Source: a virus
IMG/VR virus record: IMGVR_UViG_3300022818_000051
Span: 1 to 64,000 of that record
Length of the DNA: 64,000 bases
Strand: one strand, 5' to 3'
The notes beneath the pieces are model-generated. The model did not search any database and was not told the DNA's origin. It saw nothing but the letters and a program-made list of their open reading frames with translations. This document shows positions 1 through 64,000 of the stretch, piece by piece. Within the stretch, counting starts at the first letter, position 1. The number at the start of each line of letters is the position of its first letter. Position numbers and translations under genes: made by a program.

Positions 1-318
1 GGGACAAGGCAAATAAACCTTCTTAAAAATTTCCCTGTGCGCCTGACACATGAAGATGCGAAAGATATGCAGGATGGTGGCACGACATGGGGTCTCCGTA
101 TCTCCAAACTCCCTCCCAAAATGCCGCCAATTACCGCAACCACGGTTACTGTAACCCCCGTTGCGAAAACAAAGCCAAAGGTTCTTGATGCTGATATAGA
201 AAAAACAAAAACATATTTGCAAACCCACACTATGGCTGAATTGAAAGAGGTTGCGGATGTTTCGGAAGAAATGGAAAAAAAGTTGCTAACTGTAGATAAT
301 ACTAAAACAAATGGATAA
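1..318 (+). CDS. Partial (5' truncated) protein, possibly single-strand annealing/recombination partner of the downstream exonuclease
   Basis: Frame +1 open from base 1; lies just upstream of YqaJ-like exonuclease (context only). Confidence 0.4.
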   Translation, partial: GTRQINLLKNFPVRLTHEDAKDMQDGGTTWGLRISKLPPKMPPITATTVTVTPVAKTKPKVLDADIEKTKTYLQTHTMAELKEVADVSEEMEKKLLTVDNTKTNG

Positions 319-505
319 GACAATAAAAGAAATGCACGCAGATAAACTGGCAATGGAGCAGGTGATAGCAAGCGTTCTGGAATCTTTTTGTGTCAAATAT
401 AGTCTTGATGATATAGATATAACAGCAGAGCGGCACGTGTTGCTTTTTGAAGACGGGAGAGTTTTATCCTCTCGTTTTGACGTTAAAATTTTCGTAACCC
501 TCTGA
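311..505 (+). CDS. Hypothetical protein (64 aa)
   Basis: ORF tightly coupled to neighbours. Confidence 0.6.
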   Translation: MDKTIKEMHADKLAMEQVIASVLESFCVKYSLDDIDITAERHVLLFEDGRVLSSRFDVKIFVTL

Positions 506-509
506 CCGT

Positions 510-1307
510 ATGGAACAAAAAGAATACAACTGGCATCTTGCGAAATCAGGTCACTTCTCGGCAAGCAAGGCGGCAAACCTTATGTCGAAGTCAGGCAAGT
601 TCACCATGGGTAACATTGACTATCTCTATGAAATCCAGCAACAGCGTGTATCAGGTGAACCTGAGCCGCCTATCTATGCCAGACCCATGCAAATTGGCAT
701 AGAGAATGAACCGTACGGTGTAGCTTGGGTGCGGGAAAACACGCCATTTCGTGTGCTTCATGCCGATTGCGATTTCACGGATAAGATATTCGAGAAAACG
801 GACTATGGATTCGGAGCATCACCTGATGCGTTCATTATGCCTGCCGACTGCGAATTTGACAAGGACGAGAATGGGCAGTTGTACTACGACAGTCACGTGA
901 TAGACAACATTTTGGCGCTACTGGAGGTGAAATGCGTTGTCGGGCGCAAGGAATGCAACTGGTATTTTTCACCGACCGTACCATTTGCCAAAAAACGTGC
1001 TGTGGTATTTGAAGAGCATCGAGACCAAATGGCAGCACAGTTGCTCGTGTATCCAAATATAAGCAAAATTTACCTGCTGAAATACCGTCCGCAGATAGAT
1101 GATAATGAGTTTGATGTACTGCCAGTAACCGATGCGACAAGGGGAATGCTATTCTCCTTCGCAAGAAGCTCATTCGGGTCATACATCAATCAAATAAAGC
1201 GACGTGTAATGTTTGCGGATAATTACCTCAAGACTGGCAAAGACCCCGATAAAGTAAATGATTTTTACAGACCATTAAAAACCCTCACTAAAACTACGAA
1301 AAAATGA
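510..1307 (+). CDS. YqaJ/lambda-exonuclease-like viral recombinase nuclease
   Basis: Motifs WHLAKSGHFSAS, MQIGIENE, GASPDA, LEVKC, QMAAQL typical of YqaJ PD-(D/E)xK nucleases. Confidence 0.85.
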   Translation: MEQKEYNWHLAKSGHFSASKAANLMSKSGKFTMGNIDYLYEIQQQRVSGEPEPPIYARPMQIGIENEPYGVAWVRENTPFRVLHADCDFTDKIFEKTDYGFGASPDAFIMPADCEFDKDENGQLYYDSHVIDNILALLEVKCVVGRKECNWYFSPTVPFAKKRAVVFEEHRDQMAAQLLVYPNISKIYLLKYRPQIDDNEFDVLPVTDATRGMLFSFARSSFGSYINQIKRRVMFADNYLKTGKDPDKVNDFYRPLKTLTKTTKK

Positions 1308-1510
1308 TTATACATAATGATGCCCGTGACTATCCCCCTACAGATGACGATATGGAATGCCCAAACTGCGGGTATATAGGTGATGATTTTTTCCCACCAG
1401 CAGACAGTAGCAAATTTTACGAATGTCCTGCGTGTGGTGAATACTGCACCGAGCCTGATACGTCTGAACCGGATTGGGATGATATAAGAGATATGAGAAA
1501 TGAAAACTAA
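1304..1510 (+). CDS. Small zinc-ribbon protein
   Basis: CPNCG...CPACG. Confidence 0.65.
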   Translation: MIIHNDARDYPPTDDDMECPNCGYIGDDFFPPADSSKFYECPACGEYCTEPDTSEPDWDDIRDMRNEN

Positions 1511-1521
1511 TAAATAAAACT

Positions 1522-1812
1522 ATGACACGAGACGAATTTAAGGAAAAATATTTAGATAATGCGTTTTACTGGATTACAAAAGACAATTATATTAAATTGC
1601 AAACCATAATGCAAGAATTTGGTATCAAATGTCATACTGGTGAAGGCGTAATTGGTTGGCATGATGGGTTTAAAAACTTAGCAACATTTAAACCTGATAG
1701 ATTCCATGATCTTGAATATTATCAAAAAACTGACTGCTGGTTTCCGAATGCAAGCTATGGTGAACCAAAAGATTATGACTTAATGTTAAACGATTATGCG
1801 ACAATCCTATGA
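1522..1812 (+). CDS. Hypothetical protein
   Basis: 96-aa ORF in operon, ATGA overlap with next gene. Confidence 0.65.
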   Translation: MTRDEFKEKYLDNAFYWITKDNYIKLQTIMQEFGIKCHTGEGVIGWHDGFKNLATFKPDRFHDLEYYQKTDCWFPNASYGEPKDYDLMLNDYATIL

Positions 1813-2393
1813 CCCCTCCTGACTACCCCCTCCTCTCCTCCCTTCTCCGTATCTGCGAATACGCATACCGCAAGGGCGTGGCTGATGCTGCGTCCTGCGG
1901 GGATACGGAAGAGGTGCTGGCGGTCGCTGATAGGGAGGATTCGCATACTGCGTTGCGCTTTTTGCGAGACGAGGGCGGGCGTGTCCTGTCGTGGGAATAC
2001 TATCAGGACTGGATATGCCTTATCTGTGGGCGTATAGGTGCGGCACGACTGCGGACATTCATCGCACGAGAACCTTCACAAAAATCCATGAAGCGAAATA
2101 TATGCACCACAATTGATGCAGCTTATCGGCGTGGATTGCGTGAAGGGTGCAGCGTGGACAAAAATCGTGCCATGACTTTTATGGAAAATATCGGCGAAGG
2201 AAAGACGCATGAGCGGCTATCATCCAAGGGGCTCACTCAGGCGCAATTCGTGGATGAGGTGAAGGCTTCAGTGGGGCAAATACATAATTTGCGAAAGGAA
2301 GCGGGGAAAGCGTCTACGATGCCGGAACTTAGAAGGTTTATTGCACAGGCGTTATTGAGATATAAGATAGAAAAAGAGGATGCTCCAAATTGA
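1809..2393 (+). CDS. Hypothetical protein
   Basis: 194-aa ORF with internal repeat AYRKG/AYRRG. Confidence 0.7.
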   Translation: MTPPDYPLLSSLLRICEYAYRKGVADAASCGDTEEVLAVADREDSHTALRFLRDEGGRVLSWEYYQDWICLICGRIGAARLRTFIAREPSQKSMKRNICTTIDAAYRRGLREGCSVDKNRAMTFMENIGEGKTHERLSSKGLTQAQFVDEVKASVGQIHNLRKEAGKASTMPELRRFIAQALLRYKIEKEDAPN

Positions 2394-2697
2394 CCACCTC
2401 CCCTCCCTTCCTATCCTTCCCGCCATGCTTATCCCTTATGGCGATTATAAAAATGCGGCGATTGTGGAAGCGGGAATAGGGAGCGAGATACGGCTTATGG
2501 ATTCATCGGTCGTGCGGATTATCTACAAATGCGTGGTGATGACAAATTCGTCAGTTGCAGAAGCGTTGTCGCAAATGATATATGGATTACCAATAGTGAC
2601 GATATATGATGCTATGTCGAGGAATTGGAAAAGAGATATTTTTAAAGACAGAGTTTTGTTTATTGTTTATAAAAAGATAGAAGAAGATGGAAAATAA
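2380..2697 (+). CDS. Hypothetical protein (apparent paralog of 3481..3840)
   Basis: Shares S..AEALSQ.IY pattern with 3481..3840. Confidence 0.65.
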   Translation: MLQIDHLPSLPILPAMLIPYGDYKNAAIVEAGIGSEIRLMDSSVVRIIYKCVVMTNSSVAEALSQMIYGLPIVTIYDAMSRNWKRDIFKDRVLFIVYKKIEEDGK

Positions 2698-3484
2698 TAA
2701 GATATATTACGAGAACTGCTTGGAAACTATGGCAAGGATGCCAGATAACTTTATTCCTTTGACTATAACTTCACCACCTTATGATGGATTAAGAAAATAT
2801 AACGGATATTCTTTTGATTTTGAACCGATAGCGAAAGAGTTATTTCGTGTTACAAAACAAGGAGGAGTTGTCGTTTGGGTTGTAGGTGATAGTACTAAGA
2901 ATGGCAACGAAAGCAGCACAAGCTTTAAGCAGGCGTTATATTTTAAAGAGTGCGGGTTTAATTTATTTGACACGATGATATACGCCAAGCCTCCAAGAGG
3001 TGCCGTTGGGAGTAAGGAAACTTATTGGCAAAATTTTGAGTATATGTTTATTTTATGTAAGGGAAAGCCAAAAACAATAAACCTTATTTGCGATAGAAAA
3101 AATAAAGAAAGTAGAGAAGGCGATTATGGTACGAAAAGACTTAAAAATGGTGAGTTATTAAGAGCGAAACGTGGTGGATATTCGGAATATGGAAGACGAA
3201 CAAACATTTGGGAATATGGTATCGGTAAAGGGCAAAGCACAAAAGACAATATTGCATTTAAACATCCCGCAATTTTCCCAGAGAAATTGGCAAACGATCA
3301 TATTATAAGTTGGAGCAACGAAGGTGATTTAATTTATGACCCATTTATGGGTTCAGGAACTACGGCAAAAATGGCATTACTGAATAGAAGAAATTTTATC
3401 GGAAGCGAAATAAGCCAAGAATATATAGATTTGGCTAATAAAAGAATTAACAACACATTCATAACCCAAACCCTTTTCCCATGA
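2687..3484 (+). CDS. Site-specific DNA methyltransferase (N4-C/N6-A, beta class)
   Basis: Catalytic TSPPY near N-terminus, HPAIFP, SAM-binding DPFMGSGTT near C-terminus. Confidence 0.93.
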   Translation: MENNKIYYENCLETMARMPDNFIPLTITSPPYDGLRKYNGYSFDFEPIAKELFRVTKQGGVVVWVVGDSTKNGNESSTSFKQALYFKECGFNLFDTMIYAKPPRGAVGSKETYWQNFEYMFILCKGKPKTINLICDRKNKESREGDYGTKRLKNGELLRAKRGGYSEYGRRTNIWEYGIGKGQSTKDNIAFKHPAIFPEKLANDHIISWSNEGDLIYDPFMGSGTTAKMALLNRRNFIGSEISQEYIDLANKRINNTFITQTLFP

Positions 3485-3840
3485 TTTATAAAATCTCCCA
3501 CACCTTCGCCCCCGAAATATTCGTTCCGTGGTGCAGCGTTGCCCGTTCCCCAGATTTTACTCGCTCGCAAGACGGTCAACCAGTAACAATGTCGGACGGC
3601 AAGCAAGCTGAAGTCGTATCTGTTCGGGAAGTGCATATACTGTCAGAAGAGGCGCAAGCTATCAGTCAGCGGCTATATTCGTTATCGGCGATTGCGTTGT
3701 TGCTGGAATGGTACAAGAGAAATGCATGCATGACTGATTTATTTTTTGTGAATATAAGATTAAAAAAATATGAAACAAAACTTGACGCTACGACCATATC
3801 AGCAGAGGTCGATACAAGCGGCACGGGAGAGCCTGATTAA
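3481..3840 (+). CDS. Hypothetical protein (apparent paralog of 2380..2697)
   Basis: SEEAQAISQRLY motif; ATGA overlap. Confidence 0.6.
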   Translation: MIYKISHTFAPEIFVPWCSVARSPDFTRSQDGQPVTMSDGKQAEVVSVREVHILSEEAQAISQRLYSLSAIALLLEWYKRNACMTDLFFVNIRLKKYETKLDATTISAEVDTSGTGEPD

Positions 3841-5335
3841 GAATCCACATACGATACTGTATTCGCCTTGTGGGTCAGGAAAATCGGTGGAATGTGCGTT
3901 CATGGCAGAAAATGCTGCGGAACGTGGCTATAAGACCCTTATACTTTCGCATCGTGCAAAAATCCTACGTCAGAACTTCTCTAAAATGGAAATGCTGGGA
4001 TTGCAAGTCCAGCAGATAACAGCCATAACAAAATACATCCATCCTTCGCAAATTTATATCGGGATGGCGCAAACCATAGATTCACGCTGTAAAAGCAAAC
4101 AGGAGTGGATTGAATGGATGCGCTCCATTGATTTCGTAATTGCGGATGAGTGTCAGAGGGCTGAGATTGGAAACATATTCAAGTACTTACGTGAAGATTG
4201 CTGGGTCGTTGGGCTTACCGCTACACCTATCAGGCATGGCACACAGCGGCAACTTGGCGATGAGTATTCCGATATTTCAGCAGCCGTAACTACTGAAGAG
4301 CTTATAACGTTAGGGCATATAGTACGGGCGGAATATTACAAATTTCAAGCACCGTTACTTACTTCCTGCACCATTGACCGTGATTCTGGTGACTATAATC
4401 AAAAACAGTTGCACAGTATTTTTGCCAAACCAGAAAGGTATGCGGGGATTATAGACAACTATCGACGCATATGTTGCGGCGAAAAGACACTATGCTTTAC
4501 GACAGGCGCAAGGCACTGTATAGATTTATGTAAAGAATTTTGTGCTGCGGGATTTCGGGCGAAATATTATATTTCCAGCAGAGATAAGGAAACATATGCT
4601 AATTATTCGGGAACGCAGGAATCGCTGGTGAAGCAACTGGAAAAAGGAGATATAGACATATTGCTGTCTATCACGTCATTAGATGTTGGAACTGATATTC
4701 CATCCCTTCAGGCGATATTGCTTGACTTCTCTACAAAATCATATACACGCTATCTTCAGGCTGCGGCAAGAGGGGACAGGCCATATCCGGGTAAGCTGTC
4801 CTACAAGATTCTTGACTTTGGTGGGAATCACACGGAATTTGGGGCGATTGAAGGAGATGCGCCTATGGCATTATGGCATAAGATTGGAGGGAACGGCGTG
4901 ATGCCGACAAAACTATGTCCGCCAGATAAGACTGACTGCAACGGGCGCACGGGATGTAACAGACTTGTACCTGTATCAACCATTGATTGTCCATTTAAGG
5001 GATGTGGATTTCACTTCCAAACCCATAGTGAGGTTTACGAAGTTACTCTTACAAAGGTAGTTGAGGCGGAATTGGGGGATTATGAATCATTGGAAGGATA
5101 TGTGGCGAGAATGAAACTTGAACACAAAGACAATAATTATATCCTTATAAATATCTGTATTAAAAATGCTGCCAACCCAAAAAAGGCATTTATGGAAGCG
5201 ATAAAATTAATGCAGAAAAAAGATGGGACATATATCTCGCCGCAATACTGGCATTTTTTTAGCCGTAACTTATTGAAAGATAAGGCGCAAAAGCAATTAG
5301 CAAAAGAGAAGGCGGCGATAAATAATCCTATTTGA
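3770..5335 (+). CDS. Superfamily II DEAD/DEAH-type helicase with C-terminal Cys cluster
   Basis: LRPYQ, SPCGSGKS, IADEC, GLTATP, GTDIPSL, QAAARGDR. Confidence 0.92.
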   Translation: MKQNLTLRPYQQRSIQAARESLIKNPHTILYSPCGSGKSVECAFMAENAAERGYKTLILSHRAKILRQNFSKMEMLGLQVQQITAITKYIHPSQIYIGMAQTIDSRCKSKQEWIEWMRSIDFVIADECQRAEIGNIFKYLREDCWVVGLTATPIRHGTQRQLGDEYSDISAAVTTEELITLGHIVRAEYYKFQAPLLTSCTIDRDSGDYNQKQLHSIFAKPERYAGIIDNYRRICCGEKTLCFTTGARHCIDLCKEFCAAGFRAKYYISSRDKETYANYSGTQESLVKQLEKGDIDILLSITSLDVGTDIPSLQAILLDFSTKSYTRYLQAAARGDRPYPGKLSYKILDFGGNHTEFGAIEGDAPMALWHKIGGNGVMPTKLCPPDKTDCNGRTGCNRLVPVSTIDCPFKGCGFHFQTHSEVYEVTLTKVVEAELGDYESLEGYVARMKLEHKDNNYILINICIKNAANPKKAFMEAIKLMQKKDGTYISPQYWHFFSRNLLKDKAQKQLAKEKAAINNPI

Positions 5336-5355
5336 TTTGATTTGATTTGATTTGA
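5331..5355. repeat. (TTTGA)5 microsatellite
   Basis: tttgatttgatttgatttgatttga overlapping helicase stop codon. Confidence 0.9.
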
Positions 5356-5502
5356 TCCGATTCTGCGCCAATCGCCTTAGTGAAAATGCGCCAAACGCCT
5401 TAATTCTGCACATTATCGCCACCCATGATAATATGCAGAATTTTCACGAATATCGACTACTTTTACTCCAACTCTGTCGCAAGTATAGCAAATATTGGAG
5501 TC

Positions 5503-5526
5503 AAAAAAGCCTCCGTGAAGAGGCTT
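5503..5526 (-). terminator. Intrinsic terminator between convergent operons
   Basis: AAGCCTC-N6-GAGGCTT stem with T-tract on minus strand just after the SSB gene. Confidence 0.7.
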
Positions 5527-5551
5527 AAATGATTGTATATCAGAGTGGATA

Positions 5552-5932
5552 TCAAAAAGGCAAAGGCGAGCCCCCCTCGGCGAGTTCTGTTCCTGTTATC
5601 GGTGCTGCTGCGAGCGGGTCTACTACTGCCTGCTGCGGTGCTGCTCCACTACCATCACCTCTTACATCCAGACTCCATTTCCATAGGTTATTCTGTCCGT
5701 ACCATTTACCATCGTGCTCATTGGCACGGGTATTATAGTTTACGGTTATAATGTCACCTATGGTTGGGGCTGTCACCTGCTCGCCGAAATAATCCACCAG
5801 CAAACTTTGCGGATATTGCCCCATCACTTCCTTTACCGCAATCGCCCACGCCTTGAAGGCAGTGCCATCGCTTTTCTTTGTTCCTGCCTTGTCAATTACT
5901 GCCAAGACTTCGCCTGTAAATTTTAAATCCAT
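5552..5932 (-). CDS. DUF3127-like single-stranded DNA-binding protein
   Basis: G+V..GT.K.DG, QYPQSL, GD.I.V.YN..A.E.DGKWY, acidic tail ending LPF. Confidence 0.8.
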   Translation of the reverse strand: MDLKFTGEVLAVIDKAGTKKSDGTAFKAWAIAVKEVMGQYPQSLLVDYFGEQVTAPTIGDIITVNYNTRANEHDGKWYGQNNLWKWSLDVRGDGSGAAPQQAVVDPLAAAPITGTELAEGGSPLPF

Positions 5933-6083
5933 TTTGTTTAATTGTTATTTTACTGTCTACTTGGGCTCGGCTTCGACTTTCCGCTTATTTTAATGCGATT
6001 TAAGACGTTATTTTTATTTTACTTACTGGGTATCGGTTTTAGAGAGATAATTTAACCTGCGCCACGAAAAGCGGGCTGGCGTG

Positions 6084-6755
6084 TCATGATCTTGTTGTAT
6101 CTTTTACGGTTCTTCCGCCACCAATATGTTTGATGTAACCGGTTTTTGTGATGGCGGCGATGAAACCATATTTATCATAATAAAGTCTGGCGAGGTCAAT
6201 TTCATGACCCACAGCGGAATAGCCACCATCGCCTACCAATTTATAATCTGCGGTTTTGCGTAGGCCGCTGTTTAGAGAAAAGCCACTCCAGCCGTTCGCG
6301 CAGCCGTATTCAAGGAGGTCGTATTTATCGGAAAAAGCAACGACTTTATGACCATTCAAATCGTTTTGCTCACGTAAATGCACTTGCATAATCTTCGGGT
6401 CGGATTCTAATATCTCTATGCTTTTTTCAATAAAGGAATGGCGGAATAGTTCAAAATCATCCTCCATATGGAATATATAGGGTGTGGCAACCTGTTTATA
6501 CATTCGGTCTATGGATTTCATCTGTCCGACTTTTCCAAACATAACCCGCAAATTCATCTCTTCTGGCGCATACTTTCGAAATATTTTAACGATTTTATTC
6601 ATGATTTCGCCATCGAAATCGGTATCCTCACTGATTATGAACTCCGAAATAGCGGAATATGTGTTAAATTTAAAGAAGCTCTCCAACGTTCTTTCAAGCA
6701 GGTCAAATCTTCCGGCGGATGTAAGACAACAAGTTATTTCTGGGTGTTTGTACAT
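6084..6755 (-). CDS. Glycosyltransferase (GT-A fold, family 2-like)
   Basis: LTSAGRFDLLERTLESF, YIFHMEDDF, HIGGGRT. Confidence 0.8.
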   Translation of the reverse strand: MYKHPEITCCLTSAGRFDLLERTLESFFKFNTYSAISEFIISEDTDFDGEIMNKIVKIFRKYAPEEMNLRVMFGKVGQMKSIDRMYKQVATPYIFHMEDDFELFRHSFIEKSIEILESDPKIMQVHLREQNDLNGHKVVAFSDKYDLLEYGCANGWSGFSLNSGLRKTADYKLVGDGGYSAVGHEIDLARLYYDKYGFIAAITKTGYIKHIGGGRTVKDTTRS

Positions 6756-7612
6756 AAAATATTAATATTAAGATGTTTTGTATATTGATTGTTGCGTACT
6801 TGTTTATAGGTAGTAATTTTTCTTGCACTTTCGGTTGTAGCCCGGACAGGGTTCCACCCCCTCTTAATCCTACGATGTATAACGCTATTGCTAACACCCG
6901 TTATGGCTGACCATTGGTTAGTAGTTTTGGTTATACCATTAATGGTTACGTGTACAGTGTTTGATTTATTACTATTCTGTTCTTTATATGTTGCCCACCT
7001 GCAATTGTCTGGCGAGTAGCCTCCGTCGTTATTTATTCTATCAATAGTATGTTTTGGTGTTGGTTTTGCACCCATGTCTTTATAAAATTGTTCAAAAGAA
7101 TGTCTCCATTCGTCACAGACGGTAATGCCTCTTCCTATATACCTATTAGAGCAAGGTAGGTTGGTGGACGTCGTGCGAGCTATTATGTTTTTCCATATAT
7201 TATATTCAGTAGTCCCTGTCGCTCCGTGCTTTAAAAGTCTTTTAGAACACAAATCACGCCGGATACAACCGCATGACTTCGTGTGGCCTGCAACAAGATA
7301 GCTTTTCATTACCACCACCTCGTTACCGCAATCACAGAGGCATTTCCAGAAAGAAAAAGCACCTTTTTTATACGCTAACGATATAGCTGTCAGCTTGCCA
7401 TATTTTAACCCTGTTATATCAATAGTTTTCTTCTTATAGGCACAACCACTACAAGATATTTGTTTTTTTAGACTCCCACGTATAATAGCGAATTCCTTCC
7501 CGCACAATAGACATCTACACAGGTAATGCCCGCAACCATTTTCTCTACCAAGATATTTGATAACTAATAAATTCTGGAAAGTCTGTCCAGATAAATCTTT
7601 AAATTTAGGCAT
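6734..7612 (-). CDS. Free-standing HNH homing endonuclease
   Basis: Repeated CxCxCG..SCGC modules, Y.GRGITVCDEW, TIDRINNDGGYSPDNCRWAT. Confidence 0.85.
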   Translation of the reverse strand: MPKFKDLSGQTFQNLLVIKYLGRENGCGHYLCRCLLCGKEFAIIRGSLKKQISCSGCAYKKKTIDITGLKYGKLTAISLAYKKGAFSFWKCLCDCGNEVVVMKSYLVAGHTKSCGCIRRDLCSKRLLKHGATGTTEYNIWKNIIARTTSTNLPCSNRYIGRGITVCDEWRHSFEQFYKDMGAKPTPKHTIDRINNDGGYSPDNCRWATYKEQNSNKSNTVHVTINGITKTTNQWSAITGVSNSVIHRRIKRGWNPVRATTESARKITTYKQVRNNQYTKHLNINILCTNTQK

Positions 7613-7733
7613 AATTCTTGAATAAAAATAGGGGCTTAACGTTCAACTCGGCCTCATACTCCGAATCTAATAATCAAGTCCCTTTATAATTTTCTCCACC
7701 AAGTATGAGTTGGCTATTAATGGCATAAAGATA
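7613..7733 (-). promoter_or_regulatory. Promoter (-7 box TATCTTTA) plus structured 5' leader with two hairpins with complementary loops
   Basis: CTCATACT loop vs AGTATGAG loop; AGGGACTTGA/TTAAGCCCCT stem followed by ATTTTTATT. Confidence 0.65.
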
Positions 7734-7738
7734 CACAA

Positions 7739-8356
7739 TTATTTTGACTCTACCAAACTTTTATCTAATTGATTTTTATAATCGTAAAATACTCCTTGCT
7801 TATTTGCAAAATCACGGTAGCGACAAATAAGGCATTCATCTTCGCACTCTTTTTCACAAAATAATTTGTATCGACAATTCGAGCATAATTCAGGCAAGAA
7901 CCTAAGCGGTGGACTTGCTGCATTCTTAACATCCATATCCCGCAACAATTTAGCAAGCACTACTTTGACCAAATCTGCATAATTTTCATCATTCTTATCG
8001 CGCGCTATACCCCTCAAGTCTTTTACCACTTCGGGAATTAGTTCGGCCAGCATCTCTTCGTTTGATTTATGCTTTTCCGGACTTTGGTCGCCTTCTACTC
8101 CGTCATTTGGGAAATAGTAATCTTCCAGTTGCTTTCTTCTGGCGAGAAGATACTCCTTTGCATCGGCACTGGTCGCCACTGCGCTTGACCGTGTGGCATA
8201 TTGTGCGTCCGTTAAATTCCCACCGTATACGAGCCTATATATCTCGGAATTTTTCATATTCAACAGAAGGGTGAGGTCAAGAAAAAAATATTCCTTCGAG
8301 GTTAGGCTCCAAATATCATCCCTTTTTTCAGGTGGTAGTTTTAGTGATTTCATCAT
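7739..8356 (-). CDS. Hypothetical protein, possible terminase small subunit, Cys-rich C-terminus
   Basis: N-terminal pattern (Y..VY...A..SS......KEYL..R) loosely like TerS; inference only. Confidence 0.35.
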   Translation of the reverse strand: MMKSLKLPPEKRDDIWSLTSKEYFFLDLTLLLNMKNSEIYRLVYGGNLTDAQYATRSSAVATSADAKEYLLARRKQLEDYYFPNDGVEGDQSPEKHKSNEEMLAELIPEVVKDLRGIARDKNDENYADLVKVVLAKLLRDMDVKNAASPPLRFLPELCSNCRYKLFCEKECEDECLICRYRDFANKQGVFYDYKNQLDKSLVESK

Positions 8357-8640
8357 TCTGTTATTATTTCTTTATTAAACCATACCGCAACCTTATGTTC
8401 CCATCTGCACCCTTTACTACCCCACCAGCCTGCACCGAAATATACCGTGCCGCATGTCAGCAGCAATATTGTATCCAAGACAATATGGCACAGGTACGGC
8501 GCACGTGTTGGCAGTCCGGATTCGTAGGGCAGAATGGGTTTATATCCAGCACCATATAATTCAAAAGCCAAGACTTTGCCACGATTTTTATAGTCGGTAG
8601 TACCTGAAATCGGTAGGGATACGTAGACTCGGTTATTCAT
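8353..8640 (-). CDS. DUF4406-like protein
   Basis: VYVSLPISG, GW.GSKGCRWE..A. Confidence 0.75.
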   Translation of the reverse strand: MNNRVYVSLPISGTTDYKNRGKVLAFELYGAGYKPILPYESGLPTRAPYLCHIVLDTILLLTCGTVYFGAGWWGSKGCRWEHKVAVWFNKEIITE

Positions 8641-8657
8641 ATATGCAAAGATAATAA

Positions 8658-8912
8658 TTATTTTTGACTTTCTATGTTAATTATTGTTAATTCTTCCGCG
8701 TCTGTTATTTCATACCCTTTCAGTCTTGCCATCACTACCTCATCCCTTGTCCGCCCCACCTGCTCGTTTACCTGCCTACAGTATTCCGCCGCATAACCAA
8801 CACTTGCGAATACAGGTTGGGCGTATGGCTGTCCGTGACCTATCGGCGTTTCACGGCACAGGCGGTAGAGATTGTCGGGGCAGCGGATAGGGGATAAGAT
8901 GGTCGGTTTCAA
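8658..8912 (-). CDS. Hypothetical protein
   Basis: ORF in leftward operon. Confidence 0.55.
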   Translation of the reverse strand: MKPTILSPIRCPDNLYRLCRETPIGHGQPYAQPVFASVGYAAEYCRQVNEQVGRTRDEVVMARLKGYEITDAEELTIINIESQK

Positions 8913-9142
8913 TTTGTTGTCTTATTGTCGCATTTGGATAATAGTTTTTCAACCCTATCAAGGATGTTTCCCGCTAATGGCGCATTATACCGCAAATGAT
9001 CGTGTAAATGACCACCCCGCAAATCAAATAGCAAGTCTGCGCAGAACCTTTCGTAATCACATACTTCTCTTTGTAGTTCTAAAATAATCTGTAAATCCGA
9101 TGGGGTGCAACCCATACACGGTTCTAATTCTTCGTCTTTCAT
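8909..9142 (-). CDS. Hypothetical protein
   Basis: ORF in leftward operon, 4-nt overlap. Confidence 0.55.
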   Translation of the reverse strand: MKDEELEPCMGCTPSDLQIILELQREVCDYERFCADLLFDLRGGHLHDHLRYNAPLAGNILDRVEKLLSKCDNKTTN

Positions 9143-9154
9143 AGTTTTTAGTTA

Positions 9155-9622
9155 TTAAATAAATAAATCTTTATTCCAAATCAATGTTTTAAATTTTGTT
9201 TTCTTACAGTACTCCAGCACCCGCACGGGGTCTATCCAGCAATCTTCACCCTGTATGATTCGCTGGAATTGCTCAAGATTGTCCACAAATCCACCGCAAT
9301 CACCGACGTCAATTATAAATTCCGCCTGCTTTTTTATTCTCGCAACCTCATGTGTTTCGCCCGGGAACTTTAATTCCAAAGGTATAAGTCCTCGTCCGGG
9401 TTTTTCTTTATATATTAAATCCGAAGCACCGGGCATCAACCCCATAGAATCCTTCGTATTAACATCCTGACCCTCATTAAAAGTAGCCCAAAGCCTGCGG
9501 AAGTCTTTATACCAAATATTGCGATACCATAGAACGCACTCTACTTGCAACTTAGCCTCATATCTATGTGATGGCGGTCTCGGTCTTTTGCCCCATTTAT
9601 CAGGTTCTGGCTGTGTCCCCAT
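9155..9622 (-). CDS. VRR-NUC domain nuclease (Holliday junction resolvase-like)
   Basis: EAKLQ..CV.W, GLMPGASDL, LELK, Q..F. Confidence 0.8.
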   Translation of the reverse strand: MGTQPEPDKWGKRPRPPSHRYEAKLQVECVLWYRNIWYKDFRRLWATFNEGQDVNTKDSMGLMPGASDLIYKEKPGRGLIPLELKFPGETHEVARIKKQAEFIIDVGDCGGFVDNLEQFQRIIQGEDCWIDPVRVLEYCKKTKFKTLIWNKDLFI

Positions 9623-10304
9623 ATTCTATTTCCATCAGCAACTCAATAAAATGTATCGCCTTTTTTAAATCTTCCGCACCATTCTTGCTCTTATAGCGGC
9701 AGATATATTTTATTATAGACCCCTGCGCATACGACAAGCCGTTTTTCTGTATAAACTCTATCGGCTGTATCGGCATATCTTTGTAGTGAGTGCCTGCGAT
9801 TTGGGAGTGGAGCGGGGATAAAACACCACCTGCCTGTGCGAAGATTCTATCCGCCTCTTTCTTGTCGCTACCGTTTGTTCCCGTCACGTTCATATTGCTT
9901 TGGTCGATGGCGTATTGCAGGAGGTCGGATTCCTTAGATGTGAAATGTTTGCCAATCTCGATTTTTGCTTCGCACAGGGTATTAACCTTTTTAGATAAAT
10001 CTTCAAGTATTTCATTAGCCTTGCTTGTAAAACAGGTTTCCAAAACGCTCTCGATTATTTGCTCCATCAGCACAGGATATTCCATTTCTGGGTTCGCATC
10101 TTTTTCTTTCGGCGGATTATACACCCGCCAAGTATTACTGTTCGTTGCGGAAATCCAGCACCCGTGGATGTCGCCTATTTCATTATATTCGCACTTATTA
10201 GGATTTTTTATTATAGTGCCAGTATTCTCATCTGTAAATTCCACAACCAGCCCATTTTGTTTGCTCTCCATTTGTATCGGATATTTAATTTTTTCTTTTT
10301 TCAT
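9600..10304 (-). CDS. Protein with C-terminal DUF3310 domain
   Basis: QIAGTHYK..IQPIEFI..G.IIKYICRY..KNG.EDLKKA. Confidence 0.85.
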   Translation of the reverse strand: MKKEKIKYPIQMESKQNGLVVEFTDENTGTIIKNPNKCEYNEIGDIHGCWISATNSNTWRVYNPPKEKDANPEMEYPVLMEQIIESVLETCFTSKANEILEDLSKKVNTLCEAKIEIGKHFTSKESDLLQYAIDQSNMNVTGTNGSDKKEADRIFAQAGGVLSPLHSQIAGTHYKDMPIQPIEFIQKNGLSYAQGSIIKYICRYKSKNGAEDLKKAIHFIELLMEIEYGDTART

Positions 10305-10325
10305 AATTTTTTCTATTACAGGTTA

Positions 10326-11363
10326 TTATTTTTCTTCATTTGTCAAATTTTTTCCACCATCAGCCCTTTTTTGGATAATATATTCTATCATGTCAGCTAT
10401 GTCGTGCTTGGCTCCCGGGATGTAGCCTTCAGTAGTCTCCCACCAGCGAGGCACGGAGCATTCGGTAAATTTTTTCGACCATAGCGGCCATGCGTCGAAA
10501 TCGGCGATCAGGACTTCGCCACCTCTTAAATCTTCATGCCGCAAATTTGTCATACCGCCGCACGCCAGCCATATACCCCGACCTGCACCGTAGTATGCTC
10601 TTGCTAAAACAGCACTTTTTTCTGCCTCGACGATAAAAATCCGCTCCTCGTATTCCCTATGCTCTAATGTATTGCAGCCGTACAATGTCCGGGAGTTAAA
10701 ACCATCGTCTATTTTATAATGTCTGCGCCCCGTGTAGTCATGGTTTCGATGTCCGTCAGGATTATATAAAACCCTTTTGTCATACGCCACCAATCCCTCG
10801 GCATTTATATACCAAAAAATCGTAACTTCAGTATCCAAAAATCCTACAACTCCATCCGTCATTTTGGGGACTCTTGTTTTTACGCTGCCGACCCTATACA
10901 TATCCAATGTTGCCGCAGCACGCTCAGTACCTACCAACCCCGAAAGCCAGCGAGAAAAATTATCGCCATGTTGTTTTCTATACATTTCAGTATCTCTAAC
11001 TACGCTTTGGTAAACGTATTTTGTCGGTATTTCGGGGCGAAAGCGCTCTTCGGGAATAATAATATTTGATCTATCGAGATTCAATAGTTTTCGGTGAGCT
11101 TCGGCGTAATCTGCGCAGCCGCCATATTTTATCATCCACTGGTATAGTGGGATGCAATCTCCTCCGCATTCAACAATCATTATAACCGGTTGGATATCAC
11201 GGGTTAGAAATGCTGCCATTTTATCGCGTCTGGGACTAATCTCACCAGAGAGATACCGTGGTGCAAAATAGCGTGAACCTTTACGTGTTAAAGGGAAGCC
11301 CATGATTGTTTCAAGGGACTCGAAAACCCGGCGATAAGAAATTTCTGGATATGGTTGTTTCAT
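10326..11363 (-). CDS. DUF6371-like Toprim primase
   Basis: TIFWYI, LYG, IVEAEKSA, WLACGG, ADFD, DIAD. Confidence 0.75.
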   Translation of the reverse strand: MKQPYPEISYRRVFESLETIMGFPLTRKGSRYFAPRYLSGEISPRRDKMAAFLTRDIQPVIMIVECGGDCIPLYQWMIKYGGCADYAEAHRKLLNLDRSNIIIPEERFRPEIPTKYVYQSVVRDTEMYRKQHGDNFSRWLSGLVGTERAAATLDMYRVGSVKTRVPKMTDGVVGFLDTEVTIFWYINAEGLVAYDKRVLYNPDGHRNHDYTGRRHYKIDDGFNSRTLYGCNTLEHREYEERIFIVEAEKSAVLARAYYGAGRGIWLACGGMTNLRHEDLRGGEVLIADFDAWPLWSKKFTECSVPRWWETTEGYIPGAKHDIADMIEYIIQKRADGGKNLTNEEK

Positions 11364-11364
11364 T

Positions 11365-12150
11365 TTATTGAGCCTTTTTAAGCGGCGTGAATAACGCTTT
11401 ATTGTAATCCCATTTACGCTGATTAACTCTCGACATTACCAATCCATAGGAATTTCCAGTAATGATAGCCCACTGTTTAATTGTCTTATACTCCCCATTA
11501 TGTTCGTATAATATATTTCTGCCATATCCAATAGGCTCTGTAAGTGCCCTATTTATAGGCCACCCGCTCACTTGAATTCGCATATGAAGGGTTTTGTATG
11601 GTATATTTAATTTCTCAGACCATTGGGCAATAGTTAATGTTTCTCCGTTAAATGTTATCATTACATTAGAGTCTTGATTATTACTCTGCTCTTTTTGTGT
11701 AGACCATTTACAATTTTCTTTAAAATAACCATTTGAGTTGTCTATCCTATCAATAGAATATTCCTTGGATGGTCTTTTGCCCATATCTTCATAAAAATTT
11801 TCAAAAGAATGAAGCCATCTATCACAAACCGTTATGCCTTTATTGAGATAAGAGTTAACCCGATTACTATTTGGGTTGGAGCATCTATTTTTCATCATTG
11901 ACCATGTTTTGTATTCCAATGAATCCTTCATATTATGAGTCCTATTCCATGCGGCTCCTCGCTTTTGCTTATAGGTATGAATGCACCCTCTTGGCTCAAT
12001 TTGTATCTTGTTTAGAATAAATTCGCTTAATATTACCCCTAATCCACAAGTGCAGATACAGTTATAAGAGATGCGTCTTGGTGTGATTATCGCTTTTGAT
12101 GAAACATAAATTCCACCAATAGTTACACCTGTTAAATTTATTTTTTCCAT
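11365..12150 (-). CDS. Free-standing HNH homing endonuclease (start re-assigned to ATG at 12150)
   Basis: W..MKNRC, GITVCDRW, SIDRIDNSNGYFKENCKWST. Confidence 0.85.
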   Translation of the reverse strand: MEKINLTGVTIGGIYVSSKAIITPRRISYNCICTCGLGVILSEFILNKIQIEPRGCIHTYKQKRGAAWNRTHNMKDSLEYKTWSMMKNRCSNPNSNRVNSYLNKGITVCDRWLHSFENFYEDMGKRPSKEYSIDRIDNSNGYFKENCKWSTQKEQSNNQDSNVMITFNGETLTIAQWSEKLNIPYKTLHMRIQVSGWPINRALTEPIGYGRNILYEHNGEYKTIKQWAIITGNSYGLVMSRVNQRKWDYNKALFTPLKKAQ

Positions 12151-12263
12151 ATCAATAAAAATAGCCCAAATCAGAATCAATAGGGGTCGAAGTCTATGTC
12201 ATCCGAAAAGGGCTTTAAGAAGTTAATCGCATTATTTCGACCCGCAATTATTTGATAAAGGTA
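12151..12263 (-). promoter_or_regulatory. Promoter (-7 box TACCTTTA) plus structured 5' leader with two hairpins with complementary loops
   Basis: GGGTCGAA loop vs TTCGACCC loop; AGCCC/GGGCT stem followed by ATTTTTATT. Confidence 0.65.
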
Positions 12264-12295
12264 CAAAATCATTTTGACATACGCAATAGGTGTTG

Positions 12296-12625
12296 TCATT
12301 TCTTTTCTGTTTCCGCAAGTCGGTCATATTCAGCGATTAACAATGCCCCTGCGATCACTATTTCCCGTTTTCTGTCATCCATGCGAGGTTTCCACCACTT
12401 CATTTTCCAAGGCCAAAGTTTTGCGAATACATCTTCGTTATGCGAGAACATATCTTTTGGTAACGCATAACATGCCGCTGCAAGTGCCAGTTCCCCATTT
12501 GCATTCACGGTTAGGTCACTTGCTGTTGAGAATCCTTCCTCGACCACCTGCCTTTTACGCTCTGCCGCAAACAGTTCCACTGCTGGGCTAATTGCGGTTG
12601 ATGCAGTTATTTTTAGTTTAGTCAC
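12296..12625 (-). CDS. Conserved phage hypothetical protein
   Basis: ER.RQ...EG, ELA.AAACYA, WPW, AGALLIAE.DR pattern common in phages. Confidence 0.75.
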   Translation of the reverse strand: MTKLKITASTAISPAVELFAAERKRQVVEEGFSTASDLTVNANGELALAAACYALPKDMFSHNEDVFAKLWPWKMKWWKPRMDDRKREIVIAGALLIAEYDRLAETEKK

Positions 12626-12792
12626 TTCTTTGGTTTTTTAGCGATAACAGTTAAATGGATTCTTTCTGGAAATTGCGTTGTATCAACATTCACAATAGGG
12701 TTGATTACAATAAGGGTAGCTACATGCTCATTCTCATCATCGAAGGAGTCGAGAACCATGTCATCATTCTGCCAGCTTAGGATTGTTTTCAT
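12622..12792 (-). CDS. Hypothetical protein (56 aa, not in ORF track)
   Basis: MKTILSWQND...PKK*, 4-nt overlaps on both sides. Confidence 0.55.
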   Translation of the reverse strand: MKTILSWQNDDMVLDSFDDENEHVATLIVINPIVNVDTTQFPERIHLTVIAKKPKK

Positions 12793-13901
12793 TTGCGTTT
12801 TTTATAAACAGGTTTAATCTCCTTCTCGAAGAACTCTTCGGCTTCGGTGCGGGTATGGAAATAATTACCAAATTCAAACCTACGGTTATCATATTCGTCT
12901 AAACACTCACAAATACGAATTGGAATTCCTTGTGCATCCAATACATAATAGTGTTCGTTTCTGTCCACCCTGTTCAGCCCTATATTCTCCACACACTTCT
13001 TTTCGGCGTTCCATCGTTTGCCTTCTTTCTTTAGTACGGTGAGAAGAACCTGTTTTTCGGAATCATGCATGGGTCTAAAGGTATCCACAACACCACAGCA
13101 ACAGCCGACAGAAATGTTTTTACCAGATGGGGAATAACCAAATTTTTCGTGAATATAATCTGTATCAGTCTTTCCTCCCCAAATTATAAACCACATATTC
13201 CCTTGCGTATTTTTTTCACATGTGACGAAATCTCCCTCTTTCGGTTCCCATTTCTTTTCCTCTTTCTTTGTCAGCAGCAGCTTTTTTGCATTCCATTTGT
13301 AGCCAGCCGCGTTAAGTGATTCAAAGAATTCGCAGCGGTCAGCGTGGGTGGTGGGGTCAATATCCGAACACATACGTTTGCCCCCAATTACTATGCTATC
13401 TTTCCCATCCATATACAGGTTTCCAAACCCTGTTTTGAATGCGCCGTCAATGCCAGAATAAAGGAACGTAACTCTTCCATCAGGCTTGCTTTTCACCACT
13501 TCGCCGATTTTTGGTATATAGGGTATCTTTTCCATACGCCCATTATTTTCACTCCATTGCAGACCCGCCTTGTACATGGCGTCTGATAGTTGCAGTCGTT
13601 GGGTATCAGTAGCAGGTTGGTCTGTGCGCGGGAAGGATGTCCCTATATTGTTACTTTCCTTAATTCCTACTTCATTACCCAAGGACACGTGGTAGCATAG
13701 GCTCTCTTTCTCGCCCATATATTCACCTTCCAGAATAGATATAGCCCAGTCAGGCTTATCCCTAAATGGTACTTTCCATTCACTATACATTACATCTCCC
13801 GCCTTTGGCTCCCTATAGCTTATCACCACGTTCCCATTCTCTATGGTGGTTTTTGTCACCGCCCACCCCTTGTCGGGGGTTATTGTCATTTGTTTTTCCA
13901 T
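12789..13901 (-). CDS. Hypothetical protein with three tandem modules
   Basis: Repeated P.T......L...G..W motif (AGLQW, AGYKWNAKK, EGKRWNAEK). Confidence 0.75.
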   Translation of the reverse strand: MEKQMTITPDKGWAVTKTTIENGNVVISYREPKAGDVMYSEWKVPFRDKPDWAISILEGEYMGEKESLCYHVSLGNEVGIKESNNIGTSFPRTDQPATDTQRLQLSDAMYKAGLQWSENNGRMEKIPYIPKIGEVVKSKPDGRVTFLYSGIDGAFKTGFGNLYMDGKDSIVIGGKRMCSDIDPTTHADRCEFFESLNAAGYKWNAKKLLLTKKEEKKWEPKEGDFVTCEKNTQGNMWFIIWGGKTDTDYIHEKFGYSPSGKNISVGCCCGVVDTFRPMHDSEKQVLLTVLKKEGKRWNAEKKCVENIGLNRVDRNEHYYVLDAQGIPIRICECLDEYDNRRFEFGNYFHTRTEAEEFFEKEIKPVYKKRK

Positions 13902-14158
13902 TCTTGTTGTTGTTTTTTTATTTCGTTAATAAATCTTTCCACATCCACCCCGCAGTCCACGCCGCAGTCCGCAGTGAATTCGGCGAGGAACAGTTCACGG
14001 GGTATTTCATCGTCGTCGCCCACGCCATGTACGCCGTAGTCGCCGTATGTCAGCCAGTCCCAACCCGTGAATTCCGTGCAGCAGCAGACATGTACACCCG
14101 TCGCCCGCAGCCTCTCCCTTACCTCAGGGGTGTTTTTTCTTAGCAGCAGTTCTTTCAT
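13886..14158 (-). CDS. Hypothetical protein
   Basis: Coupled ORF. Confidence 0.6.
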   Translation of the reverse strand: MKELLLRKNTPEVRERLRATGVHVCCCTEFTGWDWLTYGDYGVHGVGDDDEIPRELFLAEFTADCGVDCGVDVERFINEIKKQQQEWKNK

Positions 14159-14655
14159 TTGTCCTTTATTCTTAGCGTTTTCACATCTATGCCCAGTCCT
14201 CTGGCAACCTCCTCCAGTGTTACTTCTACCATTTCGGGTTCGGCGGGGTCGGCAATTAGTCGCCAGCCTTTACTGAACATTTCATCGCAGGTATAGTTAT
14301 TTGTTGCTACGCCGTCACGCTCCCTGCACACCACGAGTTCCCCAGAGCGAAAGATTACCTCCCTTTCCAGCCCACGTTCCCTTATCTTATCCCCCACCTG
14401 CCAGTCCTTGTAGGTTTCGGGATTGGCTGACAGCAGGATGAAGTCGGTGACATCGTTTGCATTCATCTGCACCTCGCTTCCGTCGTCCACCAGCCATGAG
14501 TATTTATACCCCCTTCTGTCCGCACATCCATTCCCCTCTTTCCCGTTTTGGCACAGATAGACCCGTTCTTTCTCCACGGTTATTTTCCCCTCGCAGTATT
14601 TGCTCATAATTTTTGCGGTGTACTTCATTCCGTCACATTCAGTTAGTTTTTTCAT
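14155..14655 (-). CDS. Hypothetical protein
   Basis: 166-aa ORF, ends in EVTLEEVA..LG motif common in phage proteins. Confidence 0.7.
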   Translation of the reverse strand: MKKLTECDGMKYTAKIMSKYCEGKITVEKERVYLCQNGKEGNGCADRRGYKYSWLVDDGSEVQMNANDVTDFILLSANPETYKDWQVGDKIRERGLEREVIFRSGELVVCRERDGVATNNYTCDEMFSKGWRLIADPAEPEMVEVTLEEVARGLGIDVKTLRIKDK

Positions 14656-14667
14656 TTCGTTTAGTTT

Positions 14668-15012
14668 TTAGTAGTTAATCATAAATCTTATCAGTGTCAG
14701 TTGCCGTTTCATGTCGGCATATCCGTTTTCCTTCTCGTATGACTTTCGCAGCAGTATCACAGCACCTTCTGCCGTATCCCGTGGCGGGGAAAATCTGTTG
14801 TCGAGAATTTGTATCTTCTTCTTTATTCCAGTGCGCTCGTTTTTCAGCGTGTCTTCCGTGATGCCTTGCTCCATTAGGCGGATTGCGAGGGATAGTTGTT
14901 TGGCCTGCTTACGGGCGGTGCGGATTTCTTTTGCGGTGTGCTTCTGCTCTTTGTCCATGTGGGAGGTTAGCAGTCGGGTGTACTCGGACTTGAATTCGGT
15001 GAGTGGTTTCAT
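14668..15012 (-). CDS. Hypothetical helical protein
   Basis: ORF downstream of a TTTG-N20-TAACTTTA promoter-like sequence. Confidence 0.65.
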   Translation of the reverse strand: MKPLTEFKSEYTRLLTSHMDKEQKHTAKEIRTARKQAKQLSLAIRLMEQGITEDTLKNERTGIKKKIQILDNRFSPPRDTAEGAVILLRKSYEKENGYADMKRQLTLIRFMINY

Positions 15013-15082
15013 TTTGTTGTTTAGTTAATTGTTTTGTAAAGTTAGATGCTATTTACTTAATTGACAAATATTTTTGTATGTT

Positions 15083-15799
15083 TTATAACATAAAGAGTTT
15101 TTCAGTTGCCTTTTTGCTATCACCTCTTGAAACAGTTGTTGTCTGTTTTCCTTCCCATACACAAGTAAAGTCGGCTGGCGCAGAATACTCGCTTATAAAT
15201 ACCGTATGCCCCTCCTTGGCCTTAGCCCTGCACCATTCCCAAAATTTGGCATGGTCAAACCTATCCTTGTAGCCTGTTGTCCCAGAATACGGCGGGTCAC
15301 AATAAATAATGCAGGGTTTGGTAAAATGAAATTCGTTGTATGATTTATGGAAGAAATAAACTCCCTGCAATTTTTTAGCCTGATTAGAAATATCGGTAAA
15401 ACTGCGCCTGCTTTGTGTTTGTTCATTTAGGAGTTTCAATTCTTCATTGTCGGAAGTTCCCGCAACATCCCGCCTATATCCACCAAACCATTTGCCACCA
15501 AAACTCATTGCAAATCCAACGTATCCAGATAACGCCTTATCGCTGTCCTTGTTGAGTTTTATATAGTTATAATCCTCTTCTGTTATCATTTCCTTGGGCA
15601 GCCACCCCCTACTTAATTTATCGAACATGGCTATTAGGTATTCATTACTATCCGCCCCGATTCTATTTCCTGTGACCTTATCCAGCGAATTGCACCCGCC
15701 ACAAAAAGGCTCTACATACCACTGACCTTCCTTGCGGTCTTTTAGAATGATTGGCAGGATATACTTTGCGATACGGGTCTTTGAGCCGAGATATTTCAT
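15083..15799 (-). CDS. DNA adenine methyltransferase (Dam/D12 class); start re-assigned to MKYLGSK
   Basis: KYLGSK, YVEPFCGG, YCDPPY, ATEKLF. Confidence 0.92.
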   Translation of the reverse strand: MKYLGSKTRIAKYILPIILKDRKEGQWYVEPFCGGCNSLDKVTGNRIGADSNEYLIAMFDKLSRGWLPKEMITEEDYNYIKLNKDSDKALSGYVGFAMSFGGKWFGGYRRDVAGTSDNEELKLLNEQTQSRRSFTDISNQAKKLQGVYFFHKSYNEFHFTKPCIIYCDPPYSGTTGYKDRFDHAKFWEWCRAKAKEGHTVFISEYSAPADFTCVWEGKQTTTVSRGDSKKATEKLFML

Positions 15800-15818
15800 T
15801 TTTGGTGGGGTTGTTAAT

Positions 15819-16208
15819 TTAGTTATTATCTTCCGTGAGTTTATTATAGTCCACCACCAGCCTGTCCAGTTTGTCATCCGCCGTTGCGGTATATTCGTTC
15901 CAGTCCTCACCATTCATTATGCTCATCTTGTTATGTACGTCATACAATCTTTCGTCGCGGCATATATTTATTATCGCATTCAGCACCTCGCTCCTGACCT
16001 GATATTTGTTGTAGTTCCAAAACTTCGCTTCCGTAGCCATTATTAAGTATGATACATCAGACACCCATCCGTAGGCCTTGTCTTTTGCGATAAGCTTTTC
16101 CGCGTAACGCCGAATTCTTGCACTTATCACCCAATCCGTCAGTTCGCCTTCAATCATTTCCCGACCTATACATTTCTCGTAGGCCAGCATTTCTTTTGTC
16201 TTTTTCAT
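15819..16208 (-). CDS. Hypothetical protein
   Basis: 129-aa ORF in operon. Confidence 0.6.
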   Translation of the reverse strand: MKKTKEMLAYEKCIGREMIEGELTDWVISARIRRYAEKLIAKDKAYGWVSDVSYLIMATEAKFWNYNKYQVRSEVLNAIINICRDERLYDVHNKMSIMNGEDWNEYTATADDKLDRLVVDYNKLTEDNN

Positions 16209-16250
16209 AATTATATTGTTTATTTGGTTTATTGGTTAATCATCTCATTA

Positions 16251-17714
16251 TCAGAACGGCAGCGGCAGAGTTCCTGACACCACCCCTATCTTCACTTCTT
16301 CCGCGGGGTTGTCCTTATCATCCATTATATAGTACATATACCCACTGCTCGTCAGCTTATCTATACGCATCACTCGCTGGTATTCCATTCCTGCTTGACA
16401 GAGGTCTTCCTTGAGATTGTGGGCATTTTTGGCCTTCATGCCATTTTCCAGACAATAAGCCTGATATTCCGCTATTATTTCCTTTGCAAACTTTCTATAG
16501 GAATGTGTATTCACGGGACGTTTTTTATACCCATAATATCTTCTATCCTCCATGAATCCGAGCACACTGCTTCCTCCGACACGAGCCTCAGACTTCACCT
16601 GCTCCATCTTCGCCGAATAGGTGAATTTGCCTTCCCGTGCAAGAACCCTCTCACGCCCCTCCATTATCCAGTTTAGTATGCCCGAAGCCTCCGCCCGCAG
16701 TTTCATGCCAAGTGTCTGATCTTGCTCCGCTTCCGAGAATTGTCGGTCAAGGGATATTATCAGCAGCCGCCGCCAGTACCCATCCGATGAGTCCGTGGTT
16801 ACAGGTATCTTGTTTACGCACGCTGCGAATAGTGGCATATTCCTCGCCTCATATGGCTTGCCATATATTTGGCGCACCTTTATTGGTTGATGTGATACTA
16901 TCGGCTTGAATTTATCCCCCGCCAAGTCTGCATCGCCCATGTCTTCGGCGAAGTTCAGCAGCTTACCGTCTATTTCTGCGGCATAGTATTCAGCCCTTGG
17001 GTGTGTACATATCAGGGATAGGTCGCTTGAGCTACAGTTGTTTTGTCCGAGAACATATTTTAGTGTCCTCTCTATCACACTCTTTCCGTTACCCCCCTTG
17101 CCATACAGCATCAGGAACGCCTCTATGGATATGTTGTCCCTGTCTATGAACACACATCCCATGAATTCCTGTAGCACACGTATGCTGTCACCGTCATCTA
17201 TCACCTCGGTCAGGAATTTCCTCCACATTGGGCAGGTCGCAGCGGGGTCATACTCTGTGCGTATCGTTGTCATAGTCATCCATTCCTCACCTTTGTCGTG
17301 CATCTTCATATCATGGAGTGTCAGCACCCTGTTTTGGAAGTTGAGTATCTCCTTGCTTGGTGTGAATTTCTTTATACGGAAGCTCGCATTCAGCGCATCC
17401 AGTGTCTTTTGCGTAGAACCCACCCAGTAAACCTGTGCAGCACCTATCCTTAACAGCACCTCGGATATTATGCGTTTCAAGTCCTCTTTTTCCAGCGGCT
17501 TATAAGACATCTTGTCATACATATACATTATATTATAGTACATGCGGAATGTGCTTGCTGCAAACGCCTCCACAATACCGTATATCAGTGACGCCTCTAC
17601 AGCCTTCACCACGGTCTTATCGCTAACACCTATCTTGTTAAGGTTATGCTTCTCCGTATCTTGCAGAATGCGCTCAATCCCGTAATCAAGGGCTACAACT
17701 TCTTCATCTATCAT
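16251..17714 (-). CDS. P4/D5-family primase-associated SF3 helicase
   Basis: YDP.A.CP.W..FL, YGKGGNGKS, D.SDGYWRR, GILNW..EG. Confidence 0.9.
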   Translation of the reverse strand: MIDEEVVALDYGIERILQDTEKHNLNKIGVSDKTVVKAVEASLIYGIVEAFAASTFRMYYNIMYMYDKMSYKPLEKEDLKRIISEVLLRIGAAQVYWVGSTQKTLDALNASFRIKKFTPSKEILNFQNRVLTLHDMKMHDKGEEWMTMTTIRTEYDPAATCPMWRKFLTEVIDDGDSIRVLQEFMGCVFIDRDNISIEAFLMLYGKGGNGKSVIERTLKYVLGQNNCSSSDLSLICTHPRAEYYAAEIDGKLLNFAEDMGDADLAGDKFKPIVSHQPIKVRQIYGKPYEARNMPLFAACVNKIPVTTDSSDGYWRRLLIISLDRQFSEAEQDQTLGMKLRAEASGILNWIMEGRERVLAREGKFTYSAKMEQVKSEARVGGSSVLGFMEDRRYYGYKKRPVNTHSYRKFAKEIIAEYQAYCLENGMKAKNAHNLKEDLCQAGMEYQRVMRIDKLTSSGYMYYIMDDKDNPAEEVKIGVVSGTLPLPF

Positions 17715-17916
17715 CCCGTATGATTATTATGCCCTTTGCAAGACGATACCACTTCTGTCCACCCTCTTTTATCCGCTCCACCTTGCCTTTGCGCCTCCAG
17801 ATGCGTATGTTTGTCTCCGTGAACCCAGTCAGTTCAGCCATCTGTTGTATGGAATACCACGTGTTGCCGTCGGAAAGGACAAATCCCTTCGGTGGCTCAT
17901 TTATTTCCTTCTTCAT
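17704..17916 (-). CDS. Small helix-turn-helix DNA-binding protein (excisionase/MerR-like)
   Basis: YSIQQMAELTGFTETNIRIWRRKGK. Confidence 0.7.
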   Translation of the reverse strand: MKKEINEPPKGFVLSDGNTWYSIQQMAELTGFTETNIRIWRRKGKVERIKEGGQKWYRLAKGIIIIRDDR

Positions 17917-17960
17917 CCATTATTTTTAAATGTGAATAAACTATGCGTAAATTTGAACTA

Positions 17961-17968
17961 CAAAGATA
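17961..17968 (-). promoter_or_regulatory. Bacteroidota-type -7 promoter box (TATCTTTG) for replication operon
   Basis: Matches TAnnTTTG upstream of first leftward gene. Confidence 0.55.
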
Positions 17969-18124
17969 GTGATTGTTTTTCATAAAAAAAAACGTTTTAT
18001 CAAGAAGTTTTCAATTCTGATAAATTTGCCGCAGCGAAAACTATATTTATGGTCAGCACAGTTCAGCACAGTGTTGCCGTTATGTGTTATAAATCAGCAC
18101 AATATACTTTTTGATAAAAAAAAG

Positions 18125-18401
18125 TGTGGTAGTCTGTGGTAGCGTGTGGTAGTTGTATTTGTTAATAAATTGTTAAATATTGTGCCAATAGGTATGCTGT
18201 GATGCGGAATTTTGAGAGTGTGGTAGATGTGGTAGAAATTTTCGCAAAACTTTCCATGTGTGTGTGTGCGTGCATATGCGTAAATATATGCTACCACATC
18301 TACCACATCTACCACAAATGTGTATAATGCGTTCATTATCATGCTATTATAATATGTATATATGTATATATATTTACCACACATTTACCACACTTACCAC
18401 A
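18125..18401. repeat. Iteron cluster, putative replication origin: 5 x TGTGGTAG facing 6 x YTACCACA
   Basis: Copies at 18125,18135,18145,18219,18228 (+) and 18291,18300,18309,18374,18385,18394 (inverted), adjacent to P4/D5 helicase operon. Confidence 0.75.
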
Positions 18402-18742
18402 CTATTGGGTTTGATATGTTAATTAGATACCTATAAGTACCTGTAGCGGGGTATAGTATTTTTTACAGGGGTTGTAGGATATGGGTTTTTCTGAAAAAAA
18501 ATAAAAAAAATTTCAGGGTTAGACCCAGCAAAAAGAAGGATCAATTTTTAAAAAGGGGTGTCCCCTAATGATACCCTGTGTATGTCTGTGGCATGTTATA
18601 CACTAATAGTACGGTCAATACATTGATGGATAACAGGCATATTGTCCGGAATGGGCTAAAATAGGTCTAAAACAGTCATTCAGGACAGGGGCAAAAAATG
18701 TCAAAAGTTTCCTTATTAGGAAACATTTATATTAAAATCGGT

Positions 18743-18814
18743 CAACTTGTATATACAACTAAGCACTACAGCCCATCCTATGGCACATTTAATACCAACT
18801 TGTATATACAAGTG
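18743..18814. repeat. Two copies of palindromic CAACTTGTATATACAA
   Basis: Direct repeats at 18743 and 18797, core TTGTATATACAA is a perfect palindrome. Confidence 0.7.
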
Positions 18815-19254
18815 AAATGTTAAATGGTAACATTAAGTTAATAAACGGCAACCAGAATCTTAACAAAAGACACAATTACATAACGTCCAATGTTAATTAA
18901 CTGTTATCTAAACCTTATTATAACGTTTCAGGAATCGACTATACACACATATTTTTTGCAGTAATACGCAAATGTAAGTAATTGATTATAACATATATAA
19001 TACATTACATTGATGTATTACTATGTGTATTCTTAAAAATGACAAAAATAACAGGTCAGCACTGTTGTAAAAGTATGTTATATAACATGTTTTTGACCAT
19101 AAACATTATGTATCAATATGTTATAATGTTTATATAAAGTAATACTATAATAGGTGTATTAGTGTCTTAATACACTTATCAACCTGCTAAGGCATTCAAA
19201 ATGTTAAATAAGATGCAAAGTGCTGATAGATAGCAGTAACTGCAAAATGGGATA

Positions 19255-19437
19255 AGTGTAAGATGTACACTAATTAATAAGTGTACTATAAACACTAATT
19301 ATCGCAACTGGATACGAATTCGCAACTGGAATAAGTGTATTAATAACACTTGTTTCTCGCACCTCTTTTAAATGTACATTATACACTATATAATCAGTGT
19401 ACATAGAACACTAATAAATAAGTGTAGAATATACACT
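19255..19437. repeat. Array of six palindromic AGTGT-N7-ACACT sites, mostly 25-bp period
   Basis: Starts at 19255,19280,19334,19371(AATGT),19396,19421. Confidence 0.8.
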
Positions 19438-19974
19438 ATATCAACTGTATACGTATATGTAGTACTAATGTATAAGATGGCAAATAAGGCATAAATAAGC
19501 TTGTTTAAGACACGCAAAGGGTGCAAGGGTATAAACATATATCTGCATGTAAGATAGTGCAATATACGGCAAATGTTAACTATATAATACATTAATGTAA
19601 AGTGGGTATATGATGTATATATGTGATACATAGGTAGTTATAAGGGTGCAATATTAATTCTGCAATGTGTTAACGTTTATTAACATAGTAACTGGTATCA
19701 AATATGGGAATGTGTTGTAATATTGTGCATTGTTTAACTTAAAACATAAAGAAATGAAAACAAAAGTAGAATCAACAGGCCGGACTTTACGCGCCATTGT
19801 TACAACTGTAGTATATAAACACATCATACATGTACGTGTACAGTATGCAGATAGAAGCTCAGAAAGTCACATGTATAGGGTTTAACCTCAACCCCTGTTT
19901 AACCTCCTATAAAGGGAGGTGCAAATATCGGATATTTGACAGGGACAAATAACAACAATCTAAAACATAAAACA

Positions 19975-20190
19975 ATGAAAACAAACACAGAACGCGGCCA
20001 AATTTTCCAAAGACTTTTAGCCAAAGATGATAGTAATTTATGGCCTATTTGCAACAAATTTAATGTAACAAAAAGAGCCATAAACAGACTTTATAGGTTC
20101 GAGAAAAATTGGGGAGAAAAACTTGATGGGTTAGAACTTGAATTGTGGTTGGAAAACGAAATATCTATTATAGTTAATGAAACAGTTTAA
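19975..20190 (+). CDS. Hypothetical early protein
   Basis: ORF with A-rich leader; start at MKTNTE. Confidence 0.6.
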   Translation: MKTNTERGQIFQRLLAKDDSNLWPICNKFNVTKRAINRLYRFEKNWGEKLDGLELELWLENEISIIVNETV

Positions 20191-20397
20191 TAAGTCCGGA
20201 AGCGGCAAAAGAAAATGAAAACATTAACCATCATCCTACAGTCTTATCTAAACCATGAATACGGCCTTATAAAAATGGCTGAAGTAGTGAACATATACGG
20301 CCTGTATATGTGCTGCAAAAACGAAAACGGTAAAATGCACCTGAAAGCAAAAATCGGAAATGAAGTGATTGAAGTAACACTATAATAAATAAGCAAA

Positions 20398-20754
20398 ATG
20401 AAAACAACTAAAAAATGGTACGGTATTGATGCAAGTAACGAAATCTCTTTATTTGAATATGGGTTAATAGTTCGCAACATGAAAAATGACTTACAATGTA
20501 TTTATAAAAAAGGTGATTCATTTTTTTACGGCTGGTTTGATGCATCGGATTTTTTTACAGAGTCTTGGGTGAATTTAGACGATCTTTGCAGCTTTTCAGG
20601 GTGTACAATAGAAGACTATAAAAAAGACAGTCTAAATTTTTGTTTTGACTTACTACAGTATTATGGAGCTGAAAACGTCTTTGGTGGTACGTATATGAAT
20701 GGATACACCGAAAAGGAAATCAGAAAAACATTGAACAAAGCACTGAGGTATTAA
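20398..20754 (+). CDS. Hypothetical early protein
   Basis: 118-aa ORF, G.DAS.E.SL.EYG ... YYG.ENVFG. Confidence 0.7.
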   Translation: MKTTKKWYGIDASNEISLFEYGLIVRNMKNDLQCIYKKGDSFFYGWFDASDFFTESWVNLDDLCSFSGCTIEDYKKDSLNFCFDLLQYYGAENVFGGTYMNGYTEKEIRKTLNKALRY

Positions 20755-20877
20755 TTTAATAACCCGCAACAATGAAAAAACCATCTTCTTATAAACTCGC
20801 AATTTACGCAAACATCGCCACGTGGAGTTTTGCGGTTATTGAATTGATTTTTGTAATAATATTAAAAAATTAAACAA

Positions 20878-21171
20878 ATGAAAACAACAAAAGTGACTAC
20901 AAAAGTGATGTTCACGCATTCATACAGCAAAGAGTTTGGGTTTGAGATAACAAAAGATAAACCTGAACGCAAAGTTACTGTTTATTGGGTGTTTTTCAAT
21001 GATGAGATGGAAAACATAAAAATAGAATACACCACGTCGGATAAAAGGTATTGGGTTTTTTCAAGGTCTGAAAGTGTTGATACATGGCTGGAATCAGAAT
21101 TCTTTGACACAATGGATCAAGCCAAAGAGTATATTTTACAAAGTTATTTAAAAACAATAGAAATCAAATGA
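20878..21171 (+). CDS. Hypothetical early protein
   Basis: ORF in rightward small-gene cluster. Confidence 0.65.
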   Translation: MKTTKVTTKVMFTHSYSKEFGFEITKDKPERKVTVYWVFFNDEMENIKIEYTTSDKRYWVFSRSESVDTWLESEFFDTMDQAKEYILQSYLKTIEIK

Positions 21172-21362
21172 AACCCGGCATTACCGCAAAATTTGACCTA
21201 CTTTTTAAAGTGTATATAATAACCGCCACAACACCCGCCGGCAAAGCTCTACTATACACCTACAACAGCAAACTACATAAGAAGCACACATTTGTAACTG
21301 ACATAAATAATTTTGTCTCCTACGTGCTTAAAAACGGTTTGACTTTTGAAGAAATAATTTAA
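21168..21362 (+). CDS. Hypothetical early protein
   Basis: ATGA-coupled ORF. Confidence 0.55.
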   Translation: MKPGITAKFDLLFKVYIITATTPAGKALLYTYNSKLHKKHTFVTDINNFVSYVLKNGLTFEEII

Positions 21363-21374
21363 AACTAAATAATC

Positions 21375-21632
21375 ATGACATTCAAAAATAATCAAATTAG
21401 AAATTTAGACTTACAACTATTCAAACCTCTGAATAATAGTAGACTTGGTGTATCTGTAAAAATCATGCCTTCTAAAATTAAGGGTTGCTTTCAATCTAAT
21501 TTTTCAAGTGTAAAAATATCCATTGATAATTATTGCATCGGTAAAACATGTAATGGTTCTGATTTTTCAGAAAACGAAAGCATGGTAAAAAATATTGTTT
21601 TGAATTACTATAATAAATTTGAAGGATTATGA
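21375..21632 (+). CDS. Hypothetical early protein
   Basis: ORF in cluster. Confidence 0.55.
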   Translation: MTFKNNQIRNLDLQLFKPLNNSRLGVSVKIMPSKIKGCFQSNFSSVKISIDNYCIGKTCNGSDFSENESMVKNIVLNYYNKFEGL

Positions 21633-21770
21633 TACGCAAATTTACCCGCTTCTTAACCTCAGACAAACCGCTACAAATAACATTATGGGTTTGTATGGCT
21701 GCGATGATTGGAATGACTGTAATAGGACTGAATAAATAGGAATTGAACGATTAACTAATAAACGAACAAA

Positions 21771-22055
21771 ATGGAAACGAACAAAATGGAAACGAACAAA
21801 AAGTATAATCTACAGCATGAAAGGGAGTTTTATGAGGCTGCAAAGCTGAAAAAATGGGAGGTTTTGCCGCAAATGGACGGCTGCAATTTGAAAGTAGGTG
21901 ACTTGGTGACATTTACGAATGATGCCGGAAACGTATTTGAACACCATAAAGTATTGGGTTTCTGTGCACCCAAATATGATAGGTGTGTTTATATTAACTA
22001 TGACTGTTATTGGTTTCCAACAAAAATTAACAACTTAAAAATAGAAAAGAAATGA
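21771..22055 (+). CDS. Hypothetical early protein
   Basis: KVGD.VTFTND.G..F..H.V.GF ... YWFP; start region has tandem 15-bp repeat AAACGAACAAAATGG. Confidence 0.7.
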   Translation: METNKMETNKKYNLQHEREFYEAAKLKKWEVLPQMDGCNLKVGDLVTFTNDAGNVFEHHKVLGFCAPKYDRCVYINYDCYWFPTKINNLKIEKK

Positions 22056-22378
22056 AAACAAACTACAAAACCCGCTTAAAATCAATAGAAGAACTTCTTT
22101 ATTGGTTTATAAGCCACAAAACAAGTGAACACGAAAACAGGACAGGTATAAAAGTCAACTGTTACTTGATTTTAAACAATGATTATTTAACATCATTGAA
22201 TGGAATGCTGAAAAAGAACGGGTACATAGGGTTAACTTCTGATTTTTACTGGTTTAACGTCTTAACCTTATCAAGTGTGAGTTATTGTGAAGGTGATGTT
22301 TATATCCTGCTTTATGACAACGTCGAACAATACGAAAGCGAACTACAAAGAACAAAGGAATTTATAATAAATGGATAA
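22052..22378 (+). CDS. Hypothetical early protein
   Basis: ATGA-coupled; SYCEGD motif. Confidence 0.65.
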   Translation: MKTNYKTRLKSIEELLYWFISHKTSEHENRTGIKVNCYLILNNDYLTSLNGMLKKNGYIGLTSDFYWFNVLTLSSVSYCEGDVYILLYDNVEQYESELQRTKEFIING

Positions 22379-22607
22379 CATGGAAACAACAACAAAATAT
22401 TGTGAGTATTCGGATACTATCAGAATAATGCCACAAAATTACTGTTTACTTTACAGAAACGGCGGCGCATGGACTTTATATTTTGATGCCGCAATTAGTC
22501 CAGAAATACTACATAAAACACTGGATTTTCTTTTGATTCATACAAATAAGTTTCAAAAGGATGGGGACAGGACAGCAAACGAATTGAATGAGTTTTTAAA
22601 CAAATAA
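22371..22607 (+). CDS. Hypothetical early protein
   Basis: Coupled ORF. Confidence 0.55.
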   Translation: MDNMETTTKYCEYSDTIRIMPQNYCLLYRNGGAWTLYFDAAISPEILHKTLDFLLIHTNKFQKDGDRTANELNEFLNK

Positions 22608-22620
22608 TAAATAAACGAAC

Positions 22621-22959
22621 ATGAAAGGATTAACAGTTGAAGTCTATAGGGACACAATAACAGGCAATTGCAGCATGGACGGCATTACAAGCAGAGTGAA
22701 CCATATTTTACTGGTAGACGGCAAAATGGGCGGGTTGTACGAGCCAAAGGAGGATGAGGTGTATTTGAGACTTATAAGACGGCAAATATGGTCAAATAGG
22801 CCTGAATATATCCATGCCGTCCCAATGGTGAACGGCCACGAATTATGTCCGTCGGGTTGTTCCCCTTGCTTCGGCGGCTGCTTTGTTTATAGTTCTGATT
22901 CAAGGTTTCACGAATTGAACGATTACCCAATTCCTGTACATGACAGGTTTGAACATTAA
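22621..22959 (+). CDS. Conserved phage hypothetical protein
   Basis: FGG.F..SSDSRF....PIPVHDR.E motif common in phage early genes. Confidence 0.75.
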   Translation: MKGLTVEVYRDTITGNCSMDGITSRVNHILLVDGKMGGLYEPKEDEVYLRLIRRQIWSNRPEYIHAVPMVNGHELCPSGCSPCFGGCFVYSSDSRFHELNDYPIPVHDRFEH

Positions 22960-23228
22960 TAATTAACCAACAACTAAACAAATGAAAACAAACATAATCA
23001 CTGGTGTTGACCCCTCCCGCGTCCAGCAGAATAAACCCGCATTTTTTGTAAGCTGGACGGAAAACGAACAACGGCAATATTTCTTTCATTCGCTAAGGTT
23101 CGTTATTGAGGATAAAGCGAATGAGTTAAGAGGGAGCAGCACAGCCAAACCCGCATGAACAGGGCAAAGATTACAAATGTATACAACGAATTTACAAAAG
23201 TTATCAACACAATTAACAAAACGAAACG

Positions 23229-23435
23229 ATGAAAAGATTAACAGAATCAGACAAATTTGACATCATCCTGTCTAAAAACAGGCTTGCAAGAGAATTGAAA
23301 CGGCTTTATCAGATGGTAGGTGAACGGCCAAATAATTCGGTGACACTGTTTGACCTGTCCGAAATTGAACGGGCAACAGGAACAATGAATCAGCCTGATT
23401 GTGAGGAAATACTGTGTTCGGAAATGGATATTTAA
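23229..23435 (+). CDS. Hypothetical early protein
   Basis: ORF in cluster. Confidence 0.55.
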   Translation: MKRLTESDKFDIILSKNRLARELKRLYQMVGERPNNSVTLFDLSEIERATGTMNQPDCEEILCSEMDI

Positions 23436-23456
23436 CTATTAAAACAGCAAAAAACA

Positions 23457-23804
23457 ATGAAAACAATTAGAAAAACAGGCACAAAGGCAACCTATTTTAA
23501 AGGCAATTTCTATCTATATGAATGCGGAGCAAACTGGGCTTCACCAATAAGCTTTCCTACAGTTTTTGTAGCTTATGGCAAAGGTGTTTGCTCAGGATAT
23601 TGGCAGGCTTGCACTGGAATAAATACGCCCGAATATGTTATCAACCATTATTTCAATAGAGAAAGAGGCATACTAAATAATTTTTGGGACAGTGTTTTTG
23701 ATTTGGAAAAAATAACATGGGCGGATGTCAATGCGGATAAACAGAATGTATTGAATTTAATTAATCTTGCCAATAACGAACTTTTAAAACTAAACGAATT
23801 ATGA
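23457..23804 (+). CDS. Hypothetical early protein
   Basis: ORF in cluster. Confidence 0.65.
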   Translation: MKTIRKTGTKATYFKGNFYLYECGANWASPISFPTVFVAYGKGVCSGYWQACTGINTPEYVINHYFNRERGILNNFWDSVFDLEKITWADVNADKQNVLNLINLANNELLKLNEL

Positions 23805-24139
23805 GAACAAAACTAACAGAACAACAAATTTACGAAGTTATTTGCAGTGTTCGGGATTATTATTTAACAGAAAAACCCTTAGATTATGGATTCTGTTTTA
23901 TATTAATAATCCGCCATAATCTTTTCTATAGCAGGGAAAAAAAACCCTATCTTGATTTTATCCGAAAATATGGCAACTTTCACAAACGGATATTTTTTAG
24001 AAGCAGCGATGATAATGATGCTAAAACCAAAGACAACACGCAGTTTTGGTTTCCACAGCGGGCGATTCAGCCCCGCATTGACCTGCTGAACAAGGCAATT
24101 AGTAATTATCTGAACAGCTTAACACAACCCGAACCATGA
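23801..24139 (+). CDS. Hypothetical early protein
   Basis: ATGA-coupled ORF. Confidence 0.65.
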   Translation: MRTKLTEQQIYEVICSVRDYYLTEKPLDYGFCFILIIRHNLFYSREKKPYLDFIRKYGNFHKRIFFRSSDDNDAKTKDNTQFWFPQRAIQPRIDLLNKAISNYLNSLTQPEP

Positions 24140-24354
24140 ACCCCCACGAAATCGAACAAATCCTGCGCGAAAACATTGCCGCATTGGATAAGCTGAAGGA
24201 AATATATGACGAGTATTTCTTGCCCGGAAATGATGAAATCATACTGTCTACCGTCGCCGATTGTGACCTAATCCACGCTGATGACATTAACCCTTATTGG
24301 GTTGACGAGAAACTGAACGAGTTAAGAAATAAATTATTATCTTTACCGCTATGA
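24136..24354 (+). CDS. Hypothetical early protein
   Basis: ATGA-coupled ORF. Confidence 0.6.
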   Translation: MNPHEIEQILRENIAALDKLKEIYDEYFLPGNDEIILSTVADCDLIHADDINPYWVDEKLNELRNKLLSLPL

Positions 24355-24563
24355 CCCTCTCCGATATCCGCCGCATGGTACAGCAGGGCATCGCTGTGCA
24401 TTACCTAAACAACCAGTACGCCGTCGAACAGCTTGGCCGTGAACTGATTGTACGAAACATAAACACCCGCGACCATTTTTTCTTGACCGATTCAACAGGT
24501 ATTGTGCTGAACGGGAGGGAGGAATGGTTTTATAAAGAAAAAGAAACAACAGCTAAAAACTAA
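24351..24563 (+). CDS. Hypothetical early protein
   Basis: ATGA-coupled ORF. Confidence 0.6.
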   Translation: MTLSDIRRMVQQGIAVHYLNNQYAVEQLGRELIVRNINTRDHFFLTDSTGIVLNGREEWFYKEKETTAKN

Positions 24564-24573
24564 ACGAAACAAG

Positions 24574-24963
24574 ATGGAAACGACAAAACTAAAAGAAATA
24601 ATCGCAAAATATAAATCTTTATTGATTGCAAAAGAAGGGGATGAATTTATTTTTATCTCCAACACGAACAAAGGATGGGTTAATGCGTTTGAAAAAGAAT
24701 GCGAAGACGCTGGAATAAATTTATACTACACAACTGCTTGGGGCGGGAAGGATTATAAAATATATAAGGAATTGGAAAAACAAACCAAACTAAAAGAAAC
24801 ATGGAACACAATGACTGTTCCCGACTTGTGCATCTCGTGTCATGCCGAACCCCGCTATACCGCCGCCGAAATACTCGCCGCCGCTGAAGAGGGAGAAGTG
24901 TGCATGATAGATGCTGAATATATAGTAACGGTATTGCAAAGAACTAAAACAACTGAAAAATGA
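24574..24963 (+). CDS. Hypothetical early protein
   Basis: ORF in cluster. Confidence 0.6.
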   Translation: METTKLKEIIAKYKSLLIAKEGDEFIFISNTNKGWVNAFEKECEDAGINLYYTTAWGGKDYKIYKELEKQTKLKETWNTMTVPDLCISCHAEPRYTAAEILAAAEEGEVCMIDAEYIVTVLQRTKTTEK

Positions 24964-25181
24964 AAAAGCCAACTCTTTATTATCTCATTTCCTGCATCAC
25001 CGATGGTGCATGGGGAATCTATGCCACGTCTGACAACCCAAAACAACTCGGACAAGTGGCCGTATCTGAACTGACCTTAAACGCTGAATCACAGGAAGGG
25101 TGGTTTCTGCGTGAACTATTGAAGAATGTGAAAATTGTGTCTGAAAAAGAGGCGCGGAAATATGGAATTGTAACGAAATAA
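24960..25181 (+). CDS. Hypothetical early protein
   Basis: ATGA-coupled ORF. Confidence 0.6.
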   Translation: MKKPTLYYLISCITDGAWGIYATSDNPKQLGQVAVSELTLNAESQEGWFLRELLKNVKIVSEKEARKYGIVTK

Positions 25182-25450
25182 AACGAAACAAAATGTGGAA
25201 AAGTATAATGATTATTGCGTTAATATGCGCAGGGTTACAATGGTTTCTATTTGCCCTGTGTCTACACACTCAGGGGCGTTTTAGCTGGGTTATATTCGTG
25301 CAAGCAATTGTGTGGACATTATGGGGGATATACTGTGTTTATCGTAATCATAAATTTTATAAAAACTAATATCATGTGGCTAATAACAGTACTTATAATC
25401 GTGTTCGGCGTATTGCTGGGCATAGGGGAGATATTTAAATAACAAATGAA

Positions 25451-25648
25451 ATGAAAAAAGGATTAATTATTACAAAAAACCTATGTATGTATATTATAGG
25501 TGTTATAATTTTCGCAGTGATTCTTCATTTACCTACAAAAGAACCATTGCCCGAGTGTTTTTCAATTATTGTCGGTATCTTATGGGCTGTCTTTTTTTGG
25601 ACAAAGGCAATATTAGAGTTAATAAATATAAAGGAGGACGGCAAATGA
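25451..25648 (+). CDS. Small membrane protein (2 TM); one of several tiny hydrophobic ORFs at 25.2-25.8 kb
   Basis: Two hydrophobic stretches. Confidence 0.55.
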   Translation: MKKGLIITKNLCMYIIGVIIFAVILHLPTKEPLPECFSIIVGILWAVFFWTKAILELINIKEDGK

Positions 25649-25964
25649 AAACCCAATTCATCCTGTCCATCGCCGCTACATTTGCGGCATGGTATGTCTA
25701 TCAGGCGACCGAATGGAACGTGGCATTGTGTGCCGCAATAGTACTGTCCTGCTATGCAGGGTGGTGTGTTTATCGGTTCATGAAAAACTAAACGAAAATG
25801 AAAAAACTAATAGCAAAAATCAGATGGCGTTTAGCCCTAAAGAAAATAACCCTGCCCGAAGCCGAATGGAAGGCTGGTAGATGTCTAAAATGCGATGGAT
25901 ACCCCAAATGCCCCGAATTCGGATGTCCCTGTAATTTTCATCAGTGTCTTATATTTAGAAAGCC

Positions 25965-26714
25965 ATGATATACAAATATATTCGCTTCAGCACCGATTCT
26001 CAAGATCAGAAGCAACAGGAGCACACAATAGACGCATGGCTCGCTGCACGTGGAATGACGGCGGACAATACAGTCAAGGATGAGGGTGTGTCTGGTGGTG
26101 TGTCCTATAAGTCCCGAAATCTTTTGGGGCTTGTGCGGTCGCTGGCTCTGGGCGATACCCTGATAGTCTCCGAGATAAGCCGAATAACCCGTTCAGGCTT
26201 TGGGGAATTAAACGAACTGATTCAGAAATATTTCAAACCCAATCGCCTCAGGCTGGTAATCTGCAACGTGGGACTGGACATAAACTGCTCATCCATTGAT
26301 GCCATGACCGAATTGCAACTGTCCATGCTGGCGATATTCGCAAAAATGGAAAAGGAACTGATTGTCGGGCGGACGATTGCTGGACTGGGTGCGAGGCGTG
26401 AGCTATTGAAAAAGAACGGCGGCTGGACATCAAAGGCAGGCAACTGGACGACTGGATTTGGCGCACCCAAAGGTCGCCGCTTGTGCGAACTGGCGTCGGA
26501 CAATTCCGTAGCAACAAGGCGCAAAAAAGTATCGGACGACCCGCAGCGGCGACAACTATACGAACTGATACAAAATCTGCGCTCCCGTGGCGACACAATG
26601 CAGGCGATTACAGACACTCTGAATAATCTTGGATACAAAGCACCAAAGGGCGGGCTATGGACGCAGGGACAGGTATCAAGGGTGGTGAATGAAGAGGGGA
26701 AATATTTTGACTAA
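25965..26714 (+). CDS. Serine recombinase (resolvase/invertase family) with C-terminal recombinase-type HTH
   Basis: YIRFSTDSQ (catalytic Ser), DEGVSG, GDTLIVSEISRITR, E...I..RT.AGL, LN..G.....GG.W. Confidence 0.9.
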   Translation: MIYKYIRFSTDSQDQKQQEHTIDAWLAARGMTADNTVKDEGVSGGVSYKSRNLLGLVRSLALGDTLIVSEISRITRSGFGELNELIQKYFKPNRLRLVICNVGLDINCSSIDAMTELQLSMLAIFAKMEKELIVGRTIAGLGARRELLKKNGGWTSKAGNWTTGFGAPKGRRLCELASDNSVATRRKKVSDDPQRRQLYELIQNLRSRGDTMQAITDTLNNLGYKAPKGGLWTQGQVSRVVNEEGKYFD

Positions 26715-26797
26715 TAAGCGAAACCCGTCAGGGATTCTCAAAAACAGGAAGTGAAACGTATCAAAAACAGGTAATGAAACTTAATAAATGAACGAAT

Positions 26798-27043
26798 ATG
26801 AAAAAATTTAATGTCAACGACAAGATGTACATCCAAATTACTGAAAAAGGATGGAAGCATTTAAAAGAAACAGTGGGCGATGACTATGTTAAGCATTGCA
26901 TTAAGCCTTATGAGGTAACGAGAAACGGCGAAACGTGGTACAACCTCCAGTGTTGGGGTGCATTTGATTTGCTTCCGAGTAATTTTGGTGGACAGCCATT
27001 ATTTAAGACAAATGTGATGTTCGATGATGATGTTTTATCATGA
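26798..27043 (+). CDS. Hypothetical protein
   Basis: FNVND....ITEKG pattern. Confidence 0.65.
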   Translation: MKKFNVNDKMYIQITEKGWKHLKETVGDDYVKHCIKPYEVTRNGETWYNLQCWGAFDLLPSNFGGQPLFKTNVMFDDDVLS

Positions 27044-27212
27044 AAGCAATTATCGAAATCAAACCCGACAGTCAAAATACTGGCATCTGGTTTATGAAAG
27101 GCAGAACAAATATCACATGGGACGACCTGAGTAGGGAAGAACAGGTGGCGATACTGAATGAGATGCTCGGATTCTACGACTTGTTTGTGGGGTGCGTAAA
27201 ACCCGAACCATC

Positions 27213-27416
27213 ATGAAAAACTATATGTGGGCTGTACATACTGGCCTGATATACCATGAAGGATTTGTCACGTCCGTATATGATAGGAAACAGGATGCTG
27301 AACGTGACATTCGGGCTAATGGATGCAGGTTTGACAAGAAGCAGGGTATATTTGTGAATGACAGGCAGTGTCTGTGGTGGTATGAAATCAAGAAGGTGGA
27401 TAGGAATGTGTTATAG
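27213..27416 (+). CDS. Hypothetical protein
   Basis: ORF, start at MKNYMW. Confidence 0.55.
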   Translation: MKNYMWAVHTGLIYHEGFVTSVYDRKQDAERDIRANGCRFDKKQGIFVNDRQCLWWYEIKKVDRNVL

Positions 27417-27419
27417 TAT

Positions 27420-27510
27420 GTTAAAAACGTTAAATAGATAGGATAAGTGAAATGAATGTAGTAATTTTGATAAAAAGTAGAATATGACCGACCCATCCCT
27501 TCCCCGCACC
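27420..27510 (+). promoter_or_regulatory. Promoter/start cassette, copy 1 of an imperfect ~90-bp repeat
   Basis: GTTAAA..GATAGGATAA.TGAA...AGTAATTTTGA..AAAA.TAGA..ATG; contains TAATTTTG -7 box. Confidence 0.65.
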
Positions 27511-27723
27511 TTTATAATAGACTACACTGTCTATTTCCTGAACGGACAATCCGAACAGCACACGACCAAAGTTAAGGGTTGCACGACCGACCTGTTCGCT
27601 AAGTTAAAACTCGAAGTTTGGCTATGTAAAAAATATTCGGGAATGGAGCGGATGGAAATACAAAAGTGCAGGGAGTGGACGGCGGTGAATGAATTATTTA
27701 ACGGATTTGGAATGAAATTTTGA
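27484..27723 (+). CDS. Hypothetical protein
   Basis: ORF after promoter cassette; stop codon abuts IS right end. Confidence 0.6.
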   Translation: MTDPSLPRTFIIDYTVYFLNGQSEQHTTKVKGCTTDLFAKLKLEVWLCKKYSGMERMEIQKCREWTAVNELFNGFGMKF

Positions 27724-27870
27724 ACGCCTATCCCCTGAAAGGCTAGCCTCAAGGACTAAACCAAAAGTTTAACCTTGAATTTTTCTTCCTTCATAGTCCC
27801 GGCTAATGCTGGCAACTCCAGAAGCTCTTCGGGGCGTTCCACCCCTGAATATTTTAGTAATCCCCAATCC
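27700..27870 (-). ncRNA. Putative omegaRNA (reRNA) overlapping tnpB 3' end; guide inferred to be the flank 27719-27700
   Basis: Established TnpB architecture; right-end hairpin seen; limits inferred. Confidence 0.5.
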
Positions 27871-28975
27871 AAAATATTGAGAGCAGCATTTTTATCACGC
27901 AATACCAACTCCCCACACTTGGGGCAAATCCATGTTCGATCTGCAAGGGTTAAATCCTTATTGATATATCCACATCTATTATGTATTTTGCTACTGGGGT
28001 CGAATCGTCCTATTTCGAGTACATTCTTTCCCCTCCATTCTGATTTATATTTCAAAAATGTCACAAACATCCCCCAACCTGCATCACTAATGGATAGGGC
28101 GAGATGATGATTTTTTATCATATTTTTCGGGGATAAATTCTCAATGCAAATAGTATCATATTGCTTGGTTATTGCATCTGACGCTTTATGCAAGAAATCC
28201 TTTCTTTGGTTGGTTACTTTTTCGTATAATTTGGCTACTTTGTAATTTGCTTCTTTGCGATTATTGCTTCCTTTTAATTTACGAGAAGCCCTATGTTGCA
28301 ACACTTTTAATCTTTTCAAGGATTTTCGCAAACATTTTGGGTTCTCAATTTCAGCACCATTAGAGAGTACCGCAAAAGTTTTTATTCCTAAATCAATACC
28401 TATGGATGTTTTTTTGTCCATAGGCTTTTTATCTGGTATATTAATTCCTGTTTCGATTAGTATGGAGACGAAATATTTATTGGTCGGGGTTTTACTAATA
28501 GTTGCGCTTCGGATGATTCCATTTAATGGACGGCAGAGTACCATCTTGATTCCATTTTTGAATTTTGGAATGTATAAGCAATCGCTTTTAATGGTTATTT
28601 TCTGTGGGCAATGAAATGACTGATTATTGGATTTCTTTTTAAAGTTTGGGAATTTAGCTCGGCCTTTGAAAAAATTATTATATGCGCTATCTAAATTAAG
28701 TAGGGAATATTGCAATGATTGACTATTAACCTCTCTTAACCATTCATGTTCAACCTTTAATCCCCTTAATTGCGCTTGTAAATCATATCTGGAAAGAGTA
28801 ATTCCTGATGTTGAATATGCCTCTGTTTTTCTGCTTAATGCAAGATTGTAGATAAATCGGACACAACCAAAATGTTTAGCCATTAATTCCTTTTGGGAAT
28901 TATCAGGATATAGTCGATATTTATTAGCCTTCAACATATAACAAAGGTACAATAAATATTTAACAAAAACAAGCA
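27720..28975 (-). mobile_element. IS200/IS605-superfamily solo-TnpB (IS1341-like) element; left boundary approximate
   Basis: tnpB with no adjacent tnpA; subterminal hairpin TCCTTGAGGC/GCCTTTCAGGGGA followed by ...GTTCAA right-end motif. Confidence 0.7.
27756..28937 (-). CDS. tnpB: RNA-guided endonuclease TnpB
   Basis: KYRLYP, FGCVRFIYN, GIDLG (RuvC-I D), IENL (RuvC-II E), Zn finger HNRCG..CPKCG, RDKNAALNI (RuvC-III D); TACCTTTG -7 box 4 nt before ATG. Confidence 0.95.
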   Translation of the reverse strand: MLKANKYRLYPDNSQKELMAKHFGCVRFIYNLALSRKTEAYSTSGITLSRYDLQAQLRGLKVEHEWLREVNSQSLQYSLLNLDSAYNNFFKGRAKFPNFKKKSNNQSFHCPQKITIKSDCLYIPKFKNGIKMVLCRPLNGIIRSATISKTPTNKYFVSILIETGINIPDKKPMDKKTSIGIDLGIKTFAVLSNGAEIENPKCLRKSLKRLKVLQHRASRKLKGSNNRKEANYKVAKLYEKVTNQRKDFLHKASDAITKQYDTICIENLSPKNMIKNHHLALSISDAGWGMFVTFLKYKSEWRGKNVLEIGRFDPSSKIHNRCGYINKDLTLADRTWICPKCGELVLRDKNAALNILDWGLLKYSGVERPEELLELPALAGTMKEEKFKVKLLV

Positions 28976-28980
28976 TTTTG

Positions 28981-29085
28981 GTTAAAAATATTTAAAAGTG
29001 TTAAAAAGATAGGATAAATGAAATTGAATTAGTAATTTTGAAGAAAAATAGATCATGGTCGCCCCATCCTTCCCCATTACCCCCA
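28981..29085 (+). promoter_or_regulatory. Promoter/start cassette, copy 2 of the imperfect repeat
   Basis: GATAGGATAAATGAA...AGTAATTTTGAAGAAAAATAGATCATG. Confidence 0.65.
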
Positions 29086-29240
29086 CAAGCTGCCTCCAAA
29101 AAGGTACGCTATGGTATCTTGGTACGGACAATCACTGGCGGGAACTGATGACAAACAGCTATTTCTGGTTCATCCAGCAAGAAAAACGCAATCTTGTCAT
29201 GCGTGGATTTGACAAGGAAAGATTTAAGATAACATACTAA
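29055..29240 (+). CDS. Hypothetical protein
   Basis: ORF after promoter cassette. Confidence 0.55.
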   Translation: MVAPSFPITPTSCLQKGTLWYLGTDNHWRELMTNSYFWFIQQEKRNLVMRGFDKERFKITY

Positions 29241-29243
29241 ATT

Positions 29244-29528
29244 ATGACCCGAATATCAGATAAAAAGCTCGAAGAGGCTTTGCACGTATGCTATGAACGA
29301 TTATACGCCGCATCGACCCCGCCTGCCGACTTTAACGAGTTGGTAGCGAATGCAGTACCCGACCCGATAACAGGGCGGAAAACGATCCCGATGGATGACT
29401 ATGAAATTTCCGATGCCGATATGGATAGGATAGTAAAAGATGTTATAAAAGAATACAAGATTCCAAAATGGATGGGATTTTCTCCAGCCGTATATCTGGG
29501 ATGTTCACCAAGAACCAAAAAAAGATGA
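29244..29528 (+). CDS. Hypothetical protein
   Basis: CY..LY....P.ADF..L ... LGCSP. Confidence 0.7.
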   Translation: MTRISDKKLEEALHVCYERLYAASTPPADFNELVANAVPDPITGRKTIPMDDYEISDADMDRIVKDVIKEYKIPKWMGFSPAVYLGCSPRTKKR

Positions 29529-29610
29529 AACGCAAACCAATGATTGACCCCGAACTAATCGCAGCAGGGGTGTTTCTAATAGTAATAATAACTTTAGCAA
29601 TAATGAATAT

Positions 29611-29907
29611 ATGGTAAAAGAATATAAACTACACGAATTCCTTGGTCGCCATGTCGTTCTTACCCCGACCCGCAAAGCATCGGATATGCACCCTGAAGCG
29701 AATTTTGACGACACTGGCTGGGCATTATGCGGACGGCTGCTGCGGGGCGAAACGATACCCGATTTTGCCAGACGCGCCGAGGCCGCACATGAGAGGCATG
29801 ATGCGGAAAATACGGACGAAGAAATCGCAAGAATAAGAAGGAAGATAAAAATAGACGAAAGAGTTATGAACTGTTTAAAAGAAGATGAGATATGCAACCA
29901 TCCCTGA
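29611..29907 (+). CDS. Hypothetical protein
   Basis: ORF in cluster. Confidence 0.6.
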   Translation: MVKEYKLHEFLGRHVVLTPTRKASDMHPEANFDDTGWALCGRLLRGETIPDFARRAEAAHERHDAENTDEEIARIRRKIKIDERVMNCLKEDEICNHP

Positions 29908-30158
29908 ATACCCCCTATGTCTGCCGCTACAAGTCTGACGGCAGACTGTTGAACCCCATTGAGCCGCACGAGCCATACTTGGCTTACACCCCGAATCGGA
30001 AGGCAAGGCGCGAATCACTGAATGTACCCCGATTCTGCGGTAATACACGAGGCGCACACCTGACTGTAACACCTACCGCTGCGTATAGACGTGTAAGGCA
30101 GAGGTATAAAACTGCGGATGGCAGAATGGTATGGATACTGCATTATTTGGAGGGATGA
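29892..30158 (+). CDS. Hypothetical basic protein
   Basis: ORF in cluster. Confidence 0.6.
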   Translation: MQPSLNTPYVCRYKSDGRLLNPIEPHEPYLAYTPNRKARRESLNVPRFCGNTRGAHLTVTPTAAYRRVRQRYKTADGRMVWILHYLEG

Positions 30159-30161
30159 AAA

Positions 30162-30698
30162 ATGAAGAACCTGCCAGAAAAAATTTACTTGGACTTGGGT
30201 TTCACACCCGACATGGTGACTGACTTTAACGACCTCAAACAGGTCACTTGGAGCAAAGACAATGCAACAGGTGAGGGGATTGAATATGTGAGAAAACCCG
30301 CACCGTCCGAATCAGTCAACCCGTCACCTGAACAAATAGCAGAGGAAGTATACCCGTGTGATAGTGGTGTGCTTAGTCTTGATGTGTCGTTAGATAGAAA
30401 AGCGTTTATTGTTGGTTATAATTATCTTTTGTCATTTTCCCGAAGTCAGGAAGATAGCGTAAATAGCGACATGATGGATGCGTTAAAAATGGCTCAAATA
30501 TTGTTAGCAGAAAATTTACCTTCGATTCGGGAACTCGGTAATACAAAACTGGAAAAGATGACAACTTCTCCAAGTTGTAACCAAAGCGATTATAATGCAA
30601 AAGCGTCAGAGTTGCATGGGGAAAATCAGTATGCAAGTAATTTACTTAAGAAAATTAGCACTTTTATCACCAACACTGAAAAACAAACCGAGAAATGA
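30162..30698 (+). CDS. Hypothetical protein
   Basis: LPEKIYL...VTWS.D.....IEYVR N-terminal motif common in phages. Confidence 0.7.
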   Translation: MKNLPEKIYLDLGFTPDMVTDFNDLKQVTWSKDNATGEGIEYVRKPAPSESVNPSPEQIAEEVYPCDSGVLSLDVSLDRKAFIVGYNYLLSFSRSQEDSVNSDMMDALKMAQILLAENLPSIRELGNTKLEKMTTSPSCNQSDYNAKASELHGENQYASNLLKKISTFITNTEKQTEK

Positions 30699-30979
30699 AA
30701 ACAACTAACCCAATTTGCCCTTATGATAAAAAAGAATGCAGCCCCAATATTTATGGATTCATGGAAATGGATGGGTACTTAGATTGTACAGGTTGCAACC
30801 GAAAGAATAAAGTAGCCCCAATCTGTCCTTTTGATGGAAAAGATTGTAGCGGTTACGAGTCATTAAGTGGCTGCGCTGCCTGTCATGATTGCACCCGTGA
30901 AAATAATGGTGTGCGTGAAACTGGTGGAATGCCAGCGATGGAGAAGATTTGGAAATTTATAAAATCCCTAAAGCCATGA
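30695..30979 (+). CDS. Cys-rich protein with duplicated PICP(Y/F)D.K.CS...C..C module
   Basis: Internal repeat visible in translation. Confidence 0.6.
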   Translation: MKTTNPICPYDKKECSPNIYGFMEMDGYLDCTGCNRKNKVAPICPFDGKDCSGYESLSGCAACHDCTRENNGVRETGGMPAMEKIWKFIKSLKP

Positions 30980-31197
30980 ACGAACTAATCTGCACCACTT
31001 TCTCCAATAAGGGAATATGGTCAACGCCGATAATTGAAATCATGTCTTCCGACCTGCGCTACTCAACTGATACTGGCACAGGATTCCACGGACTACAGGT
31101 GAATGAGAATCTGCAACCTGACGAGGAAGAAATTAAAGGGCTTTGTTTGGAAATATCGGGAAAGATTCTGGAATTATATAAATTAATAAATAAGTAA
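30976..31197 (+). CDS. Hypothetical protein
   Basis: ATGA-coupled, start MNELIC. Confidence 0.55.
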   Translation: MNELICTTFSNKGIWSTPIIEIMSSDLRYSTDTGTGFHGLQVNENLQPDEEEIKGLCLEISGKILELYKLINK

Positions 31198-31198
31198 T

Positions 31199-31399
31199 AT
31201 GAAAAAAGAAAAATTATCGCCAGCGCAACCTATAGAGGAAAATGTTGTTTTATTTATGCAGGGTAACAAAGGTATCGAAATTTTAAAACTTTGTGCAAAT
31301 GGAGACATTTTCGTACATAGCAAATTGGTAGAAAATGACAAAGAGGTCGTAGATGCTTTCAGGGAGTTTTTAAAATTGCAAGATAGTAATTTTGATTAA
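31199..31399 (+). CDS. Hypothetical protein
   Basis: NGDIFV..KLVENDKEVVDAFREFL. Confidence 0.65.
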   Translation: MKKEKLSPAQPIEENVVLFMQGNKGIEILKLCANGDIFVHSKLVENDKEVVDAFREFLKLQDSNFD

Positions 31400-31422
31400 T
31401 TTTCACATTTCATGAATTGAGA

Positions 31423-31462
31423 AGTGCGCCACCCCCACCCGGATGACGCACTCATTTTTTTT
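31423..31462 (+). terminator. Intrinsic terminator ending the rightward early region
   Basis: AGTGCG...CGCACT stem followed by T8. Confidence 0.65.
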
Positions 31463-31541
31463 GCTGGTGACATTGATGTCGGGAGCTACCCTGATGGCAA
31501 TTGTTGGCAATTTTCGGGCTCAACTGCTCCTATTTGCGCAG

Positions 31542-32084
31542 TTATTTAATCGCTTCGCACGCCCTTCTATAAAATTCTTCACGCTCGACCAGTCCGTTCT
31601 GCCCGCCGTTCACCACCTTGGTTATCGCCTTGACGGTTGCGCCCGAATCAGCCAGATGATTCAGTCCATTCTTCCACCAGAACCAGCAAGCCGAGCGGAC
31701 AGCGCCTTCGGCAGACTCCAGCATTTCGGGCATTTCCAGCGCATTTACGCCCCAGTCTTTTCCGAGTGCAGCATAGTTGTAGCGGCCTGTAATCTGTATC
31801 AGCCCACGTCCTTTATATCGCTGTCCATCACCGTCCGCTTCAGGTGTGTTACCGAGTATCTTGGCCAAGTGTCCTGTATCATACGCCGCACCTGATGCGA
31901 TTTCCTTGCTGTATCTGAACGAGCCAGATTCCTGTGCAACCTGCGCCAAGAAATGTCTGATGCGTGCGGTTGTGGTGATGCCGTATTTTGGCATCCAAAT
32001 GTTCAGCCACGGAAGATACTTGGCGATATTCGCACGGGTGGCGTAGGGCATGATGTGGGCGAGTTGGGTTGAAAGGAGTTTCAT
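31542..32084 (-). CDS. Endolysin, glycoside hydrolase family 19
   Basis: HFLAQVAQESG, GDGQRYKGRGLIQITGRYNY, ITKVVNGGQNGL.ER. Confidence 0.93.
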   Translation of the reverse strand: MKLLSTQLAHIMPYATRANIAKYLPWLNIWMPKYGITTTARIRHFLAQVAQESGSFRYSKEIASGAAYDTGHLAKILGNTPEADGDGQRYKGRGLIQITGRYNYAALGKDWGVNALEMPEMLESAEGAVRSACWFWWKNGLNHLADSGATVKAITKVVNGGQNGLVEREEFYRRACEAIK

Positions 32085-32177
32085 AATGTTAGAAATTTAC
32101 TAAGTTAATACCTGTTTTTGGGAATAACGCATGATATAACCAACATTTTATGGTGTTTTTGTATGATATAAACTATG

Positions 32178-33353
32178 TTAATCTAAAAATATCGGCGTAT
32201 ATTGCGTAATACCTCTTTTTTCATTCCAAATCAGCATTGTCTGCGTTGGTTCTTCTTTTTCAAAACCCTTACCCATTGCGAATGCTGAATATCCAATAAG
32301 TGATGGATTTATGATTATATTTTTTGTAAATACCGACTGATGGAAATGCCCAAGCCACGCTTGTTCGACATTAAATACCTTTGCTATTCTCGAAAACCAC
32401 CGCATTACAGGTACTACAAGGCCACCTATGCCGGAATTGTAAACTAAATGTGAACCGTGCGTTAACAAAATGCGATGTCCAAATATTGTTATTACCGCCA
32501 TCTCCGACCTTGGTATGATAAACTCGAATTTATCCAGCCCCATCAGTTTGCAAAACTCCGCAACATCTACGAACATTTCGTACTCATTGTTTACGCGTGA
32601 CGCATTGGAATATTGGTTTTTCTTTGTAGTCCTTGTGTGATTTCCTACAACGCAGACTACTTTTATCTTGCTGACTTTGGTGTTTTCCTGTAGGTATTTA
32701 AACCCTGACAATATGTGCGATTTTGCAAACCTTATACCTTCAAGTGGTGACATGGAATTGGTCTGCATCAGTTCATCATGTATATATCCGCTTGCCATAT
32801 CACCGATTAGGCATATTATCATTTCATCAATATGATATGAACGTTGTGCGTGACTTACGAGCTTGTTCAGGTTTATGAATAAGTTTCTAATTCGCTTATC
32901 CGCCACTTCAGGGTTGAACTCATTCAGTCCCAGAACGCTTTCCGCATCCACGACTTCATCCACATGCCAATCAGAGAACATGGCCACCGCAACACTTTTA
33001 CTTTTGCCCCCCTCGTCCGATATAGGGATTATGTCAAATATCTCAGGGTTGGAATTTCTCTTCAGTGCAAGAGCCTCCTCTAATTCATCAATATATTCCT
33101 TATAATTCTGCTCGGTTTTTTTCGGCATTGCAGGTTCTGCTTGCTGCGAAGATGGTAGCACCATCCCTCTTCCCCTTCTTCCGTATGTCGCATACTGTAC
33201 TGCATTTTCGGCGGACTTAAATGTGGGGAACACGTCAGGATATGCGCTTCGTAACGCTTCTTCTATTTGTTTTTTGCTCAGTCTTTCTTCTCCGGGCTTT
33301 ACATTTTCATAATACTTTTTTACAAATTCTTTTGCAATGTCTTTTTTGGTCAT
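32178..33353 (-). CDS. Calcineurin-like metallophosphoesterase
   Basis: SDWH, GD, GNH, THG, GHFH motifs; start at MTKKDI. Confidence 0.88.
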   Translation of the reverse strand: MTKKDIAKEFVKKYYENVKPGEERLSKKQIEEALRSAYPDVFPTFKSAENAVQYATYGRRGRGMVLPSSQQAEPAMPKKTEQNYKEYIDELEEALALKRNSNPEIFDIIPISDEGGKSKSVAVAMFSDWHVDEVVDAESVLGLNEFNPEVADKRIRNLFINLNKLVSHAQRSYHIDEMIICLIGDMASGYIHDELMQTNSMSPLEGIRFAKSHILSGFKYLQENTKVSKIKVVCVVGNHTRTTKKNQYSNASRVNNEYEMFVDVAEFCKLMGLDKFEFIIPRSEMAVITIFGHRILLTHGSHLVYNSGIGGLVVPVMRWFSRIAKVFNVEQAWLGHFHQSVFTKNIIINPSLIGYSAFAMGKGFEKEEPTQTMLIWNEKRGITQYTPIFLD

Positions 33354-33375
33354 TTTAATGGTGGTTAAATGAATA

Positions 33376-34101
33376 CTATAGCGCAATGAAAAGTATAATC
33401 GTTACTATTTCAGACGTTACCCATCCGACTTTTACCCATGTGGTGGCGTTACGCTCTTTTTTGATGGCTTTGCCCTGTTCTTTTATTACGGCATCCTTCG
33501 CCGCCCCGTCCGCCTTGTATGTATCGCGTTGCGCTGCGAGGGCTGCTTTTTCTGTGTTTGATGCTGCGATTACGCCTTTCAGAAGGTTCTTATCCACTCC
33601 AAGCGCATTGATTATCTCATATTTTGTCGTGGTGTCCTTAATCAGATAATCATGTTCGGCAAAAATTATGTCCGCCTGCATAATGTTTTCGGTAGGGATG
33701 CGGTACGTTTTGGCAGCGGTGGTATCTATCCCTCCTGTGCGTTCGGCAAATATGCCGTATAAGGAGTCAGGAGGCAGTGTACGGAGACGTGCTATCTCTT
33801 GCTGATGTTGCTTCTTTTGAAGTGCGAGATATTTTCGTAGCGCCTCGGTATTTGCCTCCGACTTTTTTAGTTTTATAAGTAGTGTCGCCTGTGTTTTGCG
33901 TGCGGCCTCGATGCTGTCTTGTTGGGCGGCGATTATTTGCGCCGTGTTGGGGGGTGCGATGGGCTGTGGCGTGTAATCGCGATGCGAAGGTATCAGCCAA
34001 CCCAAAATAAAAAAGAGGGCGCAAATCGCAGCTATTGCAGCCGTTTTTTTTGTGGTTGGGGAAAGTGAGGAAAAAAAGTTTTTGATTGAATAAAGTGTCA
34101 T
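33376..34101 (-). CDS. Putative spanin-like membrane protein
   Basis: N-terminal TM, coiled-coil body, C-terminal TM; in lysis cassette. Confidence 0.5.
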   Translation of the reverse strand: MTLYSIKNFFSSLSPTTKKTAAIAAICALFFILGWLIPSHRDYTPQPIAPPNTAQIIAAQQDSIEAARKTQATLLIKLKKSEANTEALRKYLALQKKQHQQEIARLRTLPPDSLYGIFAERTGGIDTTAAKTYRIPTENIMQADIIFAEHDYLIKDTTTKYEIINALGVDKNLLKGVIAASNTEKAALAAQRDTYKADGAAKDAVIKEQGKAIKKERNATTWVKVGWVTSEIVTIILFIAL

Positions 34102-34117
34102 GGTGGTGGTTTTTAAG

Positions 34118-34396
34118 TTAGGTTATTTTTTCTGATTGTTCCAGTATGGTGTCCTGCTCTTTGGCACTGATTTCTATTTCTGCCTCGTTCTTTTTCTGCC
34201 CGAACAGAAAGGTCAGGCTGGGAACGGCTATTGCACCAAATGTTATTGCTATTGCTTCAGCAGCTTTCATCACATCGTCTCTGCCGAGATATAGGATTAT
34301 GGCACTGAACACCAGTGCCGTACATATGCAAATAAATACGATAAGTCTTGAAAGCGAATAATTGCCGCTGTTGTCCTGTAGAAATGCCGCTTTCAT
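34118..34396 (-). CDS. Putative holin (2 TM); start at MKAAF
   Basis: FLQDNSG..S..RL then two TM helices and charged tail. Confidence 0.55.
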   Translation of the reverse strand: MKAAFLQDNSGNYSLSRLIVFICICTALVFSAIILYLGRDDVMKAAEAIAITFGAIAVPSLTFLFGQKKNEAEIEISAKEQDTILEQSEKIT

Positions 34397-34833
34397 CGCA
34401 GTATGTATAATGAAATTATTATCGCCGAAAACGCCGCTATTTCCTGCCAGAAAACCCTGTTCTTTACGAACTGTAGAAGGAAGGCTGCGACAAAAAACGC
34501 TATGTTCACGTGCCAAAGTCCTTGTGTGTAGATGTACGTTTGGCTTAACAGTACCGCACCGATTGCGCCCGCAAAATGGATATTCCTGATGAATGTGTCC
34601 TTAAACTGTGCGGCTGCACCGACAAAAACGATGCCAGCACCAGTAAAAAAGAGCAGCCCGTTGTCCGCATAAAAGACTATCGGTAGGGCGAAACCCCAAA
34701 GAGCAAGGGTGAAAAGAATGTTTATTTTTTTTGGCAGCAGATAATAGCTCTCACTAACGGAAGGAGGGATGCCATACTTCAGGCAGACCAGAATGATGTA
34801 GGTGAAGAATATTATGGAGGAGATAAGTATCAT
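34393..34833 (-). CDS. Multi-pass membrane protein
   Basis: YGIP.S.SESYY motif; several hydrophobic helices. Confidence 0.7.
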   Translation of the reverse strand: MILISSIIFFTYIILVCLKYGIPPSVSESYYLLPKKINILFTLALWGFALPIVFYADNGLLFFTGAGIVFVGAAAQFKDTFIRNIHFAGAIGAVLLSQTYIYTQGLWHVNIAFFVAAFLLQFVKNRVFWQEIAAFSAIIISLYILR

Positions 34834-35270
34834 GATTTTAAAAACATCATTATCATAGTTGAGATAGATACCAAAACAGCTACTGCGGATACTATAAATG
34901 TTCCCAGTTTTGCCGTTCCCTCATCCTTTCCGCTATTCAGACTTCTACTCTCACTCAAACTTTTCAAGTCATCTGAAATGCGTTGCAGGTTTTTATTATA
35001 ATTTTCAGCAAAATTGTCAAATCGCTTTTCCGCCGCTATTTCTGCTTTTAATACAGCCTTTTCGGATGCAGCCATAGCCACATTGACGGCCTTCTCTTGA
35101 GCATCAAGGGCTGATTTCACGGCTTCCTTTGACTCCTGCGAATTTTTGTTTATAAGCTTTTCCAAAGAATTATAGCGATCCTCGAAGCGTTTATCTGAAA
35201 CGGCGATGATAGATTCAAAAAATTCTTTAAGTCCAACTTGTTCGCATGATGCTTTTTCCAGTTCTACCAT
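34830..35270 (-). CDS. Coiled-coil protein with C-terminal TM (lysis-associated, putative)
   Basis: Helical body, single C-terminal hydrophobic segment. Confidence 0.6.
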   Translation of the reverse strand: MVELEKASCEQVGLKEFFESIIAVSDKRFEDRYNSLEKLINKNSQESKEAVKSALDAQEKAVNVAMAASEKAVLKAEIAAEKRFDNFAENYNKNLQRISDDLKSLSESRSLNSGKDEGTAKLGTFIVSAVAVLVSISTMIMMFLKS

Positions 35271-35379
35271 TTTTGTCCTCCTTTGTTTATTTTGTTAAGT
35301 GTAAAGATAGTTAATTATTATGTAATATGCAAATCGCTATTTCTACTGCTGTTGCCATTTTTGTCCTCCTTTGTTTATT
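35267..35379. repeat. Exact 25-bp direct repeat (35267-35291, 35355-35379) containing GGAGG and ATG on minus strand
   Basis: CCATTTTTGTCCTCCTTTGTTTATT twice. Confidence 0.9.
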
Positions 35380-35447
35380 GTTTTTATTCGTAAACTGTTT
35401 TTATATCTGCCTGTTATGTAAATTTGTAATATTTATTTACTCCACAA

Positions 35448-35768
35448 TTAATCGTTAAAATCCACTTTTGTAAAAACTTTTACGTCTTCTACAAACTCCG
35501 CATAGGCCATAAATTCAGGATTCTGCGAGTCGGTGATTCCCTTCCTTTGCAACGCATTTTCTTCACCATTAGGATACTTTTCCGAAATTATCGCATTTAT
35601 AGCCTCGCCCCGTGTTGGAACGTGACCGAACAGGATTTGTGTAAATTCAAACCCTTTCTGTTCTACACCCATAACAGTTTTTGTCGTTTCCGAAATATTA
35701 TAATTATATCCGTAAAGTGAATGCCCCAACTTTTGAATCGTTTCTGGTCTTTCGTTTGATTGTGCCAT
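35448..35768 (-). CDS. Hypothetical tail-associated protein
   Basis: 106-aa ORF following the DGR-type target gene. Confidence 0.7.
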   Translation of the reverse strand: MAQSNERPETIQKLGHSLYGYNYNISETTKTVMGVEQKGFEFTQILFGHVPTRGEAINAIISEKYPNGEENALQRKGITDSQNPEFMAYAEFVEDVKVFTKVDFND

Positions 35769-35788
35769 GTTTTTAATTTATTTATTTG

Positions 35789-35986
35789 TTACAGCAGGCC
35801 ATTACAGCCGCCCGCCTTTTAAAAATCCTCGCTCTCGCTTTTCGCTTCGGGCGCTTAGTGCGAAATTTTCGCACGAAGCCGCGCCCCGATACGCGAGTAC
35901 GTACCCGCCGGAACGTAACTCGAGTTCGAGCAACGCACCCCCGCATAAGCGCCATAATTCGCAGGCACACCGAACAGCAGGCCATA
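35789..35986 (-). other. DGR remnant: variable region (~35875-35986), hairpin (35858-35874) and template-repeat stub (35789-35803)
   Basis: VR-like codon pattern, GTGCGAAA-T-TTTCGCAC inverted repeat, ATGGCCTGCTGT duplicated downstream. Confidence 0.6.
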
Positions 35987-37186
35987 GACGGCTACGCCTG
36001 AACCCGGAATACCTGCGCCATATCCATAATCACTCATATATGCCACGTCACTCGCTCCGCTGGTTACAAGCGGGATAACCCATCCCGGGATTAGTGATTT
36101 GATATATCCGTCCGTGCGTGCCATTTCGCCTACCTTGGTATAATCGGCGGTTATTGTCGCAGCTCTTTTTGCAAATTCGCTACATACATATACGCTACTT
36201 ATTCCAGTGCCTCCGTTGGCGATTTCTGCGGATTTTTCAATATTTACCTCGCCTACCCAGTCCCATATCTCACCATAAAGATGTTCGAGGAAGAAGAAAA
36301 CAGGTATCTCTTCGGTGTGCCCATTTACAGTAATACTATGTACCCCAACTTTACATCCAACAGCCATTGAGCCTGCGCCAGTATTATGTATCGGGTAATA
36401 TCCATTCCATGTTCCCCAATCTCCACCCCACGTGGTAACGCCAGCCCCCATCCCTCCCTGAGGATACCCCTCAGCGGTGAGAACATTGGTAAACGCCAGT
36501 TGAATATTTGTGTTGCCAAAATACAATGACGTTAACTCGTGCCACAAGGTTCTATCCTTGATATTTCCTATTTCCCATCCAGCATTATTAGCGTACGTCT
36601 CGAAATCCGTTCTGCTAATTGAGGTGGCAGGCCGTCCTATCTGCGTGGCATCCGTTCCGTCTTTTCCTGCATCATTATTTCCGCCTCTAAATCTTGCATC
36701 ATCAGAAATCACGGATACCAACATCGAATCCGTTCTGTCCATCTCCGCAAACCCAATCGAGTGCGCCGATTCTTCATGCCATAATTCGGCTCCGTCAAAG
36801 GCGGCAATATCCAGACGTGTTTCGATAGTCGTTCCTACAACCACCAGAGCTCGGTAAATAGTCGGTACAATCACACAGATATTCTGCGTTATCCAGTCGG
36901 GGGTCGATGTCGTTCCGTCAGCTTTTAAAAGCGGATTATCCTTATCAAGCCAATAATCTACCTTTTTCGTAGCACGGTTTACAATGGCAGGTCGAAAAGC
37001 ATTAAAAATCCTTGATTGCCCAAATTTGTGAAACTCAAGGTTCCCTGTCCTGTGAAGTTCCGTTGCCCTATATGCAGTAACGGTGGATTTTGGGGCGGCC
37101 TCTGAGCATGAATTTGCGGTGTCGATGATTACGCCGACCCATTGCGGTAAATCCAATTCTGTCAATAATCTTATTTTTGTAGGCAT
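35855..37186 (-). CDS. Receptor-binding/tail protein with C-terminal C-type-lectin (FGE-like) fold, DGR target type
   Basis: YFGNTNIQ, HLYGEIWDWV, C-terminal FG..A..GAYAG...SNS...P...YSRIGARL. Confidence 0.75.
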   Translation of the reverse strand: MPTKIRLLTELDLPQWVGVIIDTANSCSEAAPKSTVTAYRATELHRTGNLEFHKFGQSRIFNAFRPAIVNRATKKVDYWLDKDNPLLKADGTTSTPDWITQNICVIVPTIYRALVVVGTTIETRLDIAAFDGAELWHEESAHSIGFAEMDRTDSMLVSVISDDARFRGGNNDAGKDGTDATQIGRPATSISRTDFETYANNAGWEIGNIKDRTLWHELTSLYFGNTNIQLAFTNVLTAEGYPQGGMGAGVTTWGGDWGTWNGYYPIHNTGAGSMAVGCKVGVHSITVNGHTEEIPVFFFLEHLYGEIWDWVGEVNIEKSAEIANGGTGISSVYVCSEFAKRAATITADYTKVGEMARTDGYIKSLIPGWVIPLVTSGASDVAYMSDYGYGAGIPGSGVAVYGLLFGVPANYGAYAGVRCSNSSYVPAGTYSRIGARLRAKISH

Positions 37187-37234
37187 AGTTTTTTATATAT
37201 TTAGATGGTTTTTTATTTTTTTACGAGTGCCATT

Positions 37235-37750
37235 TTATTCTTCCCTGATTATTCCAGCGTTAAAAAATGTTTCATGTAACGCTGCATCGAAAGGATTTGG
37301 AAAATCTTCAAGCTTAATCGTATAGGGTTCAAACTCTACCTCTTCCTCCAGAATCGGCTCATATTCCTTCATGTCTGATTCAAACTTTTCCAGTTCGTCC
37401 TTGTATTTTTCTGCCAGCACTTTTTCCAGTTTGGTTAAATCTTTTATGTATATGAGGAAATTCTCATCCCCCGGCTTAATCATCACAGACCTATCAGGCT
37501 GTACGATTCCGTATTTTATGATAAGGTCGGAATTATCTTTGTTGTATGCCTCATCATGTTCTTTGAGCGGCTCACGGAACTTTTTAATTACCTCTTCGTG
37601 TGTGGCAATAGTTTCTTTGATTCGGTTTTTGTCATACAATAGTCCGTTGACAAATCTTACACATCCCTTCAGGGTTAATGCGGCTCTAATCGCATCATTC
37701 AGTTTGATAGCATCTTTCCTTTTCATTGTGATTCCTGATTCTTTTTCCAT
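37235..37750 (-). CDS. Helical tail-associated protein (DUF1617-like chaperone, tentative)
   Basis: Acidic coiled-coil protein directly after tail fibre gene. Confidence 0.5.
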   Translation of the reverse strand: MEKESGITMKRKDAIKLNDAIRAALTLKGCVRFVNGLLYDKNRIKETIATHEEVIKKFREPLKEHDEAYNKDNSDLIIKYGIVQPDRSVMIKPGDENFLIYIKDLTKLEKVLAEKYKDELEKFESDMKEYEPILEEEVEFEPYTIKLEDFPNPFDAALHETFFNAGIIREE

Positions 37751-37759
37751 AATTGTATG

Positions 37760-40700
37760 TTATAAGTTAATGTAATAGTTACCACCTTCGAGCGTAATAA
37801 AATTCTCTGTTACCGACCCATCTGCTTTGAGATATTGAGATGATGTGCCTCCCGTCTTAATAAGACTACCTACTGCCACCGCACCGTTGAATGTTACAGC
37901 CTTGGTGCTGCCTGTAAAATATGCTATTGTATTCTGCTTCCCGTCACAAATGGCTAAATCACGGTATCTCGTAGCTCCATAATTGTACCCACGATAATTA
38001 ATATATCCAACTGCATCAGCATCCGTTGAATGGTTGAAACGGATTTCATCGCCTGACAGGGTAAGCTGTTGTACAAGAAAGTCCTGAGTTAATGAGCCTG
38101 CCAAAGCAGCATAAGTTGTATCATGGTTATGCGCTGCCGTTGCAAAAGCCGAACCGTCACCGATGTAGTAACCCATTCCTGTCCACGGTGTGCCAGTAAC
38201 AAAATAAGCCGCATTATGACCACCCAAATACTCAGCATTAAGGTTTGTGTTTAAAACTTTTGAGGTTATGGCAAAGGGTGAATCACCAGCGTCTGCCAAA
38301 GTTGAGGTGATTACCCCTGATGCTGCTATGGTTGTTGCGCCTGTTAAAGCTCCGACAATTGCCAAAGCCCCATTGAAAAACCCAGTACCGTTAATAGCCA
38401 GTTTATAGTTTGTGATTTCTGTGCCAGAAGAGTATCCAACACCAACATGACCAGTAGTTCCATCAAAAAATGCTATAACTCCCTGTTTCCCATCATAAAT
38501 CCCCAGACTACGAAATCTTGTAACACCGTAATTATACCCCCTGTAATTAATGTAACTGGTAGTGTTCGCATCAGTTGAGTGGCCAAAATTAATTTCATCG
38601 CCTGCCAAGGTTAGTTGTTGTACCAAAAAATCTTGTGTTAATGAGCCTGCCAAAGCTGCAAATACCCCTGAATAATCGTGGGTATGCGCATACGTAGCCG
38701 CTCCCCCTGCCGCACCTAATACCATGATGCCTTTTACCGATGCTGTGGCGTCTGGAACAGATTGTAGAGCCGTGCCTGCGAGTGTGCCCTGCGCTGCCGT
38801 TGCAAAAGCCGAACCATCACCGACATAGTATCCTACTGCCGTCCATGGTGTGCCTGTGACATATGTTGAATTGTCGTAACTTATCGTAGTTCCTGAAATC
38901 TTCACGAAACTTGTACCATTCAGTTCTGCCTGTTCAATGTAGTAATTACCGTTTTCAAATATAATTCCCGTTCCTATTATGCCTTGTGGATCATCCAGTG
39001 TTGCCTGCTCGATATAGTAATTACCGTTTTCAAATATAATCCCAGTTCCTGTTGTACCTTGCGTATTATCCAGTGCGGTCTGGAAATAGGAATCGGCGTG
39101 TCCATTTAAATATTGGGAATTAAAATTGTTTACCAATGTTGTACTTGCTACCGTAAGCGGTGCTGTTCCTGTTGCTACGGTTGATTGTAGGGTACTGGCT
39201 GCCAAAGTATTCGGAATTACAACCCTGCCATCTCCCCATACGGTCACTAAGTCTGTCTTGACGTTGCTATCCGCAAGATATACGACCATCTTTGATTCTG
39301 ATGCAAGGTATTTCCTTTCTGCATAAATGCCCATGCCTTGTGTCATCTCTTCGTACGCACGCAATTTAGTACCATCCCAAAAAGTACCAAAACCAAGGTA
39401 TGGTTTCAGCGCATCGCCCATGATTCCTGATGTCGTGCCGTATAAATCCAGAACGACATTAGGGTCTATAAGTTTAGCAACGAAGGAATAAGCATCTAAA
39501 TATTCTGATATTTTATTATTTTTTTCGATTATTGAAATTCCTGATGTCACACATTCAACGAATTGGATTGCAATACCGCCACCACCACCGGGAAAGGCGA
39601 TGAATGAATTATTTTCAATCACCCAATTATCGGAATATTTTGCAGTAAGAAGAGCGTGCAAGGCATATAATCCTGATGCCGTTGCTGTTGCGCCCACAAC
39701 CAATGGATCAATGTTAACGATAGTCAATGTATCATTGTCAACGATAGAGCTAATAGTTAAACTATCATTCCCAATTTGCAATAAATCACCCTCTGTACAT
39801 TCTGTCAAGAAGGCTGTTCCTGATCCTTCAATGGTAGTACTTCCGATTTGTGTTGCCACTCTGCCACTTAAGAAAATGGAATCACCAATTCCTTCCAGTT
39901 TTACACAATAAGATGCCACGCCCGGAGGGCACATATTGTAAAAAATATTATCTGTAACTTTAACATTAAACCCAAACGCCACGACCAACATTGCTGTATC
40001 TGTCGCATTTTTGAACGTATTGTTGCTAATAAATACGTTCCTGATGTACCCGTCTGTTTCTGGGTTTAGATACCCAACATACATACAGGCGTGAGCTTTC
40101 TGGTCAATAAAAAAGTTATTGGAAATCGTAATATCACCAGCATTATCGGTATCAATTTTTGCCGTGATGCCCGATTGTGTCGAGAGACATGATTCAAGTA
40201 GTGTCAGTTCCGTATCGCTTGTAATATAATCTATCGTTCCTTCGTCAGTACCGATATACATGTAATCGCCGACGTGACATTTATCAAGAAATGCCGGACT
40301 TGTCCCTGTAAGAAAATGTGTACCTGTTCCAAGAACAGTTTTTGATGCTGCGCTTGTTGCTACCGTACCCGCCAATGTGACCAATTCGTTTGACCCTACC
40401 ATCAAACATGGACTGTAAGACGATTCTACGATATTGCCGGAAATAATTAAGTCTTTACTTCGTGCAATCTGAATGGCCGCACGTGGTTCCAGCATCTCAT
40501 CACTCGTGGGGTCAGCATCGTATGTTGATTTACGGTGATTCTTTATGTAATTGTCCTGTATCGTTGCATTCCCACCTCGTGCGCAATATATTGAGTGACG
40601 GTTTGCATCAATAACAACATTATCATTTATTTTCGCATTAGAACATTTGGAAACATGTATACCATATCCGGTACCGGCCTCAACACCCATGACTGTTTCA

Positions 40701-43594
40701 ACATGATTACCGGAAATTGTTATATCCTCGCAAGTACCCCCTAAATCGGCACTGACAGATATTCCAATTGTGACACTTTTAATTACGCAATCTGTTATTT
40801 TAATATTTGTCAATGTCTGCCCTGAATCATTTGCAATTCCATAATGACCATGTATGCGTAAAGGATCACTATTGTCACAAAGGCCATCGCCCAAAATGTT
40901 CAGACGTGTCAGAATGATATTGTCACAAACACCGGAAAGTACGATATTTGCATGGTTAACAAGAGTGTCGAGCTTCTGTAAGGCGTTATTTCCGTCAAGA
41001 GTAAAATTTGTCTTGCCCTCGATTGTAAGTATGCCACGCAAATAGTAATTGATAGGAGTAGGGAAAAATACCGTCCCACCTCTTGATGAATCAATGGAAT
41101 CAATAGCGGCCTGAATTGCCACCGTGTCGTTAGTCGTGCCGTCTCCCTTTGCGCCAAAAGACACAACGTTGGCAACCGTTACTGGTGCTGCTCCTATGTC
41201 GCTAAGCACTTCAGCATAAGACCGTCCCTCCAATCCTGTTGCGGTGAATCTTGCATAATCACTGCTGCCCACACTCACGTCATCAATCTTTATGGCATTG
41301 ATATTTGCAATACCAAATGTCAAAGGAGATTGATAGGGGGCGTTTCTCGCCCTAACGTATGTCGCAAGCGCACGATTAATAACCTTTATTTCACCTTGCA
41401 GTAATGATACGGAATTTGTGTGCGAAATAGGTTTTACCGACACGGCAGTTGTCATAGTCGGCAATATCTTGTCTTTTACATACTCAAATTGCAGGGAGTT
41501 GATGTAGAAATTCTGCACCGATGGGTCAAGCACCCTCTCGTTTTTTACAGGCACAAGCACCCCTACCGCTATCTTGTTGTTCTCGGCGAATGTCTCACAA
41601 AATACAGGTGACAACTTTATTGCATATGTCGGATATTCATCATCAACTTTTGCCAGTTCGGCTGCCAGATAATCGTCCACCGACTGTTCAGCCGCATATA
41701 CATATGGCGTGAATGGCATGACAATATTGATGAAAAAGAAGTGGTCGCCAGCGTGCGGGTGAAATACGGTATTTGGCAGTTTCCATCCACTTGTATCAAG
41801 TTCAGCATCGGATTTATTAAGGGTGAGCTTCCATTCCGCACCACCTACTCCCGAATACGCAATCGCCACGACCGGGAATTCATAATCATCACCAGTCATG
41901 CCTATAACGTCTGACCACATAAGGGTAAGCACACCTGACCCTGTAGGAGGAAGAAGCGCATCCCATATGCGGTGCATATAGACAGCAGGAGTTTCGCCAA
42001 TGCCTTTTGATGAATCCCATATATTTTTTATCCACACGTCATATGTGGTTTTATATGGGGTGGTAACATCCATAAGGATTGTGCTAAGCGTTATGGTTGT
42101 ATCTATATCTCCAGAAACCGTAAGATTATGAATTGTAGAGTACATTCGCAGATAATAAGTTCCAGCAGCGAGGGTGTCAAATGAACTGTTATATACAATA
42201 TCACTATCATCACTGATGAGTCCGCTGCTAAATTGCAATTCATCCCCTATTTGTGTTCCGCCCTGCATCAGATAAACACTGATGGTCGTATGATAATTTA
42301 TATCAGAGGCGCGTTTACCCATTTCTTGTGTAATCCTGAATGATATTTTATCAAAGGGCGGGGCGAGGTAAAATTCCGCCGTAGATGAGTCTAATATTGC
42401 TGTCAGGTTATAAGTGGTTGTTGCGGAATCCACTATCGCAACAGTAGCGGTTAATGGCTGGGGGTTTTCAACATCACTCATAACCTCCTCTACCGCCACC
42501 GCATCATCTTCCCCTGACCCGATTATTGTCGGATATATATCGTCATTATTTTCCATTGACCCCTTTCGTATTCCCCACTTGGCAAGCTTATTCACAGCAG
42601 CTTCAACATAATCTATCGGATTAAATGTCAGTCCATTGGAAGAATCGGCATAACCCTTGTCGTACGCAGCGGTAGTATTTCCTGCGTTGTGTGGGGAAGC
42701 GGAATAATATTCCTTGTCATTCCATCCCTGCACATAATCCCTATATGATGCGGGCATAATATTCGTGTAGGGTATAAGCCGTGTATATACGTTATTGTCA
42801 GGGTCTTCGGGATAACCGTCACCTGTTGAAGTATTGAAATACCTGTAAGGTAGGTTTCTATCAGAACCCATACCAGACAGGCGGGTATATATGGCGGATA
42901 AAGGATTGACACGCTCAATGGAGACAAGTCCGCCCCATGAAGAATCTGCCGCCTTGCCGTATTCAAACTCATGGGTTATCACTACAGGATTTGCGCCGAC
43001 GGTGATAGTCATTATGCTCCCTATAAGACCAATTTTCCACCTAAGTCCGTAAAGTTCATATAGTTGTGATAGTACAGCCCACAATGTTGTGCGGGAAAAT
43101 GTAGTCAGCACAAAAGATGCGCCATCGTAAATGGTAGAATCGACATTCGATGCCCAAGAAGCGTCCAATACCATCACCCATGCACCTGCGCCAAAATTAT
43201 GTGTCAGGTTGTTATTATAGCGTGTTACAAATTCCCCGATGCTTGCGTTCATCTCGAAATCGTAGGATATTAGTTGATTCGCTCCTGATGCGCCAACGAA
43301 GTTTGCAAATTCGTATCTTTTCAAGTCTGCACGCTGCGACTCAAAAACCAAAGAATACTTATACTTCAGCGAACTGTCGTCTTTTACGGCTGATGGTTGC
43401 AGGGTCTTGTTGTAGAATTTTTCACCACGAAAATCCATATACCATGCAGTGGAAAACGATGGGTCTACCATTGCGGGTAACATCAGGTCACAAGTAATTG
43501 TAGCCTCGCCCATATCCTCTTCCTGATAGGAAAAGGCTTCTATATTGTAGAACGTTGCGCTGTTCGACGGGTCGTAGTATATTCGTCTGTTCAT
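37760..43594 (-). CDS. Large tail tip protein: hub-like N-terminus, pectate-lyase-like beta-helix (depolymerase), C-terminal fibre repeats
   Basis: Follows Dit/TMP; NVVSFGAKGDGTTNDTVAIQAAID; many I..N beta-helix turns; duplicated C-terminal modules. Confidence 0.85.
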   Translation of the reverse strand: MNRRIYYDPSNSATFYNIEAFSYQEEDMGEATITCDLMLPAMVDPSFSTAWYMDFRGEKFYNKTLQPSAVKDDSSLKYKYSLVFESQRADLKRYEFANFVGASGANQLISYDFEMNASIGEFVTRYNNNLTHNFGAGAWVMVLDASWASNVDSTIYDGASFVLTTFSRTTLWAVLSQLYELYGLRWKIGLIGSIMTITVGANPVVITHEFEYGKAADSSWGGLVSIERVNPLSAIYTRLSGMGSDRNLPYRYFNTSTGDGYPEDPDNNVYTRLIPYTNIMPASYRDYVQGWNDKEYYSASPHNAGNTTAAYDKGYADSSNGLTFNPIDYVEAAVNKLAKWGIRKGSMENNDDIYPTIIGSGEDDAVAVEEVMSDVENPQPLTATVAIVDSATTTYNLTAILDSSTAEFYLAPPFDKISFRITQEMGKRASDINYHTTISVYLMQGGTQIGDELQFSSGLISDDSDIVYNSSFDTLAAGTYYLRMYSTIHNLTVSGDIDTTITLSTILMDVTTPYKTTYDVWIKNIWDSSKGIGETPAVYMHRIWDALLPPTGSGVLTLMWSDVIGMTGDDYEFPVVAIAYSGVGGAEWKLTLNKSDAELDTSGWKLPNTVFHPHAGDHFFFINIVMPFTPYVYAAEQSVDDYLAAELAKVDDEYPTYAIKLSPVFCETFAENNKIAVGVLVPVKNERVLDPSVQNFYINSLQFEYVKDKILPTMTTAVSVKPISHTNSVSLLQGEIKVINRALATYVRARNAPYQSPLTFGIANINAIKIDDVSVGSSDYARFTATGLEGRSYAEVLSDIGAAPVTVANVVSFGAKGDGTTNDTVAIQAAIDSIDSSRGGTVFFPTPINYYLRGILTIEGKTNFTLDGNNALQKLDTLVNHANIVLSGVCDNIILTRLNILGDGLCDNSDPLRIHGHYGIANDSGQTLTNIKITDCVIKSVTIGISVSADLGGTCEDITISGNHVETVMGVEAGTGYGIHVSKCSNAKINDNVVIDANRHSIYCARGGNATIQDNYIKNHRKSTYDADPTSDEMLEPRAAIQIARSKDLIISGNIVESSYSPCLMVGSNELVTLAGTVATSAASKTVLGTGTHFLTGTSPAFLDKCHVGDYMYIGTDEGTIDYITSDTELTLLESCLSTQSGITAKIDTDNAGDITISNNFFIDQKAHACMYVGYLNPETDGYIRNVFISNNTFKNATDTAMLVVAFGFNVKVTDNIFYNMCPPGVASYCVKLEGIGDSIFLSGRVATQIGSTTIEGSGTAFLTECTEGDLLQIGNDSLTISSIVDNDTLTIVNIDPLVVGATATASGLYALHALLTAKYSDNWVIENNSFIAFPGGGGGIAIQFVECVTSGISIIEKNNKISEYLDAYSFVAKLIDPNVVLDLYGTTSGIMGDALKPYLGFGTFWDGTKLRAYEEMTQGMGIYAERKYLASESKMVVYLADSNVKTDLVTVWGDGRVVIPNTLAASTLQSTVATGTAPLTVASTTLVNNFNSQYLNGHADSYFQTALDNTQGTTGTGIIFENGNYYIEQATLDDPQGIIGTGIIFENGNYYIEQAELNGTSFVKISGTTISYDNSTYVTGTPWTAVGYYVGDGSAFATAAQGTLAGTALQSVPDATASVKGIMVLGAAGGAATYAHTHDYSGVFAALAGSLTQDFLVQQLTLAGDEINFGHSTDANTTSYINYRGYNYGVTRFRSLGIYDGKQGVIAFFDGTTGHVGVGYSSGTEITNYKLAINGTGFFNGALAIVGALTGATTIAASGVITSTLADAGDSPFAITSKVLNTNLNAEYLGGHNAAYFVTGTPWTGMGYYIGDGSAFATAAHNHDTTYAALAGSLTQDFLVQQLTLSGDEIRFNHSTDADAVGYINYRGYNYGATRYRDLAICDGKQNTIAYFTGSTKAVTFNGAVAVGSLIKTGGTSSQYLKADGSVTENFITLEGGNYYINL

Positions 43595-43630
43595 TGTTGT
43601 AAAGATACAAAATTATTATGAAACTACCAA

Positions 43631-44110
43631 TTATGTGCCATTATATGCCACCAATGTCGCTGGGTCTGCAACCTGTAATATTAGGTCGAAAATATACGCC
43701 CCCTTCTCTGCCTCTACAAGCTGCGGATAATTACCTGTTGCGGGAGATGTTTTTGCATAACCCGATACCTGTACACCTTTCCAGTGATTGTATATTGTTA
43801 TAACTTTCGCCTGCCGTAAATCGACACCCGACGACACCTCAAACAATGAATCATAAAAAGCATTGACGGAAGTATTCACCGTTGACAAATCGCCAGACTT
43901 CATTAGTGTCACCTTATAATCGAAAGGCTCTTTTGTCGTATATGGGTATATTTCCACCGCAGCATATTCTGGATAAGACTGCACTTCATACGGCTTGATA
44001 GGTGATATCACCAAATCGTCTGAATCGACAAGATATAGTCCCCAACTTGTTTCGGCGTCACATATCGAGCCGTCAGCAATTTTAATTGAAAGTTTACAAT
44101 TGCGTGCCAT
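43631..44110 (-). CDS. Putative distal tail protein (Dit)
   Basis: Size and position between tape measure and tail tip. Confidence 0.6.
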   Translation of the reverse strand: MARNCKLSIKIADGSICDAETSWGLYLVDSDDLVISPIKPYEVQSYPEYAAVEIYPYTTKEPFDYKVTLMKSGDLSTVNTSVNAFYDSLFEVSSGVDLRQAKVITIYNHWKGVQVSGYAKTSPATGNYPQLVEAEKGAYIFDLILQVADPATLVAYNGT

Positions 44111-44126
44111 ATTGTTTTACATTTTA

Positions 44127-47100
44127 TTAAATTAGTTGTACTCTCATAGATTTTGCACCAGTACCAGATAGGACGGATTTCATAACATTTACAGACTCGG
44201 CGGTATTTATAACTAACTGGTCGGTATTGGATTTTATTGCGTTCAATGCAGTTAATGCCTGATTCTGGATACCATATAAATCCGTCAGTGTAGTGGACAT
44301 ACCTTTTTGTAAGTTCGTTTGTTGAACCCACTGCATAAGTCCAGAATTTAGATATGCACCGAAAGTCTTTGCAGCGTCTTCGGACATGCCAGCAACGGAT
44401 TTGGACATGCCAGTGAGGGATGTATTGGTATCGAGAACAGAATAACCCGTGGCGTTTTCGAGGTCAGTAGCATCTTGTGCGTTTTTGGCATTTAGTGCCA
44501 ACCATTCTGCTCTTAACTCCGCTAATTGTCTCGCCCGCTCTTCGGGTGATAATTTAGCGGATGCTTTATTAAAGTTTGCAAACTTTACATACCACTCTCT
44601 CATATTTTCATCCACCATAAGCGCAAATGTAGCCTGAACCGCACCCTTCATTAACTGTTCAAAAGTGTCCGCAAAATCGGCTGCACTACGCTTTCCTGCC
44701 TTAAATCCATCTACAATACTTGATACAAGGGAGTCGTAGGTAGTGCCTGTGAATGCTTCACGCATATCCTCGCCCCATTTAAGAATCATATTGTCTATGT
44801 CGATTCCTTCGTCGTGAAGTATCTTTAATGTTTGGAAAAGCTCCTCGGCGCCTTTAGATAATCTTCCCTCCGCCGACGCTTCGGCAAGTTGGTTGTACCC
44901 GTTCTTTATGTCTTCTTCTGTCGGATTGGCTACGCCGGGGATTAGCGTTCGCCATATAGCAATTTGCGCTTCCTCGTTGGCCTTTTTTTGTTTGACCAAT
45001 TCCTCTCCTTCACGCTTATAATATCCGAGTTTAGCCTCACCAATTTTTATTGTCCATTCATATTCCTGTCTTAACTGTTCATTGTATGCAATTGCGGCAA
45101 GAAGCCGTTTCCTTTCAACTTCAATCTCTGCGTTACGACTTTGCACAACGGCGACAATGATACCTGCAATAACTGCGAGTGCTGCTATATATGGCAATAA
45201 TGGCGTAAGTGCTACCCATAAGGCTGCACCCATTGCGACAATCCCCGGAGTTGCAGCTGCTGCTGCCGTTCCTACGGCAACTTCCCCTGTGGCTTCTGCC
45301 GCCAGTAATGCCACCGACACCGTAGATGCTGCCACCGATGCTGCCTTTGCCGCATTCACCGCTTCGGTTATTGTCTTGTATGCCCCCATTGTGGAGTTGA
45401 CAACTTTTAGCGCATCCGACATTAGGGATACTCCTGTCTTGAATGCGGTGATGGCAGCCTGTGTTTCATCCGAGAACGTTACGCCAAATGCTTTTCCAAG
45501 ATTTTCCACCAAGGCTATTGAATCATCAATCGGCTGTATTATGGTTTGAAGCTGGGAATCCATATTTTTAACGGAGTCAATAATCTTATCCAGACCGCTC
45601 TTCATTTTATCCAGACCAGCATTAAATGCGTCAACATTTACACCAGTGTCGGCTGCCTCCTTCAGTCCTTCGTTATACTCCTGAAGTCCGTTGGCCAGTG
45701 CTAAGAATGGATTTTCCTGCTCTTGAATTGCTTTTATCTTCTTTAATTGTGCGGCGAAAAGCATCATCATTGCTGCGGAATTTTCCCCAGAATCTATCAT
45801 TCTTTGTAAATCCCCAGCCAATGCAGCGAGTGTTCCTCTGCCTACTCTCCCCATATCCTCAAAAGCGGCGGCGTATTTGGTAAGTTTTTGAAATTCCTTC
45901 CAGTTAAGGTTATCAATTTCTTCTTTGGTAAGTTTCTCCTCGTTGGCAAGTTTTGTATCATAGATATTGGCAATCTGTTGCATTTGTGTATTATACCACT
46001 CATCCCCTTTTTGCTGTTTTAGACTTGCTGCGTCTATTTCCATCTTCTTGCGTTCATCGGCTATCTTTGCATATGCTTTCGTGGCAGCCGAGGTGATTTT
46101 TGACATATCCAAATCAGCCCCAGTACCAGTCAGTATAAAATCTTCGCCCGACAATTCCGCAATCTTCTTCTCTAATTCCCCTGCCGACACTTCCGTCTCG
46201 GTCATGTAGTCAGATAACTTATTTAAAGCTGATTCTGCGGACTTGAATTCTTTGCCATTTGGGTCAAGTTTGCCTATCTCATTTCTCAAAGACTCCATGC
46301 TTATTGTCGGTGAATATGACAGATTGAGTTTAGCAAATATGTCTTTCACCTGTTTACGCAATTCGTCCTCTATGTTTTTCCCCGACATGTTCAGCCCAGT
46401 TATGGTCAAAGCCATCTCAGCCGATTTCTTTTCATCACCCGTTAATGCCAACATTTTTTCATAGACTTTCGTATAGCGTTCAATAAGGTCAATCTTATTG
46501 CCGTACATGTCGAGAATGTCTTTAAGGGCGTCCTGTTCGGCTTTTAATCCAGACTTATCTTCTTTTGACGAAATGCTTATACCTAACCCCGAAGCGAGTG
46601 CACGAAGTTGGCTTATTTTTGCTGTGATATTGTTTATTTCCGATGTCGGTGCGCCTGCCATATCTTTCTCTTGTTCACGCAAGGATTTATATGCACTGCG
46701 GAGGCGTTTGATATAATCGAAATAATCCTCTTCCTCCCCGACAGTAAAAGTGCCCTTGCCTTCGGTTATTTTGTCAACTGTAGCAACCCAATCCTCCGCA
46801 ACACCGCTAAGTTTTTGCAATTCTATCTCTGTTTTATGAAATAAATCCATTTGATTGAATTGCTTATAAAGCGCAAGTTGGTCTTTAAGTCGCTGGGTAC
46901 TTAACTCTTTAGACGCTATGGCGTATTTTTCTACCGATAAAGTCTCACGTAGTTTTTTATCCTGTATAGTGTATTCATCATTTATTGCCTTTAATTCCTT
47001 CTCATAGCCTTTTGTTGAACCATAGAGGGTGTTTACCTTTTCATTAAGGGCTTCGGTAGCGATGGCAAGGGACTGTGAAGGTGCAGTCATATCTTTAACC

Positions 47101-49205
47101 CCCTTAGAAATATCCCTAAGAACATTATTCGATAATCCAGCCCCAAAATCAATGCCAGCTTTTTTATATGAGTCTCCTAATGCTTTTTTAATAACAGAGC
47201 CTATATTTGTTTCCCCTCCTGCAAGTGCTTGCTTTATGTTTTCCAATATTCCACCAGCCGCACTTTCGGATAATTTTAATTTCTTTATATCTTGTAATGC
47301 TTTCAACGCCTTATCGTATCCGCCACTAATTTGGTCTGCAAATTTACCTTCTATCTTCTCAATCCCAGTGGTATAGGTTTTTGCACGTGCCTGCTCCATG
47401 ATGGCGACAGTAACACCCTTAATTGATGCAGCGATACTATCATATGATTGCGCAACCTTTAATTGTTCAGGTAAGAATGACCCATACCTGCGGTTTATTT
47501 CATCGACAGTATCGGCGTATTCCTGAGAACCCTGTTTTGCATTTTTCAACTTGGTCATCAGTCCATCCAGTGATGCCGCAGATACATCCGCACTTGCCTT
47601 AATTCTTGAAGCCGTTTCGCTAATCTCGGTATTCATTCGCTCAACTGCATTCCGATGAGAAACAATGGAATAAATTACTGCGGCGGCAGTCGTCAACGCT
47701 GTAATCCACCATGTAATAGGATTGGCAAGCATGGATGCCCTTAAAAGATAGAAAGTTCTGGTAAGCCCATTATTGGCACGAGATGCAAGAATTGTGGCAG
47801 CGGCAGAAGAGCGCAAAGCGATGGCTTCTCGCATGTGCCCAGCCGTAGACATGTTTACAGCACGGGCTTTTAACTGCTGGGCATTGGTTAATAATATCGT
47901 GGTTCTGGCAAAAAATGTTTCATGAACAGCGGCAGCACGAATCACCACATTGTATGCGATAATAGCGGCAACCAAAGGTGATACAACCGCTGTCACTGTA
48001 CGCCAATTTAGGGCAAGTTCACGTGCGACCTTTGCGGCGGTCATAAGGACGCCCCGATTTGCACGCCCCATCTCGTCTTCCATTATTTGTATGGCGTCGG
48101 TTAAGTTCATCCACATACCATAAAGTGTCTTGGCTTGCACTTCCTGCATATTAAAAAATGCACCGCCTGCCGAAGTCATATCCTCAAATACCTCTTTTAC
48201 CATTGTGAATGGAACGGCACGTTGCGATATAAGTTTAAACACTTGCCCTGTGGTGACGAGTTCTCCGTTTAATGCGGTGAATTTATCCGCAAGTAGCTGA
48301 ACCAGAGGTATCCCTGCTTCTGTAAATTGTCTGAGCTCTTGTCCGCGCAAAACCGAGGCCGCCTTAACCTGTCCATAAGCTAAAATTAACCTATCCATTC
48401 CGACACCTAATCCTGCCGAAATATCGGCAAGCATATTCATGGTAGAATATAGTTCTTCTGTCGGTACTTTAAATGCGGCGAGTTGTTTCGTAAATGTCGC
48501 CATATCCATCACGGTGAACGGAGACTTTACGGCTTTGGCTTTTATTTCGTCAAATAGCCTGCTGGCACGTTCGGCATCCTGTATGATTGCGCCCAGTGCA
48601 ACACGCTGAAGTTCATACTGCCCAGTAACGTCTCTAATATTTGTAACAAAACGTATTCCTCCCAGTATGGACAGGTATGAATTGACCATTTGCGGTAATC
48701 CATTTAATACACCCCTCTGTGCCTGATATGCCTTGTTCTGTGTATGGGTGGCGGCGATACCACGTGATTTGGCAGCGGTGAGTTGAAGTTCAGACCGAGT
48801 AGCAGCATTTGTGGCAGTAATTAATCTTTGCTCTGATGCCTGTAACGCTTTTTCTGATGCGGTTTTTTGATTATTGGCAGTAGCACCCCTTGTTCTCTCA
48901 TTGGTCAGCTTGGCCTCCGATTCTGCTGCGATTTGTGCAGCTTTGGCATTGGCGATAACCATTCTTGAATCGTATGCCCCTGTTTTGGCGTTTTTTACCC
49001 CGCCTACCCCAAAACTTTGCAACTGGGTAAGCGTGCTTTTTATGCTGTCTAACTGCGCCTTATTGATGTCAAGTTTGATATGGAATTTAGACCTATCAAT
49101 AATAGTTTGTATATTCTTCTCCCATGTCTTATTCCAATCTTGCTGAAACTGCGGTATATCCAGTTTCAGTTCAAACTGCAAATTATCTTTCTGTTCGTCG
49201 CCCAT
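44127..49205 (-). CDS. Tape measure protein
   Basis: 1692 aa, Ala-rich helical; tape-measure domain KSPF...LAYGQV.....L.GQELRQFTEAGIP. Confidence 0.93.
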   Translation of the reverse strand: MGDEQKDNLQFELKLDIPQFQQDWNKTWEKNIQTIIDRSKFHIKLDINKAQLDSIKSTLTQLQSFGVGGVKNAKTGAYDSRMVIANAKAAQIAAESEAKLTNERTRGATANNQKTASEKALQASEQRLITATNAATRSELQLTAAKSRGIAATHTQNKAYQAQRGVLNGLPQMVNSYLSILGGIRFVTNIRDVTGQYELQRVALGAIIQDAERASRLFDEIKAKAVKSPFTVMDMATFTKQLAAFKVPTEELYSTMNMLADISAGLGVGMDRLILAYGQVKAASVLRGQELRQFTEAGIPLVQLLADKFTALNGELVTTGQVFKLISQRAVPFTMVKEVFEDMTSAGGAFFNMQEVQAKTLYGMWMNLTDAIQIMEDEMGRANRGVLMTAAKVARELALNWRTVTAVVSPLVAAIIAYNVVIRAAAVHETFFARTTILLTNAQQLKARAVNMSTAGHMREAIALRSSAAATILASRANNGLTRTFYLLRASMLANPITWWITALTTAAAVIYSIVSHRNAVERMNTEISETASRIKASADVSAASLDGLMTKLKNAKQGSQEYADTVDEINRRYGSFLPEQLKVAQSYDSIAASIKGVTVAIMEQARAKTYTTGIEKIEGKFADQISGGYDKALKALQDIKKLKLSESAAGGILENIKQALAGGETNIGSVIKKALGDSYKKAGIDFGAGLSNNVLRDISKGVKDMTAPSQSLAIATEALNEKVNTLYGSTKGYEKELKAINDEYTIQDKKLRETLSVEKYAIASKELSTQRLKDQLALYKQFNQMDLFHKTEIELQKLSGVAEDWVATVDKITEGKGTFTVGEEEDYFDYIKRLRSAYKSLREQEKDMAGAPTSEINNITAKISQLRALASGLGISISSKEDKSGLKAEQDALKDILDMYGNKIDLIERYTKVYEKMLALTGDEKKSAEMALTITGLNMSGKNIEDELRKQVKDIFAKLNLSYSPTISMESLRNEIGKLDPNGKEFKSAESALNKLSDYMTETEVSAGELEKKIAELSGEDFILTGTGADLDMSKITSAATKAYAKIADERKKMEIDAASLKQQKGDEWYNTQMQQIANIYDTKLANEEKLTKEEIDNLNWKEFQKLTKYAAAFEDMGRVGRGTLAALAGDLQRMIDSGENSAAMMMLFAAQLKKIKAIQEQENPFLALANGLQEYNEGLKEAADTGVNVDAFNAGLDKMKSGLDKIIDSVKNMDSQLQTIIQPIDDSIALVENLGKAFGVTFSDETQAAITAFKTGVSLMSDALKVVNSTMGAYKTITEAVNAAKAASVAASTVSVALLAAEATGEVAVGTAAAAATPGIVAMGAALWVALTPLLPYIAALAVIAGIIVAVVQSRNAEIEVERKRLLAAIAYNEQLRQEYEWTIKIGEAKLGYYKREGEELVKQKKANEEAQIAIWRTLIPGVANPTEEDIKNGYNQLAEASAEGRLSKGAEELFQTLKILHDEGIDIDNMILKWGEDMREAFTGTTYDSLVSSIVDGFKAGKRSAADFADTFEQLMKGAVQATFALMVDENMREWYVKFANFNKASAKLSPEERARQLAELRAEWLALNAKNAQDATDLENATGYSVLDTNTSLTGMSKSVAGMSEDAAKTFGAYLNSGLMQWVQQTNLQKGMSTTLTDLYGIQNQALTALNAIKSNTDQLVINTAESVNVMKSVLSGTGAKSMRVQLI

Positions 49206-49221
49206 AGCCGTATCGTATTAT

Positions 49222-49617
49222 TTATTGCCGTTTATCATTCTGTATTTTTTCCCTTATTCTGTCCGCTTTTTGTTCGTCCGTTTCTTCTGCTGCCGTTCCT
49301 ATTCCAAATGCCGCCAATGCGCTTTTCAATTCTGCGCCTTGCATATATTCATGTTTCAGCCTGTTAGGATCAGGCGGTATTGTGTTCTTTTTTCTTAACC
49401 CTGACTTGTCGCACAGCATCACCGTTTGTTTTATTACAGAATCCACCCATCCGTACTTGTATTCCGTATATGGCGTTACCTGACCATACAGTGCTATTAT
49501 TATGTCTTGTCTTGCTCCAATTTTAGTTCTGCTACTATACTGGCGGAACTCTGAGTTTTTATCTTCGTTATCATCCTGCTGTTCTGCTCGAGGCAAAGCA
49601 TATTTTTCAAAAAAAAA
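49222..49617 (-). CDS. Tail assembly chaperone, -1 frameshift extension (gpT-like part)
   Basis: -1 frame ORF entered at T9 slippery run 49609-49617; ends just before TMP. Confidence 0.75.
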   Translation of the reverse strand, partial: FFFEKYALPRAEQQDDNEDKNSEFRQYSSRTKIGARQDIIIALYGQVTPYTEYKYGWVDSVIKQTVMLCDKSGLRKKNTIPPDPNRLKHEYMQGAELKSALAAFGIGTAAEETDEQKADRIREKIQNDKRQ

Positions 49618-49967
49618 CTTGCGTCCCACCGCTGCATACAGGCGTCCATCATCACCCCAATTTCCTGCTGGTTGTATTTTCTGTATAGATGTCTCCAATG
49701 TATCTGATGAAGCAGTGTTACACGAAAAAATCCATGCAGAACCATAAGCGATACGCATTTGCAGGCAAGACTTCTATTGGTCGAGAAATCGAATTTCACC
49801 CCACCGTCGGTTTTTTCAACATACGCTTTCGCTGCGTATCTGTCAAATCTATCCGCAACCTCGCTACCCATTGCACGTATCTTGAATTTCTTGTTTCTTA
49901 TGACGATTGTCACAGGTGTATTCTGGTCTAATTCGTCAAGAATAATATTGTCTTTTGTTGTTATCAT
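49500..49967 (-). CDS. Tail assembly chaperone (gpG-like)
   Basis: Between major tail and TMP genes; slippery site near 3' end. Confidence 0.8.
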   Translation of the reverse strand: MITTKDNIILDELDQNTPVTIVIRNKKFKIRAMGSEVADRFDRYAAKAYVEKTDGGVKFDFSTNRSLACKCVSLMVLHGFFRVTLLHQIHWRHLYRKYNQQEIGVMMDACMQRWDASFFLKNMLCLEQNSRMITKIKTQSSASIVAELKLEQDKT

Positions 49968-49986
49968 TTGGTGGTTTTATTGGTTT

Positions 49987-50027
49987 AAAGAAAAAAGGGG
50001 AAGGCGAATTTATCACCCACCCCTTTA
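49987..50027 (-). terminator. Probable terminator/attenuator after major tail gene
   Basis: AAAGGGG...CCCCTTT stem with T-tract on minus strand. Confidence 0.55.
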
Positions 50028-50048
50028 GATATTGCACACAAGTATCAA

Positions 50049-50648
50049 TTATGCAGTGTAAACCGCAGTTGCATTGTTGGAAACTATGAATGTATTTATG
50101 TTTGCAGTTTTTGGTATTTTCTGCGCAATAAATGACAACTTCACTCCAATTCCGCTATCCTGATCTACAGGAGTAGCAACACAAAGAGCCCTCGGGAATG
50201 TAACGGCCATATTCTTCTCCCTGTTCAACCATGATACAGGCAAGAATAACGTGTTTATTGCATCACCAAAGCCCACATGGGTCGCACCTGAATTCTGCCA
50301 CGTAGTGCCAGCAAGGGATGCGTCAGTAATAGCTGTGCCTTTTAGGAACTTAGTGGTGATAGCGGGATTCAACCCCATAACCACACATTCAAAAGAATAC
50401 GTTCCGTCTTCGGAATAGCTGTACACGACCGAGCCTTGTTCATTTTTCAAGGATTCGGTTGTCGGGGCATCCCCCGTGTATTTTACAGTTCCATTATACA
50501 GATTTCCAAGCGACATTCCATTCAGGAGTGTGCTCAGCTTAAGCCCCGCATACGAGGCATCAGGCACATTGTCAAAGACAACTACGTCTCCAACTCCGTT
50601 GAAAATACCCCCAAGGGAGGTATCAAGAACACCAATAGTATTTGCCAT
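50049..50648 (-). CDS. Major tail (tube) protein
   Basis: 199 aa beta-rich protein upstream of chaperones. Confidence 0.75.
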   Translation of the reverse strand: MANTIGVLDTSLGGIFNGVGDVVVFDNVPDASYAGLKLSTLLNGMSLGNLYNGTVKYTGDAPTTESLKNEQGSVVYSYSEDGTYSFECVVMGLNPAITTKFLKGTAITDASLAGTTWQNSGATHVGFGDAINTLFLPVSWLNREKNMAVTFPRALCVATPVDQDSGIGVKLSFIAQKIPKTANINTFIVSNNATAVYTA

Positions 50649-50659
50649 ATTTGTTAAGT

Positions 50660-51067
50660 TTAATAATTAATTTTTGTTAGAACATTAATGATTTTTGTGG
50701 AATAACCCTCCTGTATACTCTTGTTGTCATATACAAAAGGATATGGCGCAAGATGATAGGAAAATCTTCCAGATATTAGGGGCGTATTGAACAGGGTTTG
50801 AAACAATCCCAGTATATAGGATTCCTTGACCGCATTCGTTGCGCCGTTGATTAGCTTTACATATAATTCCACCATTAGCGTACACTCACCATTGCCACGT
50901 TTGCTTGCCGTAGTCCAGATACCACCGTTGCCCCTGATAACAATGAATTCATTTGGCAGTCCTGCGCTCGGCAGTGTGCCGTTGACGTATATGCCAATTG
51001 ATGAATCCCTTGCTTGTATAAGGGTTTTAAGAGGTGTTGCTGGGTCTATGTTAAGCTCTATTGCCAT
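50660..51067 (-). CDS. Putative tail terminator/completion protein
   Basis: Synteny and size. Confidence 0.55.
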   Translation of the reverse strand: MAIELNIDPATPLKTLIQARDSSIGIYVNGTLPSAGLPNEFIVIRGNGGIWTTASKRGNGECTLMVELYVKLINGATNAVKESYILGLFQTLFNTPLISGRFSYHLAPYPFVYDNKSIQEGYSTKIINVLTKINY

Positions 51068-51593
51068 AATGATATGTATTTACTGGTAATCTGTGTTTTG
51101 CACACTCGTTTGTGAACGCCTTTCTGACTTCAGGTATCAATCCTTCGCTCCACCAACCTCTTCCCCGCTTGTCTGTGCCACCGTCTCCGAGGCTTCTGTC
51201 TACCCATAATCCATATGGAAGCGCACAGAAAACAATCATAGAATATCCACCAATGACTGTTCCCGCTGCGGCACTAATAGCTTTTTCAAGTTCAGCACGC
51301 CCATTTACGGGATAACTTATGCCATGATAAATATAGGTTTTAGGAAGTGCGTTCTCTGCTGCGGGATTGTCTATCCATTGCACCAAGACACCATTTTCAT
51401 AAATGCCTATACCGATACTGTTGCTAAGGTTGTTAGTTTCGTTATGGAAATACCCCGGAGCAGCAATAAATTCAAACACGCTCCGTGCCACCACCGTAAA
51501 AATCTCGACCGCCACGCTGCTTCCTGAGCCACCTGTTCGGCCACCCAGTCTGCGTTGCAGCACGCCTTGATTATGTGCGGTATATACGCCCAT
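51051..51593 (-). CDS. Neck protein, HK97 gp10-like
   Basis: N.T.NL.NSIG..IY..G motif; synteny. Confidence 0.6.
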   Translation of the reverse strand: MGVYTAHNQGVLQRRLGGRTGGSGSSVAVEIFTVVARSVFEFIAAPGYFHNETNNLSNSIGIGIYENGVLVQWIDNPAAENALPKTYIYHGISYPVNGRAELEKAISAAAGTVIGGYSMIVFCALPYGLWVDRSLGDGGTDKRGRGWWSEGLIPEVRKAFTNECAKHRLPVNTYHYGNRA

Positions 51594-51938
51594 TTAAGTA
51601 TCCACCCCTTTCGTCAGATAGATGGTTATGCCCTCCATGCCCGGCCAAGAGCAGGGGTCGAAATCCTCGATCAATGCCCGTGTTATGCGGCCATTTTCGG
51701 ACACTACATCCACGTTGTCGTTTTTCCGCAGTACCACCGTACATGTTGGAATTATCACCTTATATTCTGCCATAAGCTGGACACCACGCAGCGCAGTGTT
51801 TCCGCTGCTGCCGATATTCAGCCCACATATCCCTGAGTAGACGGACGTAGACACATCTTCACCTGTACTTGGATTCACCGATGTTACTCGGTATATCGTA
51901 CAAGTATGCGGGTAGAAGAATGCGTCTTGGTCAGTCAT
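51594..51938 (-). CDS. Putative head closure/stopper protein
   Basis: YPHTCTIYR ... VYSG.C; synteny. Confidence 0.6.
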   Translation of the reverse strand: MTDQDAFFYPHTCTIYRVTSVNPSTGEDVSTSVYSGICGLNIGSSGNTALRGVQLMAEYKVIIPTCTVVLRKNDNVDVVSENGRITRALIEDFDPCSWPGMEGITIYLTKGVDT

Positions 51939-51944
51939 ATTCGG

Positions 51945-52304
51945 TTATTGCCAGTAAGGTGTTGCATCATATATTGCATTAATCTCTATATCCACTATGC
52001 CCCATTTGGCACGAAGGCGGGCTGCGATGGCTGACCATCTTACCTTATCGCCATCCGTTGCGGATATGGAACTTTCGGATATGCTGCGGTTGTCAATCTT
52101 CAGGGTGCTTCCGCCTCCCGAAGTGTATCCCGTAGCAGCATCGTACATCATGGCTTCCATTAGGTCACGAGTTTCCTCTGTGACCGAAAATGCCAATACA
52201 CCAGTAGATACATCGTAATACCCCAGCGCACGGTCGACCACTCTCGTAGGTAGCGTTTGGTTAGGGATTACCTGTAAATATTCGTCAATTGTCAGTGCTG
52301 CCAT
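51945..52304 (-). CDS. Putative head-tail adaptor
   Basis: Directly after capsid gene; A..L..KWG motif. Confidence 0.6.
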   Translation of the reverse strand: MAALTIDEYLQVIPNQTLPTRVVDRALGYYDVSTGVLAFSVTEETRDLMEAMMYDAATGYTSGGGSTLKIDNRSISESSISATDGDKVRWSAIAARLRAKWGIVDIEINAIYDATPYWQ

Positions 52305-52316
52305 GATGATATAGAA

Positions 52317-53471
52317 TTATACAACTACCAGTCTATAGAAATACTTAGGCTTATTGATGACAGGCAATACGGCTTGGTCAGTATTGAAGTACTGAACATT
52401 GGTATTGATGTCAGAATATACCCGCATAACCAGAGAACCGTTGAAGTATCTTGCGATAGTTCCAGAAGCAGGAAGAATAGGCAACACGTGCTTGATGGTT
52501 CCAGCATTTCCAGAAGGACGGAAGATAAGACGGTCAGCAGCGAAGGAGCGTATCTGTGTTTTCACAGGAGCCATCGTTGTTTTGCTCCATGTTTCTACAG
52601 CGGCGATGTGGTTGATAGGCTTGATGGTCGCCTTGATAATACGACCTAAAGCAGCCTGACGTGCATCAATATCCATATTCGTACCAACGGCAAGCGCACC
52701 TGCATCGGTTTGAATAGTGATTGAAGCATTGTATCCAACCTTTGTTATAACCTTTGAATGTCCAAGGACGTCTTCCAGTGTCAAAGAATCAACTTCTACG
52801 GTTACATCATTGACGCCAATATTATTCAACTGGCGAACTTTAGCCTGCATATCCGCAACAGGGTCAGATGTTGAACCTTCTGTGGTATGGGCTGCCGATG
52901 TCCACCATGCGGCGGTAGATGTCTTGGTAGTAGTATTAGCCACGGGTATCTGTGCTGAGAATGTGATATTCTGCAATCCACCGGGGTTGTTAGCTGCGGA
53001 GGTAGTCAGTTGCCCTAATGACATCATTTGATTTCTGAAATAGGATATACTATTCACATGTGCGCCCAGCATTGATTCCGCCTTGTCGTAAAGTTGCGAA
53101 ATGGCAACAGCGGCAGTAGAATTGGCTTGCATCATGGAAATAGCCATAAGGTCACGCACTTCCTTGGCATCGCGGGTAAACACCTTGCTCAGTGTCGGAA
53201 TTGTACCTGACAGTAAATCGAATCCTTCAGTAGAGCTTTCCTTGGCTTTAGAATCAGGATTAACAATAGTCGCCATACATGTAACCTTCAGTTCTTTTTG
53301 AAAGTCCTGATATGTATAGTTCATCATCGGGGCAACGTCAAAAGTGAAGTCATCCCATGATTTCACGTTATACTTATTGGCGAAATAGCCATCAATAAAC
53401 GCTTGGAAGTTTCCTCCCGAACCAAGAGCTGCTACCAGCAGGTCATGGTAATTTAGTCCAGTTTGGTGCAT
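52317..53471 (-). CDS. Major capsid protein
   Basis: 384 aa; lambda gpE-like features (SDP.AD, LPV...P); synteny. Confidence 0.8.
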   Translation of the reverse strand: MHQTGLNYHDLLVAALGSGGNFQAFIDGYFANKYNVKSWDDFTFDVAPMMNYTYQDFQKELKVTCMATIVNPDSKAKESSTEGFDLLSGTIPTLSKVFTRDAKEVRDLMAISMMQANSTAAVAISQLYDKAESMLGAHVNSISYFRNQMMSLGQLTTSAANNPGGLQNITFSAQIPVANTTTKTSTAAWWTSAAHTTEGSTSDPVADMQAKVRQLNNIGVNDVTVEVDSLTLEDVLGHSKVITKVGYNASITIQTDAGALAVGTNMDIDARQAALGRIIKATIKPINHIAAVETWSKTTMAPVKTQIRSFAADRLIFRPSGNAGTIKHVLPILPASGTIARYFNGSLVMRVYSDINTNVQYFNTDQAVLPVINKPKYFYRLVVV

Positions 53472-53474
53472 AGT

Positions 53475-54134
53475 TTATTCCCCCGTAAATTTAATCATTG
53501 GTAATGCGAGTTTGAAAGCTTCAGGGATAGGAGGAATCCTATCAACACGGATTTCGCCGTGAAAGATGGAAGCACCGGTAGCGGAAGTCGCTCCTGCGCC
53601 AATATACACGTCTCTACGAAGCAATCCTGTAGGAACAAGTTTGACAGTTTTACCTGTGCTTGTGCCATTGGCCTCAACGAAGATGTCGCCAGCAGTGGCT
53701 GCACCCCATGTACCCGCACTTACGGATACATCATAGAATCCAGTGGATACGTTCAATGCAACGTCAGCGGGAACAGTATAAGCTGTACCTGTAGCTGCAA
53801 CAGTGGCGGGTGCTTTGATAAGATAAACACCTGCGATGAGCGGCAGTGCTGAACCGAGAGCCTTAAAGCTGAGGGTAGTAGCAGATACGTCCCATGTGGT
53901 AGCAACTTCATAAGTCTTGAGTATTGTCAGGTCTCCACCCGGTGCGGAAAGGTTTACTGGTGTGCCGCATGGAATAGTCGTGCCAGCAGGATATTCTGTG
54001 GCAAAACTGGACACTACCTTAAACTTACCACCAGCTTCCTCGGTTCCATCATTGTCGATATGCTTCCAAATTGGAATAGTACCGCCATATGATTTCGTCT
54101 CAGAACCATAAACACCATAGTTATCTATGTTCAT
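53475..54134 (-). CDS. Head decoration/capsid-associated protein
   Basis: G..IP.GTPV and GLL..DV motifs; upstream of capsid gene. Confidence 0.65.
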   Translation of the reverse strand: MNIDNYGVYGSETKSYGGTIPIWKHIDNDGTEEAGGKFKVVSSFATEYPAGTTIPCGTPVNLSAPGGDLTILKTYEVATTWDVSATTLSFKALGSALPLIAGVYLIKAPATVAATGTAYTVPADVALNVSTGFYDVSVSAGTWGAATAGDIFVEANGTSTGKTVKLVPTGLLRRDVYIGAGATSATGASIFHGEIRVDRIPPIPEAFKLALPMIKFTGE

Positions 54135-54170
54135 TGGTTTTGTTTGTTAAGTTAATAATTAATAAAAAAA

Positions 54171-54857
54171 TCATTCATTGATAACACCGTCAGCAACTAA
54201 TTTAGCTTTTTGGGCTGCATAGAATTCGACGCTGCCTTCCCTTGCCCCACCTGCGCCTCCACCGTCAGCAGGAACATATGCACCTTCTGCACCAAATGCG
54301 GAAAGTAAATCATTGTATTCCTTGTCATACTCGACTGCCAATACATCGGCTGTCATGTCTGCGGTGATACGTGAATTCACTAACCCCCTTGCCTTATCCT
54401 GTACCGACTTCCATTTCGGGTCGGGTTTCTTTGCGGAGAATAAATTCTCGGCAGTTTGGATAAGTTGTTCGGTGCGGGTCTTGGTTTCGATGCCTGTAAT
54501 CTTTTGGATAACGGGGTTAAGCATATCCTCCATCATTTTCTTCATATCAGCCAATGGGTCGGGATTTCCAACTATCGGCGTGAATGGAGTAGGGGGTGTA
54601 GGAACGATGGGCTGCGGGTGAGCGGTTTCCCATTCCTTTACGAAATCCGAAGTATCCTTGATATGATTTCCATTCATGGAATCAAGCGTTTTAAATGCCG
54701 AAGCAGTAAAAGCAGCAAGTTCGGTTTCTTCAGTTGCGAATGGCATTAGGTTTTCCAATGTATCGCTGATGGTTCTGTCACTCAGTTTAAGGGTTTTTCC
54801 CTTTTTTGTAAATTGTGCCTTCAGGTCTTGAAGGACTTCTTGTGATGTGAATTTCAT
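54171..54857 (-). CDS. Putative capsid scaffolding protein
   Basis: LS.RTI...L, Pro-rich linker, helical body; first structural gene. Confidence 0.6.
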   Translation of the reverse strand: MKFTSQEVLQDLKAQFTKKGKTLKLSDRTISDTLENLMPFATEETELAAFTASAFKTLDSMNGNHIKDTSDFVKEWETAHPQPIVPTPPTPFTPIVGNPDPLADMKKMMEDMLNPVIQKITGIETKTRTEQLIQTAENLFSAKKPDPKWKSVQDKARGLVNSRITADMTADVLAVEYDKEYNDLLSAFGAEGAYVPADGGGAGGAREGSVEFYAAQKAKLVADGVINE

Positions 54858-54877
54858 AGGTTTTATGAGTTTTGGTT

Positions 54878-54927
54878 AAAAAAAATAAGCCCAAACTACA
54901 GGCGTGTTTCGCTTGTTGTCTGGACTC
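54878..54927 (-). terminator. Terminator-like hairpin in leader of the structural operon
   Basis: GAGTCCAGAC/GTTTGGGCTT stem (G-U pairs fix the strand) then A-T8. Confidence 0.65.
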
Positions 54928-55006
54928 GAAGGTCTCTGTGGCCTTATGGCCGTATATGTTGAAAATGACCATGCAGCAGTTCTTGTGGTATGCTACACGG
55001 TACTGT

Positions 55007-55183
55007 TTATTCTATATCACTTGCCTTTATCATGACTAAATTCATTTCTCCACAATGCCTGCAATACATTGATAACACAACCGTACCTGTTGCGGAAATA
55101 ACACATACTGGCAATTTCTTGCCACATTTGCATATTTCCTGACCTTTTGCGGTACGTTTTAGAATATCGTCTGTACGCTCCAT
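55007..55183 (-). CDS. Com-like zinc-ribbon protein (58 aa, not in ORF track)
   Basis: MERTDD...ICKCGKKL...MYCRHCGEMN. Confidence 0.6.
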   Translation of the reverse strand: MERTDDILKRTAKGQEICKCGKKLPVCVISATGTVVLSMYCRHCGEMNLVMIKASDIE

Positions 55184-55219
55184 TTTACAATATTAGTGTC
55201 CTACATAACTATTCGACCC

Positions 55220-55266
55220 CAAAGATAAGCATTATTTTATTATCTACCAAATATTTCGTATCTTTG
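55220..55266. promoter_or_regulatory. Overlapping divergent Bacteroidota-type promoters (late operon on -, terminase on +)
   Basis: Minus: TTTG(55251-48)-N20-TATCTTTG(55227-20); plus: TATCTTTG at 55259-66. Confidence 0.7.
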
Positions 55267-55289
55267 TCGTCAACTTCTATTTTACTTCT

Positions 55290-58070
55290 ATGCTACGATT
55301 AAAAAACCCACATGCGGAATGGCCTAAATTGTATCCGAAAGTTGAAAGATACGAAGGCACGATAAAAGATAAGGGATGGGTGAAAGTTGACGGAATTTTA
55401 CTTAGAGATAATATAGATTTAATACCCCAACTTGGTCTGCAAGAACAAGTTATGATGTCTGAGTGCGACCTTATATTTATGGCTGGGGCAGCTACTATGG
55501 GAAAAGAACAACCATATGACGCTGATATTATAACGCCTGATGGAATTAAAAAGATGGGAGACATAGTTATTGGGGATATTATTTCTGACGACAAAGGTTG
55601 TGCTCAACGGGTGTCTAATATTTTTGAACAAGGGGTAAAGGATTGTTTTCGTTTATATTTTGACGATGGGAGTTCCTGCGAATGTGGGGTAGACCACTTA
55701 TGGAAAATAAAAAAGACGGGTAATAAAAAATGGCACGAATGGGAGATAGTTAAATTCTCTGATATAAAAAAATGGATAGACTCCCCGCATAAAGGAGAGA
55801 ATATGTTTATCCCGCTATCTGATAAGGTTGAATTTAATAGCGAATCCAAATATCCAATAAAACCATACACATTAGGTGCTTTAATAGGAGACGGATGTCT
55901 GGTTTGTGGTGGAAGTCAAATTAGGCTTACTTCAGGCGACCCTGAAGTTCCTAATTATATAAAAGAGGACGGTTACGATGTTAGAAAATTAAATAACCCT
56001 AAAAACATAGAGTATAGTGTTCATGGATTGGATATATATAATAATTTGAAGATATTGGGATTAGCTGGGCTTAAATCCAATAAAAAATTTATACCAGACA
56101 TATATAAAAATAGTCCTATCAAAATCAGATTGTCTTTAATTCAAGGATTAATGGACACAGATGGATGTGTAGATAAGAATCATAGACTTAGATTTTACAC
56201 TATAAGCGAAAGGCTGGCTATTGATATTCAGTGGATTCTAAGGTCACTTGGCGCAAAGGCTTCCATTAGAACAAAAAAAGCCACCTATACCTATAAAGGT
56301 GAGAAAAAACAAGGGCAACTATGTTATTCTGTGTACATAAATTCTTCCGATAATGCTTCATTTTTGAGATTAAAAAGAAAAAAAGATAGATGCACGAGTA
56401 TTTTTAATGGCGGAAAATCTGATATAGGACGCAAGGTATTAAGGTATGGATACAGTGGAGTTAAAAAATGCCGATGTATAAAGGTGGATGGATATAGCCA
56501 TCTATACCTTACAAATGATTTTATAGTTACACACAATACCTTCTCTGGGTTTATGAAGGCACTACAAGGGTTAGGCAGAATAGGTTACACAGGTCGTTTA
56601 ATATCAAAAAGATTGCAGGACAGCAAGAAGGGAGGGTCAATCATCCGTGATGCTAAACAAGTTTTCGATGGATTCGCTGGTTGCGAATTTACATCAGGTG
56701 AATATCCTACCGCGTCTTGGAGCCAATGGAATTCCACGATACAATTAACTCACGCAAATTTCAATACCGACAACCCTTCAGAGTGGGAGGAATATAAAGA
56801 CTTCGCCAAGAAAGCTCAATCGGCCTACCAATATTGGGACGAACTCACTGAAATTAAGGACTTTAGGGTTTTCTCATACATGTTTTCAAGGAACAGGGAC
56901 GGGTCTGGGATGAGACCTTGCACTGTCGCATCCTTTAACCCAGAACACGAGCATTGGACTACAGATTTTTTAAGGCAAGCAGGATACATAGGGGATGACT
57001 GGTATGCTATACCCGAAAAATATAACACTGTAAAATATTTCGCAATACACGGTGACAGTATAAAAGATATTGTATTCGGAGATACCAGAGAAGATGTTGC
57101 GATAAAAGCCAATATTATACCAACAGAAGAAGAACTTGATTATGGGTTGACGGCTCTGGATATAGTAAAATCATTCACCTTCCTGTCAGGGTCAGCCATG
57201 AGTAATAAAATATTGGTCAACGCTACTGGCGGTGGGTCGATTGCCAATCTTTATAATGTAGGGGAAACGGAACGTAAAAAAATAAAGGAGGGATATTTTG
57301 GTGCGGATGGGAAAAGCGAACTTACCGTCACTACCAAAATGATTGCCAATTTATGGGAAAATCCTACCGATACATCTAAGGAGTTATTCGCCACAATGGA
57401 CGTGGCAAGTGGCGGAGGGCACATATTGGAGCAATCTGACGGGAAAGAAATAAAACACGATAACTGTACAATGTGGATATGGAGGGGATTGACGGCCATT
57501 GACATACAGGTATTTGAAGGCTCATTAAAAGAATTAGTTCCGTGGATTGAATCTACTCTTGCGAAATGGGGTATTCCTGTGCGCAATTTTGCATTTGATG
57601 CGGTTGCAATAGGATATTTTCTTGCGAGTTTCACGGATGGCATACCTATTGTTGGTAATTCACGGCCAATCCCCGAATATGATGCGGTTGGAAATCAGGT
57701 GTTGTTAGGGTCATACTTCAACCTGCGAACTCAATTAATGGCAAAAACGGCGATGCTGATTGCTACGGGGCAAATGAGCATATCTGTAGACAGGAATAGA
57801 TTATTACCACACGGGCACAATAAGACACCCAAAACGCTGTTTGACATAATGCAGGATGAAAAAAATGTATTCATTCTCGATAAAAAAAATACAAAAGACT
57901 ATTATAAGTCAAAAACAGAATATATGGATAGGTTTAAATCATCTCCTGACTACTTTGACCCATATATATATCGTGCGAGATTCGAGCTTGATGCAAGGCC
58001 AAGAAAAGAGGAAGATGTTGTTTATACGGCATTTGATTATGCGGGGCTATACTCTGGCTGGGGGCGATGA
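55290..58070 (+). CDS. terL: Terminase large subunit containing an intein
   Basis: Walker A AGAATMGK|T split by intein, Walker B YWDEL, SFNP, nuclease MDVA. Confidence 0.88.
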   Translation: MLRLKNPHAEWPKLYPKVERYEGTIKDKGWVKVDGILLRDNIDLIPQLGLQEQVMMSECDLIFMAGAATMGKEQPYDADIITPDGIKKMGDIVIGDIISDDKGCAQRVSNIFEQGVKDCFRLYFDDGSSCECGVDHLWKIKKTGNKKWHEWEIVKFSDIKKWIDSPHKGENMFIPLSDKVEFNSESKYPIKPYTLGALIGDGCLVCGGSQIRLTSGDPEVPNYIKEDGYDVRKLNNPKNIEYSVHGLDIYNNLKILGLAGLKSNKKFIPDIYKNSPIKIRLSLIQGLMDTDGCVDKNHRLRFYTISERLAIDIQWILRSLGAKASIRTKKATYTYKGEKKQGQLCYSVYINSSDNASFLRLKRKKDRCTSIFNGGKSDIGRKVLRYGYSGVKKCRCIKVDGYSHLYLTNDFIVTHNTFSGFMKALQGLGRIGYTGRLISKRLQDSKKGGSIIRDAKQVFDGFAGCEFTSGEYPTASWSQWNSTIQLTHANFNTDNPSEWEEYKDFAKKAQSAYQYWDELTEIKDFRVFSYMFSRNRDGSGMRPCTVASFNPEHEHWTTDFLRQAGYIGDDWYAIPEKYNTVKYFAIHGDSIKDIVFGDTREDVAIKANIIPTEEELDYGLTALDIVKSFTFLSGSAMSNKILVNATGGGSIANLYNVGETERKKIKEGYFGADGKSELTVTTKMIANLWENPTDTSKELFATMDVASGGGHILEQSDGKEIKHDNCTMWIWRGLTAIDIQVFEGSLKELVPWIESTLAKWGIPVRNFAFDAVAIGYFLASFTDGIPIVGNSRPIPEYDAVGNQVLLGSYFNLRTQLMAKTAMLIATGQMSISVDRNRLLPHGHNKTPKTLFDIMQDEKNVFILDKKNTKDYYKSKTEYMDRFKSSPDYFDPYIYRARFELDARPRKEEDVVYTAFDYAGLYSGWGR
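55506..56537 (+). mobile_element. Class 3 intein (344 aa) with LAGLIDADG homing endonuclease
   Basis: EQPYDA start, DHLW block B, LGALIGDG and IQGLMDTDG, CRCI block F, VTHN|T end. Confidence 0.88.
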
Positions 58071-58912
58071 CCGTGACCTTGCTTCCCGATGCCTTTAGTA
58101 AAAGCTTTTTCTATGTCCCATTTTTCGTCATACAATCTGTGATATACAGTATGATAAGGCATATTCAAAAATTCACACCACTGGGCTAATGTCTTTGTTT
58201 CTCCCTTGTACTTAATATTTAAGTTTCTTCTGGTGTTATTACACTGCTCCTTCATATTTATCCATCTGCAATTTCCGGGTGAGTAGTTTCCATTATTATC
58301 TCGTCTGTCGATTGTTAATAATTCTGAATATCCATTATTCATTGACCATTCGTTGAATTCCTCAAAACCGTTCCCCCTTGTCCATTCATCGCAAACTTCA
58401 ATCCCCCTACCTCCGTAATCACAATATTGTTTTAATTTTTTATAATAGCACCTACTCTTTAACCCAAGCCAAATATCATATATTCTACTTCTTGATAGCC
58501 CATGGGTAATGTTGGCTTTATTTAGCATCTCTAATGCGTAACATCCACAAGATGTTGTACCCCCACATACCAAACTCCCTCTACATACGGATGTTATTTG
58601 ATTTTTATCACAACTACATTTGCATAGCCAATACTGGTTACCCCTTTTTATATTATCTCTTCCTATGACTGTGAGCCTCCCAAATATCAACCCAGTTAAA
58701 TCTTTAGGATACCCTGAACTCCATTTTTCACATCCACAACTCGATGTATGTCCACTCCTGACATTATACCCATCCGCTACAATATGGTTCTTATCCTTGC
58801 AATCACATTCGCACTCCCAAAGCGCACGACCGCCCTTATCCCGTCCTGCAAGTCGCAATGCGGTAAGATGTCCAAATTTTTTACCAGTTAAATCATTCCT
58901 TAAACTTCCCAT
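58037..58912 (-). CDS. Free-standing HNH homing endonuclease, overlapping terL 3' end convergently
   Basis: DLTG..FG.LT, W.C.C.C, SCGC x2, YGGRGIEVCDEW, TIDRRDNNGNYSPGNCRW. Confidence 0.88.
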   Translation of the reverse strand: MGSLRNDLTGKKFGHLTALRLAGRDKGGRALWECECDCKDKNHIVADGYNVRSGHTSSCGCEKWSSGYPKDLTGLIFGRLTVIGRDNIKRGNQYWLCKCSCDKNQITSVCRGSLVCGGTTSCGCYALEMLNKANITHGLSRSRIYDIWLGLKSRCYYKKLKQYCDYGGRGIEVCDEWTRGNGFEEFNEWSMNNGYSELLTIDRRDNNGNYSPGNCRWINMKEQCNNTRRNLNIKYKGETKTLAQWCEFLNMPYHTVYHRLYDEKWDIEKAFTKGIGKQGHGHRPQPEYSPA

Positions 58913-59004
58913 AATCTTTAAATATTAACCCCCACGCAGCAGTGATAGCAGCACAACCACGCAGGGGCTTGAAAAATACCATGTTCGTCTATCTGCTTAT
59001 AGAC
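58913..59004 (-). promoter_or_regulatory. Structured 5' leader with two hairpins with complementary loops
   Basis: GTCTAT-AAGCAG-ATAGAC; 18-bp AGCCCC...GGGGTT stem with CTGCTAT loop. Confidence 0.6.
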
Positions 59005-59020
59005 TTCTTGTTCGCAATTA

Positions 59021-59476
59021 TTATTTTTTTTCTTCTCTACATTTTTTACACCAATTCCACATCCATCCATCATCATATATTTGCACGTCATCTTTTGACC
59101 CGCAATGTTCGCAGGTGGCTCCGCATTCTTCTTCGGCCTTATCTACCAATGCCTCTATAGCATCGGTAAAACTGCCATATACCCGCAGACCTGCATACTT
59201 ATCCTTTATGTCTGATATGCGCACACCCTTCGTTACGGATTCCAATACGTGCAGCCAAAAGAAGCTGCGGACATAAACTACACTTCCATTGGTGGCCAAT
59301 AAGTTAATAATATTTAACACCACGGCGGGAATATACCACGGTCGCACAAGTTTGTCAATGTCACGAATCAGCCGTAAGATAATCGGCTTCCATGGGTCGG
59401 GAACATTAGGGTAGGTGTAGCCGAGATAACCATAACCGATAAAGATGGAGCGGGGGGCGTGGGAAAAGTTAGTCAT
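59021..59476 (-). CDS. Conserved phage protein with C-terminal zinc finger; start re-assigned downstream of tRNA
   Basis: IKDKYAGLRVY motif, CEHCG...WCKKC. Confidence 0.7.
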   Translation of the reverse strand: MTNFSHAPRSIFIGYGYLGYTYPNVPDPWKPIILRLIRDIDKLVRPWYIPAVVLNIINLLATNGSVVYVRSFFWLHVLESVTKGVRISDIKDKYAGLRVYGSFTDAIEALVDKAEEECGATCEHCGSKDDVQIYDDGWMWNWCKKCREEKK

Positions 59477-59494
59477 AAAATCAGGGTCGTTAAT

Positions 59495-59569
59495 TGGTTG
59501 CGAGTCCGTGAATTGAACACGGGTCATGGGGATATGAACCCCATATACTAACCACTATACCAACTCGCA
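59495..59569 (-). tRNA. tRNA-Met(CAT), initiator-like, CCA encoded
   Basis: TGCGAGT/ACTCGCA acceptor, TGGGG-TTCATAT-CCCCA anticodon arm, CCGTG-TTCAATT-CACGG T arm, ACCA. Confidence 0.9.
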
Positions 59570-59680
59570 ATGCTATAGTCTCTCCTATTGTCACCCTTCT
59601 ATAAGGCACTCGGTGTTCGTTCCGTTAGGGTGTGCCAGATAATTTCGATTGACGGAATTCGCTTCACGTTTCGGGAATTG

Positions 59681-59752
59681 TTACAACAGACAGATTTGGA
59701 CTGCCGACCTTCAATTTATCAGACTGATGCTCTACCACTGAGCTATGTTGTA
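59681..59752 (-). tRNA. tRNA-Ile(GAT), no encoded CCA, T-loop TCCAAAT
   Basis: TACAACA/TGTTGTA acceptor, GCTC-AGTGGTA-GAGC D arm, TCAGT-CTGATAA-ATTGA anticodon arm. Confidence 0.85.
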
Positions 59753-59821
59753 ATTTTGGGAAGGCTTCCGATTCACATCGTACTTCCCTGCATATTATGA
59801 GAAAACATTAAAGTTGTACGA

Positions 59822-59853
59822 CAAAGATAGTATTTTATTTTGGATTGTGCAAA
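59822..59853 (-). promoter_or_regulatory. Bacteroidota-type promoter for tRNA operon
   Basis: TTTG-N20-TATCTTTG. Confidence 0.75.
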
Positions 59854-59869
59854 AAGTTCACAGTTTATT

Positions 59870-60232
59870 TTATTTTATTTCTAAACAACATTTTACAATC
59901 CATTCAACTAAATACGCATCCGCTTCAATACCTGTTATTTCTTCGCCCAAAAATTCCCACACCCTGCGTGCTATATGGGTTGCTTCATGTGTAATAATCG
60001 GAATATCTTTCTTTTTGCTTTTAAAGACTATTAAAAATGAGCTGGCTTTTGTCTCTTTGTTGATTATATTTCGATACGAATAAGCAATACCATTACACCA
60101 ATCAATTTCTAAAACTTCATCATCTGTTGATATAAAATTTTCTAAAACAGCTTGCAGGTTATCCGTATATGCTATATATAACCTTATCGGATATATTACA
60201 GGGTTGAACTCATGTATCTGCACTTTTTTCAT
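59870..60232 (-). CDS. HExxH-motif (zincin-like) phage protein
   Basis: ITHEATH ... EADAYL. Confidence 0.65.
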   Translation of the reverse strand: MKKVQIHEFNPVIYPIRLYIAYTDNLQAVLENFISTDDEVLEIDWCNGIAYSYRNIINKETKASSFLIVFKSKKKDIPIITHEATHIARRVWEFLGEEITGIEADAYLVEWIVKCCLEIK

Positions 60233-60354
60233 TGGTTTTTATTTTTTTTAATTAAATAGAATAAGCCAAAAAGGACGTTACTGCTAATTGGCTTATTTTG
60301 ACGCTCATAACATCTTAAACATGACTAATAATTGTAAATAAAAACGCAATCAGA

Positions 60355-60645
60355 TTACAGTCTCTCAAGTGTTTTGCCAGATTCAGTCATAATGAAGTAT
60401 GAGTTATTCCTGAGTGAGGTTGCTTTAAACACAAAAAATACCTTTTCGTTTTCTCCGATGATAAGAGATTCTATCTCTAAATCAGATTCAGAAGGGAATA
60501 AATCCTTCATAATTCTGCTAAATTCTTTTGAACACCCCTTCTCTATTTTGGTATAGGAAAGTCCAAGTTCAAAATTTTCAATAACCTGCTCAAATGGGAG
60601 TTTTTCATTTTCCCGCACTTCTTCGATAATTCTTAATGTGTACAT
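60355..60645 (-). CDS. Small protein with own promoter (moron-like)
   Basis: MYTLRII...FIMTESGKTLERL; TATCTTTG and hairpin upstream. Confidence 0.7.
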   Translation of the reverse strand: MYTLRIIEEVRENEKLPFEQVIENFELGLSYTKIEKGCSKEFSRIMKDLFPSESDLEIESLIIGENEKVFFVFKATSLRNNSYFIMTESGKTLERL

Positions 60646-60705
60646 ATCTGTATGTATTTATTACCCGAAAACTGTCGGGTGCAGTATTATTACAAAGATA
60701 CGATT

Positions 60706-61293
60706 TTAATTATGTATAAACAACGCCCTATCAATCTTTCTTATCAGCAACCCCATATCCACACACTTCCTGACGCATTCAACCGCAAATGCACCGTCTG
60801 CGCTATGATGGTCGTGCGTAAAGCCCACCTCTTTGGCTATATCCAGACGTACAATAAATTCACCCATGTCTATCTTGCATTCAGCCGTTTCGCATGAGAA
60901 ATAATCATAATGGTCGTAAGAATGCAGGCAGTCGCACATTACGAATCCTGTATCAGGAATGCACGCTGACAGCATTTGTTCGACAAATTCGGTGACATAA
61001 TAATTATCATCATTTGTAATCAGCACATAATCACCTTCTTCGTGCGGTATATTTTCAAGCATCCATTTCCTGTTCGGATGACCATAATTTCCCCTGCGCA
61101 GATGCGACACGATAAAATGTATCCGCGGCTCGTTGGCATATAGCGATGATGACCTGATTACCGCATCCGATGGGTCGCCGTCATGCACAAACCATAATTC
61201 CCAATCGGAACAGGTCTGCGCCAAAAAGCTATGGAGAAGTATTGTCATCTCCACAGGTCGCTCACATGCCACACAGATAACTTTTAGTTTCAT
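60706..61293 (-). CDS. Glycosyltransferase family 2-like
   Basis: SFLAQT..DWEL..VHDG, GDYVLITNDDNYY. Confidence 0.85.
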   Translation of the reverse strand: MKLKVICVACERPVEMTILLHSFLAQTCSDWELWFVHDGDPSDAVIRSSSLYANEPRIHFIVSHLRRGNYGHPNRKWMLENIPHEEGDYVLITNDDNYYVTEFVEQMLSACIPDTGFVMCDCLHSYDHYDYFSCETAECKIDMGEFIVRLDIAKEVGFTHDHHSADGAFAVECVRKCVDMGLLIRKIDRALFIHN

Positions 61294-61296
61294 AAC

Positions 61297-61998
61297 TTAT
61301 AGGGCGAATACCGCCCCTCTTATTCCGTTCTCCACTGATTTTCGCAATTCTTTCTCAGGCATAGCGTAGTGCCATGACCAGCCCTGTGACTTATTGAATT
61401 CACTGAGGCGGGAATTTAGGTAGCGGTTTCTATCTACTGTATATTGCACCGATAAGTGGCGCATGTGTAGGATTTTTATTCCGAGCGTTTCCTTTCGGAT
61501 TATACCTATTGGGTGGCAGCTATGACATCCCGGCGCATAATTTATTTCCGAAATTGCAGAAGGGCGGAACATTACACATTTTGTCGACGTGACATGGATG
61601 CCTTTATTCACTTGGTCTACTATCTGCCCATCAGTATCGGGGAATTTTGCACAATACATGTTCCACATTTCGGGTTCGATGATTGTAGCGTCAGTTGTTT
61701 CCAGTAACGCCAGTAGCTGCGAATGATAAACAAACTCGTCAGCATCGGCTACGATAACCCAGTCGGCTGAAGATAGCTTCCAGCAATTGTTTTTCGCTTG
61801 CAGATACCATGCGTTGTTGATTTCGTCAGGGGTGTTTATGTCCCAGACATGCGCATGTGCGGCCTGTGCCAGCGGGATGGAATTGTCCGTGCAGTTATTC
61901 GCCAAAATGGTCACGTCAGAGAATTGCTGATAATGCCTGATGGCATATGGCAGCAGACGCTCTTCGTTGTGGCAAAGGAGGAAGGTTTCGATGGTCAT
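61297..61998 (-). CDS. Glycosyltransferase family 2-like
   Basis: HNEE.LLPY, N.CTDNS, DWVIVADADEF. Confidence 0.85.
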   Translation of the reverse strand: MTIETFLLCHNEERLLPYAIRHYQQFSDVTILANNCTDNSIPLAQAAHAHVWDINTPDEINNAWYLQAKNNCWKLSSADWVIVADADEFVYHSQLLALLETTDATIIEPEMWNMYCAKFPDTDGQIVDQVNKGIHVTSTKCVMFRPSAISEINYAPGCHSCHPIGIIRKETLGIKILHMRHLSVQYTVDRNRYLNSRLSEFNKSQGWSWHYAMPEKELRKSVENGIRGAVFAL

Positions 61999-62183
61999 GG
62001 TCTATTCGTCAATTAATTCTGCCGATAACTTAAAGGTTTTCTCTCTGTCTGTGAATTGCAACCATCCATCTTTGCCGGCTTTCAATGTAAATGTAAATTC
62101 ATTACCATCACACCTCATACATTCCTTCGGCTCATTATTATCAAACTGATAATACACTACTGTTTTTTCCATAATTTTATTTA

Positions 62184-62516
62184 TTAATCAAATTCATAAT
62201 ATTCGCTACTCGCCGCAATAATCGTTCCGTATATACGTTCTGATTTATTCCATTTGCCATTTACGCAACTGAAGACTATTTTAAAAACCTTACAAGGAGG
62301 AAAAGACTGCGGAAAGGATGTGTAGTTAAATGAGGGTGACTCCTTATATATAAATTCAATAGTTTCGCCGACTTCTTGCGCTTCAATAAATGAAGGCATA
62401 TTATACAGAGAAGACGTCGTGCCTGAAGCATATATATTTACGCCTGTGCCTGATAGTCGATCTGCGCTCGCAGTACCCAAGGACACTGTGAGTCCTTTGT
62501 TTGTATTTGTTTCCAT
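62184..62516 (-). CDS. Hypothetical protein
   Basis: 110-aa ORF in operon. Confidence 0.6.
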   Translation of the reverse strand: METNTNKGLTVSLGTASADRLSGTGVNIYASGTTSSLYNMPSFIEAQEVGETIEFIYKESPSFNYTSFPQSFPPCKVFKIVFSCVNGKWNKSERIYGTIIAASSEYYEFD

Positions 62517-62518
62517 AA

Positions 62519-63076
62519 TTAAAAAGGCATTAAATTAAAAACCATGATAGTATTCTTAAACCATGGCAGCCGTGATACACTGCGCAGGTTGTGCGAAGCG
62601 TCCCTGCCATAAGAGTATCCTCGCCTGTCCATTTCGGCGATAATGTAGTCATTGTTGCGACAGTTCACATGCCCCTGTCCGCACTGACCTTCAACTGCCC
62701 ATGATAGGATAATCAGTTCAGGGTTGGGGCGCACGAGGTTGTCGAGGAATATCTGTTCGTATGGGGCGGGGATATGTTCGCCGACTTCAAGAGAAATAAC
62801 AATATCAAATACGCCAATATCTATCGGTTCGGAGAAATCACGCTGGCAGCACAATCCATTGGTAATTTTTTCGGTAAGAGGTGATCCGTCAAGTCCAACA
62901 CACGCAAACCCTTTACTTAGCAAATATTTTACATATGCCCCATTCCCGCAACCTATATCTACAATAATGGCGTCAAGGGTGCATTCTTTTGTTATAGCTT
63001 TCGCCAGCTTTTCGTCAAACATATGGCCGTTCACTAAATCTTCTGACAGCCAGCAGCCTGTTTCGCTAATGTTCAT
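62519..63076 (-). CDS. Class I SAM-dependent methyltransferase (glycan-type)
   Basis: VDIGCGNG, FD.VISLEVGEHI, G.GHVN. Confidence 0.88.
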   Translation of the reverse strand: MNISETGCWLSEDLVNGHMFDEKLAKAITKECTLDAIIVDIGCGNGAYVKYLLSKGFACVGLDGSPLTEKITNGLCCQRDFSEPIDIGVFDIVISLEVGEHIPAPYEQIFLDNLVRPNPELIILSWAVEGQCGQGHVNCRNNDYIIAEMDRRGYSYGRDASHNLRSVSRLPWFKNTIMVFNLMPF

Positions 63077-63078
63077 GG

Positions 63079-63315
63079 TTAATTATTTTCAAAAGTCACT
63101 TTGCCCGCGAATTTTACGAATAAAGTATCCAATATATGTTTGGAAACTTTATTAAGAATAAGTCCCCTACATTCATTATCAACAAGATAGATACCGTTAA
63201 AAATATCTCCTACTTGTTCATAAAACATCACAATAGAGCCGTTATCTATACGCTTCATTATTACTGGAAATCTCATTTGGTTAATACTCGCATTTTCAAT
63301 TACTTCTGTTTTCAT
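63079..63315 (-). CDS. Hypothetical protein
   Basis: FP..M....G.IV.F....G motif shared with N-terminus of 9600..10304. Confidence 0.6.
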   Translation of the reverse strand: MKTEVIENASINQMRFPVIMKRIDNGSIVMFYEQVGDIFNGIYLVDNECRGLILNKVSKHILDTLFVKFAGKVTFENN

Positions 63316-64000
63316 AATTTTAATTTTTTTGATTTATTAATCATTCCATTATATTCCTCTATCGCTGCATCCTTGTCAGCCATGTATTGCACACCCCAGC
63401 CATTAGTTTTGTTTATGTCCGACATTCGTGATTGCGTCAGGAAGTGCCGCTCCAAATGATAATTAAGGTCGATATATTTACAATGGAACAGATATATACC
63501 CCCTCCATCATAATAATTTACCCGACCAGTCGGGGCGCAGGCGTGACATCCTGCACTAAAATTTATCTCTGCAATCTCGTTTGGGTTAAACAATACCCGC
63601 TTGCCAAACCACGGATAATGATAACCGAAATCTATCGTTTCGTGCATTAACCGATGCGGTATATACACGGGGAACTTTTTGGATAAGAGTTGATAGATAA
63701 TGGGTAGGCATATTGTCTGCCTATTCGCCCGCATATTGACAAGTTCCCACTCTAAATCGTCCGACCACAGGGCTTCGTCAAAATCGCATATCACCACAAA
63801 GTCCGCATGACCACGGCTGGATTTCCAAATATTATTCTTGAATTCGGTAAGGATTTCATCGTTCACTTCGTCCTTCCACGGATAGTCTCGCAATTCGACA
63901 TTGAATCTCGTCTCGCCGCGCAGTATATCCTGCACGCCATCCGTAGAACCACAGTCATAGACATATACATTTGTTGCAAACCTCGCCCAATAATCCAGCA
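63312..64000 (-). CDS. Glycosyltransferase family 2-like, 5' end outside window; paralog of 61297..61998
   Basis: Frame open to the edge (YVYDCGSTDG), KNNIWK, DFVVICDFDE, GCH.C.P.G. Confidence 0.85.
   Translation of the reverse strand, partial: LDYWARFATNVYVYDCGSTDGVQDILRGETRFNVELRDYPWKDEVNDEILTEFKNNIWKSSRGHADFVVICDFDEALWSDDLEWELVNMRANRQTICLPIIYQLLSKKFPVYIPHRLMHETIDFGYHYPWFGKRVLFNPNEIAEINFSAGCHACAPTGRVNYYDGGGIYLFHCKYIDLNYHLERHFLTQSRMSDINKTNGWGVQYMADKDAAIEEYNGMINKSKKLKL

What the first reader, a model, noticed from the sequence alone, without database searches (positions are those of the whole stretch)
7613..7733. Kissing-loop RNA leader shared by all three HNH endonuclease genes (copy 1 and overall system)
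Seen (minus strand): after a -7 box, a small hairpin GCCA-[ACTCATACT]-TGGT, then a long hairpin AGGGACTTGA..TTCGG-[AGTATGAGG]-CCGAG..TTAAGCCCCT followed by ATTTTTATT and the HNH start. The two loops are complementary over 8 nt (CTCATACT/AGTATGAG). The same architecture precedes the other two HNH genes (12151-12263, 58913-59004), but each uses a completely different complementary loop pair, i.e. structure is conserved while sequence co-varies. Inference: a mobile HNH cassette carrying a cis-regulatory loop-loop pseudoknot built on a terminator-like stem, with orthogonal loop codes that could insulate paralogs from one another, control nuclease toxicity by attenuation, or release a short RNA that partners with the protein. 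I do not recognise it as a named RNA family.
Basis: partly seen in the sequence, partly recalled or inferred. Interest (0 to 1): 0.85.

Follow-up and report, generated by a model that had tools for sequence, protein, structure and literature searches.

The report
Pseudoknotted leader before phage HNH genes
Three homing-endonuclease genes of an uncultured Bacteroidetes-type phage each sit behind a folded RNA leader in which an early hairpin can pair with the tip of a terminator-like hairpin, probably to keep the nuclease under tight control.

Summary
The anatomy is real for copies 1 and 2. Each has a Bacteroidetes-type -7 box, a 5' hairpin (H1), an A/U linker and a long hairpin (T) with a GC-rich base and a U-tract 12-20 nt before the HNH start codon. 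An 8-nt perfect complement joins the H1 loop to the T loop. Copy 3 has both hairpins but no -7 box, and only 5 complementary bases.

Chance does not explain copies 1 and 2 well (12/2000 and 9/2000 shuffles). Copy 3 is not significant alone (369/2000).

Support from elsewhere is thin but independent. Four distant homologues have a consensus -7 box at least 110 nt upstream. Three of them (L166, L177, L201) show the same layout with other sequences: 7, 16 and 6 bp. L166 is syntenic with copy 3. Its stems carry compensatory changes while its loops are kept.

There is no Rfam match.

My reading is a cis-acting pseudoknot or kissing leader that limits or tunes nuclease expression. The regulatory direction, the "orthogonal code" idea and any released RNA remain untested. 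It is a small new RNA motif of a known regulatory kind.

The parts
7726..7733 (-). Copy 1: -7-box-like promoter element TATCTTTA. A TTTG lies 20 nt upstream.
   Evidence: The genome's other intergenic promoter-like sites read TATCTTTG. Promoter activity is inferred.
7698..7714 (-). Copy 1: hairpin H1 (GCCA / ACTCATACT / TGGT). Its loop holds segment b, CTCATACT(T), at 7709-7701.
   Evidence: The hairpin is weak and not in the centroid fold.
7630..7683 (-). Copy 1: terminator-like hairpin T. Its apical 9-nt loop holds b', (G)AGTATGAG, at 7661-7653.
   Evidence: RNAfold MFE and centroid. Coordinates.
7613..7629 (-). Copy 1: U-rich tract ATTTTTATT plus a short A/U spacer up to the HNH start codon (ATG 7612-7610).
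6734..7612 (-). HNH endonuclease gene 1 (292 aa).
   Evidence: PHROG 374 E = 1.7e-75. No Pfam hit at E <= 0.01.
12256..12263 (-). Copy 2: -7-box-like element TACCTTTA.
12225..12249 (-). Copy 2: hairpin H1 (AATTGC / 13-nt loop / GCGATT). Segment b, GGGTCGAA, lies at 12243-12236.
12163..12214 (-). Copy 2: hairpin T (5 bp, 3x3 loop, 5 bp, 4x4 UGAC/UGAU loop, 4 bp, 10-nt loop). Segment b', TTCGACCC, lies at 12191-12184.
12154..12162 (-). Copy 2: U-rich tract ATTTTTATT directly before the ATG (12153-12151).
11365..12153 (-). HNH endonuclease gene 2 (262 aa from the ATG at 12153; the ORF listing gives a TTG at 12180).
   Evidence: The N-terminus MEKINLTG matches the family's DLTG start.
58987..59004 (-). 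Copy 3: hairpin H1 (GTCTAT / AAGCAG / ATAGAC). Segment b, AGCAG, lies at 58997-58993.
58927..58969 (-). Copy 3: hairpin T (14 bp, 1x1, 3 bp, 7-nt loop CTGCTAT). Segment b', CTGCT, lies at 58951-58947. The tail AATATTTAAAGATT runs to the ATG at 58912.
58037..58912 (-). HNH endonuclease gene 3 (291 aa), convergent with the 926-aa gene at 55290-58070.

Best explanation
What it is. The window is the first 64 kb of a 72-kb uncultured phage that uses Bacteroidetes-type promoters. It carries three free-standing HNH homing-endonuclease genes. Each is preceded by a structured RNA leader of about 90-110 nt: a 5'-proximal hairpin H1, an A/U-rich linker, and a long hairpin T with a GC-rich base, followed by a U-rich tract that runs into the start codon. 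A segment in or at the H1 loop pairs with the apical loop of T. The leader can therefore fold into a kissing-loop or H-type pseudoknot.

Shown here:
- the hairpins;
- the complementarity and its rarity in shuffles;
- recurrence of the same layout with other sequences in three distant homologues;
- compensatory stem changes with conserved loops between copy 3 and its syntenic relative L166.

Inferred:
- Copies 1 and 2 are transcribed from their own -7 promoter.
- T acts as a leaky intrinsic terminator and structural barrier that keeps nuclease expression low and insulates it from upstream transcription.
- The pairing forms as soon as the T loop leaves the polymerase, and so sets how often T closes. 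That in turn sets how much read-through mRNA with a free A/U-rich start region is made.

The direction of the effect (more or less read-through) cannot be told from sequence.
For: - Anatomy and coordinates.
- Rarity: loop-confined complements of at least 8 bp occur in 12/2000 and 9/2000 shuffles of copies 1 and 2, and in 12/2222 genome windows.
- In each of c1, c2 and L177 the longest helix not used by the MFE fold is exactly this 5'-segment to T-apex helix: 9, 8 and 16 bp.
- Homologues: 7 of 184 unique HNH upstream regions carry a TAYCTTTR box. In 4 of these the box lies at least 110 nt upstream (L166, L177, L201, L135). Three of those 4 show box, 5' segment, T with a U-tract, and a complement in the T apex: GTAGCAG/CTGCTAC; 16 bp with one G.U; TAGCGG/CCGCTA.
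- Combined tests over all 7 HNH leaders, the negative L135 included: Fisher P = 9.6e-6 and 3.1e-4 (RNAduplex). A stricter contiguous-helix test gives 0.002, although it mis-parsed L166.
- L166 lies in a relative of this phage. Its flanking genes are 51-61% identical in translation, and it has the same convergent neighbour and a tRNA upstream.
- Against copy 3, L166's T loop is 6/7 identical and both H1 loops keep AGCAG. By my reading of alignment A2, 2 of 3 apical-stem pairs and 1 lower pair carry double compensatory changes, and the H1 stems are entirely different.
- Copies 1 and 2 share promoter and tail sequence but not the middle.
- Tight control of homing-endonuclease genes by terminators and hairpins is established in T4-like phages (PMC2988022, passages read).
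Against: - There are only six examples, from at most four or five independent lineages.
- Copy 3 (P = 0.18; 0.73) and L201 (P = 0.23) are not significant alone.
- Under the stricter test, copies 1 and 2 reach only P = 0.04 and 0.024.
- Whole-leader folding energies of copies 1 and 2 are ordinary (z = -0.24, -0.82).
- H1 of copy 1 is marginal.
- Most family members lack the design. None was found in the 9 HNH ORFs of 8 Bacteroidota genome loci, in 70 further upstream regions, or in L135.
- Eight to nine base pairs inside 9-10-nt loops is sterically tight for a true kissing complex.
- Copies 1 and 2 lie inside a long same-strand operon with genes abutting downstream. An efficient terminator there would be costly.
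- There is no transcript evidence.
Confidence: 0.5

Rival explanations
1. An ordinary terminator plus an incidental small hairpin. T is simply an intrinsic terminator or mRNA-stabilising hairpin at a cassette boundary. The complementarity to the upstream segment is chance, picked out after the fact.
For: - An 8-mer complement somewhere in a leader occurs in 12-17% of shuffles.
- Copy 3, L201 and L135 give no significant signal.
- Folding z-scores of copies 1 and 2 are ordinary.
- Many HNH homologues in other phages are simply preceded by plain hairpins or terminators.
Against: - Loop-confined 8-mers are rare, about 0.5%, yet occur in two of three paralogous leaders.
- L177 has a 16-bp match (P <= 0.0005) at the same topological position.
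- L166 and copy 3 keep the loops while their stems change.
- Combined P is 1e-5 to 2e-3.
Confidence: 0.2
2. A switch rather than a simultaneous pseudoknot. The 5' segment and the T apex pair as an alternative, mutually exclusive fold (an antiterminator-like state). Short upstream reading frames whose ribosomes run into T may help on read-through transcripts from the upstream gene. Transcripts from the cassette's own promoter would terminate, while operon transcripts would pass.
For: - Forcing the helix in nested folding gives states 8-9 kcal/mol above the terminator fold: c1 -13.5 against -22.3, c2 -13.6 against -21.3, L177 -22.0 against -30.5. In L166 the helix is itself part of the MFE.
- A 19-codon frame in copy 1 starts on the last base of the -7 box and stops 14 nt into T.
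- A 40-codon frame in copy 2 starts with an ATGA overlap on the upstream gene's stop and stops 35 nt into T.
- This would explain how genes downstream of copies 1 and 2 are still transcribed.
Against: - The complementary segment lies in the loop of T, not in a stem arm. It does not compete for the terminator's bases, as classical antiterminators do.
- The short frames show no conservation that I could see.
- Stops are frequent in A/T-rich sequence, so frames ending near T are expected by chance. I ran no control for this.
Confidence: 0.15
3. A separate small RNA gene. Promoter plus terminator makes an RNA of about 85-100 nt that acts in trans, for example on nascent copies of the same leader through the two complementary loops. 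It would give each cassette its own feedback loop, as the leader-derived immunity RNAs of phages P1/P7 and P4 do (recalled from memory, not checked in any call).
For: - A consensus -7 box is followed after about 90-110 nt by a hairpin with a U-tract in c1, c2, L166, L177 and L201.
- The loop pairs differ between the paralogues in one genome, which a trans-acting system would need.
Against: - Copy 3 has no promoter of its own.
- No RNA data exist.
- Differing loops are equally expected from drift with compensation, because the genes are only about 35% identical.
Confidence: 0.1
4. A DNA-level signal. The interleaved inverted repeats are protein-binding or nuclease-recognition sites in the DNA, not RNA structure.
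For: Homing endonucleases can bind operator-like sites next to their own genes (I-TevI autorepression, PMC2988022, passage).
Against: - The H1 stem of copy 1 and several T pairs rely on G.U pairs, which exist on the RNA strand only.
- Repeat length and spacing vary from 5 to 16 bp.
- The repeats always sit in predicted loops.
Confidence: 0.05

Closest known systems
Regulatory hairpins and terminators of T4-family homing-endonuclease genes (I-TevI/II/III, segB, mobE, seg43(25))
   Same: - A free-standing or intron-borne nuclease gene is held in check by RNA structure directly upstream, and by terminators.
- In seg43(25) a very stable hairpin sits just upstream of the ribosome-binding site without covering it, as here (PMC2988022, passages read).
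   Different: - The T4 hairpins sequester a Shine-Dalgarno site, and a late promoter inside the hairpin relieves them.
- Here there is no Shine-Dalgarno site and the start codon lies 12-20 nt beyond the hairpin.
- The promoter lies upstream of the whole structure.
- There is an additional long-range loop pairing.
Guanidine-II (mini-ykkC) riboswitch
   Same: Two tandem hairpins in a 5' leader, separated by a variable linker, whose loops are proposed to kiss within one RNA to control the gene downstream (abstracts of PMC5558903 and PMC7544219 as listed).
   Different: - Its loops are identical, conserved ACGR tetraloops that bind the ligand.
- Here the loops differ in every copy and are Watson-Crick complementary over 5-16 nt, so there is no conserved ligand pocket.
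- No Rfam hit.
Cobalamin riboswitch L5-L13 kissing loop (recalled; only the title and abstract start of PMC5049679 were seen)
   Same: A loop of an upstream element pairs with the loop of the expression-platform hairpin to decide gene expression.
   Different: It needs a large conserved aptamer, and none is present here (Rfam negative).
Leader-derived immunity RNAs of phages P1/P7 (c4) and P4 (CI) (recalled from memory, no call)
   Same: Short RNAs from a phage leader pair with complementary sites in the same transcript. Related phages carry different but matched sequence pairs.
   Different: Those act in trans after processing and control immunity operons. Nothing here shows processing or trans action.
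Terminator-loop pairing by small RNAs (PMC11979758; title and abstract start only)
   Same: The loop of an intrinsic terminator is used as a base-pairing surface for regulation.
   Different: That case concerns trans-acting E. coli sRNAs and their mRNA targets, not one leader pairing with itself.

Membership tests
Any Rfam 15 family | Covariance-model match at or near the gathering score. | tested here: not met
   The whole window at gathering threshold gave only two tRNAs. The three leaders at E <= 10 gave only noise: best 14.2 bits against cut-offs of 41-80. The homologue loci L166, L177 and L201 at E <= 1 gave nothing on their leaders.
Intrinsic (rho-independent) terminator | GC-rich stem immediately followed by a U-rich tract. 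| tested here: met
   c1...GCCCCT + ATTTTTATT. c2: GGGCT + ATTTTTATT. L166, L177 and L201 likewise. Copy 3's tail, AATATTTAAAG, is poor.
Intrinsic (rho-independent) terminator | Transcripts actually end there. | not testable with these tools
   No sequencing run holding this DNA was listed.
Bacteroidetes sigma-A promoter | -7 motif TAnnTTTG with TTTG about 19-21 nt upstream (motif recalled from memory; the local consensus TATCTTTG was seen). | tested here: inconclusive
   c1 has TATCTTTA with TTTG 20 nt upstream. c2 has TACCTTTA with ATTG 20 nt upstream. Both end in A instead of G. L166, L177 and L201 have the exact TATCTTTG. Copy 3 has none.
T4-type translational repressor hairpin of homing-endonuclease genes | The hairpin includes the ribosome-binding site or start codon. 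| tested here: not met
   T ends 17, 9 and 14 nt before the ATG in copies 1-3, and no Shine-Dalgarno sequence is present.
Guanidine-II riboswitch | Two hairpins capped by conserved ACGR tetraloops. | tested here: not met
   The loops are 6-13 nt, differ in every copy, and contain no ACGR tetraloop.
HNH homing endonuclease (PHROG 374/3377) | Profile match over the nuclease core. | tested here: met
   E = 1.7e-75, 2.9e-60 and 2.7e-84 for the three proteins. Pfam-A gave no hit at E <= 0.01. 529 GenBank phage records hold relatives at E <= 1e-20, many annotated as HNH endonuclease. Nuclease activity was not tested.
Group I intron carrying the nuclease gene | Flanking ORFs are two halves of one gene, and the intron core is detectable. 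| tested here: not met
   No intron model hit. The ORF upstream of copy 2 matches the C-terminal ends of PHROG families, so it is complete.

The most novel reading that the evidence does not exclude
Each nuclease cassette encodes a self-addressed RNA controller. The short leader RNA that ends at T accumulates. Through its private pair of complementary loops it docks onto nascent leaders of the same cassette only, and changes their termination. Every homing-endonuclease cassette in one phage would then have an independent, sequence-coded feedback loop: a sense-RNA counterpart of plasmid copy-control RNAs.
Probability: 0.08. Interest if true: 0.8.

Novelty: new variant of a known kind. Interest (0 to 1): 0.55.

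Why it matters
Homing endonucleases are selfish and potentially toxic, and how phages outside the T4 group keep them in check is little known. Bacteroidetes and their phages also lack Shine-Dalgarno-based translational control, so the T4 solution of hiding the ribosome-binding site is not available to them.

A promoter-proximal pseudoknot built on a terminator would be a different solution. It would also be a compact, sequence-programmable regulatory part for Bacteroides genetics. If it holds in more genomes it deserves an RNA-family entry.

At present it rests on six leaders and no experiment.

Tried and rejected
Searches for relatives:
- A close relative of the phage or its HNH genes was not found. 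Megablast against GenBank phages gave no match. IMG/VR, metagenome and genome scans gave at most 53-58% protein identity on short segments. The copy-3 protein and the ORF upstream of copy 1 gave nothing in IMG/VR.
- The 926-aa neighbour gave only distant N-terminal matches.
- Pattern scans for the shared promoter motif gave 0 hits. Promoter plus tail gave 10 A/T-rich chance hits.
- Of 401 genomes of the phylum of a Bacteroides MAG, 3 held the family. The two new loci were GC-rich and unrelated in layout.

Detectors and tests that worked poorly:
- The MFE-based loop-loop detector missed copies 1 and 2 once coding flank was included, so I replaced it.
- The automatic T-domain test drew poor boundaries. 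The stricter version mis-parsed L166. I report both.
- My genome-wide terminator scan was far too permissive (566 hits) and I dropped it.
- L138's apparent 7-bp 'kiss' turned out to be the basal stem of a different conserved leader.

- Sequencing runs: none was listed and no RNA holder was listed.
- Supplementary files of papers were not consulted.

Ideas rejected:
- A group I intron, ribozyme classes in Rfam, and HEARO/omega RNA were rejected for lack of any model hit.

Not in print, as far as two searches show:
- 'homing endonuclease' + pseudoknot + untranslated region + free-standing.
- 'kissing loop' + terminator + leader + bacteriophage.

Full report
**Context**

The window is bases 1-64000 of a 72,321-bp virus record that CheckV rates complete. 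It is 41% G+C. Genes are tightly packed.

Many intergenic regions carry TATCTTTG, the Bacteroidetes '-7 box' type of promoter (motif name recalled; sites seen). This points to a Bacteroidota host.

Three minus-strand genes match PHROG HNH-endonuclease families at E = 1.7e-75 to 2.7e-84. They are 6734-7612, 11365-12153 and 58037-58912. Pfam gave no hit. The three proteins are 33-37% identical to one another. Relatives occur in 529 GenBank phage records.

Genes 1 and 2 lie in a long minus-strand replication and nucleotide-metabolism operon that includes a primase and a methyltransferase. Gene 3 ends a transcription unit that starts near two tRNA genes and converges on a 926-aa gene.

**The observation**

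On the minus strand, copy 1 reads as follows:
- TATCTTTA (7733-7726);
- GCCA-ACTCATACT-TGGT (7714-7698);
- a 14-nt A-rich linker;
- a 54-nt hairpin (7683-7630) with a GC-rich base, a 5x4 internal loop, a 7-bp upper stem and the loop AGTATGAGG;
- ATTTTTATT, then the ATG at 7612.

Copy 2 has the same order: TACCTTTA, AATTGC-13 nt-GCGATT, a linker, a 52-nt interrupted hairpin, ATTTTTATT, then the ATG.

In both copies the longest perfect complement in the whole leader is the 8-mer that joins the first hairpin's loop to the second hairpin's loop. The pairs are CTCATACT/AGTATGAG and GGGTCGAA/TTCGACCC.

Copy 3 has a clean 6-bp hairpin and a 17-bp hairpin, but only AGCAG/CTGCT between the loops. It has no -7 box and a poor U-tract.

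Its description is right for two copies and generous for the third.

**Is it chance?**

An 8-mer complement anywhere in such a leader is not rare: 12% and 17% of shuffles.

I then asked for both halves to lie in loops of at most 14 nt closed by stems of at least 4 bp. Under that condition:
- At least 8 bp occurs in 12/2000 and 9/2000 shuffles of copies 1 and 2.
- It occurs in 12/2222 windows of the real genome on both strands, the two leaders included.
- Copy 3's 5 bp is matched by 369/2000 shuffles.

A stricter test takes the best contiguous helix between everything 5' of T and everything inside T, and shuffles the 5' part. It gives P = 0.04, 0.024 and 0.73 for copies 1 to 3.

Total folding energy is unremarkable for copies 1 and 2. 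H1 of copy 1 is marginal.

**Evidence from elsewhere**

No close relative exists in the collections I could reach.

I took 184 unique 140-nt upstream regions of distant family members:
- Loop-confined complements of at least 8 bp occur in 5, and of at least 7 bp in 11.
- Seven regions carry a TAYCTTTR box. In four of them it lies at least 110 nt upstream.
- Three of those four repeat the design with a perfect TATCTTTG box and unrelated sequences. The fourth, L135, does not.

The three positive cases:
- L166: H1 loop GTAGCAG against T loop CTGCTAC, 7 bp.
- L177: a 16-bp match with one G.U between the 5' segment and a 30-nt apical loop of a 16-bp GC-based hairpin. P <= 0.0005.
- L201: TAGCGG against CCGCTA, 6 bp. 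Here the pairing uses the 3' arm of H1.

Fisher combination over all seven HNH leaders gives 9.6e-6 and 3.1e-4 with RNAduplex energies, where the boundaries were imperfect. The strict test gives 0.002, with L166 mis-parsed to P = 0.82.

Other sets gave nothing:
- A promoter-anchored scan of all 1.48 Mb held (109 unique TATCTTTG boxes) returned L177, L166 and L201 among 14 hits. The other 11 showed no such layout. Copies 1 and 2 were not eligible because their boxes end in A.
- Nine HNH ORFs in eight Bacteroidota genome loci lack the design.
- So do 70 further upstream regions.

**The copy 3 / L166 pair**

L166 comes from a relative of this phage. The convergent neighbour is 51-61% identical in translation, and another flank matches the gene at 67019-68488. 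A tRNA lies upstream, as in the window. The nucleases are 48% identical.

In the leader alignment:
- The T loop is CTGCTAT against CTGCTAC.
- Both H1 loops contain AGCAG.
- By my reading of the columns, two of the three apical-stem pairs and one lower pair of T differ by double, pair-preserving changes.
- The two H1 stems share no sequence, yet both form.

Stems drift with compensation while the loops stay. This is what a functional loop-loop contact, or a loop-binding factor, predicts. It also means that copy 3's 'code' is inherited rather than independently evolved. Copy 3 has lost two of L166's seven pairs.

**What it most likely is**

It is a cis-acting structured leader. 'Kissing loop' fits copies 1-3 and L166. 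L177 (16 bp) and L201 (stem arm) show that the general feature is a pseudoknot between a 5'-proximal segment and the apex of the terminator-like hairpin.

Three T hairpins (copy 2, L166, L201) also share a 4x4 internal loop with tandem G.A/A.G potential, 3-4 bp below the apical loop. The loops are UGAC/UGAU, GGAC/UGAA and GGAU/UGAA. This is my reading of the folds.

Because T has a GC-rich base and a U-tract, the simplest function is a leaky terminator and barrier that limits nuclease expression. The pairing would tune its folding as the loop emerges. This parallels the multilayer restraint of T4-family homing-endonuclease genes (PMC2988022), but it uses neither RBS sequestration nor an internal late promoter.

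**Unresolved points**

- Copies 1 and 2 sit in mid-operon, with downstream genes abutting. T therefore cannot be fully efficient for operon transcripts.
- Short frames run from the upstream gene into T. One is 19 codons, stopping 14 nt into T. The other is 40 codons, with an ATGA overlap, stopping 35 nt into T. They could let translating ribosomes suppress T on operon transcripts only. I ran no control for this.
- The tail TATTTTTAT after T also resembles a -7 box.
- Nested folding places the paired state 8-9 kcal/mol above the terminator state. A switch is therefore possible but not favoured unless both helices coexist.

**Comparison and novelty**

There is no Rfam family. Two literature searches found no description.

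The regulatory kind is known: leader hairpins of nuclease genes, and loop-loop contacts in guanidine-II and cobalamin riboswitches (recalled). This particular architecture, its promoter context and its association with HNH cassettes in Bacteroidetes-type phages appear to be new.

The evidence base is small and entirely computational.

Noticed in passing
same genome, outside the window: about 65922-65807 (minus strand), before an 83-aa ORF at 65806-65555: A perfect TATCTTTG box is followed by a 108-nt leader. An upstream AGTGGACG is complementary to CGTCCACT inside a GC-based hairpin (AACCCCG...CGGGGTT). This is the same interleaved layout as the HNH leaders, but with an A-rich tail and a small Cys-rich, non-HNH gene. 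P = 0.058 in the strict test. The design may not be specific to nuclease genes.
   Followed up: partly
loci L067 (about 1120-1250), L138 (about 1100-1225), L159 (about 915-1040): Three HNH homologues with Shine-Dalgarno sites share a different leader. A covarying outer stem encloses the conserved UAGRGUAGCUCYCGAA. A segment inside the stem is complementary to a segment just before the ribosome-binding site, which is again a pseudoknot-like layout. No Rfam hit.
   Followed up: partly
loci L120 and L128, upstream of their HNH genes: The loop of a terminator-like hairpin is complementary to the purine-rich, Shine-Dalgarno-like sequence near the start codon: GCCTTTCC/GGAAAGGC and CCTACAT/ATGTAGG. 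This suggests loop-to-RBS pairing in other hosts.
   Followed up: no
window 7722-7663 and 12299-12177 (minus strand): Short frames of 19 and 40 codons run from the end of the upstream gene through H1 and stop inside hairpin T. The second starts with an ATGA overlap on the upstream stop codon.
   Followed up: partly
window 27756-28976 (minus strand): A 406-aa ORF matches the PHROG 506 'transposase' family at E = 2.4e-121, so an insertion-sequence-like gene lies inside the phage.
   Followed up: no
window 59498-59569 and 59681-59752 (minus strand); L166 666-736: Two tRNA genes lie upstream of HNH gene 3, and a tRNA lies upstream of the syntenic HNH in L166. The nuclease sits beside a tRNA cluster, as segB does in T4 (abstract of PMC2330249, listed).
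   Followed up: no
window 55290-58070 (plus strand): The 926-aa protein hits both 'terminase large subunit' and primase/helicase PHROG families over its N-terminal ATPase part. Only that part has relatives in IMG/VR, so its identity is unclear.
   Followed up: no
window 7629-7621 and 12162-12154 (minus strand): The conserved tail (C)TATTTTTAT after hairpin T also fits the loose -7-box pattern TAnnTTTR. It could be a second promoter giving a very short or absent leader.
   Followed up: no
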